Below are positions 1 to 64,000 of a DNA stretch of 64,000 nucleotides, one piece after another. Under the pieces are notes generated by a model that searched no databases, had not been told where the DNA came from, and was given only the letters and a program-made list of their open reading frames with translations. This DNA is from Ramazzottius varieornatus. Lineage: Eukaryota; Animalia; Tardigrada. Positions within the stretch are counted from its first letter, which is position 1. The number at the start of each line of letters is the position of its first letter. The stretch covers positions 5,260,448 to 5,324,447 of the forward strand of contig BDGG01000002.1 of assembly GCA_001949185.1 (NCBI GenBank). Direction: 5' to 3'. The translations under genes were made by a program, and so were the position numbers.

Positions 1-627
1 AGGTTCACTGCAACATCAAAATTTCTCTCTTCAGGCTGTTCTCCCTATAGGGCAGTAGAATATTCGATGGGTTTTACCCGCGATCTGCTTCTCGTAGTCG
101 GTAACCATCCTCCTGTGGTGATCTTCCTTGTCACGGACTAGCCCATTTGTTATCGTCTGAGCTTTCCTGTACTCGCTCTCCAGCTCCTGAGCACGACTGT
201 ACAGTTTAAGACTCGCGTCATGGAGGAACTTCATGGCTTCGTTGACATTATCCTGGTTTGAGTTCAGAAGCTTTTCGTACAGCTGGTTGAGGTCCTGCAA
301 CCTGTCTCCGGTGTCGGTTGCTTCCTGCAGCTCCCCTTCAGTTTCCTTGTACCTCTTCTCCCATAACTCGTCCTCCTCAGCTGCCATTATGTCCGCCTGT
401 CTGATGTCTTGGACCTTCATGTCCGCATTGTCCAAGACAACAGTGGGCATTATGAGACCGACCGAGAAAACGGTGCGAATATGACCCGGAAGTGGATCCA
501 ACAGCTCTACTGGTTGGACTTCCATCCATGGATCGGCACCGTATGGGTAGCTGGGCATGACGTCATAGTGGGGAACTTTCTTGCCCTTCTTCTTTCCCTT
601 CTTGGACTTTCGCTTCTTTTTGGCCAT
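1..627 (-). CDS. Ciliary coiled-coil protein, CFAP157/BBOF1-like (5' part; continues off the left edge)
   Basis: ATG at 627; Lys-rich N-terminus MAKKKRKSKKGKKKGKK followed by a coiled coil (EAMKFLHDASLKLYSRAQELESE) resembling CFAP157 [23 protein letters not shown]; probable GT donor near 77. Confidence 0.45.
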
Positions 628-1665
628 GGCCCAGTTCTTTAATCAGTTCATCAAAAAACTTTGTGTTAGGAAATTTAAATCGAAGCCGTGGAACACAAGT
701 ACAGTGGAAACAACGGTACACGACGACGGGTGAGCTGGCAGTCTTTTTGTCAGGGACCTGTTGCTGGGTTTCTAATATAACAGTTACATACGGCCCTATG
801 GATTTAGGACGGTGGACCTTTCGTACGAGAGTAAACTATCGTTTGCTGCAGCGCGCTACGGTCTGCGGTCAAACCGGAATCCGACCACCGGAATTTGCTC
901 GGGTGCGTTGGACATTACGTGTCGTACATCCGAATGTATTTCGTCATATTTTATCGTTCGTATCCTTATAAGGAGAACGAGTGGCATTCCATTTGTAAAA
1001 AGCCCCGCGCGTAAAATGACCGTCAACTTGACCGCCGAAATGCTTTACAATTGTCGGACATGGTCGACGAGATGACACAATAAGTCAACAAAGTAACTCA
1101 TGTAGGTCCATATCGATATGCATTGGACTGGGAAATATGCATTTGGTGGTTCTTGGTGTCATGTTGACAGAGCTTGTAGCGCATATATAAGCCCATAAGA
1201 CAAATTTAATCCACACTTGAATTAATTTTCCTGCATGAAGATGAGCGTGGACGATTAAGACGTTTCAAGCTATCGAGCAGGTACCTCAACGACCCAACCC
1301 ATTAGGTCGCTCGCGCTGAGAAGGTTTGATTAGCGGATCTTAACGCCTCCTGAACTCTTGATCTCTGCCACTTGTATCCTGCTCTGCAGCGCTACGTGGT
1401 AGTCAAAGTATAAGAGGGCTGTTCCCGCCTTGTCTTGTCTAAAGCCGCCAGCCGATTGTTGTCTCGAGGATACGTATATCATGTCGACATTGTGGTCAAT
1501 CAGGATGGCAAAGCCATAATTTTCATGGTTTATTAAACTCTTCATCTTTCTGGTCATACCTCCGAAAAGTACCTAAATCTCTGCTACACTTGCCGGACTA
1601 CACTTGAGGACTTCCTCGGAGAAAACACCAGAGCTCGCATTCCCGTTTTTAAATTCTACACCAAC

Positions 1666-2136
1666 ATGGAGATAAGAAACTGCATATTCTCCCTGATCTT
1701 CAGTCTTGTACTTTGTATCACTCCCGCATTTGCAAATTATGGAGGCGGCGGAGGAGGATATGGTGGTGGCGGTGGAAGTTATGGAGGAGGTGGTGGCGGA
1801 TACGGCGGAGGTGGTGGGGGACTTGGTATGAGTTCGACAGGACATTTATAACATTCACTCACACAAACTCACGTTTACGAAACATTCCAGCCTATCATAT
1901 TTCTTCAGTTTCATCGCGCAAAGCTGTTTCTTGCAGGCGGCTTGGGAGGACTAGGAGGACTGGGAGGATTCGGTGGACTAGGCGCGTTCGGGGGACTGGG
2001 CGGCCTGTATGGAGGACTAGGTGGATTATACGGGGGACTTGGAGGTCTCGGTGGTCTTTATGGAGGACTAGGCTTATTCCCTCCTTTCGGAGGAATTGGC
2101 GGGTTAGGCTATGGTGGGTTTGGATTATTTGGCTAG
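1666..2136 (+). CDS. Secreted glycine-rich protein (signal peptide + GGY/GGL repeats), 2 exons
   Basis: Signal peptide MEIRNCIFSLIFSLVLCITPAFA. Intron 1826-1936 (GTATGA...TTGCAG) joins the (G)nY block in frame to the GGLGGLY repeats; stop at 2134-2136. Confidence 0.85.
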
Positions 2137-2732
2137 AATACTTCGACAGACCTTAGTTTTTGCTCACAACATCTCTTCTCGATTGTGGTCATCCTCCTAC
2201 ATCACCTCCTGTACCTTCCTTTTGACAACTCTTTCCTTTCCACCAGTTTCTCCTACGTGAATCTGTTAGTGTCTCAGTCTAAACCTTTTTCGGATCGAAT
2301 TTCTGTGGGTTGGTACTTGGCTGAATATGTTTTGACTTGTGCGAGTAAACTCAGGCTGGTTCCGAATCATGTCCGTAATCGTGTCACAGCCTGGCCTTTC
2401 TGGTATCATAGAAAAGGCACCAGCTCGGCTGACTGAATTTGCCCTGTCCAGTACAGGCACTCATCCCTCGAGTGCTTGCGGTACTCGCGATAAGCACCAC
2501 CATCCCATGAACTTGGTGCACTCGAAGGTGAAGGACGCCGGAAGTGAGAGTGTAGTTTACTCGAGCAAGACGAGACTAGACAACAATGGCCCATGGCTTC
2601 GTCAACCCTCCTGGAATATTATCCTGATAATGGTGAATGTTATGTTGTATCAAATTCCCAAGCAATAGCAAACAACAACGAACTGATAATGACAAAATAA
2701 GAATATTCGAAGCGGTACCAGTGCATGGTAAG

Positions 2733-5485
2733 TCACTCCTTCACGACAGGTCCTCCAACCGTGATCTGCTTCAGCGTACTCGTCAACTGCAAAACAGCAA
2801 AAGGTTGACACACGATCTGACACGTCTAGACAGATCAATTATGGCAACTTACCTCTTCGAACTTCTGAATGTTGCGAACAAAGAAGTCGCCATACCGCGG
2901 TGCAACTTTCGTATCGGCAATGTAAATCATGTTTCCATCAATGTAGAAATCCAACTCTGGTCTGCACTCCAATCTTCCTTCCAACGGCGACCCATGAGTA
3001 TGTACCATGTTCGTCATCTTATGCTGGAACCAGAAAACCTTGCAGATATCATACGGTATAAGAATATGGAGCAAGGCGAAAGTAAATCGACATACCTTGT
3101 AAGTATACAGATGCTGAAGCAGAATATCTTCAGCCATCTCCAAAAAGTTGGCCAGCTTGGGTACTGGCATGGAGGTATACAGCTTCAGGTAACTACAAGT
3201 ATGATATTCGAATAATTCAACAGTAACGACAGCCGTTGAAACTTGGACAGGTTCGGACCGAAAATTACCTCTGGATGGTGGACATCATATTCTGAGCTAC
3301 ATACTCTTGCTTGAGGATGCTCAGCTGATAGTTTTGGAACTCCTACAAGACAGTTGATTATTGGTACAAATGATTTCTTTTATTCTCGCAAAAGTCGGTC
3401 CGGCATACTTTGAAGCTATTCGGTTGAAGATCATCGTAGTTTGTAGCAGGAGTGATGAACTTGGGCATCCCTTGGTTCAACAACTTTTCGAATTCTTCCT
3501 CTTCGTTCCTATTGATAAAACTCATAAAAAATCTGATACTTTGAGCATGACAAAGGGGGAACACCGAAAATTCTGTTCGGAAATTCATTCACGTATATTT
3601 TGCCTTCGACTCACATTTTCTGGATTTTGCTGAAGCGATCGCCCAGTTTGTCTCGCAGGGACGAGCTGATGGATTCGTCAATGTGCATGGGGTGCAGCGT
3701 GAGGCAGACAGCCAAGCAGTTGTACATCTTGTCCTGCGTTTTGGTCAAAGTGTCCACTTGATAGGTTCGACCAACGGTGGCGCTCTGGTCGAAGATGCCA
3801 TTGCCAACTGCCGCGTGGTTCCTCGACACGTTGGTTGTTGCTCTTTGCTGGTACAGAAGCAAATCACAGAACGTCCGAATGGCGTCCTGGTACCGACGCA
3901 TCATCATGTAAGCAACTCCGACATGGTAGTAGGTCGTCACTTGACAAGCCTGCAGTCCGTTTGCTTGGAGATGCTAAGATGTGGAAAAGCAATCCGTGTT
4001 AACAAGAACGCATGTTGGAGTCAATAAGGTTCGTCATAGCTGACATTACCTTCTTTCCCAGTTCGACGTTGTCCAGAGCCTTCAACGCGGTGTGGTAGTC
4101 TCCGAGGAGACAATGAAGTCGCATGAGACTGATGAGGCTATAGTATCCGAGCATCTTGTACATCGGATGGTCGGCGAACGAACCGCTTTCGAAGTTTGGA
4201 TCACCTACGACGTAGAATTTCCGTCTTGAGATATCCACATAAAAGTGTGACTTTCTATTCGGCACGTGGTAGTTGATACTGACCCCCCGAGTTGTGGATC
4301 TTTAGCTGCTCTTGGATTCGGCTTCGTTCCACGAGCTTTAGCCAGATGTTCATCACCACGGTCACATTCCAGATCTGCGAAGTGAGTAAATGCTCGATAA
4401 ATAAAAAACTTTTCGAGCGCAACAAGAAAGCTAACAGGACTCTACCATTTCGTTCTCTTTCAACATTTCCTTTTCTTCTTCGTGCAACTTGTCAGCCTTC
4501 GCTCGATACGTGCAGAACGCAGTGAACTGGTACATGAACTCGTCGATTATGTCCCACACCCATTCGTTAGGCAGCCCAATGTCCAACGGCGTGTCGCGAT
4601 CTGGGAAAAGAACTGTACTTACAGTCAAAGGTCTTCAGATCGTCAAGTGCACCAACTCGTACTAAGCTCAGGTACTTACTCAAGATCAGATCGAAGATCT
4701 GCCAATAGTTCTGGTAAGACTCAAATCGCTGGTCGATCGACAGACTATCGCGCTGAAGGACCAAAAGATTAGTGTAAAATCACAACCAGGTGCTACTCCG
4801 ACACTCGCAATTATAGAAGGAAACTCTTACCGAGCTCTCGTAGATGTGTCTGTAGTACAGTTCCTTGTACAGCAACGTGAATACCCCTTCTACAAGAATA
4901 CATAATGATCAGCCTAACGAATATTCTTCATCGCTTGGACAAAAAGTAGGAGCAATGCTTACCAGGTAAGTCGTCGATTTGACTCTCGACAATCTTCGGG
5001 TGCGGCCAAGCGCGCTGTTGATAATAGTTCTCACTCCACTCTCGGAATCTATATAAGCCAGCATTTTCACCATGCATGTCCGATATCCGCAAAAATTAAC
5101 TAATGAGTAGTTCTTACCCAGCTTCGTACAGATGCTGCATTCGAACAGTATCATGGTCCTTGATAGCCTTCTTGAGGTCTTGCAAGTATTCAATGACTTC
5201 CGGTGGGATGTCGGAGTCGTCATTAGCTCCTAATGGTTCTCGTTCTTGCCAGTGTTGGTGTTGCTGCTCTCTGTAACCTTGCTGTCTACGTCCACCTCCA
5301 CCGTCTCCTCCATACCCTCGATCTTGTCCGTAACCCCGATCTTGTCCATATCCTCGATCTCTCCCATAGCCCCCACCGCCGTAGCTGCCGCCATATCCTC
5401 CTTCGTCATGGAACCTTCCACGGTTATCGTCATTGTTGTAATTGTTATATCCGCGCCGGCCACCGGTGGCAGCTGAGTAGGACAT
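2733..5485 (-). CDS. EIF3L: Eukaryotic translation initiation factor 3 subunit L (multi-exon)
   Basis: Motifs IPPEVIEYL, LPNEWVWDIIDEFMYQF, YKMLGYYSLISLMRLHCLLGDY, TTYYHVGVAYMMMRRYQDAIRTF and LDFYIDGNMIYIADTKVAPRYGDFF; last exon LTSTLKQITVGGPVVKE*. Confidence 0.95.
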
Positions 5486-6101
5486 GTTGCGTCGTCCACC
5501 GAAGTCATGGCCTCCACCGCCTCGGTAATCGTTGTTGGGCTCGTTTCGATACTATAAGCAAGAAAATAATACCGTATAGGGTCAGCTGAACGAACGCTTC
5601 CGGCAGACTGGAATACGCCATTAAGGAAAGGTTCTTCGAATTTGAGATACCAACCATGGTGTACCGCTGAGTCAGTGGAATGATTCCAGAACAAAATTGT
5701 TGGCCAATGAACGGGAAGGGGGAGAATCTCAATCAGTGACAAGCCGGGAGTTCAAGACAACAGAATGGTAGTGGACGAAGGAAACTCAGGAGTGTGGCAA
5801 GAACTTCATCGGCCAGCTAGATTCCAAATTGGAGCTTACGTGTCATGTCATATGTCGCTTTTCCAATAGTCGCAAAATCCCAACTTGGGAACTCCCTAAA
5901 CAACAATCAGCTGAACGGACAGTTTGACGATGACATTGTAAGGTCGTGTCCTTCTGGTCATGTCATGTAACTAACATATGTTGACATCTTGTCATCGTGT
6001 CATCACTTATGTCGGACAGTCGGAAGTGCGACTCTTTCTGGAAGCTCCGTCTCCATCGCAGATCATCTCGCTATCGGCAATAGGATACAGTTCAGATAGG
6101 C

Positions 6102-8191
6102 ATGGAGAGTGGAGACGACGGGAAGAATGGGGCTTTGTCACTGGTGGAGGAAAATGTGGATCACAAATACGACCGACTTGTGGCGGAGAACAACAAGGTA
6201 AGACTCGCTAATTCCCTATATTCCTTTTGTATCATTCTGGTGAGTGGTGATCAACAACACGTTGATTAGGATGTTTTGTAGATGCGTTCCCAGCTAATCG
6301 TTCTGAAGAATGTTATCCTCGAAGAAAAGGCTGCGAATTCAGAGTTGAAGGTAGGTCGGAGGACTCACAGACCTGCTGTGTTTCATACACTTCTCTGGAA
6401 CCGGAAGTGATTTACTGATACTGTGTTGCAGAACCAAACACGCCAGAAGGATCAAGCTATCCGCCGACTAGAACAAGAAACGGAAAGTCTGCGGTTTTGC
6501 AACGGTCAAATTTCGACCAGACTGGTAGTCCTCCAGAACGATTTGAAAGAACATGAGGCTCGGATGAAAAGTGTGCGTATATGTACAGTATTTACGTATA
6601 TGCCAATCTTTAGTATCACTCGAGCACACTGGAGCTTTTCCACTGATCTATCAAATTTTGTGATTTTCATAGAAATCGAAGAAGCAGCCTCAGCCAATGT
6701 TTCAAGATGGATCCTCGTTTTCTGCACCGGATCTCCATGAAGACTTTGTACAGTTGGTTACGATAAACGCTCGCCTGTCCCAAGAGGTACGTTCGGTTCT
6801 TCCGGGTCTTGGACAGCCCACAAGCGATTTTGTCAAAAGACTTGTCGCCATGTCGAGAACTGCATGATTTTTGTGCAATTAGCTGAGCTCGCTGCAAAGT
6901 AATTTCGACGAGAAATGTACGAAGTTGGAGGAGGAAAAGAACCGTCTGGAAGTGAGTGCCAACAGGTGTTCCCAAGAACTTAACGACTACAAGAACATGT
7001 ACGACAGCCTGGAGCTACGGATCAAAACCGAAGCCGAGAAAAGTTTTCAGAAAGAGGTGCGCAAGTGTCATTCCTTTTGCATTGAACACATTGGCTACTA
7101 TGCAGTGACAAATCTGATGGTGATCATCCAAGAGCGAGCAAGATGAAATAATTATTTTCATTCCAGATATCCGAGCTGAAACTCAAAGTCCACGATCTCT
7201 CAATAGTGAGTGCTTAATGATGTATCTGCCGCTTTTCAGTGCAGTCGCGTCTTCATTTTTAAAACAACTTTTTTGCAGGAAAATGACCGCTTGCAAGATC
7301 GCAACGAAAAAATCCGCTCGGAAATCGCTGCGATACATCAGGTGTGTTTGTCGAACAGCGAAATGAGATATCGGCAGCCGAGCAGTTTGCAGCATAAATA
7401 CAAAGTATTGCTTCGCGGTTTCAGCATAATATCGACACAGCTCATCAAGGAGAACTAGTGAAACAGTTGACACACCAAGTAAGCTCGTGGACCTGGGTCT
7501 CCATTAATTGGTTGTTGCTGACCACCTTTCAGATGAGCCCAAGCTTTTCTTTTTTCAGATTGAGTCTCAGAAATCCAGGCTGCTGAAACTACAACAAGTA
7601 GGCTTCTTTACAGTGACCAGAAAGAGCTAGCTGTGTGATGTATGCATACCGTAAGTTCTTAGTTTGCAGGAGAAGGAAAAGTGGACCATGGACTTCCAGC
7701 TTTCGCGATTCAAGAACCAACAAGGGAGCTTGGGTGCCGACGTCCACACTGCTGGAACCCAGCCTCATTATCCCGATGAGCATGGGGATGGTCATTTACG
7801 TTGTCGGATTGAAGGCCTCGTGGTGGAGCTGCAGCATGCGGATGGAAAAGCATCCTTGTATCAGGCCGAGGTAAATATCACTCTGATTAAGTGCCAACTG
7901 GTCGTATGACTATGAATCTTACTGCAGTGTTCCGCCTTGATGATGAAGATGGACCTCGCGGAACAGAGCCGTTTGAAAACTGTCAAAGACCTTTCGGATG
8001 CTCAGCAGCATATCGTCGACCTGAAACGGCATCTGGAAACTACTGTGATCAAGACTAACGAGCAGATTAGTCTGCTAACTGAGCATCTCGCCACCATGAA
8101 CGAAAAGCTTCAAGACAGGACTGACGAGATCAACGCCCTGAAGTTTGAGTTACACAACCACCAAACTAACTCCAAAAGCAAGAAACCATAG
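6102..8191 (+). CDS. PPP1R21: Protein phosphatase 1 regulatory subunit 21 (KLRAQ/FERRY Fy-2)-like, compact form
   Basis: N-terminal KYDRLVAENNK-MRSQLIVLKNVILEEK...KDQAIRRLEQETESLRFCNGQISTRLVVLQNDL matches the KLRAQ domain; C-terminal EQISLLTEHLATMNEKLQDRTDEINALK matches the TTKRSYEDQ-domain end. Confidence 0.85.
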
Positions 8192-8627
8192 ATCGTTCTC
8201 GCAAAGAACTATTGCCGTGCATTTCCGAGTACCTCTCCCGCATGGGGGGAATTCTTTTCGTATTCCATTGTTTTTCCATTGACACAATGAATTTATTTTG
8301 TACAAGCTGTATCCGTTACGGAAATGCCGGATGCTTGCGCCTGCTTCAAGTGTTGTACAGTATCAAAATGTGGTTTCTAAGTTGATGGAAATATCTTAAG
8401 ATCTTATGCACAAAGCGTTTTTGAATTATATAGCGATTCCTTTGATGAATCGGAAGAAGTATTAACTAAATAAATTATCATAGACAGGACTGTGATCTGC
8501 CGTAAGCTCGATTTTTAGCTGAACTGTCAGGTGAAAAACCAGATAAAAGTGTGAACTATGGTAATGATATGCGATCGGAACACCAGTAAGGTAAATCAAG
8601 AGACTATTCAGCGCATCTTCAACCCGA

Positions 8628-8975
8628 TTACTTCTGCTTCTTCTTTTTCTTCGCATCGACGCTGGTCTTCTTAGCGTCGTTCTGTACATCGGCTGGGTCC
8701 CCGTTTTCCTCCGCATCCCTTACTGGCTGCCATTTCAGAGGGTGTTTTCGGAATGTGGGCCAAGGAATACCGCACAGAATCGCAGACAGGATGCTACCGA
8801 CTCCGAGTGCGCCAACAGTGTATGAGAACTGCTGGAAATAGTATCCAACAACGAATCCTACGGCCGCTGCGAGCAGGATAGTTCTTTGGTACAAACGCTC
8901 GGACGATTTCTGCCCTTCGTAATCCATGTATGCCCACTCGAACTTGAACCAGTCTGTTATGCTAGCCAGAGACAT
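8628..8975 (-). CDS. SPCS1: Signal peptidase complex subunit 1 (SPC12)
   Basis: MDYEGQKSSERLYQ...VGFVVGYYFQQFSYT...IPWPTFRKHPLKWQ; ATG directly after a 5'UTR-intron acceptor (TTGCAG). Confidence 0.93.
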   Translation of the reverse strand: MSLASITDWFKFEWAYMDYEGQKSSERLYQRTILLAAAVGFVVGYYFQQFSYTVGALGVGSILSAILCGIPWPTFRKHPLKWQPVRDAEENGDPADVQNDAKKTSVDAKKKKKQK

Positions 8976-9901
8976 CTGCAACACACAAAAGGAAATTGCG
9001 TGACCGGATGCTCGAAGCATACAGGGTGCACACAGCGATCTGTGACCAACTTCCTCTAGAAAGCTTACCTCAACCGAACAAACAGTACGTAGCTATAGGA
9101 TCAAGCGATGAAACGTCCGAAGTAACAGCGAGTTCAAGAAGTTCCCGTGTGAGGATGGCACGTGGCTTCCAGCGAGCTGAGGCGCCTCGGTAGAAAGTTC
9201 CACCGAAGTAGACAGGTCCAGAAGCACCTAGAACCCGCAAACTTTGGAAGAGAAGTCAGAATCCGGACAAGAAGACAATAAAAGCGGAGTGGATACTCCG
9301 ATAATACTCTACCAGGGATCCAGAAGAAACGGAGACGAGCGTCGAGCGATGAAGTGAATCTGGCAAGAAATTCTGGAATCTGGATGCGAGCGATGCGTCA
9401 CAGTTCTGAAGAGCAATGGAATCAATCAAGCTCACCAATCATTCGAAAGACGCCACAGTAAATTTGCCAGCTGGCTTGACCCGCCTCATGACCAGTTTTC
9501 TCTGACGTGAGCAAAAAACACAAACAAAACGTGGCACTTGATTATAGCCGCTTTCACCGTTTCACGTGTCCAGTTCCAGAAGTTTGCTTCTGTTCCAGTC
9601 ACCATCTTACCAACTAACGACAAACTCGGAAACCGAATCATCTGTATCGCGAGCACTGTTCTGCTTCGGCTGCTGCATGGTAAGTGTACGGAACGGAGCA
9701 GAGTCAACAGACGTATCTTATTATTCTTATAGTAGCTGGACTTTCCTGCCGTGATTCGAGACCCAGAGCGACCAACGTCTGTTCCGACTGTTCGTTATAG
9801 GTATACCTGACTGTGAATCGTTGGTCATCATTGCAAACCGCTCTTTAGAAGCCGAAAGTACAGGCGGCATTCCTGGAAGCTTGCACGTCGCCGGTGTGAC
9901 C

Positions 9902-11339
9902 ATGAAAGCATTGATTCTTGTTGGAGGCTACGGAACGCGTTTACGTCCTCTCACATTGAGTCGGCCGAAGCCGCTCGTGGAATTCTGCAACAAACCTATG
10001 CTTTACCATCAGATCATCGCACTACGTGATGTGAGTATTGTCAGTAAGAAAGCGGTTACCTTTTTTGTGTATGCTGAACCAAGGATCGTTCTTTCAGGCT
10101 GGAGTGGACCACATTATCCTTGCAGTCAGTTATCGGGCTGAGATGATGGAAAGGGAACTTACAGACCTGGCGTCGAAGGTTTTACATATTTCACGCATCC
10201 AAATATCTTACCCGAGTGGGGTTGCAGTGTTTTGTCTTTTCTGTAGCTAGGAATAAAAATGACGTACTCGCTTGAAGAGGAACCTTTGGGTACCGCGGGA
10301 CCTCTTGCCTTAGCAAGCTCTTATCTCGAAGGTTCCGGACCCTTCTTTGTTCTGAACAGCGACGTTATTTGCGACTTTCCTTTCAATGATATGATAGCAT
10401 TCCACAAGAATCACGGACGAGAAGGCACTCTTGTGGTAAGTGGGACTACAGCTTCGATATTTTGCGCAAAGTATTGACTTCCGGGTTCGCAGTTAATGTA
10501 CATTGGCTCTTCAGGTTACTACAGTCGCTGAACCCTCCAAATATGGAGTCGTTATCTACGACGAAGTTGGGTGCATCGATAGTTTCGTAGAGAAGCCTCA
10601 GGAGTATGTCTCGAACAAGATCAACGCCGGTCTGTACATGTTTGGACCCGAGATACTGAAACGCATCCCATTGAAACCTACATCCATCGAGAAAGAAATC
10701 TTTCCCGGAATGGCTGATCAGAAGCAGCTCTTCGCAATGGAACTCGAAGGTAAGTTCTACACTTTTCCTCACGATAATTATGGTAGCTTAAAAAACGAGA
10801 GGTTAGAGAAGCATTTGTGTTTTAGGCTACTGGATGGACATCGGACAACCAAGAGATTTCCTTACAGGAATGTGCCTTTATCTCGGCAGTGCCGAAAGGA
10901 GGAAAACCGACGAACTCGCTTCTGGGTCGCCGTTTGTAGGATACGTGATGGTGGTATGTTGTGGAAATCACCTGCTTGATAACATAGAAAACTTTTAAGT
11001 GTAAGTAATACTGATTTCATGTAGGACCCCACTGCCAAAATAGGCCAAAACTGCAAAATCGGCCCGAATGTGGTAATAGGTCCTAACGTCGTAATCGAAG
11101 ATGGAGTGCGCATTCAGCGCAGTACCATTCTGGGAAGTACCAAAATTCGCGCATATTCCATGCTGAATGACTGCATAATCGGATGGAACTGCGACATTGG
11201 CAGATGGGCACGAATGGAAAATGTCTGCGTGTTGGGCGAAGACGTCCAAGTGAAGGACGAGCTGTATATAAATGGAGGATTTGTCTTACCTCATAAAGAA
11301 ATAAAAGCATCCGTAACAGAACCCCAGATCATAATGTGA
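9902..11339 (+). CDS. GMPPB: Mannose-1-phosphate guanyltransferase beta (multi-exon)
   Basis: [50 protein letters not shown]...KINAG, hexapeptide repeats, and C-terminus [18 protein letters not shown]. Confidence 0.97.
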
Positions 11340-11637
11340 GCTTTTCTTTCCGCCATCGACAGGCGACATGGTTCTTCCTGTAACTTCGCTCCGGAGAATT
11401 TTCCACTTTTTTACTGTTTTTCCTGATGCCTTATGCTGCCTTAAGGAGAAAGTTTTGGATATTTTATACTGTATGCATGCAGCATGGTGAGATGGGGTCC
11501 ACGGTGGAAAACGACCGCAAAGCTGGAGCCACATTTCGGCCCAAGTGAAAGAACGAAGTTATTTCCAAGGACAGTAAATCTGCTGTCGCTTCGTAACAAT
11601 ACAAATCTTGGATGCTCTTTCGGAAGGTCGCTAGTAG

Positions 11638-12348
11638 CTACCGCTTTTTTGGCAGGTGTTCGAGTTTCGTATCAACCGGAACCACAGCGGCGGACAACCT
11701 CTTCGGAGTTTTGCGAAACGTTTCCGGGCAGATAACTTCATGCGGTCCGATAGGAATATTCAGTAGGCCTGCTGCACTATAGGACAAAACGACTCCAAGT
11801 TTCGCATCTCCAGCCACATCTAGCTGGACAGGAGCGTCCAGCACTAATACTCGCGCTAAGAACAGATCTCTAACAGCGAAGTGGTCCTCTAGTTCCACAC
11901 GGTGAGGATTGAGTGGCTCAATATTCTCCATTCTCAGCACCGCGGTTATGCCGTGATTCAGGTTTTTCCCTCCCACCGCTCGGATAAGGCAGCCGATCTC
12001 CAGGACATCCACAGAAGTCACTTCGGCAATGACAACGTCTCCAACTTCCGGCATCAGGTGGTTCACACGGTTAGCAGCTTTTGGTCGTGATACCGAGATG
12101 TCGATCCGCTGTTCGTTCTCATCGTGGTATGCGTTCACCGTCACAGTTCCCAGGAATGACGCGCGAATCTTTCGTTCTTCCAACCAGGTTCCAGGGCCAG
12201 GCTTGACAATCTTCCCGATTACTCCGAGGACTTCACCGGGACTGACAACTTTGTTTGAATGAACAAGGGCTTTGCCCGCTCTCGGGATGACGAGCTGGCG
12301 GTACGACGTCTTTGGTGCGGTTATGTCCATGTCCGCTCCTTCCTCCAT
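11638..12348 (-). CDS. EXOSC1: Exosome complex component CSL4 (intronless CDS)
   Basis: VVSPGE...PGPGT N-terminal domain, S1 domain MPEVGDVVIAEVTSV...FAVRDLFLARV, LGVV and CPET C-terminal motif. Confidence 0.88.
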   Translation of the reverse strand: MEEGADMDITAPKTSYRQLVIPRAGKALVHSNKVVSPGEVLGVIGKIVKPGPGTWLEERKIRASFLGTVTVNAYHDENEQRIDISVSRPKAANRVNHLMPEVGDVVIAEVTSVDVLEIGCLIRAVGGKNLNHGITAVLRMENIEPLNPHRVELEDHFAVRDLFLARVLVLDAPVQLDVAGDAKLGVVLSYSAAGLLNIPIGPHEVICPETFRKTPKRLSAAVVPVDTKLEHLPKKR

Positions 12349-12900
12349 CGCTGTAGTACAAAACCTAAGACAGGAGGATCGAAGACGACTGAGTAGAGCA
12401 ACTCCGGACGAAAGATCAAAAGAGCCTAACCAGTCCAATTCCGATAAAATGTTGAGTTTGACTGCCTGAGGAGTAAAAACCAAGGTCACAGAGGTATTCG
12501 CCCAGCGCCCGCGGGGAGTGTGTCTTGCCTTGAGGTCACTTCACTCACCTTGCAGTTTCATAATCGTAATCATAACACGCTACTGTTGTTTCTCTTGGTG
12601 CTCTGCATGACATTCTTCTGTCTCGAGAGTTGAAACTTATCTGTTTGTGCATACTTGAGAGCAAGAAGCGGGTGCATTGGGCAGAGATACCGCCGTCGTA
12701 GTCTTGAAGAGGTCCGCAGACGCCATTGTAAAGGGATCGCCTGCCAGCCACGGAGAAGATTGTACTGTACTTCTGACTTCCGGTAGGTTGAACGGGAGAT
12801 AGTATATCCTTCGGCAGACAACTGGGTGCTCACAATTCACGAATGGCGGATAATGGTTCACGGCGATCTTTCTTGCAGGCATCTCTCCGTTACCACCACA

Positions 12901-14011
12901 ATGTCAGCTGCACAGAGAGGATTGTATCCTACTTCAGACTTCGTGCCGAAGGCAGAGTGTCTGCGAGAGCTGACTGGCATGGGCTTCGACCAGGAAACCT
13001 GCATCCAGGTAGCAACAAGTGATTAGCGCAGTGCTGAGCCCTGTTCTCATACACACTGCAGCTCCTGAAAAAGTGACGAATGTATCGGTTTCTAGACTGG
13101 TTAAAGGTGTTCCGGTATGTCAATGATGTAATTCTGTTGCAGGCTTTGTTCTACACCGGAAACAACAACACTGATGCTGCGGTCAGCTGGGTGTTCGACA
13201 ACCAGGTACTGTACTACGTTGTTACTCTGAAGTTATTATTCAGACTATTTTCTTCCGAATTCTTCAAACTAGAAGATGTTTTGGTTTTAGGGCATGAGTC
13301 CACAAGTTGGGGGAATGTTACGAGCAGGGAACCCAGCTGGTGACTGGGGTGGTATAGTTGCTGACGGAGAATGCAAGATGGTTATCGTTGTGAACAGCGC
13401 TCTGAAGATGTCGCCTGGTAAAATTGCAGCTCAGAGGTTCGTAATGCAGTTCGCGTACTGATTCTCTCGCTCACGTTTCTGCATAATACTGTGCCGAGTA
13501 GTGCTCATGCTGCAATTGGGGCATATCGCATGATATGGGAGAGCGATGGATCTGCGGGAAATGAACAGAAATCTTGGCTGCGCAAGTGGGAAATGGATGG
13601 GTACTTGAGCAGATTCTACATAAATACCTTCAGCCTTTCGCTTGATCTTTAAATTTATGTCGTCACGCGAAAATTTTTCAGTTTCGTTGATGTATAGGGA
13701 GACAACCATCGTACTGAGCGGAGACGATGCCCCTCACTTGGAGTCTTTGGAGCAACGAGCAAAGGATCGAGGTCTTGTAGTTCTCATTGTCAGCGACGCA
13801 GGTAGAACCGAAGTAAGTAACCGGTTCCGCAAAATAATCATACACACGTACTTTGACTCTTGTGGTCGATCTTTGGACCCGCCAATGCGCAAGAATCAGA
13901 GTATCAATTTTTCTGCTACAGGTTGCGTCGGGTGCAAAAACAGCATTGTGCATCTTCGGGGAGAAGGACAAAGTCGACAGTATCACAAGGTCCCTGCAAG
14001 TTTTCCGGTGA
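12901..14011 (+). CDS. UBA-domain / peptidyl-tRNA hydrolase 2 (Pth2) family protein
   Basis: UBA-like LRELTGMGFDQETCIQALFYTGNNNTDAAVSWVF, then Pth2 motifs KMVIVVNSALKMSPGKIAAQSAHAA and VSDAGRTEVASGAKTALCIFG; stop TGA at 14009-14011. Confidence 0.85.
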
Positions 14012-14533
14012 AGTTTCCGGGTACAGATCACGCTAGTGCCATGACGTTGTGTCTCCGGGTGGAACTTCCGTTCTTTCTACGCGGCCGACTTTTGATTTGC
14101 TCACCCTGAAAACAACGCTTCGTGCTTGTACATTTCAAGACGAAAATTCCCATTTTTAATCTGTTAACGTATGCTGTTAGCTGTTCACTGCTGGTAGAAT
14201 AGCGCTGCTTTCTTGTTAGTGATCGTTTTGACCACTCGACCAGTGTACGAGATCAGATTTATCTACAGAACCTGTTCGGACTATGTAGAACGCCGAAGTG
14301 TAGATTGTCTGAAAACGACGTGTCAGCTCTCACTCGATAGTTTAGTCCTTCAAAAGTACGATCAAAGCTGTTGTCGCTTCCCAGTTTGGACTAGCTAAAC
14401 TAAAAGCCCACTAAGACGTAGGCAGCACTAGCAGCAGGACGCATAAAAGGAATACAAAAACCTTATGATGCACCTGTCTCGAACAGGTGAAAAAGCTGGG
14501 TAGATACGTATGCAAATACCGTTAGAAGGTGAA

Positions 14534-18084
<3,551 letters not shown>

Positions 18085-18206
18085 CGTTATCCGGCCTCCA
18101 GTCGTTGGGGTTTCAGGGAAGCTGGCACTCCGTCGAAGAATGCAATAGTTGCTCAAGAGTCAAGTTAATGCTACAGAAAACTAAAATGCTACGGGAACTA
18201 AGAAAA

Positions 18207-18216
18207 GCCGCCAAAA
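18207..18216 (-). promoter_or_regulatory. Candidate E2F site upstream of MCM4
   Basis: TTTTGGCGGC on the minus strand about 120 bp upstream of the MCM4 ATG; fits TTTSSCGS, and MCM genes are established E2F targets. Confidence 0.4.
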
Positions 18217-18649
18217 GGCTGAATAAATTAGTCGTACAACTTGTTCGGCTCGTACGTCTCGGGTAGATAAAACTCACAGAACTCGGTCTGGGCCAGACCG
18301 AACTGGTGGAACTGCTGGGACGAGAACGCCATCAAATTTATAAATTGATTTTTGAACGGGCTAAACCTTGGGTCAGCTGACCCGGGTTCAGGTAAATCCG
18401 ATCGACCAGACCAGTTACTCAGGCGGATGGTCACCCAGTGAACGCATGGCAATTGCGAATGACCTCATCGAGAGCTTATATTAAGCTACGTACGCTTATA
18501 ATGACTTCTCATGAGACCATTCATTCCATCACGAGAATCGAACGATACCGATATTCCATAATCCATACTATAAGACTCTGTTTTATTCTAGGGCGGAAAA
18601 CGAGCTGATCACGGGCCTACAGAGATCCAGTAGACAGGACTACTCTGTC

Positions 18650-19676
18650 ATGGCTGGACGTCAGAACAGGACTGCGCGAGTATGCTGTCCGTCCCATCCA
18701 GAGGCTATCTTGGTGGAGGACTACCGTGCAGGTGATCTCGTTTGTCCCATGTGTGGTCTGGTAGTTGGTGATCGTGTCATCGACGTTGGGACAGAATGGC
18801 GTACATTCAGTAACGAAAGTGGAGGAGACGATCCGTCTCGAGTAGGTGGTCCAGAGAATCCGTTGTTTGAAGGAGCAGAATTGTCCACTATGATTGGAGC
18901 TGCTTCTGGACCAGCTGGGCTGGACTCGCAAGGCTTCAACAAGTATCGTAACCGAAAGACCATCTCTCCACAAGACCGAGCCTTAACTACAGGTTTCAGA
19001 GAGATCACCACCATGGCTGAACGTATCAACATGGCTCGAAGTATCGTTGATCAAGCGCACATGCTTTTCAAGCAGGTTTACGAGACCAAAGCGATGCGAG
19101 GTGATATGGTGATACACTGTAACACTAGTTTATTACTGTTATTCTCGTGCTCGTTCTTATTACCGTTTGCATCTTAAAGGTCGGGCTACCGAAGCTATTG
19201 CCTCTGCATGTCTTTACATTGCCTGTCGAAAGGAAGGAGTGCCTCGAACCTTCAAGGAAATCTGCGCCATTTCCCGAGTGACCAAGAAAGAGATCGGCAG
19301 GTGCTTCAAGCTGATCCTTCGCAATGTGGACACCAGCGTTGACTTGATCACTACGGGTGACTACATGTCTCGGTTCTGCTCGAACCTGGGCCTACCTCAG
19401 ACCGTCCAAAGAGCTGCTACGCACATTGCGAGAAAGGCAACGGATATGGACTTGGCTGGTGGCAGGGCACCCACCACTGTGGCAGCTGCGGCCATCTTTC
19501 TGGCTTGCGCTGCTTCGGACCAGAAGAAGACGCTCAAAGAAATTTCAGAGGTGTCAGGAGTAGCCGATAGTACTATCAAGCAGACGTATCGCGTCTTGAT
19601 TGGAAAAGTGGACGGCCTGTTTCCAGAGGACTTCAAGTTTACCACCCCAATTAGTGCTCTGCCCAAAAACCCTTAG
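18650..19676 (+). CDS. GTF2B: General transcription factor IIB (2 exons; intron 19101-19179)
   Basis: Zn ribbon CPSHP...CPMC, B-reader [13 protein letters not shown], cyclin repeats [19 protein letters not shown]. Confidence 0.97.
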
Positions 19677-20345
19677 TTTCTTTTGTACCTTACAGGGTAC
19701 TTCACAAGTTAAAACTCGTATATAATGCTGCTGTTGTGGTTTGAGCTCTTGACGACCCCAATGAAGTGGGAATTTGGGAACAGTCTTGTTAATTTTGGTA
19801 AAAAATTCCGTTGAAAATATCCCGAACGTTACCCAACGTTCCACCTTTTTTCTAATGTTTCTGGGTCATCGTACTGTTTATCAAATTTCGCTGCGCGATA
19901 ACATTTAGAATTTTGTCTAGAAAATTGTCCATTAGATTAAGGAGGTACAGTTTCTAATTTAGAAGAAGCACAGCGAAGTAAAATGGAAATAACCCAAGGG
20001 GACTCTAAATCGCAAACTCATCAGAGGAAGCTCGAGCTCCAGACAGCACGATCCTTTTTTCAGGATGATTCCCCGATTTGTTTTCTGGTTTTTCCAATTT
20101 TTTTAGTTCTTGATGAATCATGACTTTGTGTCTGATCAATCAAATTCGTACGAATTAACTGGCGGAAACAGCTAGTTGATTAACAAAGAATTGATTACTC
20201 TCAGGACCCTGCCGGTCGGACAATGGTACGACCGACAGGGTATGACGTAACTCGTGCTGCCTGCTGCGCGATCGGCAGCGACGCGACTGGGTAACTAGGT
20301 GGGAAAGTAGATGATCGTGCAATGGTAAAGTCAGGGTGGGTAGGT

Positions 20346-20520
20346 TGGTTGACCATTGATCTTGGTAGATTAACCACTAGTGGATAGTCGTTGGTCTTGC
20401 TGTCTTGACCACTAGTGGTTGACCATTGGTCTTTCTAGGTTGAACACTAGGAGTCGGCCATTGGTTTTGCTATGTTTGACCACCGATACTAGCCATTGGC
20501 TATGATAGGTTGACCGCCCA
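20346..20520. repeat. Degenerate 35-bp minisatellite, about 5 units
   Basis: Units start at 20346, 20381, 20416 and 20451; consensus approximately TGGTTGACCATTGGTCTTGCTAGGTTGACCACTAG. Confidence 0.75.
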
Positions 20521-21053
20521 ATCGCAGCTGGTTTATTGGCCCGTCCTTTCTGTCTGTTGGTCAATGGGCGTGGTAACTGGTCTGGGCTTTCTATTACGTC
20601 AGATGTGAATGAACCTTGGTTCCCATCCTTTGATCTTTCCGCCATAGGCTCAGGCTTGCCATAGTTTTCCCAATTTAAGGGCTTTAGACTGCCTGAACAG
20701 CTTTCTACGATGATTCAAGCGGTCTATGATTCATTCTAAAGCTCCGCAGGAAGGCCAGCCTTTTGGGCGGAGCTATCGCGATACGAAGTGAGATTGATTC
20801 TGATTGAAGTTTCTGACTTGAAGTGACTTCTGCAGGTTTCTGTAAGGGTGTCGTGTCGTACCATTGTATTAGTTCTACTTGACGCCATATCACACGCCAG
20901 TCATACGGAGGTTTGCTATTACGGACTTTTCATCACGAAATCGCAGTAAGCGTCGCTGCCTCTTTACTCCTTCTCGACTTCCGGAGCTCCCGGTTTGACA
21001 TCTTGTCGTCTGAAGAGCAGGCACATAGCCCAGGATCGTGCAGCTGCGAACAG

Positions 21054-22376
21054 ATGGAGATGAGAGTCGCTTACCTATCCTCGCTGGCGCGTGCCGTGCT
21101 TGGCCGAGGCACTATGGATGCGAGAAGATTTGTGCACCCGTACTTCGTGGTGAATATGGCTCTCGCCGTGAGCTTTATGGTCTTGCGCCTTTTGCGTCCA
21201 TTCTGCACGATGCTTTTCAAGAATACAGCCGAAAGTGGCCAGTGCGAGTTGGACTTGGTAAGTCAGAGCCGAAAATGGAATAGTTTTCTCACTTTCTTGC
21301 ACGTGATTGATGTTATCAAGGATCTTCCCCGCTGCTATAATATACACACAATATGCGTCACAGGGGCTTTTTCTTTCAGAGAGAACATGAAGTCCTAATC
21401 TTTGTTGGATGCATAACCGTGATAAAGAACAGAGGAGCACCAACATGGCAGCATTACCTGAAGAAGTTCGGGACATATGCAAAAGTTGCAAACGTATTCC
21501 TGTTCTACCGCCAGTCTCCAGCTTATATGATCGTTTACGTCGTTCTTTGCGCTCGTGAGTATCTCCGGGAAGTGGTCGCAGTGCTGAACAACTACCATAG
21601 TGTTTTTCGAATACGGACTCTATAGCGCAGTTTTCCCGATTGGTCGGGGGCAGGAGAGTGAGCGAAAGTACGGGGTTTTCATACTTTGCTCTCTTTGTAG
21701 TGCAAATGGTGCTCCTTCCGGAACCGATATACAGTGGACCCAGCAAGATTGAATACTTCTCCGGGCTCGATAACATGGAAAAGACAATTTCAGAAGACAA
21801 GCGGAACGTGTGGATAGTCTGCTTCTTCACGACCTGGAGTATGAAGTGCATTGATATGGCACCCATCTTTGCCGAGCTCTCCGCCCAGTACTGGTTACCT
21901 AACCTGAGATTCGGTAAAATCGACATTGGACGCTTCTCTAACGTTGGTGAAAAGTAAGTATCAGCTGTCGGGTAATCCCTTTACAACAGAACTTGTTTAG
22001 CGATTGGAGATACTTGACCATCTCCACTTTTTGCAACAGGTACGCAATAGCAACAGGTGCTTGGACCAGACAACTGCCCACCATTATTTGCTTCAAAGAT
22101 GGCAAGGAGGTTCTGAGACGACCGTTCATCGACAGCAAGAACAGGATCGAGAAATATGAGTACAGCATGGTAAGGAACCAAGTCACACGAACATGAAGAG
22201 CCGCTTTATTCCGTAAGCGATTTTCGAACAAGGGTGTGATGTTTCAGCCAACGCTCATCCAGGACTTCGATCTCAATAACGAGTACGAAGCGTGTAAAGT
22301 CAGACTGGGTAAGAAAGTTCTAGAGAGCCTGAACAACGAACAGGAGAAACCCACAGGGTCCAAGAAGAAAGACTAG
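21054..22376 (+). CDS. TMX2: Thioredoxin-related transmembrane protein 2 (multi-exon)
   Basis: REHEVLIF, EPIYSGPSKIEYF, SxxC active site WSMKC, LRFGKIDIGRF, QLPTIICFKDGKE; ends in KKKD (ER retrieval). Start codon could instead be at 21114. Confidence 0.93.
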
Positions 22377-22490
22377 AAACCAAGCGTTCAAATCTCATTT
22401 CAACTTTTGAGTGTATTCTTTTCCAAGTGTGATAGTTTCGGTTGTATGGCTCATTTACCTCGATGGTCGGTTTTTCGAAACTGATGATAT

Positions 22491-25400
22491 TTACTCAGCT
22501 GGTGGCCAAGAACTGGCCGTCTGCGTGTGGAGAGACTGGGGTAACCATTCCAAATATTGTGGCAAAAGATCTGCAAAGATCAGAGGCGCATATTGCGACT
22601 ACAGTAAGAACTACTTCCAGCTTGCTGTTTTCACTTGCTTAGTGTTTTAACACTCACATGTCTTGTCTTTCTTCCATACTTGTAAAAGACTCTTTCGGGA
22701 GCTCACTTTCCGGCCGATCAGGGCGTGTAAAAGGTTCTGGGTTTTGGGTTGCACACTGTAAGCCAAAATTAGTGTTAGCGATACTAAGGTTCACCAAAAC
22801 TAAAATGACTTACCTGGCCCAAGTTTTGATCATGATGACCGGCTTTGCCAGAAGCTGGTCCGCGAAACGCTTCAGTTTGGGACAAACACTTCCGTCCAAG
22901 AAGAAACGTCCGAAGTGTTTGTACAGTTCGACGCCTTCGGGATAGTTGGTCCTTGCAGCTGGTAAAGGCCACGCATGAGCTCCTGCAACCATAGCGAAAA
23001 CTCAAGAGGCGGAAAGGGTGAGCAGAAACAAGCGGAAGAAATTTTGAAACATATTCCAACACGAACATACCGAATGTGCTTGAGAGCTGACAGACAACAG
23101 TGCCGCTCTTTTCGTCAAAGAAAGGTTCGGCAGTCTCGTCTGGTTTCTCAAACGTACAATACTGCGGCAGAAATTTCGGTATCCACTCCGGCCGAATCTC
23201 CATCACATTTCGACAGTAGATCTTCTTTCCTTCAAAGAGTTCTTGATACAGTATATACTCCGGTTCATCTTGGAAGAGTACCGAGTTCGGATGAATGTAC
23301 ACCAGCTGCTCCAGGTTCTGTGTCTGATAGGAATGCTTGAGTCTGTGCTTTTCGGGTTTGTTCGCGTCGACCACGGAATGTGGCAGCTTCCGCGCAATCT
23401 TCTTCCCGAGACAACACAGAACGATCTGCAGAATAAGCTTAGCCTGCAGCTCGTTCGGCGGTGGCGTCTGGGGGTTGATGAGCACTTCGTCAGAAGCCGT
23501 TACGAGACTGACGGCGTTCGCTAGCTGTTGCCGGAGTTGTCGGATCTCTCGGATCGCTTTCAACCGCAGACAATGTTCCTTGCAGTACTCTTCCGTTGCA
23601 CCATTGAAGTCAGCTGCTCCTACAGCTTTTAGAAGAACCATCAGGTCCCCGAGCATCTTGGTGTAACCCGTCCCGATCCAACGCTTCTTCATCTGAGACA
23701 GGTACCCATGTCGCTTCCGAACTTCTTCCGACTGCTCACTGCCATCATTCCAACCTAAAAACAAAAAATCTTTATCGTCCTTATCGTTTCAACGATGCTC
23801 GATTCAGTCTGAGATTACGCTGAAGAAAGCCAAACAAATGGGAGCTCGGCAAACAAACTTAGCAAGATGTTTTACACGTGGCGCACGTTTCTACTGTTTC
23901 TGGCCAACAGCGTGCGCCACTTGTCGAGTTTGTTCGGCCGAGTCCCTCGCAAGCTGATCTACTACAGTTTGCTTACTTTCAACGAAGAGCTCTTGGACGG
24001 TCAAAGCAGCAATCAAGGTAATAACATACGGCGTCAGACCTTGCTGGTTCGATATCGCCAGCATCTTCGCGAACTTCGGCGCCACCGGGAAGGAACTCAT
24101 AATCTTCCCTAGTGCTGATATCCTTGATCCACCCACTTCAGCACTTTTTCCCGGCTTCAGCAGTTTCACTGCTTCAAGAGCCAGCAGCTCTTCCTCAGCT
24201 ACCATCAAGGACTCTCTGTTAGGCGGGGAAGGGAAAGGAAAGTTAATAATCTTTTCGATATTCATTGCTTTCATCTGCAGCACGATATCGTCAATGGGTC
24301 TTCGTGTGATTTCCGGCGGGGTGAACTGCGAGAAGTTGTCGTTGAAGACAGCTGATGAATACAGTCGATAGCAGTGGCCGGCACTGGTTCGTCCAGCACG
24401 ACCTGCTCGCTGGTTTGCTCCTGCCTTGCTGGTCCACATGACGCGGAACGTCGACAAGCCGGTATTGCGATCGTACAGCTTCATCTTGGTCTTACCCGTG
24501 TCGACGACGTACTTGATGTCTGGAATGGTGATGGAGGTCTCGGCTACGTTAGTTGCTACAACGCACTTGCGCGAGCCTTCGGGCGCCGCCTGGAAGACCA
24601 ACGCTTGCTTGTCGGAAGACAGTAGCGAGTAGAGTGGGAGAACGTACATCGGCTCAGCGGCAGCCTGCACGAGAGATCAAAACAATATCATAGTTTTGTA
24701 ATTAGGTTGCTCCATTGGTGATTAACTAAGATCGATCAACAAAATACGCATCTTCTGGAAATTTCAAATGGTTTATAACTTTAAACTGTCTATCACATCA
24801 ATATCAAATTGAAAAAGTGAAAGCATAAAATTTTTACCCAATGACGAACCTGGAAAGTCGCTTCTCGAGCATTGGTCGATGGATCCGTTCCTAGCAGATC
24901 TTCGTCATCGACGTGAGCAATACCTTCTTCCTCGTCCAGCGCGCTGACAGGATAAGCGTCCAGCTTGAACTTGACTCCTTTCATCTTCGTTTTTCCAGTT
25001 TCTTCTACTTGGGAACCTGAAGGACATCTCCGGGATTCACGAAAAGGGAAAGTCTCGCGAAGGCGGGAACACAGGGCGTGGACCTCTTGTTGTCCAGTCA
25101 CGAAGACGAGGATCCCACCAGCCGGAAGCTCTTTATGGATCTTGCAGATCTTCTTGTAGGCTTCTTCGAGGTATTCGCCTTCGGTTGGTGTTCGCTTGTT
25201 AAAGTGCACACTGACGGGGAACTGTCGTGAGTCTATCTGGATCACGGGAGGAGGAACGGAGAAAAGAAGCTTGTTCTCTGCGAAGTCCTCCACGCGCAGC
25301 GTTGCTGACATGATGATCAACTTCAGCGGTATCCCTCGCTAGAGTCAACAAGCGAGCTTAGCTTTTAAAGTAAGATCAAAGTTCCACGGTCATTTTACAA

Positions 25401-26981
25401 ACTCCGATCGTAACGTACCTTTTCCCTCAAAATGACGATTCGTGACAACAAGCCAATCAGAACGTCCGTGTAGACACTTCTTTCGTGGGCTTCATCTATC
25501 ACCACGACTGAGTACCGTTGCAGGAGAAAGTCCTGTAAAGAGACGGGTAAGTCTCAAAGCCTTAGAGACATTTTGGGGAAACTCGTAATCGACTCACCGA
25601 AGCGAGTTCTCTGGTCAACACACCGTCCGTCATGAACTTGATCCTCATCTTCGGGTTGACGTTTCCCTCATACCGAATTTGGTAAGAAACCTCTTGTGAT
25701 CGATTGAGCTCGTAGCCCACACGCTTCGCCATACTGATGGCAGCCACTCGGCGCGGCTCCGTGATGCCGATGATGCCATTTCCGCTGGCGTACCCTGCTT
25801 CATACAGGAACTGCGGGACTTGTGTGGTCTTGCCGGATCCCGTCTCACCGCAGATTATCACCACCGGATTCTCATTGATCGCTTCCATCACTGCCTGTTC
25901 TTCCGACACAACCGGTAACTTCCCACGAGATTCATGAACTTCCGATAAGCGCTCTACCAGTACGTTATGCTTCCCCCGAAAAGGGTTTGCTGATTTCTCT
26001 TTCTTTAATATTACATCGGAGTGGACTTCAAGCCCTCGCTCCCTATCTTCCAGTTTGACTGAAGATATTTCTGCTGGTGTTCTGTGTGTTTCGGCGACTG
26101 TGGATGACGGTTGCGGAACTTCCGAATCAACCCGTCTTACCGCACTGAGGCGTGGTTCATCGGGTTCCGAAATGTCCGAGTCTTCGTCAAGCTCCTCCTG
26201 TTCCACTTCCGCTTCGTCGTTCTCGGGGACTGGAGAATTTTTCCTGCGCTTCGACATTCTTTTCAAGTCAAGGAAGTGCCTAGAACCCAAGGACCAAAAA
26301 CTATACGGCGGAGATACAGAGAACCGCCGCGGCTGATGATATCACTAGCACACTCACCTCTTCAACCCGCGCGTCTGCATCTGGGTAACCGACACAAACT
26401 GCTTCATCTCTTCTTCTGTAGCTTGCACTGCTTGAATCGCTTCGATCAGGGCGCCTCGCTGTGAATACAACCGCGGGTAAGTGCAGAAATCCAGCATTGT
26501 AAAATTATTTAGAAATCAATTTTATTACCTTGGACGCTTTCATCTGTTTATCTTTCAGTCGTTCTTGCATCTTCCTTTGTCTATGGGAAACAAACTTCGC
26601 TTTTGGCGACGAAACCACTTTCTTCGCTATGCCAGACGTCTTCTTGACCGCTGGTAGCACCAACGTGTTCGAATCGGAGACCTCGCTGATGGCAGGAACT
26701 TCGGACGATTGTTGTTTCCGACTGTCGTCCGAACTCTGAAACGAAGACAATATTGTACTCAAATGTCAGTCCCAATTTACTTATAATTCTTGTTCCGAAA
26801 CACTCCGCTGTTTCGTCCTCTCGCAGCGCACACCAACACATACGAGCTCGCACGGAAAATACAGGACTTGTAGCTCTACACATCAGCTTACCTGTAGCTG
26901 AGCAGCGGCGCCGGAAGTCCCAGTTGGCGCAGCATACTGCTGTCGTGCTTTCCAGTTAAAACCCTTCCTGTTCTTCGCCAT
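22491..26981 (-). CDS. DHX37: DEAH-box RNA helicase DHX37 (Dhr1/kurz; multi-exon)
   Basis: N-terminus [15 protein letters not shown]; [53 protein letters not shown]; C-terminus [14 protein letters not shown]...WPPAE*. Confidence 0.95.
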
Positions 26982-27685
26982 AGCGGAATAATGTTGCCTC
27001 CTTGCTAATAACTATTCAGTGATACAGAAAGGTGGCTCATATAATCAGGATCGTGGAGTTGAAAGTGAACTTCACGGAGTCACTTCGCCGAAGTTGTCAT
27101 CCGAGCTATTACGCAAACAGGCCAATCAGCCGTACGACACTAATCAATCGGCAATCGAATCAGGAGAGCCTGCTGACCGGCGTGGAGGGCGGAGTTCTGT
27201 TACCCGAGGGCTAGGTATTTGCAGAAGCAGACTCTGGTATTTGTTTACATTCCCGAAACAAAATTCGAAGTTCGAACTTCAATTCTTCCCACTGACGAGC
27301 TGCTGAACATCGTGCTGCACAAACCGAAAGTGGTGCCCATCAATTAATCAACTAGCTAGTGGTTCTGACCACTGGGAAGGCCGAGCACAGGAGGCAAAAG
27401 ATTATAGGCCACACATTTCTACTTCGTTACGTTGCAGTTGCGAGTAAAAAATTTCTGTGACCCGGATCAAGTTACGCATTTGTTTTCAGTGTAGAGTTTG
27501 CGATATGTGAAAGCTCGAAGAATCTGATCGTCCATTGAAATCTCGACAGACTTAAAAGGAGATCACCGAACCAGACTAATGAAATCTCCCCACCGATAAA
27601 TTTTGTACCTGTAACAACAGGAGGACGGCAGAGCTTGTATACGGAAATCTGCACGAGGAGCAACCATCAAGGCTGGTCGAAAAGA

Positions 27686-29482
27686 ATGGTAAGTCTGCTG
27701 GTCTCTGCTGAATTGCTGATCATTCATAGAGTGTACAGTAGTCACTGTACTCACTCGCTATACAGTATGTAGCGGCTGTCCGAATCGTGTGACTATCGTA
27801 TTGGGTTTCAGTCGAGCTATGACGAAGAGGCACAGTACGAAGCCATCGCTTCCAGCTACAATGTCGGATCGCTACCGAAGTATGGCTACGGAATGGAGGA
27901 CTTCGACCAGGAATTCGGGGCGTATATGCCGACGGAAATCAAGCCAAAGATACTCCTGATGGGGCTGAGAAGGCATTAACTCACGCTTTTTTGTCTATTT
28001 GGTCGATGCAGCCGCTCCAGTGGCTAAGAAGCATCGTGAGAAACTTAGTTACTCTTCGCAGGTCAGGTAAATCATCCATCCAGAAAGTCGTCTTTCACAA
28101 GATGTCGCCTAATGAGACTCTGTTTCTGGAGAGCACAAACAAGATCACGAAGGATGGTACGAGCACCTTTTTGTACCGGAAAATTGTGACGCTACTGAAA
28201 ACTGACGATTCATTGTCAGTTGTTATGTCCATTTTCAGATATATCGAGCAGCTCTTTCATTCAGTTTTCCGTGTGGGATTTCCCGGGACAAATCGATTTC
28301 TTCGATCCTACCTTCGACGCGGATACCATCTTTGGCGGTCACTGCGAAGCCCTGATCTATATTCTGGACGCTCAAGTGAGAAATCATCGTTTTCGACCCG
28401 CAGTAATTCATACAAGGAACAAGTCACAGTACTGATCGCTTTGATTCGATAGGATGACTACATGGAGTCCCTTGACAAGCTGCACGCAATCGTTAGCCGC
28501 GCCTATAAGGTCAACCCGAATATTCACTTCGAAGTGTTTATTCACAAGGTGGACGGCCTTTCAGACGACCAAAAGATCGAAACGCAGCGCGATATCAGTC
28601 AGCGTGCCAACGACGAACTCTTAGTAGCCGGATGTGACTCAATCCACCTTAGGTATGCTCCTTGAATTCGAAGAAGCTCGAAGAAGCTGTGTGTCGTTAA
28701 CATGGTCAAGCTTATAGCATAAATTTATTTTTAGTTTTTATTCGCAGCTTTTACCTGACTAGCATCTACGATCATTCCATATTCGAGGCCTTCAGCAAGG
28801 TGGTACAGAAGCTCATTCCACAACTTCCCACCATGGAGAACCTACTGAATATCTTCATATCGGTACGCAACCTCGTTCTTGTAGTTCACCCAGTCGTGTC
28901 TTCCTATACCATTTTCTACGCAGAACTCGAACATAGAGAAGGCTTTCTTGTTCGACGTGGTCAGTAAGATCTACGTCGCGACGGACAGTTCCCCAGTTGA
29001 CATGGCCTCCTACGAACTTTGCTGTGATTTCATCGATGTCATAATCGACGTGTCATACATATATGGGTATGAATGGCTTGCGAAAAAAAATGATATGGCA
29101 GAGGGCGTAAAACTTTTATTGCAGGATGAAAGAGGATAATGAAACCAGCGCTTTCGATAGCCAGTCCTCCTCGATCATCCGGCTAAACAGTTCGACCATC
29201 TTATACCTGCGCGAAGTAAACAAGTATCTTGCCATGGTCTGTCTTCTTCGGGAGGAAAACTTCGCTAGACAAGGTATGTGATGCATCCTCCGACTTCCAC
29301 AGAGAGTTCAAGCTGAATGTTTTTTTGGTTCAGGTTTGATCGACTATAACTTCATCTGCTTCCGGGAAGCTCTACAGGAGGTTTTCGGAGTACGCGCACG
29401 AGCGAGCTTGGTCCGCGAGAGAAACCAGAACAGTCTTAGCTTCAACAACAGTATATCCAAGGACTGGGATGGCCGAGTGTGA
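27686..29482 (+). CDS. RRAGC: Ras-related GTP-binding protein RagC/D (multi-exon)
   Basis: [77 protein letters not shown]; the first coding exon is the ATG alone. Confidence 0.95.
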
Positions 29483-29868
29483 GATGGTATCCAGAACTCT
29501 CGAAGGTACCGCGCCTTTTTTAACTTTTACCACTTCACAATACGCTGTTCTTAATACAGCACGGTTCAGTTTTTAATGATTATGTAGTGTAAACTCTACT
29601 GAGAAAAACAACACATTATAAATTATCATATGCGTATCCGGAACGGTGATGAATTTGTGAACTAGATATCTGAACAAACTGGAAGCCGTAAATAAAAGCA
29701 CAGTAATTACACAGAACGCTGAAACAGACTAACGAGCGTGTACGAGAAACTCTACAGTTCTGAAAATCCCTAAGGTCCACGAGAAAGTACGACTGGGAAT
29801 GTCACAATTGTTGTTTAGAATGAAATGCGACAGACGCATGCACACTGTTGCTAAAAGTATCACGACAA

Positions 29869-30768
29869 TCATGTTAAGTCGGCTTCTCCCATTGATCGTT
29901 TAGCCCGCAGGAAGATCGACGTAGCCCACGGGTCAAGTCGGGAAATCTGGTCGTACTCTTTCAGCGCTTCCGTGAAACCATCCACATCCGAGTTCTCCAT
30001 ACAAGCCAAGACCGTCTTTAGCAGCTTGAATTCACGACTATCTTCCAGCGCGGGAAAATGGTCCAAATAGCGAGTCATGGCATGCTGCGCGTTCAGAGGA
30101 TCGACACACAGATGACAAAGTGCCGCTTTGAAGTAATATTCTTTGGCACCGTACTTCAACATTGGGTTTTCCGCGTTACGATTAGCAACTTGTTCGAAAA
30201 TCTCAATGGCTCGAGTAAAGTCTTCCGTGTCTGCTGCGAATTGTGCCACTTTCAGCAGACATTTCTGGGCATGACTTTGTGACTCTTCCCCTTGATAGTA
30301 ATCTGCAGCTTTCTGGTAATGGGCGATGGCTTGCTCTTTGTCTTGTGCATCAGACTCATATATTTCAGCAATACTCGTGTGTGTTTTCGCAGCCATAGTG
30401 AAACGACCCATCTCTGTCTGAATGCCTACTGTTCGCTTCAAGCACTCAACTGCACGCGTGGGATTCACCTTCTTGAAACTCATGCTTGCATCTTGAAACT
30501 TCTGGCTGGCTTCTAGCTTGTTCCCCGAACTTTCGTTCAACTTCGCGGCTTCTTCGAAAGCGCTTCCAGCAGCGTTCCAGTTCTTGGCCATCTTGAAGCA
30601 GTTGGCTGCTTTGCAGTACAGCTCGATGGCATCGTCCACTCGCGAACTTCCGCCTCCGAACATGCCGCCCAAAAATCCGGCCTTGCCCTGTGCTTTCTTT
30701 TCCGCTTCTGCGAGATATTTCTGGCCTTGCTGTTCTTCTGGCGATGCTGTTCCGCTCTTGTCACTCAT
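29869..30768 (-). CDS. NAPA: Alpha-soluble NSF attachment protein (single coding exon)
   Basis: AEAEKK...FLGGMFGGGSSR, AANCFKMAKNWNAAGSAF, MGRFTMAAK, LKYGAKEYYFKAALCHLC, YDQISRLDPW, acidic ADL tail. Confidence 0.96.
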   Translation of the reverse strand: MSDKSGTASPEEQQGQKYLAEAEKKAQGKAGFLGGMFGGGSSRVDDAIELYCKAANCFKMAKNWNAAGSAFEEAAKLNESSGNKLEASQKFQDASMSFKKVNPTRAVECLKRTVGIQTEMGRFTMAAKTHTSIAEIYESDAQDKEQAIAHYQKAADYYQGEESQSHAQKCLLKVAQFAADTEDFTRAIEIFEQVANRNAENPMLKYGAKEYYFKAALCHLCVDPLNAQHAMTRYLDHFPALEDSREFKLLKTVLACMENSDVDGFTEALKEYDQISRLDPWATSIFLRAKRSMGEADLT

Positions 30769-31415
30769 TGTATATCTGTAAGATTAGAAATCATCAAAGC
30801 TCGGAGCTCACAGCAGATATCTTCGACATAAGTATTGGTTTTGATCAACCGATCTAGATTCATCAGCCACGTTCGCAGTCACGCAACCTTGGAACATAGA
30901 GGTACATTATCGTAAATGCTGAGTAAATTCGACAGGAATCTGATCTTACCACAGTAACTTCAAACATGTAAACTTGCACACTAAACTTGCGGCTATATAC
31001 AGTACCACTATATACGCACCAGTGGAGCTGTAGCTGCTTATATAATTTCCAAATTTCGTACTGCAATGAACCGCAGTGATGCAGGAAAACTTGCTCCAGA
31101 TACTCTAATAATGCTGTCGTCCAGTATTCCAGATGGTTACCTAAAAAGAATAGAGCAAGAATGACAGAGCCGAAAGAGGCCAGCGAAGCTTATTGGGAAC
31201 TCAGACTCAACAGCGAAAAGACACGTTTCTGATCGAGGTCGCTTAGCTGTCTGCAGACGCGCTCCTTGTCTCCTTTCCTAGTACTTACCATGTAGGCTCA
31301 TCCGGGATGGTCAGGATGGAAGGCGAAAACCGATCAATAGCCTGCGAAGCAAGCGAGTGTAATCGACATGTCCACATCTGCAACGAGGGATACGGGGCCG
31401 AAGAGAGACAGAGAT

Positions 31416-31454
31416 TATAATGTAATAATTGTAATATATAATTATTACATTATA
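31416..31454. repeat. Perfect 15-bp AT-rich inverted repeat with 9-nt loop
   Basis: TATAATGTAATAATT (31416-31430) / AATTATTACATTATA (31440-31454), bracketed by the direct repeat AGAGATTA. Confidence 0.7.
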
Positions 31455-31828
31455 GAGATTACGAGCGCCAACGCACTAGCACTATTCGCTACGCATGAGA
31501 GCATGGTGACCTCACATGTAAACATTATGCGACCCTTTTAACACAGAGCCTACGAGACGAACTTGTTCCTATGATGTCACAATGTTCTTATGCGTATCGA
31601 ATCGTGCTAGTGCGCTTTCGTTCGCAATCTGTATATTGTAGTAACATGCGATAGATACGTCGTGTCATGTGGCCGGACAGTACGGCCCACGCATCACGTA
31701 CAGTATATGTGCATGCATGCAGTCATCCGCTGATCGAAGGCTCCTGACATCAGATTTTCTCTTAATCGCAGAACTTCCACCTATGTCGACGGAATAAAGC
31801 AGGAGTGTTCTTCATTACCATTCGGAAA

Positions 31829-33602
31829 TCAAGAAACATCTGAGCTTGGCAAGAAGAACGATCTCGCGGTATCAAAAGCATCGAGGGTCAAATTAAAAGC
31901 AGGATGCAACTTTTCTAGAATATTTAGGTCGTCGTCAGCAAGTTCGTCGTTATATTCGTCAAACAAAAACTCGTGGTGAGCAATGGAAAGTCCGCCTAGA
32001 GCGTAACAGGTATGATAATAATCACTTCCTTTTCCAGGTTTATCACAAATGCCGTCTGCGTTCTGGCAGCATAGCAGGACGTATTGCCGAAGCAGTACCT
32101 TGTCGAAAAGCCACGAGTTCATAGGTACATGTACCGAATCAGGATCGGTGCTTAGCGCCTGTTGCACCAAAGGAAAGGCTGCTCCTTGCCAGAAACTGTA
32201 GCAGCTGTCGACGAGCTTGTTCGTTCTTCCCTGTAAGAATTTCAGTGTACAGTACCGCCAACGATAACATGTTAGTTGTCCGTGGAAGGTTCTAATTGTA
32301 TTTTCATTGAAATACTCAAGAGCATCGAATGTGTATACCTGGAATCCTCCTTCGTACCGCGTTTGTCGAGCAGAAAGCCATCGCACCAAGCTCCTCAAAT
32401 CACAAAGCATCGGCTTCTCCAACAGGTACAGTGCAGCAAGCGCACAATAAGTGTAGCCACCATGCGCTTCACATCCCGGGACAGCGCCAAAGCCCCCTTC
32501 GTACGTCTGGCAATCCGCCAGCCAGAAGGGAGACAGGTCGAACAACGGTCGCAGAGGGATATTCAGGAGGACAGCCACCGATACAGCACAGTACACTGCG
32601 CGAGTATCTTCTTCCCCATCTAGGTTCATGGTAAACGCTCCACTTGATCGCCTCATCTGGTAGAGAAAGGTCCGTACGCCTTTTTTGTCGATTAGCGAGA
32701 GTGCTTCTTCGGTTCCCACACAAGACAACCTGCAGTAACACATAAAGACAGCTGTACATAAGAACCTGATTTTTAGAGAGTTATGGTAGTTTCTTACGCC
32801 ATGCAAGCGGCATAGGTGGCCGCAAGGTGCGAAACTTGGCCAGGTCCTCCTGTGAAACCTCCCGATGGATCCTGACATGCTCGTAGGATTGATATGGTCC
32901 TAAACGAACGAACCAGGAAGTCAAAAGCACAAAGCATTATAATTGTCGCAGTTTTCATTGGCAAGCCGACCATACTTCTTCGCGACACTGTCTGGAATTT
33001 TCTCTCCTAGGATCCGAAGTCCATTTAGTATCCAGAAACACAGCCACGGGTGGCTACTATCTAACGACTGCAACAAAACAAAACGCATTAACTTATAATG
33101 CGGAATGGAACAATCTTGTCTTGTTGACTAAGAAGTCTCGAACATTGCCTCTCTAGTCTCAAGCTTCATACAGAGTAGCTACTCGGCAGACTGTCGAATC
33201 CTCGGAGCATGAAGCGAACAAGAGACTTCCGCTTCAAGTGTCTGCAAAAGATAATCATTACTCGACCAACTACGTTTCCAACTACGCACTTCTATACCTG
33301 GGATGTATCGACGCGTGCGACGAGTAAAGCTTCTCGCACAGCTCTTCCGTCTCCCACTACAATAAGATAAATCATCTAGACGGGAGTACAGCCTCTACGA
33401 CCAAAGGTGTTTAGCTATACATAGCGTGATGAGCAACATCCTCTCACAACGTTAGCAGTTACCCAACGAAACGACAAAGCTTACAGCTTACTTGAGCCTC
33501 CGTCGACTTTGTCCACGGCATTTCTTCTCCCATCCAAAACGGCAAACAGTGACATCGTTCGAGTGCTCGATAGCTATGTGATCGTCCATCGGATCCTTCC
33601 AT
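31829..33602 (-). CDS. FNTB: Protein farnesyltransferase subunit beta (multi-exon)
   Basis: LDSSHPWLCFWILNGL, GGFTGGPGQVSHLAATYAA, CQTYEGGF...EAHGGY, GRTNKLVDSCYSFWQG, DKPGKGSDYYHTCYALGG; start inferred from TKSTEAQ|WETEE exon joining. Confidence 0.93.
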
Positions 33603-33715
33603 GGTGCTGCTCTCGTGCCAACCGGAAGTTCATCCAGGACAAGAACGAAACGTGCAGCAAGAGCCTGGATTTTTCGTTCTTCAACTGTCCCGAGGCGTTA
33701 CATCAAATTGGACTA

Positions 33716-34058
33716 TGGTGAGCCGGGCGATTCAAAAGTCCACAGTACTTTTACCGCGGGTGCATGCGCGGAGAAACTCTATGCGCCGTGAAATACTTTT
33801 TCCGCGCATCCACCCGCGGACTAGGCGAGAGTNNNNNNNNNNNNNNNNNNNNNNNNNNNNNNNNNNNNNNNNNNNNNNNNNNTTTATCCGCGCATCCACC
33901 CGCGGATAAAGTCGAGTTTTTCCGCGCGTACACCCGCAGATAAAGTCAGCTTATCCGCGCATCCATGCGCGGAGAAACAGTTAAACCGCGCATGGAGTTT
34001 CTCCGCGCATGCACCCGCGGTAAAAGTACTGGGGACTTTTGAATCGCCCGGCTCACCA
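33716..34058. mobile_element. MITE-like/foldback DNA element with 70-bp TIRs and TA flanks, spanning an assembly gap
   Basis: 33716-33785 and 33989-34058 are inverted repeats with 2 mismatches (TGGTGAGCCGGGCGATTCAAAAGTCC...); TA on both sides; internal ~33-bp repeats TCCGCGCATCCACCCGCGGA. Confidence 0.85.
33833..33882. other. Assembly gap (50 N)
   Basis: Run of N inside the repeat-rich element. Confidence 1.
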
Positions 34059-34559
34059 TATTGGACCTTTGGTGATCGTCATTGACCAGATTCAAGACAC
34101 AGCTGGCTCAATCAAAAATTCAAAAGCGTATATCAAATTATCAATCGACTGGCTTAATTTCACCAGAGAAACATTGCGAAATCCTGAAAACGAATTAAGT
34201 CCGCATTTCCACAGCGCGATCAGCATCTTCAGGTAATCAGGTCCAGAACTTCTCAACCTCCACCCGTTGATCTCTTCTCACTGTCTTCTCTGGCTCAGTG
34301 TTGAGGATTATTGCTGTTTGACACGGCCCATCTGGACATCCCGACGGAGGATCTGAAGTCTCTGGACGAAGCCGACGCGGAAACGTCTATGCAGTCTGCA
34401 CCGGTGGTGAGCAGCCACGGAAGACTACCAGCTGTCTCGAAGTCGGGCATTTGGAGACGTCACGAAGAAGATTTAACGAGGTGCGTTAGTGGTATATTGT
34501 TGTTTTAGTGTAGACCGTAGTTTAATCTTCTAGTTCGTCGCCTCTTCTCTATAGACGAA

Positions 34560-35398
34560 ATGCCCCAGAACGAGCATATTGAGCTAGCGCAGAAACGACA
34601 TGGAAGACGCTTGGATTACCATGAACGGAAGCGTAAACGGGAAGCTCGAGCCCCTCACGAACAAGCTGATAAGGCTCAGAACCTACGCGGAATCAAGGCT
34701 AAACTGTACAACAAGCAGCGCCATAATGAGAAGGTTCAGATGAAGAAGACGATCCGAATGCACGAAGAACGGGACACCACACAGAAAGATGCTCCAGTTC
34801 AGGATGGCGCTGTACCTGCGTACCTGCTCGACCGTGAGACACAGACGAGAGCCAAAGTTCTGTCCAACATGATCAAGCAGAAGCGCAAGGAGAAGGCTGG
34901 AAAATGGTCAGTACCGATTCCTCAGGTCAAAGCTGTCAGCGAAGCCGAAGTATTCCGTGTACTCAAGAGTGGAAAGTCCAAAAAGAAATCATGGAAACGA
35001 ATGGTTACGAAGGTACGATTCAGATTCAAGCAAGTTTGCTGATAAGGCCCCTTATCCAACTTCTTCTGTAGGTTTGTTTCGTGGGAGAAGGGTTTACGCG
35101 GAAACCTCCCAAGTTTGAACGATTCATCCGTCCGATGAGTTTACGTTTCAAGAAGGCTCATGTGACGCATCCAGAGCTGAAAGCCACATTCCATCTACCC
35201 ATCATTGGTGTGAAGAAGAACCCTAGTTCGCCTATGTACACTTCACTAGGTGTCATAACGAAAGGTACCATTTTGGAAGTCAACGTCAGCGAGCTCGGTC
35301 TGGTCACACAAGGAGGAAAAGTCGTTTGGGGAAAGTACGCCCAAGTTACGAATAATCCTGAAAACGATGGGTGTATCAATGCCGTTCTGTTAGTTTGA
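34560..35398 (+). CDS. NSA2: Ribosome biogenesis protein NSA2 (2 exons)
   Basis: MPQNEHIE...[26 protein letters not shown]|[41 protein letters not shown]. Confidence 0.98.
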
Positions 35399-36368
35399 TT
35401 TTTTCTTCTGACAACAAGAGTTTACACCGACGGGACATGTTTGTTTCACGGACTTCTTTGTTGAGGCAACACGTCTACGAACCACTTCTTCGATGTAAAA
35501 GAATGATTTTATCGCGAATGACGTTCCTGGGGACTTCGTTAAGATTAGCTCTTTAGCATCGTTCGAATGTCATGAAGCTAAGGACCTGTCGTCTAAACGG
35601 CCTTGGATCCTTTTTTCGTGGCTGCTGTGCGATCAACGTGAACGTCTGTACTGTTTTGATATCCGCGGTTTTCCTTTCGCTTTGAAAGGCACATTATTAG
35701 ACATGCATATATCCGAGTATCTCGGAAGTACATTTGAAGAGATCGAAGGGGCTTTACGTCGGAAAGACTAGAATCCAGAAATACGACTTATAATGATGAA
35801 GATGTTGAGAGGGATGCAGAAAAACGATAACGTTACTGTGACGTCATCGCTGTTTGATCAGACCGCGGTGTGCTGTAATGCTTATTGAACTTCGCGAATC
35901 ACATGACTGTATGCGTGGAGTTAAACCCCAGTCCGTTGGCTATACCCTACCAACGCCCGGAGGGATGTTTCGCACGTTGCATGACGTATTTCGCGACGTT
36001 GAAGAAGCATTACAGCATACCGCGCATTTCTGAAATTCTGATCTCGTCGACTCGCCCTTTGAGCCAGTTTGGCTGGTTTGTGTATCTATTCCCGGATTTC
36101 GCCCGACGACATCGGTATCAGCTAAAGTTTCGAACTTCCGTCAGTTCCTGCCATTGCGGGTACTGTGCAGCAGCATATCAGCTGATATCGCCCAGCAGCT
36201 CTGAACCTGTGGCCTGTATATCTGGCGGCTTGCTTCCGGCTGACCTCCCCGACATGACGGCGACATCCCTGTAATCCCGGAATCTCAAGCATCAAGATGC
36301 TCACGGAAAAGAGCGCTTATCCTTCAGTCAAGAAGGCAGCATGTCCGAGCCAGATCCTTGCAAGTACA

Positions 36369-37077
36369 ATGGAGATTGCTGATGTCCAAAAGGCGCTGGA
36401 TGTTAACGAATCACCATGTATGCAAGCTATTATGCGTGCATACGGCCAGCACCAGGAGGTATGCGATTAGCTCACAGTTTACCCACGAGCTTCTCTCGAT
36501 GTTCCGACTCCAGAGACCGCATAAACCCGGAGTATCATAGCTGACCATGGCCTATGGGTGGACTTGGTTTCTTTACAGAGACTAGACGTTACCGAAGCGC
36601 TGTCTGACGAGAAGTTACGTAAGATTCGAGAAATCGTTCACTTCGTCTACGCCGAGGAAAGGCAACAACGCCATGCGACAAAATTGACCGTACAGGTAGG
36701 AGATTATTCGTGAAATCCTGAAGTTATGAAGGAGGAACAAGAAACCAAAAGCTATCGCTATGGTATAACCAACGCTGCCGGTTGCCGCGTTCTCCCTTCC
36801 TCTGCCGGAAATGAGTTTGCTTTCTTCTTCCGTCTCTTAGGCTGACTTGATCGGATACTCTATGCATGGAAGAGGTGGTGACCAAGTTGTGCGTCTTAAA
36901 ACGATCAACACTAATCTGTACCTGAACAACAAACAAAGAACTGGCGTGGGGCTGGACAGCGGACTGATTTCCGTCTGCAACACGGACGAGCAAATTGATT
37001 ACGGCAGTGAAGAAACTGACCCGGAAGAAGAGGAAGAAGATGTCGACATGGAGGACCAGGAAGAGCCGGAAGGTTGA
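36369..37077 (+). CDS. 147-aa protein, divergent TFIIA gamma (small subunit)-like with acidic tail; exons 36369-36458, 36579-36695, 36841-37077
   Basis: Two canonical phase-0 GT-AG introns give an open frame. By-eye alignment to TFIIA-gamma: KLTVQADLIGYSMH~RVNFRGSLNTYRFC, DQVVRL~DNVWTF, LDSGLISVCN~VDKVKIVACD. Confidence 0.6.
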
Positions 37078-37338
37078 CTTATTTTCTACGTATACGTTGG
37101 GCGCTATGGTTTAGGGCGTTTCCGTGATAGGGATAGTCTTATCAAGATGTACAAATTGAACAGATTGAAATCTTTGGATTCCGTAACCGCTATATCGTTC
37201 CTGATCTCTTACAGACTTTTAGAATGTGATGTGAAATTTCGAGGCCAACCGGCAAGTGTGCCGTTGCCCGAGTTTCATAAACAATAGCATCTTTTTGCGC
37301 TTGATCTTATTGTAACCTGCAAGTTACGTCAGAGGACC

Positions 37339-39888
37339 ATGTCTGCAACTGCTTCCGCCACCACGAGACTGAAGAAAGCTTACGATGCGGTGATAATTGG
37401 AAGTGGTAAGTCGACTCTGTACGTCTTTTTCATTCGCGGAAGATTCAAAACTAGCTTCCGTACTTTTTAATCAATTTACGTAATTGATTAATTAATGTAT
37501 CTGTTTAGGTCACAATGGACTTGTTGCGGTAAGTCTGTGGCAACCTACAAATTGTAGTTCCAAAGTCTCACCACTACTGGCGGACCGAATGGCGGCTGCT
37601 CATGGCAGGAAGTGTGGTTGCTCCTGTTTAGGCGTCATATCTACGGAAATCCGGCTTGGATGTGCTCGTTCTGGAGAGACGTGGTGTGGTTGGAGGTGTG
37701 TTTGGTTCTTAAAGAAAATGCTACAGCAGTTCTTCGCCCGGCGTCCGAGCCACTGTGCTTCCGTTACTTTGATATTCAGCCCTGACACTGTAGCCTTGTC
37801 GTTGTAGGTGCAACCGTTACGGAGGAAATTGTTCCTGGTTTTAAGTTTTCCCGCTGCTCATATGTGCTGAGTTTATTGAGGCCCATAGTCTATGAGCAGC
37901 TGGAACTCAAGGTACCTAGGGGACCAAAATAGTAGGTCGACTCCCAGAAGTTGTTTTAGTGTACAGATGCTCTATTAGAAACACGGACTGAAACTGCATT
38001 TTCGAGACCCGGCATCCTTCACGCCGCTGAAAGGATCCCAGCAGTCACTGCTTTTGGGAATGGATGAAAACAGCAACTATCACCAGATAGCTCAGTTTTC
38101 TGCCCGAGACGCAGAAGCGTTCGTCAAGTACGAAAAGTTCCTCAACCAGCTAGTGGACTCCATCGATCCACTCTTCGATGTAGCGCCACCTAGATTCTCT
38201 TCGAACACGCGAGGACTCGCAGGAAACTGGGACAACCTTCAAAGCTGGAGAGAACTGATGCGCGCTTGTAAGCAACTTTCCATACTTGCTTCTGGTTCAA
38301 GCGCGTATGTCTTCACAATACTCACATTTTTTCACATTTGTTCACAATGTCTTCACATTTGTTTTCATCTGATGCAGTGGGTAAATTTCGCGGGATATTC
38401 CCCGACGTCTACGAGCTCATTACCGCACCCATCGCCAAGGTCCTCAACAAAAGGTTTGAAAGCGATCCGCTGAAAGCAACACTTGCCACTGATGGCTTGA
38501 TAGGTGGGTATGCGTTCATCTATCCACGTAGTTTTCCGGAGAGTTTCATTAGCTCGTGATTGACAGGTAGTAGTTTGGGACCAAGCTCCGCGGGAAGCGG
38601 CTATGTGCTGCTCCATCACGTTATGGGTAGGCTGGAAGGCCGGAAAGGTGCTTGGGCGTATGTTGAAGGCGGCATGGGTGCTGTGGCTGAGACTCTGGCA
38701 AATGTACTACGAAGCGCCGGCGGAGAGATCATGTGTAACCATGAAGTTGAACAGATCCTCGTTTTTGACGGAAAGGTTGAGGGGGTTCAGCTGAAAGGCG
38801 GAGAAGAGGTCAAAGCTAAGATGGTTCTGAGTGGCGCGACGGTTAGGGAAACGATGCTGAAGTTGCTTCCTGAGGGCAGCTTGGATTTATCAGTCAAGGC
38901 GGAAGTTGAAGGGATAGATTACTCGTCCCCGGTGGTCAAGATCAACGTCGCTATGTCTAGAATTCCCGATTTCTCCAAAAGCGGCAATATTGTGCAGCCA
39001 CACCACCGAGCCACCATACATCTCAACAGTGAAAATATGGGAATGCTGGAATCAGCCCATAAGGACTACATCGCCGGAAAACCTTCTGAGAAGCCTTTCA
39101 TGGAGGTACAGTGTTATGCTTTCTGTTAGGAAACAACGATTTGACGCGGAAGTTCAATGTGGCAGAACAACGTTTACCATGAAGAATGGTTACTTTACAG
39201 ATGGTCATACCTTCCAGTCTTGATCCAACGATAGCTCCACCAGGTGCCCATGTTGCTCTGCTCTTTATCCAATACATCCCGTACGCCGTAACTAAGTTGT
39301 GGAAGGAGAAAGAACGCACCGACTTTGCCCAGAAAGGTACGCATTAAAAGGCGCTAGTGTGTACAGTTCAAGTCCCGCTTAATATTTAACTGTGGCACAC
39401 TAAAGTGCGCTGTGGTTATCCCTAACACGCAGTTGTTTGCCGGTTGGGAAATATAGTCTTCAAGCAAATTGATGATTACGCGCCGGGTTTCTCCGCTTCG
39501 GTGGTTGGCTATGAGGTTTTGACGCCGGATATTTTGGAGAGCACCTTCGGTCTAACCGGTGGAAACATTTTCCATGGTGCGTTGAGCTGGGACCAGCTGT
39601 TCTTCTCAAGACCTTCTTCTAATCTTCATGGATACCGGACGCCGATCCAGGGTTTATACCTATGCGGAAGTGGGTGCCATCCAGGTAACGGAATACAGTC
39701 CCGGTAACACTCGCACGTCAAATATAGTGCGCAAATTTGATAACATCTTGATGCTCAAAGTCCGTTATCTACAGCACACATAGCTAGGATCCGTAGAACT
39801 ATAAGGCTTAACTGCTTCAGGTGGAGGGGTTACCGGAGCTCCTGGCAGACTTGGGGCACTGACAGCACTACAGGATTTCCGACGGTGA
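37339..39888 (+). CDS. PYROXD2: Pyridine nucleotide-disulfide oxidoreductase domain-containing protein 2 (multi-exon, includes a ~19-nt micro-exon)
   Basis: [106 protein letters not shown]. Confidence 0.96.
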
Positions 39889-40130
39889 TTTAATCAGACG
39901 CCCAAACGTAATTTTGAAATCTGAATGGAGGTAAACGTGGTCACGGTTCCCCTGGGAAGCGAGCTACCGCAGACAGATGGCAGTGCAGTAAGCAGTCCCG
40001 TTACTTCCGTGCCGTGTGTCGCATCGCAATAAAGCGTTACCTGGCGATCCGTAACATCTATATCGATCGAATTCCGTTTATGAATTATCCAACAGTTTTT
40101 AACCGCGGATCGTTCTATTCGAGTTCATTA

Positions 40131-40609
40131 GCCCTCCTCACGACAGGCCGTAAAACTCCGTTGATTGTGTTGATCTTGAAAGTGGATTACGAAGTTTCGC
40201 TTTCAAGATAAGCAGCCCTCGAGTAGCTTATCTTGAAAGCGAAAACGGATTAATCTCTGCACACTTGACTCAAAATTTCAAATTTTCATTTCTCAGCTGA
40301 TTTCTGTCTGCACAGTGCTTCACGTTGCGAGATACCGTTTCACGTATGGGCTTCTTGATACCTATTAGTGTCGGGGATATCGACAGACAGAGACTAGCCA
40401 GAGAGAAAACCATGAATTTCAGTCTAGTCAGGAGGCAAAGTATGCCTACAAACCTAAGTCACCCCGCAAAACTCGCGCATTTCCGCTCACGTTTCCCAGA
40501 CTTTCGAAAAACGCAATTTTGCCTCACTCACGACTAATTTCCGTTGATCAAGCAAACTCAAATCTTAAATCAACCGTTTGCGACATGAACAGCTCGTCGT
40601 GAGGAGGAC
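40131..40609. mobile_element. Putative 479-bp MITE (14-bp TIRs, TA flanks) with an internal 19-bp hairpin
   Basis: GCCCTCCTCACGAC (40131) versus reverse complement GTCCTCCTCACGAC (ends 40609), 13/14 identical; TA at 40129-30 and 40610-11; perfect inverted repeat 40195-40213/40226-40244. Confidence 0.6.
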
Positions 40610-41050
40610 TATTATATCATGTCGTTAAGTTACAGCTTCAGTACTCTGGCTTGCTATGCTTTGCCTTCGCAGCACTTTACCGTCGAAATGTCTTCAAGGG
40701 TTTGCGAACTATGCCTTCAACGTGTCTTCGCTGCATATTGACTAGAACTAGCTCAACCAAATACCACACCACCGAACACCGTACCCGCACATCGCTACTT
40801 GATTATTTGATTTCCTTTTTTTCGCACGGTAACCGCTGACTGGGCGACATACCGTGAGATTTCACGAATTTCCCGCTTCTCCGTATCTCTTCGATTCATG
40901 ATTCTTCGAATTTTTGACACCTGCCGTGACCTGCAAAATCAAAAGCCATCTTCATCACAAGTTGCTGCCTGGAACATCCCCTCCCATTGTGCGGACAATC
41001 ACTGTTTGTCGGTTGAGTGGAAACAGCGTGTCGTTCTGTTTTACAGCGCC

Positions 41051-43883
41051 ATGGAGAAGACATCGACGTGCAGTGCCCCTTCACACGGAGGCATCCCTCC
41101 GCCGATCATGACCATCAACCCTGCTCCCAGCACATCAAACAGAAACATGAAGAAGGAGCTGAACGACCACACAGAAATGCGTCTCGAAGATTTCATGAAG
41201 AAATTCAGCATAGGTACGTCTCTAGAGAACCTCCGATTGATGATCACCCAGATCAAGTCGCGCATAATCTCGACCCACACGAAGTTGCGGAAAGAGGTCG
41301 GTAGCTGGTCATAGCTTCGCACTTTCAGTGTCGAATCAGTTCTTTCTCCCGACTGCTTTTGCTGATTACTGGTGCTTGTGTCGCAGGTGACGATGTATGG
41401 GTCATCAGTAAGGGACAGTGGCACGAAGCTAAGATCATTCTGATCGAAACGTACAAGTATCCCGGAGATGAGACGACATCCGTGCCCATCTACAGAATCC
41501 ATTACCCGGGTTGGGGAAAACGGTAAGCAGGCTCCGACATCCATCGGATGCGGCAGAAGGAAGATGTCTGATGCTTTCTCCTCTTCAGGTATGACGAGTG
41601 GATGTACAGCGATTCGCTGATGCTGCAGAACACAGAGAATAACGCCAAGGCCTCGGCCGAAAACGGCGCCTTGATGGAGGCCAGGTATAAACTCTGGGGA
41701 AAAAATTCACGTTTGTTTTCTCCGGATAGACTTATGCATTACGTTGCGTGATGTTTAATTTTGCAGTGGAATCAACGGCCCAGGCAGACAAGACCAGTTC
41801 TTTGCAGATGACGGCGAAAAAAGCCAGTGTGTTTCAAAGCTCCAATCATGTGCCTATCAACGGAGTATCTCCCGCCAGAGGCCGAGGAAAAGGTGAAAGC
41901 AGAGGAGGCGCGACTGCCAAACCTAGGGGTAACTTCAAAAAATTTTACCTCTAGTGCCGAAGCAGTCGAAGTAATGCGCGAGTTCAACCGAACATTTCGG
42001 TAGTGTACCGTGACTCTCGAATGTCTGGAAAATTATTTATGCTGCATGTTCATCCCATTGAATTTTCCATTGAATTTCGCTCACACGATATTTATTTTCA
42101 ATATTTTTCCAGGTACGACGAGCAGTAAACAAGCGAGAATTGATGCAGGACTGTCTGCGGGAGATAATATTGCAACTGCGGGCTGTCAGTCGCCGGAGCC
42201 TCCCAGCATGGCTTCAGCGCTCGAAAGCGAGCCGACCACCTTGACCGACAACGGAAAAGCGCACAGCTTAGAGCCAGCCAGTTCATTTGAGAAGTCGATT
42301 AACCGACTGGAAAACCCATCCAGTATCAAGAAACCGAAAGAGCGAAGAACACTGGTGCGAGGAAAAAGGTGCCAGCCGGTGAGAGCTATTTATTACGGTT
42401 CGAAAACCGCAGTGATGACGGAGAATCCAGCACAGGCTATTACGTATTTGCTTGTTTTTCAATTAGCCATGACCGAAATGCTACCTGTGGGCACCATCGT
42501 TACAGCCGTTCCTGCTGGAAGTCTTGCCGGAACTCCAGGTCAGCAGTTCATGGTCCAAAGCAAGGTGGAGAACGGTAAGATCGTCTCCTTCCTGGTGCCC
42601 GTCCAACAAGTTACCGAGGTGGAAGAAACTGTTCCCGAAGGTTCGTACCGTAGTTTCAAGTAACGGCTGGATTGTAGTTGTTTCTCTGTAACGGGTGTTG
42701 GCATTGCATGAACGGTCTGTACAGGCCGGCGAAGTGGTTACTGTACGAGCCGGCGAAGTGGTTGCTGTACAGGCCGGCGAAGTGGTCACTGTACGGGCCG
42801 TCCGAGTTGTCTGCATACAAGCCAGCGGATTAACGCAGATCCGCGAGATTCTACTGTTATCTGAGATAACTATGTTTGAATGACAAAGTTACGTGATCTG
42901 TTCTATAGGTACAGTGACTATGGATATGCTTGAGCGAGAACACTCACCAACCGAAAAACCACGGAAGATGCCACGGAAGGAGAAGGATGTTCTTACTAAA
43001 ATTCGCCGACAATGGTAAGAGGCTTTTAAGAGACATACGGTTTTGGTTCTTTGCAGATGAGATATCATGAATGTCATGACTTGTATTTTGTTTAGGGTTA
43101 TGGACAACTTCCGGAAGGGAACTTCTGTGACCTGTCAAACAGTGGGATTGGTACATTTTTCGCCAGGTACTGTTTTCAGTATTGCAGATGCATTTCGCAG
43201 TGGAAACTGAGCTGTCCAGTGAGATACGTGGAAGCGTTTTGTGTTGGCTACCTATTGAGGATTGTCGGTTAAATATTTGTAGGTGGTCGGCGAAAAAGAA
43301 ACAGGATCACGGTTCGGGCGTGCTGAAGTCCCTCGGTCTCCTCTTCAAAGAAGTGCATCAGTGTCCTCCTTCCAAATCGAGCGGAAAGAAAAACGCAAGG
43401 GGAGTGGTCGACCGAGACAATTTGAGGAAATGTGTCGACCTTTCTCCTGCTGGTGAAAAAGAATTCCTGAAGTTGTGCGGTCGAGAAGCATTAAACCATC
43501 TACGTAAGCCTCGAACGATGTCGTTCGCACGACGCAAAGTGGCGGACAATGTAGTGGACGAAGACACCGATGTTAAGGCATACTTGAACTCTGAGCTCAG
43601 ATCCGTAACGATCAGAATATAACGATGAGACTGAACGGAAAGTTATCTTTCAGATGAGGCTGAAAAAACAACCAAGCAACCGGAAAAGTCTGCCGATACC
43701 AAGAAGCCTGAAGGAGCCAAGAAGGCTGGTGGGACCAAGAAGAAGTCCTCGGAGGATAAGTCCAAGTCGAGGTCTCTCGCCAAGAAAACCGCCACAACCA
43801 CCGAAGAAACCATCGAGGTACTGAAACAGAAGTTAGCCAAGAGAAACGGGAGTCTTCCGTCGATCGTGCGGTCCGTTACTTAA
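41051..43883 (+). pseudogene. MULE accessory gene: chromo-barrel (Tudor-knot) domain + RFX-like winged helix + Lys-rich tail; one 1-nt frameshift
   Basis: Spliced exons read FSIGDDVWVISKGQWHEAKII...YRIHYPGWGKRYDEWMYSDSLM (MRG15/Tip60/ARID4-type chromo barrel). Later RQWVMDNF...FARWSAKKK...SLGLLFKEVH...GKKN...NLR resembles the RFX DBD. Exon 43096-43166 is 71 nt where 72 is needed. The 3' end is uncertain. Confidence 0.75.
42717..42831 (+). repeat. 24-bp tandem array (CTGTACAGGCCGGCGAAGTGGTTA) in accessory-gene intron 42641-42908
   Basis: Units at 42717, 42741, 42765 and 42789, plus a degenerate fifth. Confidence 0.9.
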
Positions 43884-44179
43884 TGAGTCTCTGAAGAGTT
43901 CACTTTGTTACTTATGCTTTCGGTTTGAAGCCCAGGTTTTGGAAATATCGGTGATTTGGCCGAGTGCATCCGAACTGCTTTCCTACACTTCATCGAGACA
44001 TTCTTTGTGCGCTTTGGTTTCTGGTTCCTCATCTGGTTCTTGGTTTCTCGTGCGTCCGTGGAATGTCTGGACGAATTAGCTTCCCTGTGTGAATAGTGAT
44101 CACCATTCTCGATCGCGATGCTCTTGTCAAAGTTTCGATGTCTCCACGAAATTGGAAGTATGGCACTTTTCGGTGTCCT

Positions 44180-45295
44180 TATAAGCTGGACAAAGCCATG
44201 GTCGCTTACTACCTCGGAAACAGGAAGATCGTCGAAGTCCTACCAGCTTTCAACAAGTCAGCTTTCGCTAAATGTTCGACTTCCGGTAGAGCTGTCTGTT
44301 TCATACAGATCGTCTGCACTTTCAGGTCGTTCAACTTTGCTGGTAAACGGATCGACGAAGCTCTCCGAGAGCACCTCGAAGCCTTCCGCCTACACGGCGA
44401 ATCTCCCCTCATCGCTCACTTCATGGAGCATTTCGCTGCCAACTGGCACACCACCAATCGCATGCCCTTCCGGCACCAAGATTGCGCCTTGCGTTTAGCT
44501 GTCCGCTTCTTGCGTCGTGACGACACAGAGATCCAGCAAGACATCATGCGGTCGCTGAGGCTCCTTCTCGGTCTCCAGCCTCACTTCTTCTACCGCATGT
44601 CTCGTCAAATAGCCAATGCGCTTTACCAGCTCTTTCAGGCCAATGGATCCTCCAGTATCAAGTCAAAGGATGACTGGAAGCTTTTGTGTACTCTGCTGGA
44701 ATGCGCAGGTGCGGGAGTACGCCTGCCGAAGGTAACGCTCAGAGAAGCCATGCCGAAGTCGGAAAGTCAACCTGTCAACGCCGTCCAACCTGACAACGAG
44801 GTAAAAACGTTTCACCAATCTTTTTCGTTCATCTCAACAACTCGGTGTTCCTTTTCCTCTTTACTTAACTTGTAATAATTACTAGATGTAATATTAGTGG
44901 TCTTTCAAGCACATGCATACACGAAACTGAGCATGCGCTATTGTGAGAACGTATGCAGTTCTATGCGTTGACTTTTCTATTATTGATTTTTGTCTAGTTT
45001 CCAGGTTGATAGAGGTATACATCGGACAGCGAGCTCCACGAAATCCATGGTAGTCCCACGGGTAGCAATACCTGGTCGATGGTCGGTAGGGAAGGTGAAG
45101 TGGTGGAGACGGCAGGGAACCCGGAAGGAAACTTGTTGTCCATACCGGTGGATATCATCCATCACGATACGGACGCTTTCTGTTTGGCCATTGACTCGGT
45201 ACACTTTCTCACCCGAGAGACCGGCCAAGTTACGGTGGACAACGCTTTTGCATTGTCTGTGCGTCTTTGTGGAAGCCAGCATGAACAGTTTAGTC
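44180..45295 (+). pseudogene. GBF1: Captured fragment of the Arf-GEF GBF1 (partial Sec7 fused to HDS region), with introns and frameshifts
   Basis: LDKAMV...RIDEALREHLEAFRLHGESPLI (Sec7) joined directly to LRLAVRFLRR...DDWKLLCTLLECAGAG, then frameshifted DRG(Y)TSDSE, HDTDAF...FLTRE and VFVEASMN. Confidence 0.88.
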
Positions 45296-46064
45296 GGTGT
45301 TTAGTCGGCTTTCACAGTCTTTTTTTCTACTCCTGTGTAAAGTACGATTACTCTAATGACAGGGTATCTGAAAATCTTCCGGAGGAATCCCAAAAGAAGA
45401 AAAGTAGCTTAGATGTACCCTTGCGGAGGAATTCAATACGAAAGAGCTGACAGATTCACAAGAACATTGCAGACGGCAGACAATCTCAAAATCGCTGGTG
45501 CACACAGCTCTGCCGGCTCACATTTGCAACTTCGCCGGGTTGTACGGTACCAAAACCAAAAACAGAAAGCTTGACACCAAATTACCTTCAGGTTGAACAA
45601 CGTTCAAACTGTACGGGCATTGTGTTGTAGAGCAACATAGTACCGTTATCGCCAGAGCTGCTTGAAGTAAGTTAAATAGAATTAAATTACGTATCCTGAA
45701 CGGAAACTTTGAATTACATTTCGCTAGCATCCGTCAAACTTCCTAGGCTTTTGCTCACCACAACATCCTTCGAGGAGTCAAACTTTGGATGTCGAGTCTT
45801 TACACAGCGATTGTTCATGCGATAGAGACGCATTCGAGGTAACGCAATAACACCGTCGCCACCATTCTCGAAATCTTGCTCTGTGTGAGTGACGAGTATG
45901 TCGAAATTCGCAGGTCTTTCGGCAAACAAAGTTCGGCACCCGGGGCATTGGTAACCCATACGAGGATTTGGATATTTCTTGACGACAAACTTATGGGTAC
46001 CGCCATGGTTTGCCTAAACGAAACAAGTATGTTATCCCAGACATGGTAGTCTAAATTCATGCAT

Positions 46065-46135
46065 GGTCACTACGCCGGCGTGTACATCAGTAGGGACAAC
46101 TACGCCAGCGTCTCCTTTGCTAACACTGACGGCAT
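46065..46135 (-). repeat. GCCGGC-motif array (probable transposase intron)
   Basis: Cores at 46074, 46104 and 46128. Confidence 0.6.
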
Positions 46136-46777
46136 CTATGGAGGTTTACCAATTTTGCAACCCTCGCCCTTGTAACAATATCCTTCTTCGTCGAAGTTCA
46201 TTTCGACAGGTTCCTTGTCTTCACGGGTTGTGTAACCGGATCCGCTCAGATTCTTCATCTTTCGCCCAACCTTGTGACCACCAACACTTCGCACGAGCCA
46301 GCTGCCGAAGGGACGCAAATTCTTCTCTAATTTCAGCCATTCCACCATCTGCGCCAAGTTTCCGGACGCCGCGGTCACGGCAATGATATGTTTGCAAGCT
46401 GGGTCTTTATTCTGAGTGAACTGCAAACAACCGCATTTACCTTCCCCGGAAGTAGTGCGGATCTCGACGAAGTACCAGCAGGGCTTCTTCTTGTCTGTAG
46501 ACCGAACTTTCCGAACGACCGAGGAGTTCCATTTTCGTTTATACTGGGTCGTTTCTTCCGCGGAAAGCTTAACCATCCAGCCTTCGTCAGCAGGGCCGTC
46601 CATAAGCTCCACGGCCTTGTCCCAGCTGGCGCGAAACATGTCGGGAAGTCGGTGGTGGCAAAGTCCGTCAGCACATTGGGCGGTCTTGTTCCATCTCCCG
46701 ACAATTCGACCTACAAACATAATGTCACAGTTACAGACTAGCACTATGTACCTGTTCTACTATTAGACGAACCAACA

Positions 46778-46905
46778 AGACTTCACCGGCACAAAGCGCG
46801 GCAGCTCTGCTCGCGTAGGCTTTGGCAACTCCGACGGCGGACAATGCAGCATCTTCGCCAACAAAACGTAACACCACCGGCCTACTTGCAACAACTCCGC
46901 TGGTA
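46778..46905 (-). repeat. 24-bp-period GCCGGC-motif array (probable transposase intron)
   Basis: Cores at 46785, 46809, 46833, 46857, 46876 and 46899. Confidence 0.7.
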
Positions 46906-47919
46906 CTTACTTTTCGACTCGATGCAACGACAACCACGGTGTTCACGTTGCACTTGGGAAACAACCGTTGCACTTTGGACATTATGTGGCTATTGTCGTG
47001 TGCTTTTTCTCGCGACAGGAGAAGGTCTTCTCTGTACTGCTCGGCTATTCTGTATCGGCCTTGATCTTTCAGGGCCTGGAACATGAACACAGTTTCATCG
47101 GCGTACATCTTGAGCAACCTCTCAACCACTTCCCGGGGATCGTTGTGCGTGCCAAAAAAGGCTTTGAGCGTTTTGTTCATGGCCTCGGACAGATTAGTAT
47201 TAGGAAGGTCGCGCGAGAAACCCATCTTTTCACATGCCGGTAGGATTAGTTTCTCGACAAAGTTCTTCTGATGGTGTTTCTCAAACTAGTGCTGGAATTT
47301 GTCATCGCCCAAAGAGCTCTTCATCTCTTTCCACTTCTGGAGATACTGCTCTTCCGAAACTGAATCTACCAGCCCTAGAACATGCTTCCTCACACCAGCT
47401 ACGTTGCGGTGGTACCCCAGTACACAGTTCAGCACGAACGACACATGCGAAGAGGGTACGGGCTTTCCGAGGAAGTATCTCTTGATACCATCTCGGATGA
47501 GTAGAACGCAGAGCGTATGGTTGTGTCGAGGGAAAGCTTCGCGGAATGCGTCGTACAGTGCTCGCTCGCCATCGGTGATGAAATCGAAGCGGAAGTCTTT
47601 TGACATCACATCGACACCTGCATTCACGAGACATTCTCGGAGGTAATTAGCGAACACCGACAACGAAGCTTTCGTCTTCCTCTGAGTTAGGCATGTTGGT
47701 CCGATCAGCAGAGCAGGCTTTCCTGCCTTCTCGTTCACAAGATAAGGATGTTTGATGACTATGACCACCAGATACATGTTGCACAGCTGGAAAGTCAAAC
47801 CGATCTGCAAGCGAAGCTTCACTGCAAACAGAAAACCAAAGGATTAATACCCCATTCAGATGCGCATCACTACAAGACGAAAATCAGCTCAGTCTACAGT
47901 GCCTGTTGATAAGGCGACC

Positions 47920-48080
47920 GACAATGTTACCGGCTCGTACTTCAAGAATTCCGTCATATGTACACTGACAACTCTACCGGCCTATGAACGAACTAATCCA
48001 GTGGCATGTAGATTACCAAAACTGCCGGTGTTTACAGCGGAAACATCGCTGGCGTGTACTTTGTCAACATCGCCGGAATA
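47920..48080 (-). repeat. 24-bp-period GCCGGC-motif array in transposase intron 47822-48109
   Basis: Cores at 47929, 47953, 47976, 48000, 48024, 48048 and 48072. Confidence 0.8.
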
Positions 48081-48944
48081 GGCAATTGCTTTGACCTTAA
48101 TCGACTTACACTTTAGCTTTTGGTCGCCGTTCGTCGCTATCAGTCCAACGTGGTACGGATCTACCACGACGAAATTCTCAGACTTCGATCCATCCTCGTT
48201 CTGGTACTGACGAAGAATGACCCCTTCCTTCCTTCGCAGGTAGCTTTCCACGTCTTCTCCGTATGTGTTCTTGTTGACCGTGTTTCTGATGGTCATGACC
48301 TGTCGCATATCTTTCGTTCCATAATATGGGTTCACCTCGCGGTCGATTTCGGGTATAGTTGACGCAACTTCGAGCACGATGTCTCTAGGGCTCATGGGCT
48401 TGCCGCGTGCAACAGGTGACGCTAGCTTCTTGATCGCGCTTGTGATAGCGCGGTTGGTGTAGGTTTTCCCAGGCGGGAATGGTGCGATCTTGCTTTCGTC
48501 GGCCCATACATACTGGATCACGAAGAAATTCTCGACTGGCTTGCTGCAGCTCTCTGACGACACAGTTGCAAGAAGACGCCGCTTGAAGCCATTGGGCTTC
48601 CCATTAGGTCAACTGTACCAGTCCTTCTTCATGAATAAGAACGGCGTCTGGTCGTCATCAGGCTTGCTACCACTACCAAGCCGTTCATTTGATTCTCACC
48701 ATCTGCCGTTCCCGTCGTCCAGAATTAGTCCGTAGATCCGTTCTCTTTGCTCGGGCCGGAAGGAAACGGCAAACCACGCTTGGCCTTGGAAGCGCTGAGG
48801 TATTCGGTGATATCTGTACGCATCAAGGACTTCTGGATTACACAGCCAGGCGAGAACTGACGCATCGCTTTCCACCGTTTGGAAACAACGACAAAGATTA
48901 TTTCTGCAGAAAGCAATATGATGTGAGTTGGATTTCACTACGTT

Positions 48945-49036
48945 GACAACTCCGTCGGCGTGCACACCAGCATCCTCATCGGCTTATACAACGGCATCTT
49001 CACCGGTTTATACAGTAAAAACTCTGCCGGCATGTA
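48945..49036 (-). repeat. 24-bp-period GCCGGC-motif array in transposase intron 48904-49060
   Basis: Cores at 48954, 48978, 49002 and 49026. Confidence 0.8.
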
Positions 49037-49539
49037 TTGAAAAGAAGCAGCTTGACTCACATCTCATAACATGGTCCCAGAGCGCTGTCCGCCACGGGAG
49101 CTCCTAAGGCAAGATTTCCACGTTCAGAAAATGTAACCACTGGCTGAGATTATCGTTTTGGCTCATGGTCTGATACAGAGAACGACGTCTCCCTGCAACA
49201 GGTAAGTGGTCTCGTTATCGCTGGAGTCACTTGTGCGCTGCTCATAATCCCGACTACTTACGGGGTAATGCACATGTGCACTGGCTCATTAGCGCTGCTC
49301 TGCGTGGAGGCGCCGGTGATAGCTGATGCGTCGTCGTCGTCGTCGTCACTTTCCAACATATATACAACCGACCTATCAGCATTCTTCACCGAAGAGTCTT
49401 TGAAGTTTGCAAAGTTCCTGAAATAACCAATCGATATATTGCTTGCAATGAATATTGCATTTGTGGACTACATAGTGCAAATAAACCACAGAAACACCGT
49501 ACATATCGTCATCTCAATCGGCGAGTACGGCATGTACAC

Positions 49540-49720
49540 GGATTTCGCCGGCGTGAGGAGTAACGTCTACGCCGGCGTGTGGTCTGCCGTCTTCACCGGC
49601 GCTCAATGACAACTGAGACGATATGATACGGACTTCGCCGGCTTGTGCAGTGGCATCTCCGCCGGCGTGTAAAGTGATAACTTCGACGGCTTATGCGAAG
49701 ACAACTTCGCCGGCGTGAAC
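49540..49720 (-). repeat. 24-bp-period GCCGGC-motif array in transposase intron 49418-49781
   Basis: Cores at 49547, 49571, 49595, 49637, 49661, 49685 and 49709 (CTTCGCCGGCGTG on + strand). Confidence 0.88.
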
Positions 49721-50635
49721 ATTTGCAGGTCCAGTAGTTTATAAGTGTTTTTGAGATACGTTGGAAAGTTTGAAAACGTACCTTCCAACTCCAGAAGAGG
49801 TGCTCGGAATATTAGGATCGTCGTCGAGGATGACAGAATTCATAATCAGTTCGTCCGACTCGTCTTGGTTGTCCCATTCCGCGTCGAAAGCGCTTGTAGA
49901 ACGATCGGGGAGTATATCTTGACTGATGTCCTCAGTTTTCAGGCGTTTGACACCCCCACTGCAGCCACTGCTGTTGGGCGAACCAGATGGGAAGATACCA
50001 TCGAACACTATCTCGTTGTCGTTATCCTCATCTGAAATATGCGATGAGTGTTCCATGGCGAGGTGGCAGCGAAAGTCAAAACAGATCCAGGAAGAAAGCG
50101 AGGAGAAAGGCGGAAACAAGTGAAAAATAATTTTTCTTGCGTTGCAAACCCAAGCAACTGGCTTGGCCGTGGCCGCTATTTCGGCTGCGGCGTTTCGGTA
50201 TGCTGAGCGTATATCGTTGTGAGGGGTACGAGTTACGGTGCGGTGTTACGATTATTTTTCGAAATTAAAGTGCAGTACGGTACGAGTTTAGTAGTTGTCT
50301 GGATACGCTGAAGGTTATACTGAAGGCAAAATTCGCAAACCCCCGAAGACATTTTGACGGTAAAGTGCTGCGAAGGCAAAGCATAGCAAGCCCAGAACTC
50401 TATCCTACAGTGCCACTGTTTTTCAATCGTTTGCAAAGCTGCGAACAAGAGGAAACTATAAACTGTAATTTTTTGACGTTTCGCATGCTTCCGAGTTGCG
50501 CAGTTTGCACACGGAAGTCCTGTCACATCCCAGTGACCGTCCGGCCAAGTAAGCCCTTTTGCTATTAGGGCTATGTTATTGGAGTTTATGTTCAGCTTAT
50601 GTTCGATTGCTCTTAGATGGACTGAAGGTGGATAG

Positions 50636-50872
50636 ATGGCAACTTCATCGGAGTATTTGTGGAACAGTCCCACGGGCATAAAGTCCGACCTTCCGAACGA
50701 AGTTGTTCCTGTGAGACTGGCCCATGTTTTTGACGAAAGTCCACCAGCACTGAAACCGCTAATGCCGAAACTGTTGCCGCTGCGATCTGTCACACTTGTA
50801 AAACTGGAGAAAATGCAACAAGACATCGAGGAAGCCATGAAAGCCCACAAACTGGCAAGCCCGAACCAGTGA
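50636..50872 (+). CDS. BBIP1: BBSome-interacting protein 1 (BBIP10)
   Basis: EVVP...MPKLLPLRSVTLVKLEKMQQ matches BBIP1 EVLP...[20 protein letters not shown]; 78 aa; probable 5'UTR intron 50549-50616. Confidence 0.88.
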   Translation: MATSSEYLWNSPTGIKSDLPNEVVPVRLAHVFDESPPALKPLMPKLLPLRSVTLVKLEKMQQDIEEAMKAHKLASPNQ

Positions 50873-51089
50873 TTGTGTTTTACTCAAGTACTGGTGAAAA
50901 CGGTTTGCAATTGGTTTTTCAATTTCCAAAAACCAATGTCCAGATTCTTCCCTTTTGACAGAAAAGAAGATCGGAATAGTGGAAAATGGTAGACAGGACA
51001 AAATTCATGATCAAAAGCACCAGGAACTCTCTGTTGACCGGAATTGTTACACCGAGCATGGTTCAGATCAAACCGAGAACTACGCAGGC

Positions 51090-52667
51090 TCATTCCAGAA
51101 ACTGCTTGATGATTCCGTTCACTTTGTCGGGTACTTCCATATGGCAAAAGTGTTCTATACCTTCGAGGAACTTAAGCTCACAATGACCACTCACATACGC
51201 GGTGGACATCTGCGCAGTCTCCGGTGAGATCGCCACATCGGCAGTTCCAAACATAATGAGTGTTGGGCATCTTACGGGTTCCCAGTGAATATCTATGCCA
51301 CGAGGGTCGTTTCGAGGTATATTTCGGTAATAGTTGACGGGCGGAGAGAATGCGTGCGGAGCCGCGTAAGTCTTCTTCAGACATCAGCTCCTTTCCCGGT
51401 CTCCGGAACACTCTGCTGAGGAAGGACAAATCTTTCGCGCGAAGCAGGAGCTCGGGAATGTACGGAAGTTGCAAGACGAATATGTACCTGTGGGAACAAC
51501 CAAATTCACTAGAAGCGATTGATGTATCTGTCTAAGCATCAAACAAGACATAAACGCGCTCACCAGCTTTTCAACCACTGTTTCGGACCATGTTTCATGA
51601 AGTGCCAGAAAGCTCTCGGATGCGGACAGTTCAAGACCACCAACTTATCAACCATTTGCGGGCGAAGTGTGGCGAACGCCCAAGCCACTAAACCTGTTCG
51701 AAGTACTCGGAAAACGAGTTGTCCTGTTGCAATAAAGAGTTGATACTTACCACCCCAGTCATGAGCCACGAGGATACAAGATTTATAGCCGAGACCTTCA
51801 ATCAGGAGCTGGACGTCTTCCACAAGGTGGGACGTATGGTAGACGGAAAGCCTTATAGGTTTCGCAGAATCCCCATAGCCGCGCATATCGACTGCTACTA
51901 CTCTAAATGGTATTTTGCAGGAATTTGCGTAAGACATACAAGTCGAGCTTCCATCCATTTGGAAAATTACCGGTAGTCCTTGTTGAAGAAAGGTATTTGA
52001 TTCCTCCTAACGAGAAACGTACTTCCAAGGTTCGTTCACTTTAAATTCAGCAAGATCGACCTCGTCGGACTCTTCTCTAGACTTACCACGAAAACCAAAA
52101 GTCGGGAAACCCGTGAAGCATCACCATCAGGCCTGATTCTTCACCATCAGGCTTCGTGGTCGGGCCAGATATAACATAATGGAGGCGCATGCCGTTCTGA
52201 AACAACAGCAGGTCTTGTATGCATGAACAGAGAACGGCAGCGAAAACATCAAACACGGCGTCAAACCAGAAGCTGTATATAAGAGTGTTCTCCCCACTCG
52301 GATCTGCTGAGGATGGCGGGTGTAAGTTTTCGCTCTTTAACCTTGAACAGCCCAGTGAGGTCACGGGGGAAAGTTAGCAGCAAACGAATAAGCCATAAAG
52401 TCGCCCCGAAGGTCCCTAAGACGTAGCTTATCCCCAGACCGAGCCATTCCTGGAACTTCGATGTGAGCGCAATCCCCGAAGTTACATCTGGTTTCTGACG
52501 GTTACCTACAATCATACAACTCTGTCTACTATGATCCTAAACAAGGACTGTAAAAGGAAAGTACAGTACGCGCATCGGCACAGGTTGCATCCCTTATGTG
52601 TTTTTCTGATTGATAACTGTATACCTGCTCCTGCTGACTGCGTGCGGGTTGTCCGATCGCGGTGCAT
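51090..52667 (-). CDS. Epoxide hydrolase 4-like alpha/beta hydrolase with an apparent frameshift near 51369
   Basis: N-terminal TM segment, MLHGFPDFWFSW, VAVDMRGYGDS, AHDWGG nucleophile elbow, QWLKSWYIF; after the frameshift PVNYYRN, PTLIMFGTAD, GIEHF. Confidence 0.88.
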
Positions 52668-52883
52668 GGTCACGAATGCAGTCCGACTACACGAGAAGAA
52701 GACGACACGAGGCTTTCGGAACGTTAAGCAGTTGCCTTTTACGAGCAATCTAGAAGCAGTGCAAAAACGCATACCGTTCGCGACTGGAAGCAAATGTGTA
52801 GTAACTGCAAAAATGCAGTTTGGGCGGAAGCGGTATCGCAGTCACTGCATTCAAACTCTGGACTCTGAATTTCGAAAATTCCG

Positions 52884-53052
52884 TACACGTACTTTAGCTA
52901 ATTTTTTGCATGGGACAAAATTATCGGCTACCGGCCGACAGCGGCTGCGCATTGATTGATTTGTTTGGTTGCTCAATTTGAGCTGGCAGCTGAAACCTTA
53001 GGTCGGTGGCCGGTAATTTTGTCTCATCCGATAATTATGTAAACTGGGTGTA
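52884..53052. mobile_element. Old ~170-bp MITE-like inverted-repeat element (TACAC...GTGTA ends)
   Basis: Inner arms ATGGGACAAAATTATCGGCTACCGGCC versus reverse complement ATGAGACAAAATTACCGGCCACCGACC (23/27); weaker match extends out to the TACAC termini. Confidence 0.55.
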
Positions 53053-53286
53053 CCGGCTTGCGATATTGCACTGATTTAACTTCAGTTTTAACTCATGTTC
53101 TCTTTTCCTTCCGCTTTTGTCGTGTAGCGATCCTTTGTGACAGATCTTGCATGTTATGCGTTGTTCGCTGCATCCCCGCATTGGGTGGTTCTGAGTACTC
53201 TTATACTGGGAGTGTTTGAAGTTCGAGCTTCAGGTGTTCGCCTTGGTGGTTCTGCATCTGTAATTCGTCTACGGTACATTTCCAAG

Positions 53287-54737
53287 ATGTCACTGCGGGG
53301 GCCCGACTATATTATGCGGTCGGATCAAAGTACTGTTGATCCCGCTCTACAAATGCCAGATAGTCGTCAGGACGCGGAGAAACGTTTCGACGAGTCCCGT
53401 TTCGGACAGTTTGTGGGCAAATACTTCTCCTTTCTGCGCGATACGACGAGACGCATGTGGGGACTGGAGGTGTACAGTCCGGATCTATACTCACCTGAGA
53501 CGTTGGCCAAGGTTAACAACGATACGACTTCGTGGGAAAGAGTCAAGGCCGTCTTTGTTCCGGATCCCCAGTGAGATGTGTGGCCTGTAAATCCCTTTGC
53601 ATTTTGCTTGTTATATAGTTTCACCCAATATGTCGTTCTACTTCCGGTTCGCCCGAAAGTTGTGTCGCTTTCGATCTTTAAAGTTGTCCGTCAAATACGT
53701 ACTGTTTCAGTTACGGTCTTCTCTTGCAGGGACTCGGAGATCGCGACCGGACAAATACTGACAGCGACCGAAGTTTTCATCATGGGAATGCTGGGCGGAA
53801 CAGGATATGGCGCTCTAGTTGGAGTTCGAGGCATCCGCGAACGTTTTATTCAGATGCACCAAGCTACGATTTTCGAGAAGCCATCAGAGGCCAAGGTTAG
53901 AATCAAACTTAATGTACAAAGCCCAGCTGCATGCAGTATCCTTTCGCGATCTTTACCGGGACTTGTTTCCAGGCTAAACTTGTGGACACCCTAGTGTTTC
54001 ATGGTGCACGCTCCGGTTTCAAATATGGAATGAAAGTCGGAGCACTGGCCGGTATATTCTCGTACGTTCCCTCTCAGTTCTTGGATAGTAACAGTGGGGC
54101 TAGATGAACTACTGTGGATGAGTTTCGACAACTAACTCGATCTGCAAGATCATTTGTATGCATAGTTGCTGTTTTCTGTAGGCTCTCAGTTGGTGTCATT
54201 ACCGCATGGCGGAACCGGTCCGGTATTTTGGAATACACTTGCTCGGGCTGTAAGTACATGACTTCTGCTGCATGACATCGATGGGATATTCTATCTGTCT
54301 TTCGTAGTTCTTATGGGCGCAGTGTGGAGATCGAATATGGGACTGAGCGGGGCGTTTGTTGGTGGGTGCTTGGGAGCAGTGATAGGGTAAGCAGGGTCTT
54401 ACCGCAAGGAATTTTCGCTGCTCGGGTTGAGCTGAGATATCTCTGTAGCACCCTCGGAGGATCTATCTCTTACGCCAGCCAAAGATTAAGTCACAAGACT
54501 TATGAGGAACTCGCATACTGGAAGAGGATGCGGGCGAAGAGAGTGCACGTGGATGAGAAGAGTGCCCATCCTACCAAAGCTGCGTCCGAAGAGGATGGAC
54601 ACATCAGAATGCACGACGTCTTCAAACAAGCAATGTTGTTAGATGATTTGGCAGTGAAACGACCAGATATTTATCCGGTAGTAAACCTGCCGGGCGAACA
54701 GTCGCAACCAACCGTAGTAAAAACAGTGAACCAGTAA
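53287..54737 (+). CDS. TIMMDC1: Complex I assembly factor TIMMDC1 (Tim17 family; multi-exon)
   Basis: TSWERVKAVF, GTGYGA...RERFIQMHQATIFEKPSEAK, GFKYGMKVG, AWRNRSGILEY, MGLSGAFVGGCLGAVIGTLGG; exact start uncertain. Confidence 0.82.
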
Positions 54738-54935
54738 ATGTACATAAAAGCAAGAAAATAACGTTAGTTGGCTCAGGCACTTTTCTGGTATAGAATTTAA
54801 AGACGTAACATTATCGCAGATGAAATCACAACTTCAAGAACTGTTACAACATGACTCGTACGATTTAACATGCCAAACCAGAAGATGTCCTTCCTGCCGA
54901 AAAACTTCTGTTACGTCTACCTTTCCCCATCGTTG

Positions 54936-56697
54936 TCACGTTCCTTTTGTTAGACGCTTGTTGCCTCGGCCAGGTGGACCTGGGGAGAAAGGGATTACTT
55001 GTCCCGCTGGTTCTTCGAGTACATCTAAGGCTCGGTAAGATGATTACCTTTGGGTTTTGCGAACAGCGGTTGGTGAAGCTGTACTTGTGGATGAAGCTGG
55101 TCCCGGAGAAAGTTTTCGTCGACTTCCAACGGATCGTCCGTCTCGATCTGCGAGAAAGTTGGTAGTCAGTTTTCTGCTGCTTAGGTTAACAGTTGGTCAG
55201 AGAAGTGGGCAAAGAACTACGACGCGTACCCTTTTGGACACGGAACAACATAGAACTTTTTCCACGGTTTCTATCAGGGGGTTCTTGCAGCTGGAGTAGA
55301 GCATCCGTTCTTTCACACTGCAACCCGAGCTAGGCATCGAATAGATAAACACTGCACGAAGAAAGAAACTTTCAAAATAGAGTGACCGAAACATGAGATT
55401 CCCGTGGCTCACGAGATTACGACGCATTACCGAGACTATCAAACATGTCTCCCTCGTAGCTGTGTGGGTACCGGAGGATGGCGTATCGTCCTTGATCGTG
55501 AGGAATAGACCTTGCAATCTGGTTAAGCAGAACTTTACGAGACGCGTCCAGATTAACTATTTCTTTGGTCAGGTCCAAGCTCTGAAACGATAAAAGCAGA
55601 TAGTATACATGTGTAGCTTCGTGCTCTACGTTCGCTGGCAAAAACAGCGAGTGAAGCCAACTGACGTACCAGAAGGACGAAGTTAACCGCGCCTGACCTC
55701 AGATCCTCCAGCGCGCGCATAGCGTCTGCCGTAACAGGGAATGCCACGCCCTGTAGAGTCTGGTGTTTGGTATCTACCCCAATTTCCACTCCTGTCTGGA
55801 ACAGACGTAAGTGCAGCTCTAAAGTTTCGAAGACTTACAAGCTGCTCGAGATGGGCGCAAGAACATGGAAAATCGTTTCCTACTTGTGCTTTTTGTATTT
55901 GACGTTTTTCTTCCTCGGCGATGGTCATGGGTCCAGGCGCTGAGCCTGCCTGCTTGTGTCTTTTGTAGCCGGATAGAGTTACTTCATTCTGTAACAAACG
56001 CGATAAACTCATCGAGTTTGAAAGCAGCCACATCAAAATCGACCAAACCTTACGCGTGAGGTCGCAGATAGCTCTTCCGCGATATAGGTCCCGCCAAACT
56101 CTCGCTTTATCGTAGCTCGTGTGGACGCGTACAACATTTTTTGTCGAACCGTAGCATCATCTGGTATCCACGATATGAAAAGCCATTCGTATCCACTAGA
56201 GTTTTTGCTATCCAGGCGGAAGAACAGGTAGCAAGGTTCTCCTTCGTGCAGGCAGCCGACCACGTTATTCTCGAAATCTGAAAAATAATTGGTTAGATAG
56301 TCTGATAAACGCCGAGAATTGGGAAAACTGCCACGAGTCCTACCTTTCTCCCAGTTCTTTGTCGCCATTGCGTGATGGACGGTGGTCAGTTGTTCTGTAA
56401 AAAGTAGTGATTTAATTCAACAGAGGTGCTTTTTGTAGGTTTCCGGTTGCAAACGCAGTTTAAGCAGATCAGTTACCATCTTGAATTACGACTTTCAGAA
56501 GTCTGATTCGGGATTCAGGGCTGCGAACTTCGCTAAATTTCTTCAGAAGATCGGCGTTTCCTGCAAACAGCACAGTACGTTCAGTTGCGACCACAAGCAG
56601 GTACAGTATTCTTCCGACATGGTTCAACGGCTACGACTTTCAGTCGATAGACGTTCAGACCGAGTACCGCACCCTGAATTCCGCTCTGATGTGACAT
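54936..56697 (-). CDS. TWF1: Twinfilin (multi-exon)
   Basis: MSHQSGIQ, PCYLFFRLD, WLFISWIPDDATVRQKMLYASTRATIKREFG, QTLQGVAFP, CSVKERMLYSSCK, tail FAKPKGPPGRGNKRL. Confidence 0.95.
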
Positions 56698-57748
56698 GTT
56701 GTGCTATTAGTTCAACGTTGATGTTTTCGTGGACTCGTGAAACCACCGATAGCCAACGACCGGACGAGGCGTGAAGACAAGAGGTCTGACGTCGATGGAT
56801 AATCCTTTGAGGTCCACACCCACCAGGCCGTCCAGCGACGGCACGGTGTATGCGGTTGTTCTTTCGCTGCTCCCTTTCCTTTCGCAAGTTAGATACCTGC
56901 TCAACCAGAAACGATGCAGCAGCCGGCAGAGCAGAGAGCTTCGATACGCAACAAACATCGATCAGCGTTTAGACGGGGTTTAGATTGTCTGGGATAACTG
57001 AAATTCATTTCGTGACATACGTACTTCCGATCCAGAAAAAATTGCGAATAAATCGGAACGAGCTGATCAAAACAAAAATCGTCAATCAACAAAGTGACGG
57101 CTCCTGCTTAGCTGGCATGGCGAAAATCAAGCTGTCCCCTAATCAACCGAACACCGCTGCAGAATGTAACACGTGTCATGACTGTCATCTGCTGTTTTAT
57201 AGCCTATTTACTGTAGCCTACGAGTATTTGCGACATGCAGCTTCATACGTTTGACTGCGTTTGCAACGTGTAATTGGATATTTTTTTGTTGACATCTTCC
57301 TCGTTGGTGGTTTTCGTTTTCATGGATTATACCCCGATATTTTAACCGTTGGAGGAGTTGATTAGCTCGTTACTGTTCTGGTACGCGTCTTGGGCATATG
57401 CGATGTTCGCCTGCGACTTGGACGGTTCTTGATTCGAAGTTCCGTTGCTCACTACTCGAGTTCACTACAGCTGCTCTTTGACGCTTTGTTTGGTAAAGCG
57501 CTGTTTCGCAGAAAAATCGCATTGCATCTTGCAGTGGAAGGAGACATTCGCGACGGGACCTGCGAAGATTTCAACGTAACCGAGAACTGGTCATTAATGG
57601 AACGGGACGAGCGGCTGTCCTTCTGATTTCTTCAACATCTACGAAGCACGTATATATATGACTTTACAAGATGCGGTTGTTGCAGGTCTGTACAGTGAAG
57701 GGTGAGCAGCGGACGCCTCTGGGAAAGCGGGAGCTTATCTAACCGAAG

Positions 57749-59097
57749 ATGGCTTCCCCACGGGGTTTGGTCAATGGGATCTCTCAGACTGCAGCAGCAA
57801 TCGCCAGCAGCAGCGTTGTGGTCAAAGCTATCTGCTTCACGGTATTACTTGGATACTTCATATCTTTCTCATCCAGTGCAGTTGATGCACTTGCAGCGAC
57901 TCCTGGACATCTTTTACCGCCGTCTTTTCACGTAAGCTTCATACCTTACGGGTATCTGTCACTTTCGCCAGTACCAATTAAACTTGGGTTAACTGACCAG
58001 AAGTGATCGATTTTGGGCTTCTGGCAAATCTCTTTTGTAGATATGGACAGCATTTACGACAAGCTTCGTGGAGCTTCACTGGCCGCTGGTTATTGTGGAT
58101 CTGATTGTCGTTTGTTTGTGCGCCAAGCTCATCGAGCCGATGTGGGGTGCTTTGGAGATGTTGATATTTTTTGCCTCTGTGAACTTCATGGTCGTCCTAT
58201 CGACCGTACTCATTTACTTCGCGGCGTACTTTTTTACGGCTGACGACAAGTTGTTGTTCGCTACATATATACATGGGCTGACGGGGTACGTTGCTGCTGT
58301 CTGTGTCGCGGTGAAACAGATTATGCCCGATCACGTTCTCTTCCGGGTACCTATCGCTGGGACCATCAAGTTTCGCAACCGAAATCTCCCCTTGCTGCTC
58401 CTGACCATACTCGGAATAGTCTGCGCGACTGGTTTGTCGCATTGGGTGTACTTCTGGATGTTCCTTATGGGTGTGCACGCCGGATTCGTATATCTCCGCT
58501 ATATCCAGAAGCATTCGAACGGATCAAGAGGAGATTCCAGCGAAGCCTTTGAGTTTGCCACGTAAGTGAAATCTTGCTTTCGCACAGGACAGCAACTCTT
58601 TCATCCGCCAGCTTTCTTCAGGTTTTTCCCCAATGTACTGCAACCGCCGGTTTCGAAAGTCATCAACCTTTCCCACGGGATACTAGTGAAACTACGTATC
58701 CTCAAGAAGCCACAGAGAAAGTTCAACTTTGCCGAGTCTTTACCAACTGGAATAACAGTTGGACTGCCAGGCTCTAGCCATATGGACGCCGAAAGGAGGA
58801 AGTAAGTGTTGCGCCTTTCACTACTGTATGGTGTTTCTGATATTCCGAAACTATTGTTCTGTTGGAAATTTGGCATCTCGGTACGGAAAACCAGGTGGAC
58901 CGCTGTTTTGCAGGCAAATCGCTCTGAAGGCTTTGAATGATCGGCTAAACTCGCCAGAGATACTTGGACCTCCAACTGTTGTAGCGAACGCGTGGCCTGA
59001 AATGCTTGAAGATGAAGACAACCGGCAGGTAGAAACCCATAGGCTTTTGCCTGGTGTTGAGAAGCCGCAAGAAGCTTCTTCCGCATCACCGCAGTGA
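57749..59097 (+). CDS. TMEM115: Transmembrane protein 115 (rhomboid-like Golgi protein; multi-exon)
   Basis: LIEPMWGALEMLIFF, IHGLTGYVAAVCVAVKQIMPD, VYLRYIQKHSNGSRGDSSEAFEFATFFPNVLQPP, DAERRKQIALKALNDRL. Confidence 0.94.
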
Positions 59098-59468
59098 ACA
59101 ATGATACTTGCAACTACCAGTTTTTCTTTCGGTTGTTTTAATAAGTCTTTTTGAAAATCTACCCGGTCTCCTTAAGGCCAGGTAAATTCGTACGTTTGTT
59201 TACTCTGACTTTGGATTTTATGGAGGCGGTTGAAATATTCGTTCTTGCTAAGAACGGTGATAAGCATTAGCAAAGAAGCTCGGCGGTCGCTACGTTTTGT
59301 ACTCCTAGCTTGAACACGCTAACATCGATTTTTGGCGATCTATCAAATAAAACATGCGCTTTCTGAAGTGGACAGAGCACAGCGGGAAAGTAGAAACTTG
59401 TCCAAGGAATGTTTCAACGCCTTCGGTGTTAAAAAACAACAAGAAAACTGTTGATGAAATCTTCGCTG

Positions 59469-61353
59469 TTATTCGACCTTATTCTTGCTGATAGAAAAAT
59501 CAAATCGAGCGTACAATATGACGACAGTAAAAAGAATAGCGAAAGCACTAATTACTAGAAGAGGTTCGAACAAAAAGTTGAGTCTATCAAAAGCGTATTC
59601 GATCTGGATGGGCTGCGAGTGCTCTTCCACCAGATTGTCGAGCTGAAGAACCACGACAGGCCTTCCGGTAAAGTCCAGGTAGGTGTGATGTTTCTCGTCG
59701 GGTAGACGCTTCAGTTTGAACGGTGCGTGAATTTTGATGTTACTGAAATAGACAGCATTAAAATGAAACTCATTACCTGATGGAAAGCCGGAAAGAGGCG
59801 AAACGGAAAAGTCTTCGATCTACTTGTACTCTGAGCTAATTTACCTCGAGCCTTCTGGGAGGATAATCTTGACTATGGCATGATCGATGGCCTGATTCTG
59901 GTACATAAGATCAACCAGGCGAGTTTGAAGGATGAAATTACCACCTGAAATTTAAATTCAAAAGGTACTTGGCTATTTTCGTCGTCACAAAGATAAGCGC
60001 TACGATGTGAAGTACGGTCCTTACCACTCTTAAGGAGGAAGTCAGAACTTGGAGCATTATATCCCAGCACATAATGGGTCTTCCAGCCGCCGAAAAGAGG
60101 GAAACGAGGTCGGATGTCAACTTCCGTACCGTCGCGCAACTTTTTGACGTGGCTGGTGGAGATGTTTCCAATTTCATCACGGTAGTAGATGTCCTTTGCT
60201 GACACCGGCAAATGCGTCTGAAACGGAACAGGGATACGTCTATAGATGCAGCGTTCAGTCTATGCGACCAAACCAGCGTAGCCGAACTACGAGACTGTTA
60301 TACGCAAAGACTGTGAGTACTGTCCACGTACCTTGAAACTCGCGATGGATGCCTTTGTAGTCAGACCACGCTGATAGTCCAATCGACTAAAAGTCCCTTT
60401 CAGCTTAGCGCCGGTATGTGCGATATCGATCGTATCCTCGAAAGCCACGTTTCCCCAATGAGACACCTCAATCCATCGCAGTAAGTCGGTCACTGTCAAA
60501 AACGGCGCGTTGTTCTCGAAATGCAGAAGAAGCGGAGCCTACAGAGAAGATTCGCATTATCAAAGAGACAAAATTCTAACTACTCTGCTGATTGGGACAC
60601 ACAGCGGTGAAAGGTGGTAGATTGTCATAAGGTCCATATTTGATCTCTTTGCCGTTCTCCGCAACCGGCTTTGGCTCTTTGCTGTAAGACTCGATCTTGG
60701 ATGAAGCCAAGGTGACTTTTGTCGAAGTCTTTCGGGTGTGGTACGGGGAGTACGGGTAAATGTTCGTCTGAATACGGACCAGCTGCTGCTCGGTCTGGGT
60801 GATCTCAGCCGGATGAGGTTTCTGAACATGGGTGTACACGGTATATATTCGGAACTTGTCCGCGTTGGTACCCGACAAAGATGATGGAAGGGTGACACGG
60901 AAAACCTTCACGGTTCTACCCAAACAAAATAACATCGTCAGATTTGCAGTACGGGGAATCTTTGAGTCTTTTCTTACTCATGTCCCTTCACTTTAGTCTC
61001 TCGAACGTCGAGGAGCTTGCTGGATGCCTTGTCCTTTCCGGCAATCTAAATCGAAATCAGGCTTCTTATTCTTCCTCAAATGCAAGGTGGTGTACAAGGC
61101 TTACCCGAGCTTCGATGAACGCCAGATTCGCCTGCAAGGTTGGCTCGATGAAGTACAGGAAGGAACTTGATGCGGCTCCTCCAGCTACTTCCAGTGTGAT
61201 GAGTTCCGTAATCTTCAGCAGGTGCGACGTTGCATCTAGTGTCCGGTCGATCTCCGCGTTCACGACTGCGTTGTTGATCGTATCAAACTCCTGTGCGTGG
61301 GAGGAGACTACTGCCAGCACGAGCACGAGAAGCATCCACAACTTCGTCATCAT
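59469..61353 (-). CDS. RPN1: Oligosaccharyltransferase subunit ribophorin I (short C-terminus; multi-exon)
   Basis: Signal peptide, [63 protein letters not shown] followed by [12 protein letters not shown]. Confidence 0.95.
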
Positions 61354-62013
61354 CCTCCTTCCTTGCCGTCCTCGGACGTCGTCGCAGAAGATACAGGTGC
61401 GATTCCGGGAGAATCTTCAGTTTCACCTAAAACATCACCAGTGCATCGAGTACGACCGACTACTCCTCGCAAAGAAAGACAACTCCGGCGATGTTCCGGA
61501 GCTTGAGGCTTAAGCCACGTCAGAACAAACAGGCACATCATTCCGCTTCGCACCGTCTGCTAAGATCGGTTGATCAGTCATACTAGGCGGAGCGGCATAG
61601 ACGTAGTTTGCTCGTTTCAGTTAATTGTTGGAAGGTATGTTTGAAGTATAAGGAAAAGCAGGCGGAGCGATATACCCAATTCATCGCAATCTCCGAAATG
61701 CTTGCTGATTCAAACCATTCTAAACTGCAAATTACTGAGTACTGAGTACTGACAACGATGTTGCTCCTCACCTCCTCACAGGGCAAGTTCCTTATCCTTG
61801 CGCCTTCCAGGAACTTGCTGCAGGGAGTCGAAGACCGACTCACCGAGTGCAGAAAATCTCGTTGCACAAGAGCGGAATCTAGTGGATGCGCTGTATGTGT
61901 TATCGCCAGGACCTTATGAGCTAACAACTATCATCCCTTCAACTCCGACTTCCGGATCGCTGACGACACTGGAGCTCTGATATATTCTGGACGTCTTCCC
62001 GCTGAGATAAAAA

Positions 62014-64000
62014 ATGCATTCGAACCACGGATTCTGGGTAGGTGTCAGTGTGACCGACGTCGATTCTGAATTAGTTAATTAAGTAACGAATATGGTCGTA
62101 CGACATTGTAGGAACCAGATCAGAGACCTGGATTCCCAGCTCAACCCAGTTTTCCAGGTCAGTATGGAAGCAGAGATTTCCAAAATGGACCACCTCAGCC
62201 TGCGTTCAGCGCCTTCGGTAGTCGGGATGGAGCTTCTAGTGCGAATTATCCTCCAGAGCCAGTAAATGGAGGATACGGATACCATGACGATAGACGACGG
62301 TAAACCAATGTGTAATAGGTGCCTTGATGCATGATTTAGTACCGAGGCATAGCATCATGATGGGATATCTGATTCATAGTTCTGATCGAGACTACCAGGA
62401 CGAAGAACAGCGCACACGCCGCCGAAGTCGTAGTAGAGACCGAGACTACCGCCGTTCCCGACTGTCGCCCGGATCAGATTCAGCCCGGGAATGGGATCGT
62501 GGTAAACCGCGACACTCATCCAGACGTTCGCCTTCACCACGTAGAGACCGTGACAGTGATTTCCGAGATCATGTAATGACATCATGCTGGCCAAAAGTGC
62601 TGATAGAAATTTCTTGAGGATGATGGGTGGAATGGTCGAAGTTCTTCCGCGGCTCCCATATGAATGATATATGATGTTTCGTAACTGTCACACAGGATCG
62701 AAATCGCGACAGGAAGCCTGCCCGCGAGGATCCTCCTTCCAAAACTATCATGCTGAGAAATTTGCCTAATGGCTGCTTTGAGGCCGAGGTAGGTCATGTA
62801 CGCACTGGCTGAGTTGTCAACCGCCACATTATCCAACTCTTTCTATTTTTTGTGTTGCAGGTGCGATATGCCCTTGGTGAGATTGGCACCTTCGTGGATA
62901 TACGAGTTCCCCGAACGCCTGAAGGTTTGTGGAAAAACAGTCCTTGCTGCTTTTTTGCAATGGGTATACGAGTTGTCCGTTTCGGACTCGTGGGCTAGAA
63001 TCGTCACTGTTCACTTCGATTATTTGGTAATTCTGTCCTGACTAGGAAGAGATTGCAATAATACTGCTCGAATAGGTCAGGGTCGAGGATTCGGGTTTGT
63101 GGAATTTGCTGACGTGCAAACCGCCCTTAACTGGATTGACAAAGTCCAGGTACTCTACTATATCCCATCTTCTTCCTGTTGAGGCGTTTCGGTCTGTAAC
63201 TCAGTGTGCTGTCCTGCAGGGAGCAATTATGATGGGCGACCAGCGAGTCGTCGCCCACTTTTGCGAAGATCGGGAGAACCTGAAGCGAGGATCACGAGAC
63301 TCACGCCCGTCTTCCGATGCGCCCCTCGTTCTTCCACTGACTGCCGATTGGGAGTGTTCAAGGGTAAGTAGGAGGTTTGTACTTCCGTCCTTTAATGGCT
63401 GTTGATAATAGGTTTTTCTCGCAGTGCGGCTGTAATAACTTTCGCCACCGATCGACTTGCTTTCGCTGTGAAGCTACGCGACTTGAGGCGGAAATAGTGC
63501 ATATCCCATCGGCTGACGAACAAGTCGGTCTGACACCTTGCAACAGTAAGATGTTTCTCCTGTCTGTTGGCAAGAGAGTGCATTACTTTTGTTTCCGCGA
63601 CGGAAGTTTCATGGACGGTTATCGATTGCAGCACTTCTACTCCGTAATTTGGACCAGACGACTTCAGAAGTTATGGTGACAGAAGCGCTGGCCAGCGTTC
63701 TCAAAGCAGTCATCCCGAAAAGTGTCAAGATCCTAAAAGACCCACGGACGCATATGTCGGTTGGGTACGGATTCGCTCAGTTCAAATCACTGAGTGATGC
63801 AACTGATATGTACAACGCGCTGATGCGAGTAAATCCTCCCCTAACGCTTGACTCTAAACAAGGTACACATGGCACATATTTTCTGAAGTTCGCTGCTTAG
63901 TTGTGCCTGATCTGTACTGACCGCTTTTCTTTAGTCTCTCTATCGTTCGCCAAACTTCCGCTGAGCGAGCTCATGGCGACCTTCGCACAACCCACTAACC
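62014..64000 (+). CDS. RNA-binding protein 5/10 family (RS region, RRM, RanBP2 Zn finger, RRM); continues off the right edge
   Basis: PSKTIMLRNLP, RGFGFVEF, DWECSR|CGCNNFRHRSTCFRC, LLLRNLD...GYGFAQF; start MHSNHGFW inferred from splice phases. Confidence 0.9.

What the first reader, a model, noticed from the sequence alone, without database searches (positions are those of the whole stretch)
40648..50392. Two-gene animal Mutator element with a MuDR/VANDAL-like layout: candidate self-encoded chromatin-targeting or anti-silencing system
Seen in sequence: 72-bp TIRs (67/72 identical), a 9-bp TSD with one mismatch, and two convergent spliced genes each starting about 340-400 bp inside a TIR. These are a MULE transposase (-) and a chromo-barrel + winged-helix gene (+). 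The same 24-bp-period motif fills introns of both genes. Established knowledge: maize MuDR has convergent mudrA/mudrB driven from its TIRs, and Arabidopsis VANDAL MULEs encode VANC proteins that bind tandem short motifs in non-coding parts of their own family and counteract silencing. Inference: this could be an independently evolved animal analogue, in which an element-encoded protein reads a histone mark and binds the element's own motif arrays. I do not know of this combination in an animal MULE, but cannot confirm novelty without searches.
Basis: partly seen in the sequence, partly recalled or inferred. Interest (0 to 1): 0.92.

Follow-up and report, generated by a model that had tools for sequence, protein, structure and literature searches.

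The report
Tardigrade Mutator transposon carrying chromatin-reader gene
This is a dead copy of a Mutator-type "jumping gene" in the tardigrade Ramazzottius varieornatus whose family, unusually for an animal transposon, has kept under selection a second gene built from the histone-mark-reading front end of a host chromatin protein, alongside family-specific arrays of a short DNA motif.

Summary
The observation largely holds. There are 72-nt TIRs, a 9-bp TSD (8/9), a MULE/SWIM transposase on the minus strand, a convergent spliced chromo-barrel gene on the plus strand, and six arrays of a 24-bp-period motif with a GCCGGCGA core. The winged helix is not supported: no RFX hit, and parts of the frames read in that region are copy-specific frameshift or intron read-through.

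The window copy is dead. It has five deletions in the accessory gene, and a stop plus two conserved-motif changes in the transposase. It also carries captured host fragments, one from a GBF1-like gene and one from a second host gene.

All seven family-A copies, a sister family B (transposase about 60% identical) and more distant families carry the same convergent chromo-barrel gene. dN/dS is 0.13-0.20, as low as for the transposase. The C-terminal tail is identical in A and B, with only synonymous differences. 17 of 19 genome-wide tandem motif pairs lie in these elements.

The 5' half, introns included, is homologous to host gene RvY_18288 (chromo barrel plus MRG). The direction and number of exchanges are unresolved. 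Function is inferred, not shown. Other first-reader notes of this scan flagged similar elements elsewhere in this genome.

The parts
40639..40647 (.). left target-site duplication (CAGTACTCT)
   Evidence: matches 50393-50401 at 8/9
40648..40719 (+). left terminal inverted repeat, 72 nt
   Evidence: 93% complementary to the right arm. The first ~21 nt are 19/21 identical to the family B terminus
40915..42284 (+). block homologous, introns included, to host gene RvY_18288 (5' UTR exon to mid exon 5)
   Evidence: blastn 77.6% over 1294 nt for 41037-42284; alignments; exons 13.7% and introns 28.6% divergent
41051..43894 (+). Accessory gene. Ancestral exon model: E1 41051-41213, E2 41387-41522, E3 41589-41684 (E2+E3 = chromo barrel), E4 41767-41926, E5 42112-42378, E6 42469-42640, E7 42909-43014, E8 43096-43166, E9 43283-43604, E10 43654-43894. 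In this copy it is broken by a 23-bp deletion in E4 (after 41773), 1-bp deletions in E5 (~42330), E8 (~43118) and at the start of E10 (~43657), and a 112-bp deletion in E10 (43838/43839).
   Evidence: Exon junctions E1-E5 follow the host protein P0005; E6-E8 follow the annotated fragment P0002. Lesions come from comparison with the other copies, the host and family B. Tudor-knot hit. No RNA evidence was obtainable.
42480..42611 (+). fragment of a second host gene (contig C1, about 301.9 kb) forming most of E6
   Evidence: 84% nt over 132 bp; 72% aa; conserved relatives P0003/P0004 in other samples
42718..42811 (+). array of 4 units of the 24-bp motif, in the intron between E6 and E7
44180..45391 (+). 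three collinear fragments of a host GBF1-like (Sec7) gene, with internal deletions (44180-44490, 44492-45300, 45311-45391)
   Evidence: Pfam Sec7 E=1e-16; parent at C2:7338813-7343254, 81-89% nt; most of it is absent from the other copies
45716..50056 (-). MULE transposase gene. First exon 50056-49782, catalytic-core exon about 47822-46915, SWIM exon about 46711-46137, probable last exon about 46013-45716. In this copy there is a TAG stop at about 47287 where other copies have Trp, Gly in place of the first conserved Asp (IGLTF vs IDLTF), and Leu in place of the His of the CxxH motif.
   Evidence: annotated as two separate proteins, RvY_05206 and RvY_05205
45525..45546 (-). single 24-bp motif unit downstream of the probable last transposase exon
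46065..46116 (-). motif array (2 units) in the intron before the probable last transposase exon
   Evidence: an array at the equivalent place in family B (L055 4174-4340)
47920..48084 (-). degenerate motif array (4 units) in a transposase intron
48945..49038 (-). motif array (3 units) in a transposase intron
49542..49721 (-). motif array (5-7 units) in the first transposase intron
50321..50392 (-). right terminal inverted repeat
50393..50401 (.). right target-site duplication (CAGAACTCT)

Best explanation
The interval is the longest of seven copies of a Mutator-like DNA transposon (family A) of Ramazzottius varieornatus. This copy is inactivated.

The family belongs to a clade of tardigrade MULEs that carry, convergent with the transposase, a second protein-coding gene maintained by selection. 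That gene encodes an N-terminal chromo barrel of the Eaf3/MRG15/MSL3 type without the MRG effector domain. The barrel is followed by an RG-rich and variable linker, a short conserved motif (LSPxGxxxFLxL), a lysine-rich/coiled-coil region and an invariant C-terminal tail. The reader module is homologous, at the DNA level and with introns, to the 5' part of the host chromo-barrel plus MRG gene RvY_18288. So the element lineage and this host gene have exchanged it. Family A has also picked up at least two further host gene fragments by the same kind of transduplication.

Most likely mechanism (inferred, about 40%): the truncated reader binds a methyl-lysine histone mark and acts together with the transposase as an integration or targeting cofactor. 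This is functionally comparable to what is reported for MURB of MuDR, and to tethering factors of retroelements.

Next most likely (about 25%): it acts as a decoy that occupies the mark without recruiting the host MRG complexes, protecting element chromatin.

The 24-bp-period GCCGGCGA arrays are a conserved cis feature of the same clade. They are probably binding sites for an element-encoded protein; which protein is unknown.
For: SHOWN.
- MULE identity: TIRs, 9-bp TSDs on 7/7 copies, MULE and SWIM signatures.
- Organism and gene names.
- Accessory gene in all A copies as far as their internal deletions allow.
- Family B elements (L055 554-8097 with a perfect 9-bp TSD; L059, L056, L058) have the same layout: E1-E4 at about 69% nt, E9 at 31% aa (E=1e-6), E10 at 70% aa, and the tail RESSVDRAVRYLMSL identical with 11/48 nt differences, none changing a residue.
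- Further loci with the chromo-barrel exon at 63-78% identity. Three of them have a MULE transposase match on the facing strand: C5 at 1.65 Mb, C19 and C50.
- Other chromo barrels of the genome are only 35-37% identical.
- Selection on E1-E3: dN/dS 0.20 between the young and old A subfamilies (binomial p=3e-5; nonsynonymous divergence 0.05 against intron divergence 0.15, Fisher p=7e-4) and 0.13 between A and B. The transposase core over the same young-old interval gives 0.24-0.33. Within-subfamily comparisons give 0.5-0.9, as expected for copies decaying after insertion.
- RvY_18288 = chromo barrel (Tudor-knot 32 bits; best PDB matches Eaf3, MRG701, MSL3) plus MRG domain (ESM Atlas features 0.93, 20 of 30 hits MRG; structure TM 0.67 to MORF4L1/2).
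- Arrays: core density 2.8/kb inside against 0.46/kb outside the element. The same core and period occur in family B. 19 exact tandem pairs genome-wide against 0 for the control pattern, 17 of them in A, B or B-like elements.

FROM THE SEQUENCE, WITH MY OWN KNOWLEDGE OF MRG15/MSL3: the aromatic positions of the methyl-lysine cage (W/Y ... HY.GW ... DEW) are retained in the A, B and host sequences.
Against: - No copy with both genes intact was found. The window copy has five lesions in the accessory gene and three in the transposase. L019, L020 and the family B copies examined (L055, L056, L058, L059) are also broken, and the old A subfamily transposed with two shared stop codons in the chromo barrel. 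So the protein is not needed in cis, and the system may be extinct in this assembly.
- No RNA evidence could be obtained.
- No DNA-binding domain was found in the accessory protein, and nothing ties it to the arrays or to the transposase.
- Synonymous divergence between A and B is lower for the chromo-barrel exons (pS 0.60) than for the transposase (pS 0.83). The host gene also sits closer to A (introns 0.29) than to B (0.41) or to the distant family (63-65% aa). So the low dN/dS could be partly inflated by repeated conversion from a selected host gene. The invariant tail and E9/E10, which have no host counterpart, argue against that as the whole explanation.
- Exon models for E7-E10 rest on frame continuity and on comparison of two to six sequences only.
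Confidence: 0.6

Rival explanations
1. One reading: a VANC- or TnpA-like self-recognition system. The accessory protein reads a histone mark with its chromo barrel, binds the element's own 24-bp motif arrays through a DNA-binding domain, and counteracts silencing of its own family.
For: The arrays are real, specific to this MULE clade, and conserved in core and period between families whose introns are otherwise unalignable. The flanks of the core differ between A (..GCCGGCGAAGT..) and B (..GCCGGCGAGCTC..), as would be expected for co-evolving targets. The accessory gene co-occurs with them and is under selection. VANC proteins bind short motifs that form tandem repeats in non-coding parts of VANDAL elements (PMC5735166).
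Against: No winged helix or other DNA-binding domain was detected. The frames in that region of the window are partly frameshift products. E7-E9 are the least conserved part of the protein (31% aa). Array orientation relative to the accessory gene is reversed in family B. The transposase N-terminal region is at least as good a candidate for binding the arrays. From memory only, not checked here: tardigrades are reported to lack DNMT1/3-type cytosine methylation, so the VANC effector logic would not carry over.
Confidence: 0.17
2. Pack-MULE-style junk: the second 'gene' is merely a chimera of transduplicated host fragments that hitch-hikes near the left end, with no function for the element.
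For: The 5' half is a DNA-level copy of host RvY_18288 with its introns. E6 is a piece of another host gene. A GBF1-like fragment lies just downstream. Every present-day copy is broken. Regions near the ends tend to survive internal deletions.
Against: The same multi-exon architecture is kept in families whose transposases are only about 60% (B) and about 40% (distant family) identical. dN/dS is 0.13-0.20 with strong statistical support, and nonsynonymous sites are three times more conserved than the adjacent introns. The 15-residue tail is identical despite 11 synonymous changes.
Confidence: 0.1
3. Reverse direction: the chromo-barrel module is ancestral to the MULE clade, and the host gene RvY_18288 acquired its promoter-proximal part and exons 1-5a from a family-A-like element, by domestication or by conversion of an older MRG-family gene by element copies.
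For: The host module is much closer to A than to B or the distant family: introns 0.29 against 0.41, exon 2 at 82-88% against 63-65% aa. It therefore appears nested among element copies rather than outside them. No full-length homologue of RvY_18288 was found in 5.8 billion proteins, as expected of a young or fast-evolving chimera. Homology covers the 5' UTR exon and its small intron in A, B and host alike.
Against: Chromo barrel plus MRG is the canonical, ancient architecture of the Eaf3/MRG15/MSL3 family. It is more simply explained if RvY_18288 is the original donor and elements re-copied it by homology-guided gap repair. No TIR or transposase remnant flanks RvY_18288, which lies next to a COG5 gene. 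Three taxa without an outgroup cannot be rooted, and the sequences of the distant families could not be fetched.
Confidence: 0.3
4. The arrays are ordinary intronic minisatellites with no role, which expanded by slippage from one ancestral unit.
For: Units are degenerate and unit number varies between copies (one extra unit in L020). Arrays lie in non-coding sequence only.
Against: The 8-nt core and the 24-bp period persist between A and B, although the surrounding introns are at or near saturation. There are several separate arrays per element. 17 of 19 genome-wide tandem pairs lie in these elements, with zero for the control pattern.
Confidence: 0.15

Closest known systems
MuDR of maize (mudrA/mudrB)
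   Same: Mutator superfamily, 9-bp TSD, and two convergent genes each starting a few hundred bases inside a TIR. The second gene is not the transposase; for MuDR it is reported to be needed for integration (as summarised in PMC6446971).
   Different: No sequence relation to mudrB was found. Here the second gene has an identifiable chromatin-reader domain and an identifiable host homologue. TIRs are 72-79 nt rather than about 215 nt. The host is an animal.
VANDAL21/Hiun MULEs of Arabidopsis with VANC (PMC5735166, PMC10398659)
   Same: A MULE with extra gene(s), plus short motifs forming tandem repeats in non-coding parts of the element that differ between related families.
   Different: No homology to VANC, and no DNA-binding domain found in the accessory protein. 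Binding of the arrays is untested. The effector logic (loss of DNA methylation) is unlikely to carry over to a tardigrade (my recollection, not checked).
Pack-MULEs, KI-MULE and animal Pack-TIRs (PMC8277862); Turmoil-1 of C. elegans (PMC2572040)
   Same: Host gene fragments copied at DNA level, with introns, between MULE TIRs. Several fragments from different genes are fused into one transcription unit.
   Different: These elements also keep a transposase gene, so they are not Pack-MULEs in the strict sense. The captured reader module is conserved across families under purifying selection. Tan et al. found no Pack-MULE in 100 animal reference genomes, and coding function of such captures is considered rare.
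PIF/Harbinger two-gene transposons (transposase plus Myb-like protein)
   Same: An animal DNA transposon that needs, or at least keeps, a second protein gene besides the transposase, together with repeated short motifs in the element (my own knowledge of the family).
   Different: A different superfamily. The Harbinger second protein is a SANT/Myb DNA binder, whereas here the recognisable domain reads histones, not DNA.
Chromoviruses (Ty3/gypsy integrases with a chromodomain) and other tethered integration systems
   Same: A mobile element encoding its own methyl-lysine reader of the chromodomain superfamily, thought to steer integration (my own knowledge).
   Different: Here it is a chromo barrel of the MRG/MSL3 type on a separate protein of a cut-and-paste DNA transposon.

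Membership tests
Mutator-like elements (MULE superfamily) | terminal inverted repeats | tested here: met
   72 nt, 93%; the same termini on six more copies and, with 19/21 identity, on family B
Mutator-like elements (MULE superfamily) | target-site duplication of 8-11 bp (typically 9) | tested here: met
   9 bp on 7/7 family A copies, all different, five perfect; 9 bp on two family B copies
Mutator-like elements (MULE superfamily) | transposase with MULE DDE domain (PF10551) | tested here: inconclusive
   Matches at 17-21.5 bits, E 3e-4 to 9e-3, below the 27.6-bit cut-off. Precomputed PF10551 on relatives P0019 and P0024, and UniProt names 'MULE transposase domain-containing' for paralogues. 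The D..D..E/CxxH pattern is visible in the alignment.
Mutator-like elements (MULE superfamily) | SWIM zinc finger after the core (present in many MULE clades, not all) | tested here: inconclusive
   CxC...CxH is readable in the sequence. Pfam SWIM scores 13 bits, below the 19.6 cut-off. UniProt names the fragment 'SWIM-type domain-containing'.
MuDR-type two-gene MULE | second gene convergent with the transposase gene, inside the TIRs, present across the family | tested here: met
MuDR-type two-gene MULE | second protein homologous to MURB | not tested
   No MURB sequence or profile was available. No Pfam family matched the C-terminal exons.
VANC-type anti-silencing system | element protein that binds the element's own short tandem motifs | not testable with these tools
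   Arrays are present and clade-specific. Binding needs EMSA, ChIP or DAP-seq.
VANC-type anti-silencing system | homology to VANC | tested here: not met
   No Pfam family other than Tudor-knot/MSL3_chromo-like matched any exon or annotated fragment.
Pack-MULE (strict sense) | non-autonomous element without a transposase gene, carrying host fragments | tested here: not met
   Host fragments are present, but the element carries a transposase gene, now broken.
Eaf3/MRG15/MSL3 protein family (for the accessory protein) | N-terminal chromo barrel (Tudor-knot) | tested here: met
   PF11717 at 20.9 bits against a cut-off of 20.8 on exon 2 alone; 32.3 bits in the host homologue; best PDB matches are Eaf3, MRG701 and MSL3
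Eaf3/MRG15/MSL3 protein family (for the accessory protein) | C-terminal MRG domain | tested here: not met
   Residues 260-633 of RvY_18288 match only at the host locus. The MRG domain of the host protein itself is seen only by ESM Atlas features and structure, not by Pfam.
   No hit for any exon or fragment. The genome scan at E<=10 lists nine matches (eight over the cut-off), none in the element or its copies. The joined exons were not searched, by rule.

The most novel reading that the evidence does not exclude
A clade of animal Mutator transposons runs a self-encoded chromatin system: a truncated MSL3/MRG15-type histone reader with an invariant interaction tail, plus cognate 24-bp-phased GCCGGCGA arrays. 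The system steers integration or shields the element's chromatin. It has traded its reader module back and forth with a host MRG-family gene, so that the N-terminus of host RvY_18288 is now of transposon descent. That would be an animal counterpart of MURB/VANC/TnpA-type accessory functions, caught together with a domestication event.
Probability: 0.22. Interest if true: 0.9.

Novelty: new variant of a known kind. Interest (0 to 1): 0.74.

Why it matters
Accessory genes of cut-and-paste transposons are few, mostly from plants, and of obscure origin. In the survey of MULEs across eukaryotes that I read (PMC6446971), the animal clades in the passages shown list one ORF, and no chromo domain or tardigrade is mentioned. 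A scan of 100 animal genomes found no Pack-MULE (PMC8277862).

Here the origin of an accessory gene can be read directly: a host histone-reader module, captured with its introns. Its retention under selection can be measured across several families in a 56-Mb genome.

This makes three questions testable:
- whether DNA transposons use histone readers to choose targets or to escape silencing in animals;
- what the conserved motif arrays bind;
- whether host chromatin genes and transposons exchange modules in both directions.

It is also a warning for annotation. RvY_18288, RvY_05203, RvY_05205 and RvY_05206 are currently named as hypothetical proteins or by domain only.

Tried and rejected
1. 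My first reading was that the accessory gene is a one-off chimera of captured host pieces. I dropped it when family B and further families turned out to carry the same gene under selection.

2. I also supposed the accessory module of A and B to be clearly younger than the transposase split, because one blastn match runs through its introns. I weakened this: the introns are short and 41-45% divergent, near saturation. Only the lower synonymous divergence (0.60 against 0.83) remains unexplained.

3. RFX or winged helix: rejected as above.

4. MRG domain of RvY_18288: not detected by Pfam or by PDB phmmer. The single-sequence AlphaFold model was useless (pLDDT 37), so no fold search was run on it. 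Only ESM Atlas supports the domain.

5. The search for full-length homologues of RvY_18288 and of the family B transposase found only R. varieornatus proteins and one metagenome fragment. The range of the clade outside this species is therefore unknown.

The distant families (C5 at 1.65 Mb, C19, C10, C1 at 6.75 Mb, C20, C50, C103) are known only from search tables, and no rooted tree could be built.

9. Complex prediction was not used, because there was no well-founded pair of domains to test.

10. By rule, the spliced gene models were searched exon by exon by reference.

Full report
**What is at the coordinates**

The inverted-repeat search gives arms at 40648-40719 and 50321-50392, 72 nt long and 93% complementary. 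The nine bases outside them read CAGTACTCT and CAGAACTCT.

The genome (55.8 Mb, 200 contigs) holds six more copies with both ends, 4.5-8.8 kb long. Each is flanked by its own 9-bp duplication, perfect in five of them. Exact look-up of annotated proteins names the organism as Ramazzottius varieornatus.

All shorter copies are internal-deletion derivatives of a window-like structure. Two of them (L021, L022; 87% identical to the window) form an older subfamily that shares one deletion joining 41721 to 46311.

**The transposase (minus strand)**

Translation starts at 50056 and runs through several exons to about 45716. Pfam gives weak MULE and SWIM matches, below its cut-offs. Homologues in the protein database are R. 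varieornatus proteins named MULE- or SWIM-domain-containing, plus one metagenome fragment with PF10551 on record.

In the window the core exon carries:
- a TAG where four other copies have Trp;
- Gly where L020, L021, L022 and all family B copies have the first conserved Asp;
- Leu at the His of the CxxH motif.

The annotators accordingly called two separate proteins, RvY_05206 and RvY_05205. I found no copy with an uninterrupted transposase gene.

**The second gene (plus strand)**

Translation starts at 41051. Exons 2 and 3 encode a chromo barrel. Exon 2 alone reaches the Pfam Tudor-knot cut-off.

Exon junctions E1-E5 could be fixed because the block from about 40915 to 42284 aligns, introns included, with a gene on contig C18 (77.6% over 1294 nt; alignments). 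Its annotated product is RvY_18288 (P0005, 633 aa), which gives the splice pattern. E6-E8 follow the annotated fragment RvY_05203-7. E9, E10 and the stop follow from frame continuity in copy L019 and from family B.

Against the other copies, the host gene and family B, the window copy has:
- a 23-bp deletion in E4;
- single-base deletions in E5, in E8 and at the start of E10;
- a 112-bp deletion in E10.

The long open frame 42010-42663 that a reader sees in the window is the product of the E5 deletion plus a 90-nt intron that happens to stay open. Part of E8 is likewise read out of frame. These artefacts lie where an 'RFX-like winged helix' was reported by a sibling note (s1-813072).

No RFX or other winged-helix family matches any exon or fragment. 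A scan of the whole genome with PF02257 at E<=10 lists nine matches, eight over the family's cut-off, and none in any copy. By rule I searched exons one by one and never a joined protein. A very divergent small DNA-binding fold split over exons therefore cannot be excluded.

**Host fragments**

Three kinds of host-derived sequence are present.
- The ORF at 44096-44875 is a Sec7 domain. It and its neighbours (44180-45391) are three collinear pieces, 81-89% identical, of a GBF1-like gene at C2:7.34 Mb. Most of this is absent from the other copies. This agrees with note s1-813125.
- Most of E6 (42480-42611) is 84% identical to an exon of a gene on contig C1. Its product has conserved relatives in other samples.
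- The largest is the RvY_18288 block.

RvY_18288 has a chromo barrel whose best solved relatives are Eaf3, MRG701 and MSL3. Residues 340-560 resemble MRG domains in ESM Atlas, with feature score 0.93, 20 of 30 hits in MRG clusters, and TM 0.67 to MORF4L1/2 models. Pfam and phmmer do not see this domain, and my single-sequence model was too poor to use.

The gene lies next to a COG5 gene, without flanking inverted repeats or transposase remnants.

**Why this is not a one-off capture**

A search with the transposase found a sister family B (about 60% amino-acid identity, synonymous sites saturated). Two of its copies have 78-79-nt TIRs, termini nearly identical to family A, and 9-bp duplications.

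Family B has the same convergent second gene:
- E1-E4 at about 69% nucleotide identity;
- E9 at 31% amino-acid identity with a conserved LSPxGxxxFLxL motif;
- the lysine-rich E10 at 70%;
- a C-terminal tail, RESSVDRAVRYLMSL, identical to family A although 11 of its 48 nucleotides differ, none changing a residue.

Genome-wide, the chromo-barrel exon recurs at further loci:
- 76-78% identity to the host exon at C20, C50, C103 and C1:6.75 Mb;
- 63-65% at C19, C5:1.647 Mb and C10.

The next best chromo barrels of the genome are only 35-37% identical. At C5, C19 and C50 a MULE transposase match lies on the facing strand a few kilobases away. It is 39-40% identical to the family B protein at C5 and C19, and 58% at C50. 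So gene and transposase co-occur and roughly co-diverge. Two other first-reader notes (s1-809087, s1-794809) describe such elements elsewhere in this genome.

**Selection**

Codons were taken exon by exon in the host frame, and split codons were dropped.

| Comparison | Region | dN/dS | Other values |
|---|---|---|---|
| Young vs old family A subfamilies | E1-E3 | 0.20 | dN 0.05, dS 0.25, intron divergence 0.15; binomial p=3e-5; nonsynonymous vs intron sites, Fisher p=7e-4 |
| Family A vs family B | E1-E3 | 0.13 | binomial p=6e-11 |
| Young vs old family A subfamilies | transposase core | 0.24-0.33 | same interval as row 1 |
| Within subfamilies | E1-E4/E5 (accessory gene) | 0.5-0.9 | as expected for copies decaying after insertion |

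This is the usual signature of a gene that works for the element. The present copies are nevertheless all damaged. The old subfamily transposed with two shared stop codons in the barrel, so the protein, if needed, can act in trans.

**The unresolved history of the reader module**

Intron divergence is 0.29 between family A and the host gene, 0.41 between B and host, and 0.45 between A and B. Synonymous divergence A-B is 0.60 for the module but 0.83 for the transposase. The distant family is far from the host (63-65%).

A single ancient capture followed by independent evolution does not fit these numbers. Two explanations remain:
- elements re-copied the homologous host gene more than once, by homology-guided gap repair, most recently in family A;
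- the host gene received its 5' part from a family-A-like element.

The canonical barrel-plus-MRG architecture of RvY_18288 favours the first. The apparent nesting of the host gene among element copies, and the lack of any full-length homologue in the database, favour the second. I put them at about 0.5 and 0.3. Rooting needs the distant copies, which I could no longer fetch.

**The arrays**

Six arrays lie in the window copy, one on the plus strand in an accessory-gene intron and five on the minus strand in transposase non-coding sequence. The core occurs at 2.8 per kb inside the element and 0.46 per kb outside it.

Family B has arrays of the same 24-bp period and the same GCCGGCGA core, with different flanks. 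One of them lies in the intron before the last transposase exon, as in family A. In B the array inside the accessory gene is antisense to that gene. Orientation therefore follows the element rather than transcription.

Exact tandem pairs of the core number 19 in the genome against 0 for the reversed control pattern. Seventeen lie in A, B or B-like elements.

The arrays are thus a conserved, clade-specific cis feature. What binds them is unknown. The accessory protein has no recognisable DNA-binding domain, and the transposase N-terminal region is an equally good candidate.

**Mechanism (inference)**

- Shown: a selected, element-borne protein with a chromo barrel whose aromatic positions are retained (compared with MRG15/MSL3 from my own knowledge), lacking the MRG domain, and with an invariant tail.
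- Inferred: it binds a methyl-lysine mark.
- Most likely role, about 40%: it serves the transposase as an integration or target-choice cofactor. For comparison, mudrB is described as required for integration (PMC6446971).
- Alternative, about 25%: it competes with host MRG-family complexes at element chromatin.
- Array binding by this protein, about 17%.
- No function, about 10%.

**Comparison with what is known**

The layout is that of MuDR. The arrays recall VANDAL/VANC (PMC5735166). The captures recall Pack-MULEs.

No homology to VANC was found, and none to MURB could be tested. The element keeps a transposase gene, so it is not a Pack-MULE. I found no report of a chromo-barrel accessory gene in a MULE, nor of these tardigrade elements. 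Tan et al. state that no Pack-MULE was identified in 100 animal reference genomes.

I rate it a new variant of a known kind.

**Limits**

There are no transcript data and no context for the metagenome relative. The sequences of the distant families were not available. Exon models E7-E10 rest on few sequences.

Noticed in passing
window 44180-45391 (+); parent at G000 C2:7338813-7343254: Three collinear pieces of a host GBF1-like Sec7 gene (81-89% nt) sit between the 3' ends of the two element genes, keeping a 259-codon open frame. They are present almost only in this copy, so this is a recent transduplication.
   Followed up: partly
L060 3144-6310 (G000 C11:1284144-1287310): A different 3.1-kb element with 48-nt inverted repeats (94%) and no blastn similarity to the MULE contains a tandem pair of the same motif (GCCGGCGAAGT, 13 bases, GCCGGCGAAGT). 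It is one of only two such pairs outside the MULE clade; the other is at C1:9067405.
   Followed up: no
L045 4896-5047 and 7113-7264 (G000 C18:301896-304264): A 152-nt inverted repeat pair (95%) spaced 2.1 kb apart, just downstream of RvY_18288. It is probably another non-autonomous TIR element.
   Followed up: no
L047 4695-5177 (-) (G000 C1, about 301.7-302.2 kb): The host gene that donated E6 encodes a motif (VGTIVTAVP..G..GQQF.VQ.K.ENG....LVPVQ.V) conserved in unnamed proteins from other samples (P0003, P0004). It is followed by a SUMO-interaction-like stretch (IIEPVVDLT). No Pfam family matches. Family B has a similar PPKIIEPLLD stretch in its accessory gene.
   Followed up: partly
window 41398 (codon TGG) and the equivalent position in L019, L021, L022: The same Trp codon of the chromo barrel is TAG in copy L019 (young subfamily) and in both old-subfamily copies. 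This is either a parallel G-to-A change or conversion between copies.
   Followed up: no
L048 about 3640-3700 (G000 C18, about 305.8 kb): A short run of N inside the RvY_18288 locus (seen as X in ORF translations), so one intron or exon edge of the host gene is not fully assembled or is masked.
   Followed up: no
window 40648-40730: The TIR itself contains four spaced copies of a heptamer, TG(C/T)CTTC. The first unit of the array in the first transposase intron ends in the same TGTCTTCGC as the inner TIR copy. This is a possible link between TIR sites and arrays, seen in one unit only.
   Followed up: no

Follow-up and report, generated by a model that had tools for sequence, protein, structure and literature searches.

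The 64,000-nucleotide stretch of Ramazzottius varieornatus DNA that was analysed, here called the window, contains the gene RvY_05203 at positions 41051-43883, with ten exons in RNA contigs and a stop codon at 43881-43883. It lies within an element of 9,745 bp that has 72-bp terminal inverted repeats (TIRs) and a 9-bp target duplication, and that also carries a transposase gene; the two genes are convergent, the start of each lying a few hundred bases inward of a TIR (Table 1). The original prediction, made from the letters alone, had the first three exons spliced in phase, and the same joints are seen in the RNA contigs, with each intron GT..AG. Contigs from two studies bear out all the splice sites then proposed and supply the remaining exons; exon 9 has an alternative GC-AG donor at 43577.

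Table 1. Features of the element and of its accessory gene (window coordinates).
Feature	Position	Strand	Content and basis
Left target-site duplication CAGTACTCT	40639..40647		8 of 9 bases equal 50393-50401
Left TIR, 72 bp	40648..40719	+	93% complementary to right TIR
Exon 1	41051..41213	+	Start codon, Pro/Ser-rich N-terminus; RNA joint 41213/41387, translation
Exon 2	41387..41522	+	Main part of chromo barrel (..WHEAK....IHYPGWGKR); RNA, Pfam, PDB matches, dN/dS
Exon 3	41589..41684	+	End of chromo barrel (YDEW), then helix; RNA, PDB alignments, dN/dS, AF2
Exon 4	41767..41928	+	RG/K-rich low-complexity linker; RNA
Exon 5	42113..42378	+	Linker; RNA
Exon 6	42467..42640	+	Q/hydrophobic stretch, predicted small beta motif (AF2: P0010 residues 292-327, pLDDT 55-80); RNA
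Intron 6 array, 24-bp period	42717..42800	+	Repeat comparison
Exon 7	42909..43014	+	Basic; last codon is the split Trp of 'QW'; RNA
Exon 8	43096..43166	+	First part of alleged RFX-like region; RNA
Exon 9	43283..43503	+	Orphan conserved C-terminal region: amphipathic helix, Gly/Arg basic loop, LSPxGxxxFLxL helices; RNA
Exon 10	43654..43883	+	Lys-rich tail and stop; RNA, translation
Copy-specific insert, captured fragment of host Sec7-domain gene	44180..45365	+	Comparison with other copies
Transposase gene region, several ORF pieces	45714..50119	-	MULE domain 47289-47822; SWIM-like CxC..CxH 46139-46744
Right TIR	50321..50392	-	Inverted-repeat comparison
Right target-site duplication CAGAACTCT	50393..50401		9 bp, 8/9 identical to left

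That the protein is a transposon accessory product, as was originally proposed, is supported by the constancy of the distance between gene and left TIR in at least seven copies, and by the hallmarks of a Mutator-like DNA transposon (MULE), namely the TIR, the target-site duplication (TSD) and the domain signals. The last are sub-cut-off, on single ORF pieces of the transposase gene, and in the expected order of MULE (PF10551, E=0.002, 19 bits, Pfam cut-off 27.6) followed by SWIM (PF04434, E=0.067, 13.2 bits, Pfam cut-off 19.6). About 16 copies in two subfamilies make up the genome total: at least seven loci at 87-97% identity, with TIR, in the subfamily of the window copy (A), and some eight more at ~70% in the other (B). 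The same TIR, in inverted orientation, adjoins the accessory gene in six other copies, and the order of accessory gene then transposase is likewise found in subfamily B. The element is accordingly taken as a MULE with the accessory gene as its second gene. An abundant repeat of 480 bp directly to its left was considered as a MITE derivative and rejected, the termini being unrelated. The family is tiny. A profile search of 1.84 billion representatives gave eight matches, seven of them family proteins from R. varieornatus or from ENA/Logan contigs (P0004, P0006 and P0007 being the ENA/Logan relatives) and the eighth, a low-complexity repeat protein, probably a spurious match, and word-indexed sequence searches yielded R. 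varieornatus paralogues only.

The window copy is broken, with at least three frame-breaking indels on alignment to other copies, and is still transcribed (RNA contigs with 0 differences to the window). Exons 1-3 are unbroken. Relative to copies L003, L004, L005 and L006, exon 4 lacks 23 bp at 41773/41774 and the frame therefore breaks there, a stop being reached already in exon 4 when the RNA-supported junctions are followed. Exon 5 lacks 1 bp at 42330/42331 in comparison with all other copies, and exon 10 lacks 112 bp at 43838/43839 in comparison with L002, the sole other copy with the last exon. These three shortenings did not figure in the original prediction. What did figure there was a single missing base near 43118 and, indeed, exon 8 is 1 bp short at 43118/43119 against L002 and L003, which have an extra base at 43119 and keep the frame. 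The loss is not an assembly error, since the 0-difference RNA contigs carry the shorter, 71-nt exon. Among the genome copies examined no intact accessory gene was found, every one being broken, and the system may thus have died out in the R. varieornatus genome.

As judged by sequence comparison, the N-terminal domain is a chromo barrel of the MRG15/Eaf3/MSL3 type, in keeping with the MRG15/MSL3/ARID4-type barrel first suggested. Exon 2 of the window alone falls just short of the Tudor-knot profile threshold (E=5.6e-4, 20.2 bits with a cut-off of 20.8), since an intron divides the domain. In the chromo-barrel exons the window is 94-97% identical to the spliced paralogue P0010, which exceeds the curated cut-offs for both Tudor-knot (PF11717, 28.1 bits, cut-off 20.8) and MSL3_chromo-like (PF22732, 29.3 bits, cut-off 28); with these two profiles P0016 scores 31.2 bits, P0017 30.4, and P0002 27.6 and 28.5. 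Matches of P0010 to PDB sequences are to Eaf3 (2e-5), MRG2, MRG701, MSL3 and ARID4A. In the AF2 model the barrel has strands at 57-62, 65-79 and 82-93 with pLDDT 60-76, and many of the top rows in a structure search with it are Tudor or chromo barrels (BAHCC1 TTD, PHF20L1, ARID4A, Tip60, MRG15, MRG701, Eaf3), at weak Z of 3-4.5. Most of the aromatic cage had been expected to be present and, on alignment to MRG2 and MSL3, three of its four aromatic positions are kept (Y of HY, W of GW and W of DEW). At the fourth, before EAK, all family members have His in place of Tyr, as had been noted for the window, and methyl-lysine binding is therefore not assured. The resemblance to the MRG15, Eaf3, MSL3 and ARID4A readers thus resides in the over-threshold barrel and these cage aromatics, whereas the tardigrade protein differs from them in that first cage residue, in being transposon-encoded, in an intron position unlike that of host genes, and in having no MRG or other host-complex domain. 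An MRG domain at the C-terminus was considered and rejected, PF05712 giving no match in P0002, P0003 and the other family proteins scanned (E up to 10). Presence of a chromo barrel in a transposon helper gene is unusual.

The barrel is under strong purifying selection during subfamily divergence. The dN/dS comparison of copies that had been suggested as a check gives, between subfamilies A and B, 0.04-0.07 for exon 2, 0.12-0.20 for exon 3 and 0.26-0.27 overall; among copies 78-88% identical in DNA, pN/pS is 0.19-0.40 versus ~0.6-1.6 among young copies. The dN/dS values, far below 1, bear on whether the gene is passive cargo, i.e. a host chromo-barrel gene or fragment captured in the manner of Pack-MULEs and with no role for the element. 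The capture of a Sec7 gene fragment by the window copy shows that the family is able to acquire host sequence, and the broken state of all examined copies would also suit cargo. Against it, besides the selection, the gene occupies the same place and orientation in both subfamilies despite a DNA difference of ~30%, and its promoter-proximal position just inside the TIR is that of mudrB. Host chromo-barrel genes, moreover, reach only 32-48% identity over 23-26 residues and have no intron splitting GWGKR/YDEW; recent capture from one of them was rejected on the low identity and the different intron. Overall, cargo is a very improbable explanation.

The other half of what was originally envisaged, a fusion of the barrel to an RFX-like winged helix, has fared differently: the transposon accessory protein with its chromo barrel is supported, and the winged helix is not. 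With an RFX-type DNA-binding domain (DBD) at 43006-43430 the protein would be a bivalent reader, of a histone mark and of specific DNA sequence, which might steer insertion or shield the element. By eye, QWVM.NFRK does resemble the W(L/M)(K/Q)xNF(R/K) with which tardigrade RFX domains start, and AF2 predicts helices at the sites of RFX H2 and H3 in the register that was proposed, so that likeness to the RFX DBD (PF02257) comes down to two helices similarly spaced and, in subfamily A only, a short N-terminal motif. However, none of the tests run put the alignment above chance, and the family has no HMM, profile-profile or pairwise signal of RFX. A six-frame search of the whole genome with PF02257 picked up host RFX genes at eight loci above the cut-off and no copy of the family; hmmscan for RFX at E up to 10 on the window exons and family proteins, and BLASTP for an RFX resemblance of the C-terminal region, gave no match. 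Aligned by hhalign to the tardigrade's own RFX domains, the family obtained a probability of 1% with the aligned stretch out of register. In an exon-wise shuffle test 86, 96, 264 and 49 of 300 shuffles reached the observed score (p 0.16-0.9), the best offsets differing from the proposed register. Subfamily B has ..YGIVEYF.. at the motif, without QW or DN. The alleged RFX-like region also evolves faster than any other part of the protein (34% identity).

The structural model is of low confidence. The AF2 model of P0012, from a nine-row alignment, has a mean pLDDT of 50, helices only with no strands, and a disordered loop at the position of the wing. Its first helix is missing, the complete exon 7-8-9 domain being split over three exons, which were not joined for this model of the database spliced form P0012; for that reason the C-terminal region may yet hold a generic helix-turn-helix. 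Foldseek of the model against PDB returned nothing at E<=0.001, ESM Atlas comparison of the C-terminal half gave TM<=0.51 to unrelated helical proteins and no usable feature matches, and phmmer and profile searches of PDB sequences with the C-terminal region had no match. RFX homology was thus rejected as unsupported, and the bivalent reader is very unlikely to have existed in that form. The region is a lineage-restricted orphan domain, predicted to be helical and with a conserved Gly/Arg loop.

Most likely, then, the locus is the accessory gene of a Mutator-like transposon, with a chromo barrel, an orphan C-terminus and no RFX domain, in a decayed copy. The unbroken ten-exon gene would have encoded a protein of five parts: an N-terminal MRG15/Eaf3/MSL3-type chromo barrel; a long linker, disordered and RG/K-rich, that in subfamily B includes an acidic tract; a small predicted beta motif; the putatively helical, lineage-restricted C-terminal region with its Gly/Arg loop; and a Lys-rich tail. 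As to what it did, we infer a function as chromatin tether or anti-silencer. The barrel would read a methyl-lysine mark, which in its relatives is H3K36me or H4K20me, and might anchor the element or its transposition machinery to chromatin of a particular kind, whether for choice of insertion site or for countering of silencing, while the basic C-terminal half might provide nucleic-acid contact, unspecific or element-specific.

A more particular proposal builds on one 24-bp motif that forms an array in intron 6 and recurs in inverted arrays within the transposase gene (49546-49721). By analogy with VANC of Arabidopsis VANDAL21, which binds motif arrays in the non-coding DNA of its element (PMC5735166), the orphan C-terminal domain would bind the arrays in introns of both genes and the barrel would recruit or block chromatin modifiers, keeping the element expressed; continued transcription of the broken copy is consistent with this. 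There is, however, no sign of VANC homology or of a DNA-binding fold in the protein, and the argument is purely analogical; such an anti-silencer is unlikely. The wider reading is that a cut-and-paste transposon of an animal carries a methyl-lysine reader of its own, which would either tether the Mutator complex to marked chromatin or act, VANC-like, as an anti-silencer whose orphan domain recognises the 24-bp arrays of the element. By analogy that reading can be entertained tentatively, at rather less than even chances.

Few accessory genes are known from Mutator elements (mudrB, vanC, mutB), and these are mutually unrelated and mostly opaque; MURB has no known domain. Tethering of integration to chromatin is familiar from the chromodomain of chromovirus integrase and, for HIV and other lentiviral integrases, from the PWWP of LEDGF/p75. 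The likeness lies in the idea of coupling a Royal-family reader of methyl-lysine to the machinery of integration; the difference is that those are retroelements with a reader fused to, or recruited by, integrase, whereas in the tardigrade element, a cut-and-paste DNA transposon, the reader has a gene to itself, and targeting would be a conceptual parallel. Closer in layout is maize MuDR (mudrA plus mudrB), which shares membership of the Mutator superfamily, long TIRs, a 9-bp TSD, two convergent genes each just inside a TIR and a non-catalytic accessory protein (see also PMC6446971), and from which the tardigrade element differs in its animal host and in the recognisable chromo barrel of its accessory protein. 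VANDAL21/Hiun, with vanC, is similar in having a MULE-encoded accessory protein and arrays of a short motif in non-coding DNA (PMC5735166), a likeness of layout. VANC has no chromo barrel, and tardigrade chromatin biology differs. In a survey of MULEs most animal groups are given with a single ORF, and the word 'chromo' is absent from it (PMC6446971); no MULE with a chromo-barrel gene was found in the literature searched.

The value of the case is limited by the broken state of all examined copies, the tiny size of the family and a C-terminal half without an assignable fold. Should the tether or anti-silencer function be true, it would be the first self-encoded chromatin-targeting system described for an animal DNA transposon. 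A recognisable, selectively maintained accessory gene of the methyl-lysine-reader type offers, in any event, a testable handle on the interaction of DNA transposons with chromatin.

In Ramazzottius varieornatus (window at C2:5260448-5324447), the locus at 41051-43883 carries the annotation RvY_05203, its fragmentary isoforms being -4 (P0012) and -5 (P0003). It was an accessory gene of a MULE, maintained by selection, and bears a Royal-family reader domain. It lies inside an element of 9,745 bp (40648-50392) whose terminal inverted repeats (TIRs) are 72 bp long and 93% complementary, and which is flanked by a 9-bp target duplication (CAGTACTCT / CAGAACTCT). Opposite-strand ORF pieces running toward the accessory gene carry a MULE transposase signal (E=0.002) and, further downstream, a CxC..CxH signal that is SWIM-like (E=0.067). 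The two signals are under the Pfam cut-offs and in the canonical order, and the layout is that of maize MuDR (mudrA/mudrB). Two of these pieces overlap at 46731-46744, each in its own frame, pointing to a frameshift or a very short intron. Five copies, the window's and L002-L005, form the closest group at 95-97% identity; two more (L007, L008) stand at about 88%, one (L006) at 78%, and some eight, L017-L020 among them, at about 70% (subfamily B, the window-type copies being subfamily A). The distance from TIR to gene on the upstream side is constant in at least seven loci, and the order of accessory gene then transposase is also kept in subfamily B.

An insert of about 1.1 kb in the window copy (44096-45365), absent from L002, holds a Sec7-domain ORF (Pfam E=1.2e-16) with 88-89% identity to a gene at C2:7.34 Mb, and RNA contigs of that parent gene align on it with many mismatches; it looks like a host ARF-GEF fragment captured in Pack-MULE fashion. 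The repeat of about 490 bp that adjoins the element (40123-40620) is very abundant: a first look gave 411 candidates, and the 39 that were scored have 92-96% identity. Its short inverted termini (..CCTCCTCACGAC) are its own, without relation to the MULE TIR, and it probably represents a MITE from a different family.

Contigs from public runs were aligned on 40640-45400, with GT..AG joints identifying them as RNA. Two long ones, from two studies (X1 record 1 and X2 record 12), show zero differences from the window, and in combination the contigs define 10 exons. The first three exons, the junctions 43014|43096 and 43166|43283 and the stop had been placed by the original prediction in exact agreement with them.

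Exons of the accessory gene in the window copy
Feature	Position	Strand	Evidence
Exon 1	41051-41213	+	RNA contigs
Exon 2	41387-41522	+	RNA contigs
Exon 3	41589-41684	+	RNA contigs
Exon 4	41767-41928	+	RNA contigs
Exon 5	42113-42378	+	RNA contigs
Exon 6	42467-42640	+	RNA contigs
Exon 7	42909-43014	+	RNA contigs
Exon 8	43096-43166	+	RNA contigs
Exon 9	43283-43503, alternative GC-AG donor at 43577	+	RNA contigs
Exon 10	43654-43883	+	RNA contigs

The last intron has two alternative donors within 43504-43653: with the GT at 43504 the conserved Lys-rich frame is retained, and with the GC at 43578, present in contigs from two runs, exon 10 is read in a different open frame (43654-43824). Exon 9 in its longer form matches the exon as found in subfamily B. 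In the subfamily B equivalent of exons 7-8, two long overlapping open frames (L018:4298-4720 and L018:4441-4656; the same in L017) accompany a mere 17-nt remnant in place of subfamily A's 81-nt intron.

Exon 2 of the window alone falls just short of the Tudor-knot cut-off (20.2 bits versus 20.8), because an intron divides the domain. Spliced database models from sister copies exceed it, with P0010 at 28.1 bits (and 29.3 for MSL3_chromo-like), P0016 at 31.2 and P0017 at 30.4, and the subfamily B protein P0002 scores 27.6 and 28.5 bits for the two profiles. Among PDB sequences P0010 matches Eaf3 (2e-5), Arabidopsis MRG2, rice MRG701, MSL3 and ARID4A; in these alignments HY retains its Tyr, and GW and DEW their Trp. 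In place of the Tyr before EAK there is His, as predicted, and this His is common to both subfamilies. On these profile scores and PDB matches the proposed chromo barrel stands. The AF2 model of P0010 has three long strands (pLDDT 60-76), and a structure search with it returns many Tudor and chromo-barrel domains in the top rows at Z of only 3-4.5, consistent with an SH3-like barrel fold for the model though not proof of one. Elsewhere in P0010, the Q/hydrophobic exon 6 (residues 292-327) is predicted to fold into a small beta motif of three strands (pLDDT up to 80), without family assignment.

Between subfamilies A and B, dN/dS is 0.04-0.07 for exon 2, 0.12-0.20 for exon 3, 0.19-0.33 for exon 1 and about 0.45 for exons 4 and 10. 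Against copies of 78-88% DNA identity pN/pS is 0.19-0.40, and among young copies (95-97%) 0.6-1.6, matching expectation for decay after insertion. From these ratios, by exon and by copy age, it follows that the accessory protein was functional in the family's history, with the barrel its most constrained part. Recent capture of the gene from a host chromo-barrel gene is unlikely, since host genes share just 32-48% identity over the core and, in them, GWGKR|YDEW is not interrupted by an intron.

The other half of the original prediction, an RFX-like winged helix in the C-terminal region, found no support. No RFX hit was returned by hmmscan of exon pieces, family database proteins and subfamily B ORFs, even at E<=10 where used; the RFX_DNA_binding HMM found eight host RFX loci above cut-off in the whole genome and zero in any family copy; comparing the family's profile with that of five host RFX domains gave 1% probability, with the stretch out of register; and BLASTP gave no match. 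Best ungapped exon-wise scores against the host domains were equalled by many of 300 shuffles each (exon 8 of L002, 86; exon 8 of L003, 96; exon 9, 264; the subfamily B exon 7/8 ORF, 49), at best offsets other than the proposed register. The QW..(D)NF motif is unconserved, A or G replacing D in L002 and L003 and subfamily B having ..YGIVEYF.., and the alleged RFX region evolves fastest in the protein (34% A-B identity, synonymous sites saturated). The AF2 model of P0012 (the post-frameshift part of exon 8 together with exons 9 and 10; 9-row alignment) is poor, with mean pLDDT 50, the first helix outside it, helices only and a disordered loop at the expected wing site; Foldseek, ESM Atlas and PDB sequence and profile searches with the C-terminal region gave no match. 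Specific RFX kinship is thereby excluded as far as such comparisons go. The region may be a generic helix-turn-helix, the P0012 model being partial and the full domain spanning three exons.

What is conserved there across A, B and distant relatives, a Gly/Arg loop (RGxGD) and LSxxGxxx(F/Y)(L/C)xL..L..I..R, sits downstream of the alleged recognition helix. An exon 9 profile matched eight of 1.84 billion representative proteins: five R. varieornatus gene models and three, P0004, P0006 and P0007, from ENA or Logan assemblies. In P0006 the exon 8/9 motifs are preserved, separated by an apparent retained intron. The last match, P0008, is a low-complexity repeat protein and probably spurious.

The base predicted to be missing near 43118 is indeed missing, the frame of L002 and L003 reading ..NFRKAKFCDL.., yet the window copy has at least two further lesions that break the frame. 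Compared with other copies, the window copy is 23 bp shorter in exon 4 (41773/41774) and 1 bp shorter in both exon 5 (42330/42331) and exon 8 (43118/43119), its exon 10 is 112 bp shorter than in L002, and with RNA-supported junctions a stop is already reached in exon 4. RNA contigs carry the same lesions, which are therefore not assembly errors. L002 has exon 9 shorter by 4 bp and exon 10 longer by 1 bp; the 3′ part of the gene is lost in L003, L004, L005, L007 and L008; among the subfamily B copies, L018 carries a stop where exon 9 starts and His at the HY cage position, and L017 an exon 1 frameshift and Cys in GW. Among the copies examined, of both subfamilies, none has an intact accessory gene.

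Accessory ORFs of MULEs are already known, namely mudrB, mutB, vanB and vanC. A survey lists one ORF for most animal MULE groups and does not contain the word 'chromo' (PMC6446971), tardigrade MULEs are merely listed as present (PMC11071193), and no MULE with a chromo-barrel gene turned up in the literature searched. Significance is moderate, with the family decayed in the R. varieornatus genome and the RFX half of the original claim fallen.

An alternative, offered only by analogy, is that the accessory protein would act in a VANC-like manner, VANC being the precedent for such reading of motif arrays (PMC5735166). In keeping with it, arrays of a GC-rich motif with 24-bp period, which may be protein-binding sites, occur in intron 6 (42717-42800) and, inverted, in the transposase gene (49546-49721), as well as at 45520-45545. 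As for the barrel itself, its relatives in MRG15, Eaf3 and MSL3 bind H3K36me2/3 or H4K20me1. Tentatively, and at rather less than even likelihood, the tardigrade barrel would likewise recognise a methyl-lysine mark and so link the element, or the transposase it encodes, to chromatin bearing that mark, for target choice or against silencing. Affinity for nucleic acid may come from three other parts of the protein: the RG-rich linker, the Gly/Arg loop, which is basic, and the tail rich in Lys.

What the first reader, a model, noticed from the sequence alone, without database searches (positions are those of the whole stretch)
42717..49720. Six intron-confined arrays of one 24-bp-period CpG-rich motif, oriented with transcription in both element genes
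Seen: arrays at about 42717-42831, 46065-46135, 46778-46905, 47920-48080, 48945-49036 and 49540-49720. The sense-strand consensus is TGTACA(C/G)GCCGGCGAAGT(T/G)GT in both genes, even though the genes are on opposite strands. Spacers diverge strongly while the core and the 24-bp phase are kept (e.g. 48000/48024/48048/48072 and 49637/49661/49685/49709). Four arrays lie in introns with clear donors and acceptors; two lie in probable introns. I saw no such array elsewhere in the window. Inference: conserved spacing with divergent spacers suggests selection for phased protein-binding sites (accessory protein or transposase), as with VANC target motifs, or an RNA-level splicing/export signal.
Basis: partly seen in the sequence, partly recalled or inferred. 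Interest (0 to 1): 0.85.

Follow-up and report, generated by a model that had tools for sequence, protein, structure and literature searches.

The report
Conserved motif arrays in transposon introns
A jumping gene of the tardigrade Ramazzottius varieornatus carries short tandem arrays of one 24-base motif inside the introns of its own genes, and a very distant sister family keeps the same core motif in the same introns, so the arrays are probably docking sites the element needs, although what binds them is untested.

Summary
Six 24-bp-period arrays, about 31 units, plus a weak seventh at 45499-45546, lie in a 9.75-kb Mutator-like element (window 40648-50392; 72-bp inverted ends, 9-bp target duplication) of Ramazzottius varieornatus. 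All six sit in GT-AG introns.

New evidence:
- A second MULE family has saturated synonymous divergence from this one (pS 0.80) but carries 24-bp arrays with the same core (TGyAyAnGCCGGCGA) in the homologous introns. That argues for selection.
- The motif is not a genome-wide satellite. It occurs only in these two MULE families and in one PIF/Harbinger family, just 3' of that transposase's stop codon.
- "Oriented with transcription in both genes" fails in the second family.
- The terminal repeats lack the motif.
- CpG o/e is 1.03, so there is no sign of methylation.
- Five of six introns show no excess RNA structure.
- Units are gained and lost in 24-bp steps, so the "phase" is probably repeat mechanics, not selected spacing.

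Best reading (0.35): docking arrays on DNA for an element-encoded protein, like VANC targets in Arabidopsis VANDAL21. A pre-mRNA signal is nearly as likely (0.25).

No RNA-seq could be obtained. Other first-reader notes of this scan describe intronic arrays in other transposon copies of this genome (s1-794874, s1-808993).

The parts
40648..50392 (.). Whole Mutator-like element (family A), 9,745 bp. This is the longest of at least 6 copies.
   Evidence: blastn against other copies at 95-97% identity (C9 copy 86-88%), all ending at these coordinates.
40648..40719 (+). Left terminal inverted repeat, 72 bp. It holds TTGCCTTC-type sub-repeats and no array motif.
50321..50392 (-). Right terminal inverted repeat, 72 bp.
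40639..40647 (.). Target-site duplication, left copy CAGTACTCT. The right copy, CAGAACTCT, is at 50393-50401.
   Evidence: 8 of 9 bases identical.
41036..43885 (+). Accessory gene, multi-exon. It has a chromo-barrel (Tudor-knot) exon at 41359-41523 and a fast-evolving C-terminal part.
   Evidence: Exon homology with family B. Pfam Tudor-knot E 3.5e-4. C-terminal exon is 32% identical between A and B.
42641..42908 (+). Left-gene intron, 268 nt, GT..AG, holding array A1.
   Evidence: A probably homologous family B intron is at L038 2027-2188.
42717..42833 (+). Array A1: 5 units, sense to the left gene.
45714..50060 (-). Transposase gene (MULE domain, SWIM-type CxC..CxH finger). Gene model RvY_05206 covers part of it. 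This copy has in-frame stops.
45499..45546 (-). Degenerate cluster of about 3 units 3' of the transposase stop codon (3'UTR or intergenic), in sense orientation.
46014..46150 (-). Transposase intron i5, 137 nt, holding array A2 (46065-46140, 3 units).
46711..46910 (-). Transposase intron i4, 200 nt, holding array A3 (46778-46907, 5-6 degenerate units).
47822..48109 (-). Transposase intron i3, 288 nt, holding array A4 (47919-48086, 7 units).
   Evidence: Gene models on other copies splice it out.
48904..49060 (-). Transposase intron i2, 157 nt, holding array A5 (48941-49036, 4 units).
49418..49781 (-). Transposase intron i1, 364 nt, holding array A6 (49521-49736, 7 units in two sub-arrays; the second is partly palindromic).
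49193..49261 (-). Transposase intron i1b, 69 nt, without an array.

Best explanation
The arrays are intronic minisatellites built from one cis-element of about 15-18 nt, TGyAyAnGCCGGCGA plus a family-specific 3' flank (GAAGT in this family; GAGCT or GACCT in family B). Units are gained and lost by slippage in 24-bp steps, while selection keeps the core. The most likely mechanism is that they form multivalent docking platforms on the element's DNA for a protein the element itself encodes. The best candidate is the fast-evolving part of the chromo-barrel accessory protein. That protein would mark the element's gene bodies and keep, or set, its expression state, as VANC does at motif arrays in VANDAL21 introns, but without DNA methylation.

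Shown here: the arrays, their intron placement, their restriction to three transposon families, and core conservation beyond synonymous saturation.

Inferred only: that a protein binds them, which protein it is, and what binding does.
For: - Arrays and 24-bp period are confirmed.
- Family B is 46-63% identical at protein level, with pS 0.80 (saturated) and Ka 0.34. It has arrays with the same core and period in the homologous introns. The family A matrix finds 12 and 16 minus-strand hits in two B copies, against 1.6 and 1.25 expected.
- The motif is not used by the host. Two-unit patterns hit only families A and B and one Harbinger family. Single 11-mers outside these elements occur about as often as my own chance estimate predicts (about 25 against about 27). 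This points to an element-encoded rather than a host factor.
- The 3' flank of the unit differs between A and B. The accessory protein's C-terminal exon is its most diverged part: 32% identity, against 73% for the chromo barrel.
- Arrays change by whole units between copies, as VANC21 target arrays do (PMC5735166).
- In family B all arrays share one absolute strand, whichever gene they lie in. That is easier to reconcile with DNA-level than with RNA-level reading.
Against: - No binding data exist.
- The RFX-like winged helix proposed for the accessory protein could not be detected exon by exon.
- The accessory protein is not homologous to VANC, as far as Pfam shows.
- The terminal repeats and subterminal DNA lack the motif, whereas VANC21 also binds terminal and intergenic DNA.
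- Every array in a transposase transcript is in sense orientation: A has 5 introns plus the 3' cluster, B has 5 introns, and Harbinger has 1. A DNA site does not need that.
- The Harbinger family has the array but no chromo-barrel gene, so it would have to be a free-rider.
- There is no CpG-methylation signature, so the VANC read-out (demethylation) cannot apply.
Confidence: 0.35

Rival explanations
1. The motif is a pre-mRNA signal, read on the sense transcript by an RNA-binding factor. Possible factors are a splicing enhancer or silencer, a retention or export factor, or the Tudor-knot domain of the accessory protein. The signal would control how much spliced transposase mRNA is made.
For: - All arrays lie in transcribed non-coding sequence, either introns or just 3' of a stop codon.
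- Every array inside a transposase transcription unit is in sense orientation in three families, and the left-gene array of family A is also sense.
- Pfam describes Tudor-knot as an RNA-binding chromodomain knot.
Against: - The left-gene array of family B is antisense to its gene.
- No host gene uses the motif, which is odd for a host splicing factor.
- About seven left-gene introns and intron i1b have no array.
- There is no conserved RNA structure: z is about 0 in 5 of 6 introns. There is no Rfam match.
- In a compact element introns are almost the only free non-coding DNA, so intron confinement is weak evidence.
Confidence: 0.25
2. The arrays are neutral minisatellites. One ancestral repeat spread between introns by ectopic conversion or template switching during gap repair, and persists by slippage without any function.
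For: - Units are gained and lost between copies.
- The same absolute orientation of all arrays in family B fits spread by direct duplication.
- Internal deletions with 1-7 bp microhomology show frequent template switching in this family.
- Between copies the core is not better kept than spacers.
Against: - Synonymous sites between A and B are saturated, yet 12 or more arrays in two families keep the same 8-nt core, the same upstream TGyAyA and the same period, while other intron sequence is unalignable.
- Conversion would move whole units, but the 3' flanks are family-specific.
- The between-copy comparison has no power, because exons also decay at the same rate.
Confidence: 0.15
3. The arrays are internal transposition enhancers. 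A second DNA-binding domain of the transposase, distinct from the one that reads the ends, would bind them, in the manner of phage Mu's internal activation sequence or the internal enhancer repeats of the P element (my own knowledge).
For: - The transposase has a long N-terminal region before the catalytic domain.
- The arrays are element-specific.
- The right-hand arrays all face one way.
Against: - The ends carry a different repeated motif and no copy of the array motif.
- A Harbinger element with an unrelated transposase carries the same units.
- Deletion derivatives that lost several arrays still exist as copies, although it is unknown whether they moved.
Confidence: 0.1
4. The arrays are source or target sites for small RNAs (piRNA or siRNA) that the host uses to recognise these transposons.
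For: - Tandem repeats in transposons are common small-RNA substrates (general knowledge; the RNAi link is also discussed in PMC5735166).
- The motif is shared by three transposon families only.
Against: - Elements should lose, not keep, a host recognition tag over saturating divergence.
- No small-RNA data were available.
- There is no hairpin potential in 5 of 6 introns.
Confidence: 0.05
5. The arrays are translated in-frame 8-residue repeats of the proteins, not introns.
For: - All six reading frames of the unit are open.
- Gene model RvY_05206 reads 30 residues into array A4 before splicing.
Against: - Protein homology between A and B stops exactly at GT and resumes after AG.
- Five of the six array-bearing introns have lengths that are not multiples of three. 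The sixth (i3, 288 nt) has an in-frame stop at 47982-47984.
- Gene models on other copies skip the arrays.
Confidence: 0.02

Closest known systems
VANC21 target-motif arrays in Arabidopsis VANDAL21 (Hosaka et al. 2017, PMC5735166)
   Same: - Both are Mutator-superfamily elements with an accessory gene.
- A short motif accumulates as tandem repeats in the element's own non-coding DNA, including introns of its genes.
- Repeat number changes quickly between copies.
- Related families differ in motif detail, and the accessory protein has conserved and highly variable parts.
   Different: - The tardigrade accessory protein has a chromo-barrel and no detected similarity to VANC.
- The arrays are absent from the terminal and upstream regions.
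- The core is shared by two very distant families rather than changed.
- The genome shows no CpG depletion, so DNA demethylation cannot be the output.
- Binding is untested.
TnpA-binding 12-bp subterminal repeats and the GC-rich downstream control region of maize En/Spm (my own knowledge)
   Same: Both are reiterated short motifs inside a DNA transposon that dock an element-encoded regulator, and both include a GC-rich repeat region in transcribed non-coding sequence.
   Different: En/Spm motifs sit at the ends, in both orientations, and also serve transposition. Here the ends lack the motif.
Periodic A/T clusters (PATCs) in C. elegans germline introns (my own knowledge; Frokjaer-Jensen et al. 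2016)
   Same: Both are intron-resident periodic DNA signals that act on the expression state of the gene that carries them.
   Different: PATCs have a 10-bp helical period, are AT-rich, occur in host genes and are genome-wide. Here the period is 24 bp, the core is CpG-rich and the arrays are found only in transposons.
Ordinary internal minisatellites of transposons (general knowledge)
   Same: Both are tandem units of 10-100 bp with copy-number variation between copies.
   Different: Several separate arrays share one conserved core in homologous introns of families that have diverged to synonymous saturation.

Membership tests
Mutator-like element (MULE) | Long terminal inverted repeats | tested here: met
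   72-bp inverted ends in family A and 79-bp in family B.
Mutator-like element (MULE) | Target-site duplication of 8-11 bp | tested here: met
   9 bp, CAGTACTCT and CAGAACTCT.
Mutator-like element (MULE) | Transposase with the MULE (PF10551) catalytic domain | tested here: inconclusive
   The exon at 47286-47822 matches PF10551 at E 0.002, 19 bits, below the 27.6-bit cut-off. Relative P0090 carries PF10551, and RvY_10115 is named a MULE-domain protein by UniRef. A SWIM-type CxC..CxH motif was seen by eye.
VANC-type anti-silencing system (VANDAL) | Motif accumulates as dynamic tandem repeats in non-coding parts of the element, including introns | tested here: met
   Precedent read.
VANC-type anti-silencing system (VANDAL) | Accessory protein homologous to VANC | tested here: not met
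   The only Pfam match in the accessory gene is Tudor-knot, and the other exons have no family. No direct comparison with a VANC sequence was made.
VANC-type anti-silencing system (VANDAL) | Accessory protein binds the motif | not testable with these tools
   Needs EMSA, DAP-seq or ChIP.
VANC-type anti-silencing system (VANDAL) | Binding causes loss of DNA methylation | tested here: not met
   CpG o/e is 1.03 in the window and 1.08 in the element. CpG sites do not diverge faster between copies. This is indirect evidence that there is no germline CpG methylation to remove.
Minisatellite | Head-to-tail units of 10-100 bp with unit-number variation | tested here: met
Genome-wide satellite | Many arrays outside the transposon family | tested here: not met
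   At zero mismatches nearly all two-unit hits lie in MULE A or B or the Harbinger copies, and the reversed control pattern gives 0.
Known RNA family (Rfam) | Match to a curated covariance model | tested here: not met
   Only two sub-threshold chance hits, neither in an array.

The most novel reading that the evidence does not exclude
This would be an animal counterpart of the plant VANC system that does not depend on methylation. A transposon-encoded chromo-barrel protein would recognise the element's own intronic motif arrays (on DNA or on nascent RNA) and license its expression. Motif flank and protein would co-evolve between families, and an unrelated Harbinger element would free-ride by carrying the same units.
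Probability: 0.25. Interest if true: 0.85.

Novelty: new variant of a known kind. Interest (0 to 1): 0.6.

Why it matters
Sequence-specific self-recognition by a transposon-encoded protein at motif arrays is so far known, to my knowledge, only from plant VANDAL and Spm elements, where it works through DNA methylation. Here the array architecture of an animal Mutator element has outlasted synonymous saturation in a genome without a CpG-methylation signature. If the arrays are bound by the element's own chromatin-reader protein, this would be a compact, testable animal model of how a DNA transposon marks itself. It would also supply a ready-made cis element and protein pair for tardigrade expression tools. 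If instead the arrays act on the pre-mRNA, they would be an unusual case of a transposon controlling its own splicing through repeated intronic elements.

Tried and rejected
- **RNA-seq evidence.** Intron status rests on homology, GT-AG boundaries and public gene models.
- **DNA of relatives in other species.** The relatives from ENA contigs (P0090, P0091) and the third chromo-barrel family could therefore not be inspected.
- **Metagenome scan for a two-unit pattern.** It gave 42 hits, all on contigs of 58-75% GC with unrelated repeats (bacterial-looking), and none carries the TGTACA module. Irrelevant.
- **Core versus spacer conservation between copies.** Divergence is uniform at 3-4% (10-13% for the C9 copy), including exons. 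The copies decay neutrally, so the test has no power.
- **RNA secondary structure.** Only intron i1 is more stable than shuffles (z about -4 on both strands, because of an internal palindrome). The other five give z of about 0.
- **Rfam.** No match.
- **Array motif in the terminal repeats.** Absent.
- **Arrays as the tail of the 140-bp repeat next to the Harbinger array.** Rejected. About 37 other copies of that repeat end before the array.
- **Arrays as deletion hot spots.** Junctions show ordinary 1-7 bp microhomology and only some lie in arrays.
- **RFX-like winged helix in the accessory protein.** Not detectable exon by exon.
- **Translated 8-residue repeats.** Rejected.
Full report
**What is there**

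The window is Ramazzottius varieornatus contig C2:5260448-5324447. Gene model RvY_05206 lies at 48865-47289.

The six arrays sit inside one DNA transposon, window 40648-50392 (9,745 bp):
- It has 72-bp terminal inverted repeats and a 9-bp target duplication, CAGTACTCT and CAGAACTCT.
- A transposase gene runs on the minus strand from about 50060 to 45714. It has a weak MULE-domain match and a SWIM-type finger. This copy has in-frame stops at 47286, 48696 and 48609.
- A convergent accessory gene runs on the plus strand, about 41036-43885. Its exon at 41359-41523 matches Tudor-knot/chromo-barrel at E 3.5e-4.
- A captured Sec7 fragment lies between the two genes.
- Five other copies at 86-97% identity carry different internal deletions.

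- TRF finds period 24 at 42717-42800 and 49546-49601.
- The 18-nt consensus gives 11 hits at up to 3 mismatches, against 0.03 expected.
- Phased print-outs show about 31 units in six arrays.
- The logo is cTGTACAnGCCGGCGrAGTtGyCa, with most information in GCCGGCG and AGT.
- Autocorrelation over the six introns is 0.385 at lag 24 and 0.353 at lag 48, against 0.249 +/- 0.020 at other lags. Exons show nothing.
- A weak seventh cluster lies at 45499-45546, in sense orientation, 3' of the transposase stop.

**The arrays are in introns**

Protein-level homology with a second family stops at GT and resumes after AG at every array. The refined introns are:

| Intron | Coordinates | Length (nt) | Array |
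|---|---|---|---|
| i1 | 49781-49418 | 364 | A6 |
| i1b | 49261-49193 | 69 | none |
| i2 | 49060-48904 | 157 | A5 |
| i3 | 48109-47822 | 288 | A4 |
| i4 | 46910-46711 | 200 | A3 |
| i5 | 46150-46014 | 137 | A2 |
| left gene | 42641-42908 | 268 | A1 |

- Five of the six array-bearing introns have lengths that are not multiples of three. The sixth (i3) has an in-frame stop.
- Public gene models on other copies splice the arrays out (P0007, P0003, P0005, P0089). RvY_05206 reads 30 residues into A4 before using a later donor.
- About seven short introns of the left gene lack arrays, so arrays are not a feature of every intron.

**The motif is not a genome-wide satellite**

- The 18-mer at up to 1 mismatch gives 17 genome hits against 0 for the reversed control. 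All but one (C12:1156379) lie in copies of this family.
- Two cores spaced 24 bp apart, at zero mismatches, hit almost only three transposon families.
- Single 11-mers outside them occur at about the number my own estimate gives for chance.

**The key new result: a second family**

A second MULE family (B) is represented by L038 352-7899, with 79-bp inverted ends, and by L041 2486-9152.
- It is 64-70% identical in exon DNA and 46-63% in protein.
- Its synonymous sites are saturated against family A: pS 0.80, Ka 0.34.
- Its non-array intron DNA does not align with family A. Yet 24-bp arrays with the same core sit in the homologous introns. Typical units read GTGTATGCCGGCGAGCTC or TGCACATGCCGGCGACC.
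- A 15-nt matrix trained only on family A finds 12 and 16 minus-strand hits in the two B copies, against 1.6 and 1.25 expected. The plus strand shows no excess.
- Neutral sequence cannot keep this. Concerted evolution alone would let each array drift to its own unit. So the core is under selection, or is continually re-selected during turnover.
- The 3' flank differs by family: GAAGT in A, and GAGCT or GACCT in B.

- In family B the left-gene intron array (L038 2108-2155) is antisense to its gene and lies on the same absolute strand as the transposase arrays. "Sense in both genes" is therefore not a rule. In family A it is also confounded with symmetry about the element's centre, because the genes converge.
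- A PIF/Harbinger element (L030; DDE_Tnp_4) has four units almost identical to A1 units. They lie at about 4668-4764, just 3' of the transposase stop, in sense orientation, in three copies. So the arrays are neither MULE-specific nor always intronic.
- Copies differ by whole units. C14 has one more unit in A1, and gains and losses in A6. The kept 24-bp "phase" is what slippage produces. At 2.3 helical turns it would not put sites on one face of the helix.
- The terminal repeats carry a different sub-repeat (TTGCCTTC-like) and no array motif.
- CpG o/e is 1.03, and CpG sites do not diverge faster between copies. A methylation-based role is unlikely.
- RNA folding shows excess stability only in i1, on both strands, caused by a palindromic sub-array. 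The other five introns have z of about 0. Rfam gives nothing.
- Between copies, core, spacer, exon and other DNA diverge alike.

**Mechanism**

The motif is used by no host locus but by three transposon families, which points to an element-encoded reader. The accessory protein has a well-kept chromo barrel (73% identity between A and B) and a much faster-evolving C-terminal exon (32% identity). That parallels the family-specific flank of the unit.

The closest precedent is VANC21. It binds a short motif that accumulates as fast-changing tandem repeats in VANDAL21 non-coding DNA, including introns of VANB21 and VANC21 (PMC5735166).

My ranking:
1. Docking arrays on DNA for an element-encoded protein: 0.35.
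2. A sense-strand pre-mRNA signal: 0.25. It is favoured by the uniform sense orientation in all transposase transcripts and disfavoured by the family B left array.
3. Neutral minisatellite: 0.15.
4. Internal transposition enhancer: 0.10.
5. Small-RNA substrate: 0.05.
6. Translated repeats: 0.02.

Binding, the identity of the binder and the effect of binding are all inferred, not shown.

**Limits**

- For these reasons, relatives outside this genome and a third chromo-barrel family were not examined.
- A metagenome scan returned only unrelated contigs of 58-75% GC.
- Other first-reader notes of this scan mention intronic arrays in another copy (s1-794874), a 12-bp motif arrayed in transposase introns of another element (s1-808993), and a chromo-RFX gene with motif arrays in a CACTA-like element (s1-795238). 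I could not check them. If they hold, they would support the view that each family pairs its own arrayed motif with an accessory protein.

Noticed in passing
window 47286-47288, 48696-48698, 48609-48611 (minus strand): The window's transposase copy has three in-frame stop codons where family B or other copies have sense codons. This longest copy is therefore a pseudogene.
   Followed up: partly
window 44096-44875: An ORF with a Sec7-domain match (E 1.2e-16) lies between the two element genes. It is present only in the window copy and, in part, in the C2:2.51 Mb copy. This looks like a captured host gene fragment.
   Followed up: no
L030 4754-4893 (C11:1285754-1285893): A repeat of about 140 bp with about 37 other copies at 74-81% identity across the genome (MITE- or SINE-like) is inserted next to the Harbinger array. 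Its other copies do not continue into the array.
   Followed up: partly
G000 C19:288720, C10:1308009, C5:1647345: A third group of chromo-barrel exons, 57% identical to the window's, with no two-unit GCCGGCG hit nearby at zero mismatches. It may be another transposon family with a different arrayed motif, or none.
   Followed up: no
window 43841, compared with copy C2:2509586-2518350: The other copy on contig C2 has 104 bp at this point that the window copy lacks. It may be a lost piece of the accessory gene's last part.
   Followed up: no
deletion junctions of copies on C4, C7, C14, C9 and C2 (window equivalents 42787/46682, 47315/48016, 42378/46516, 46751/47921, 43249/45784, 41719/46310, 44263/45365): Internal deletions mostly join at 0-7 bp microhomologies, as expected from abortive gap repair after excision. 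At least three of the breakpoints fall inside array-bearing introns.
   Followed up: partly
window 49546-49601: The second half of array A6 is nearly palindromic: the two-core pattern matches on both strands. It makes intron i1 the only intron with excess folding energy.
   Followed up: partly
window 20346-20483 and 33883-33962: Unrelated tandem repeats with periods of 35 and 34 bp lie elsewhere in the window.
   Followed up: no
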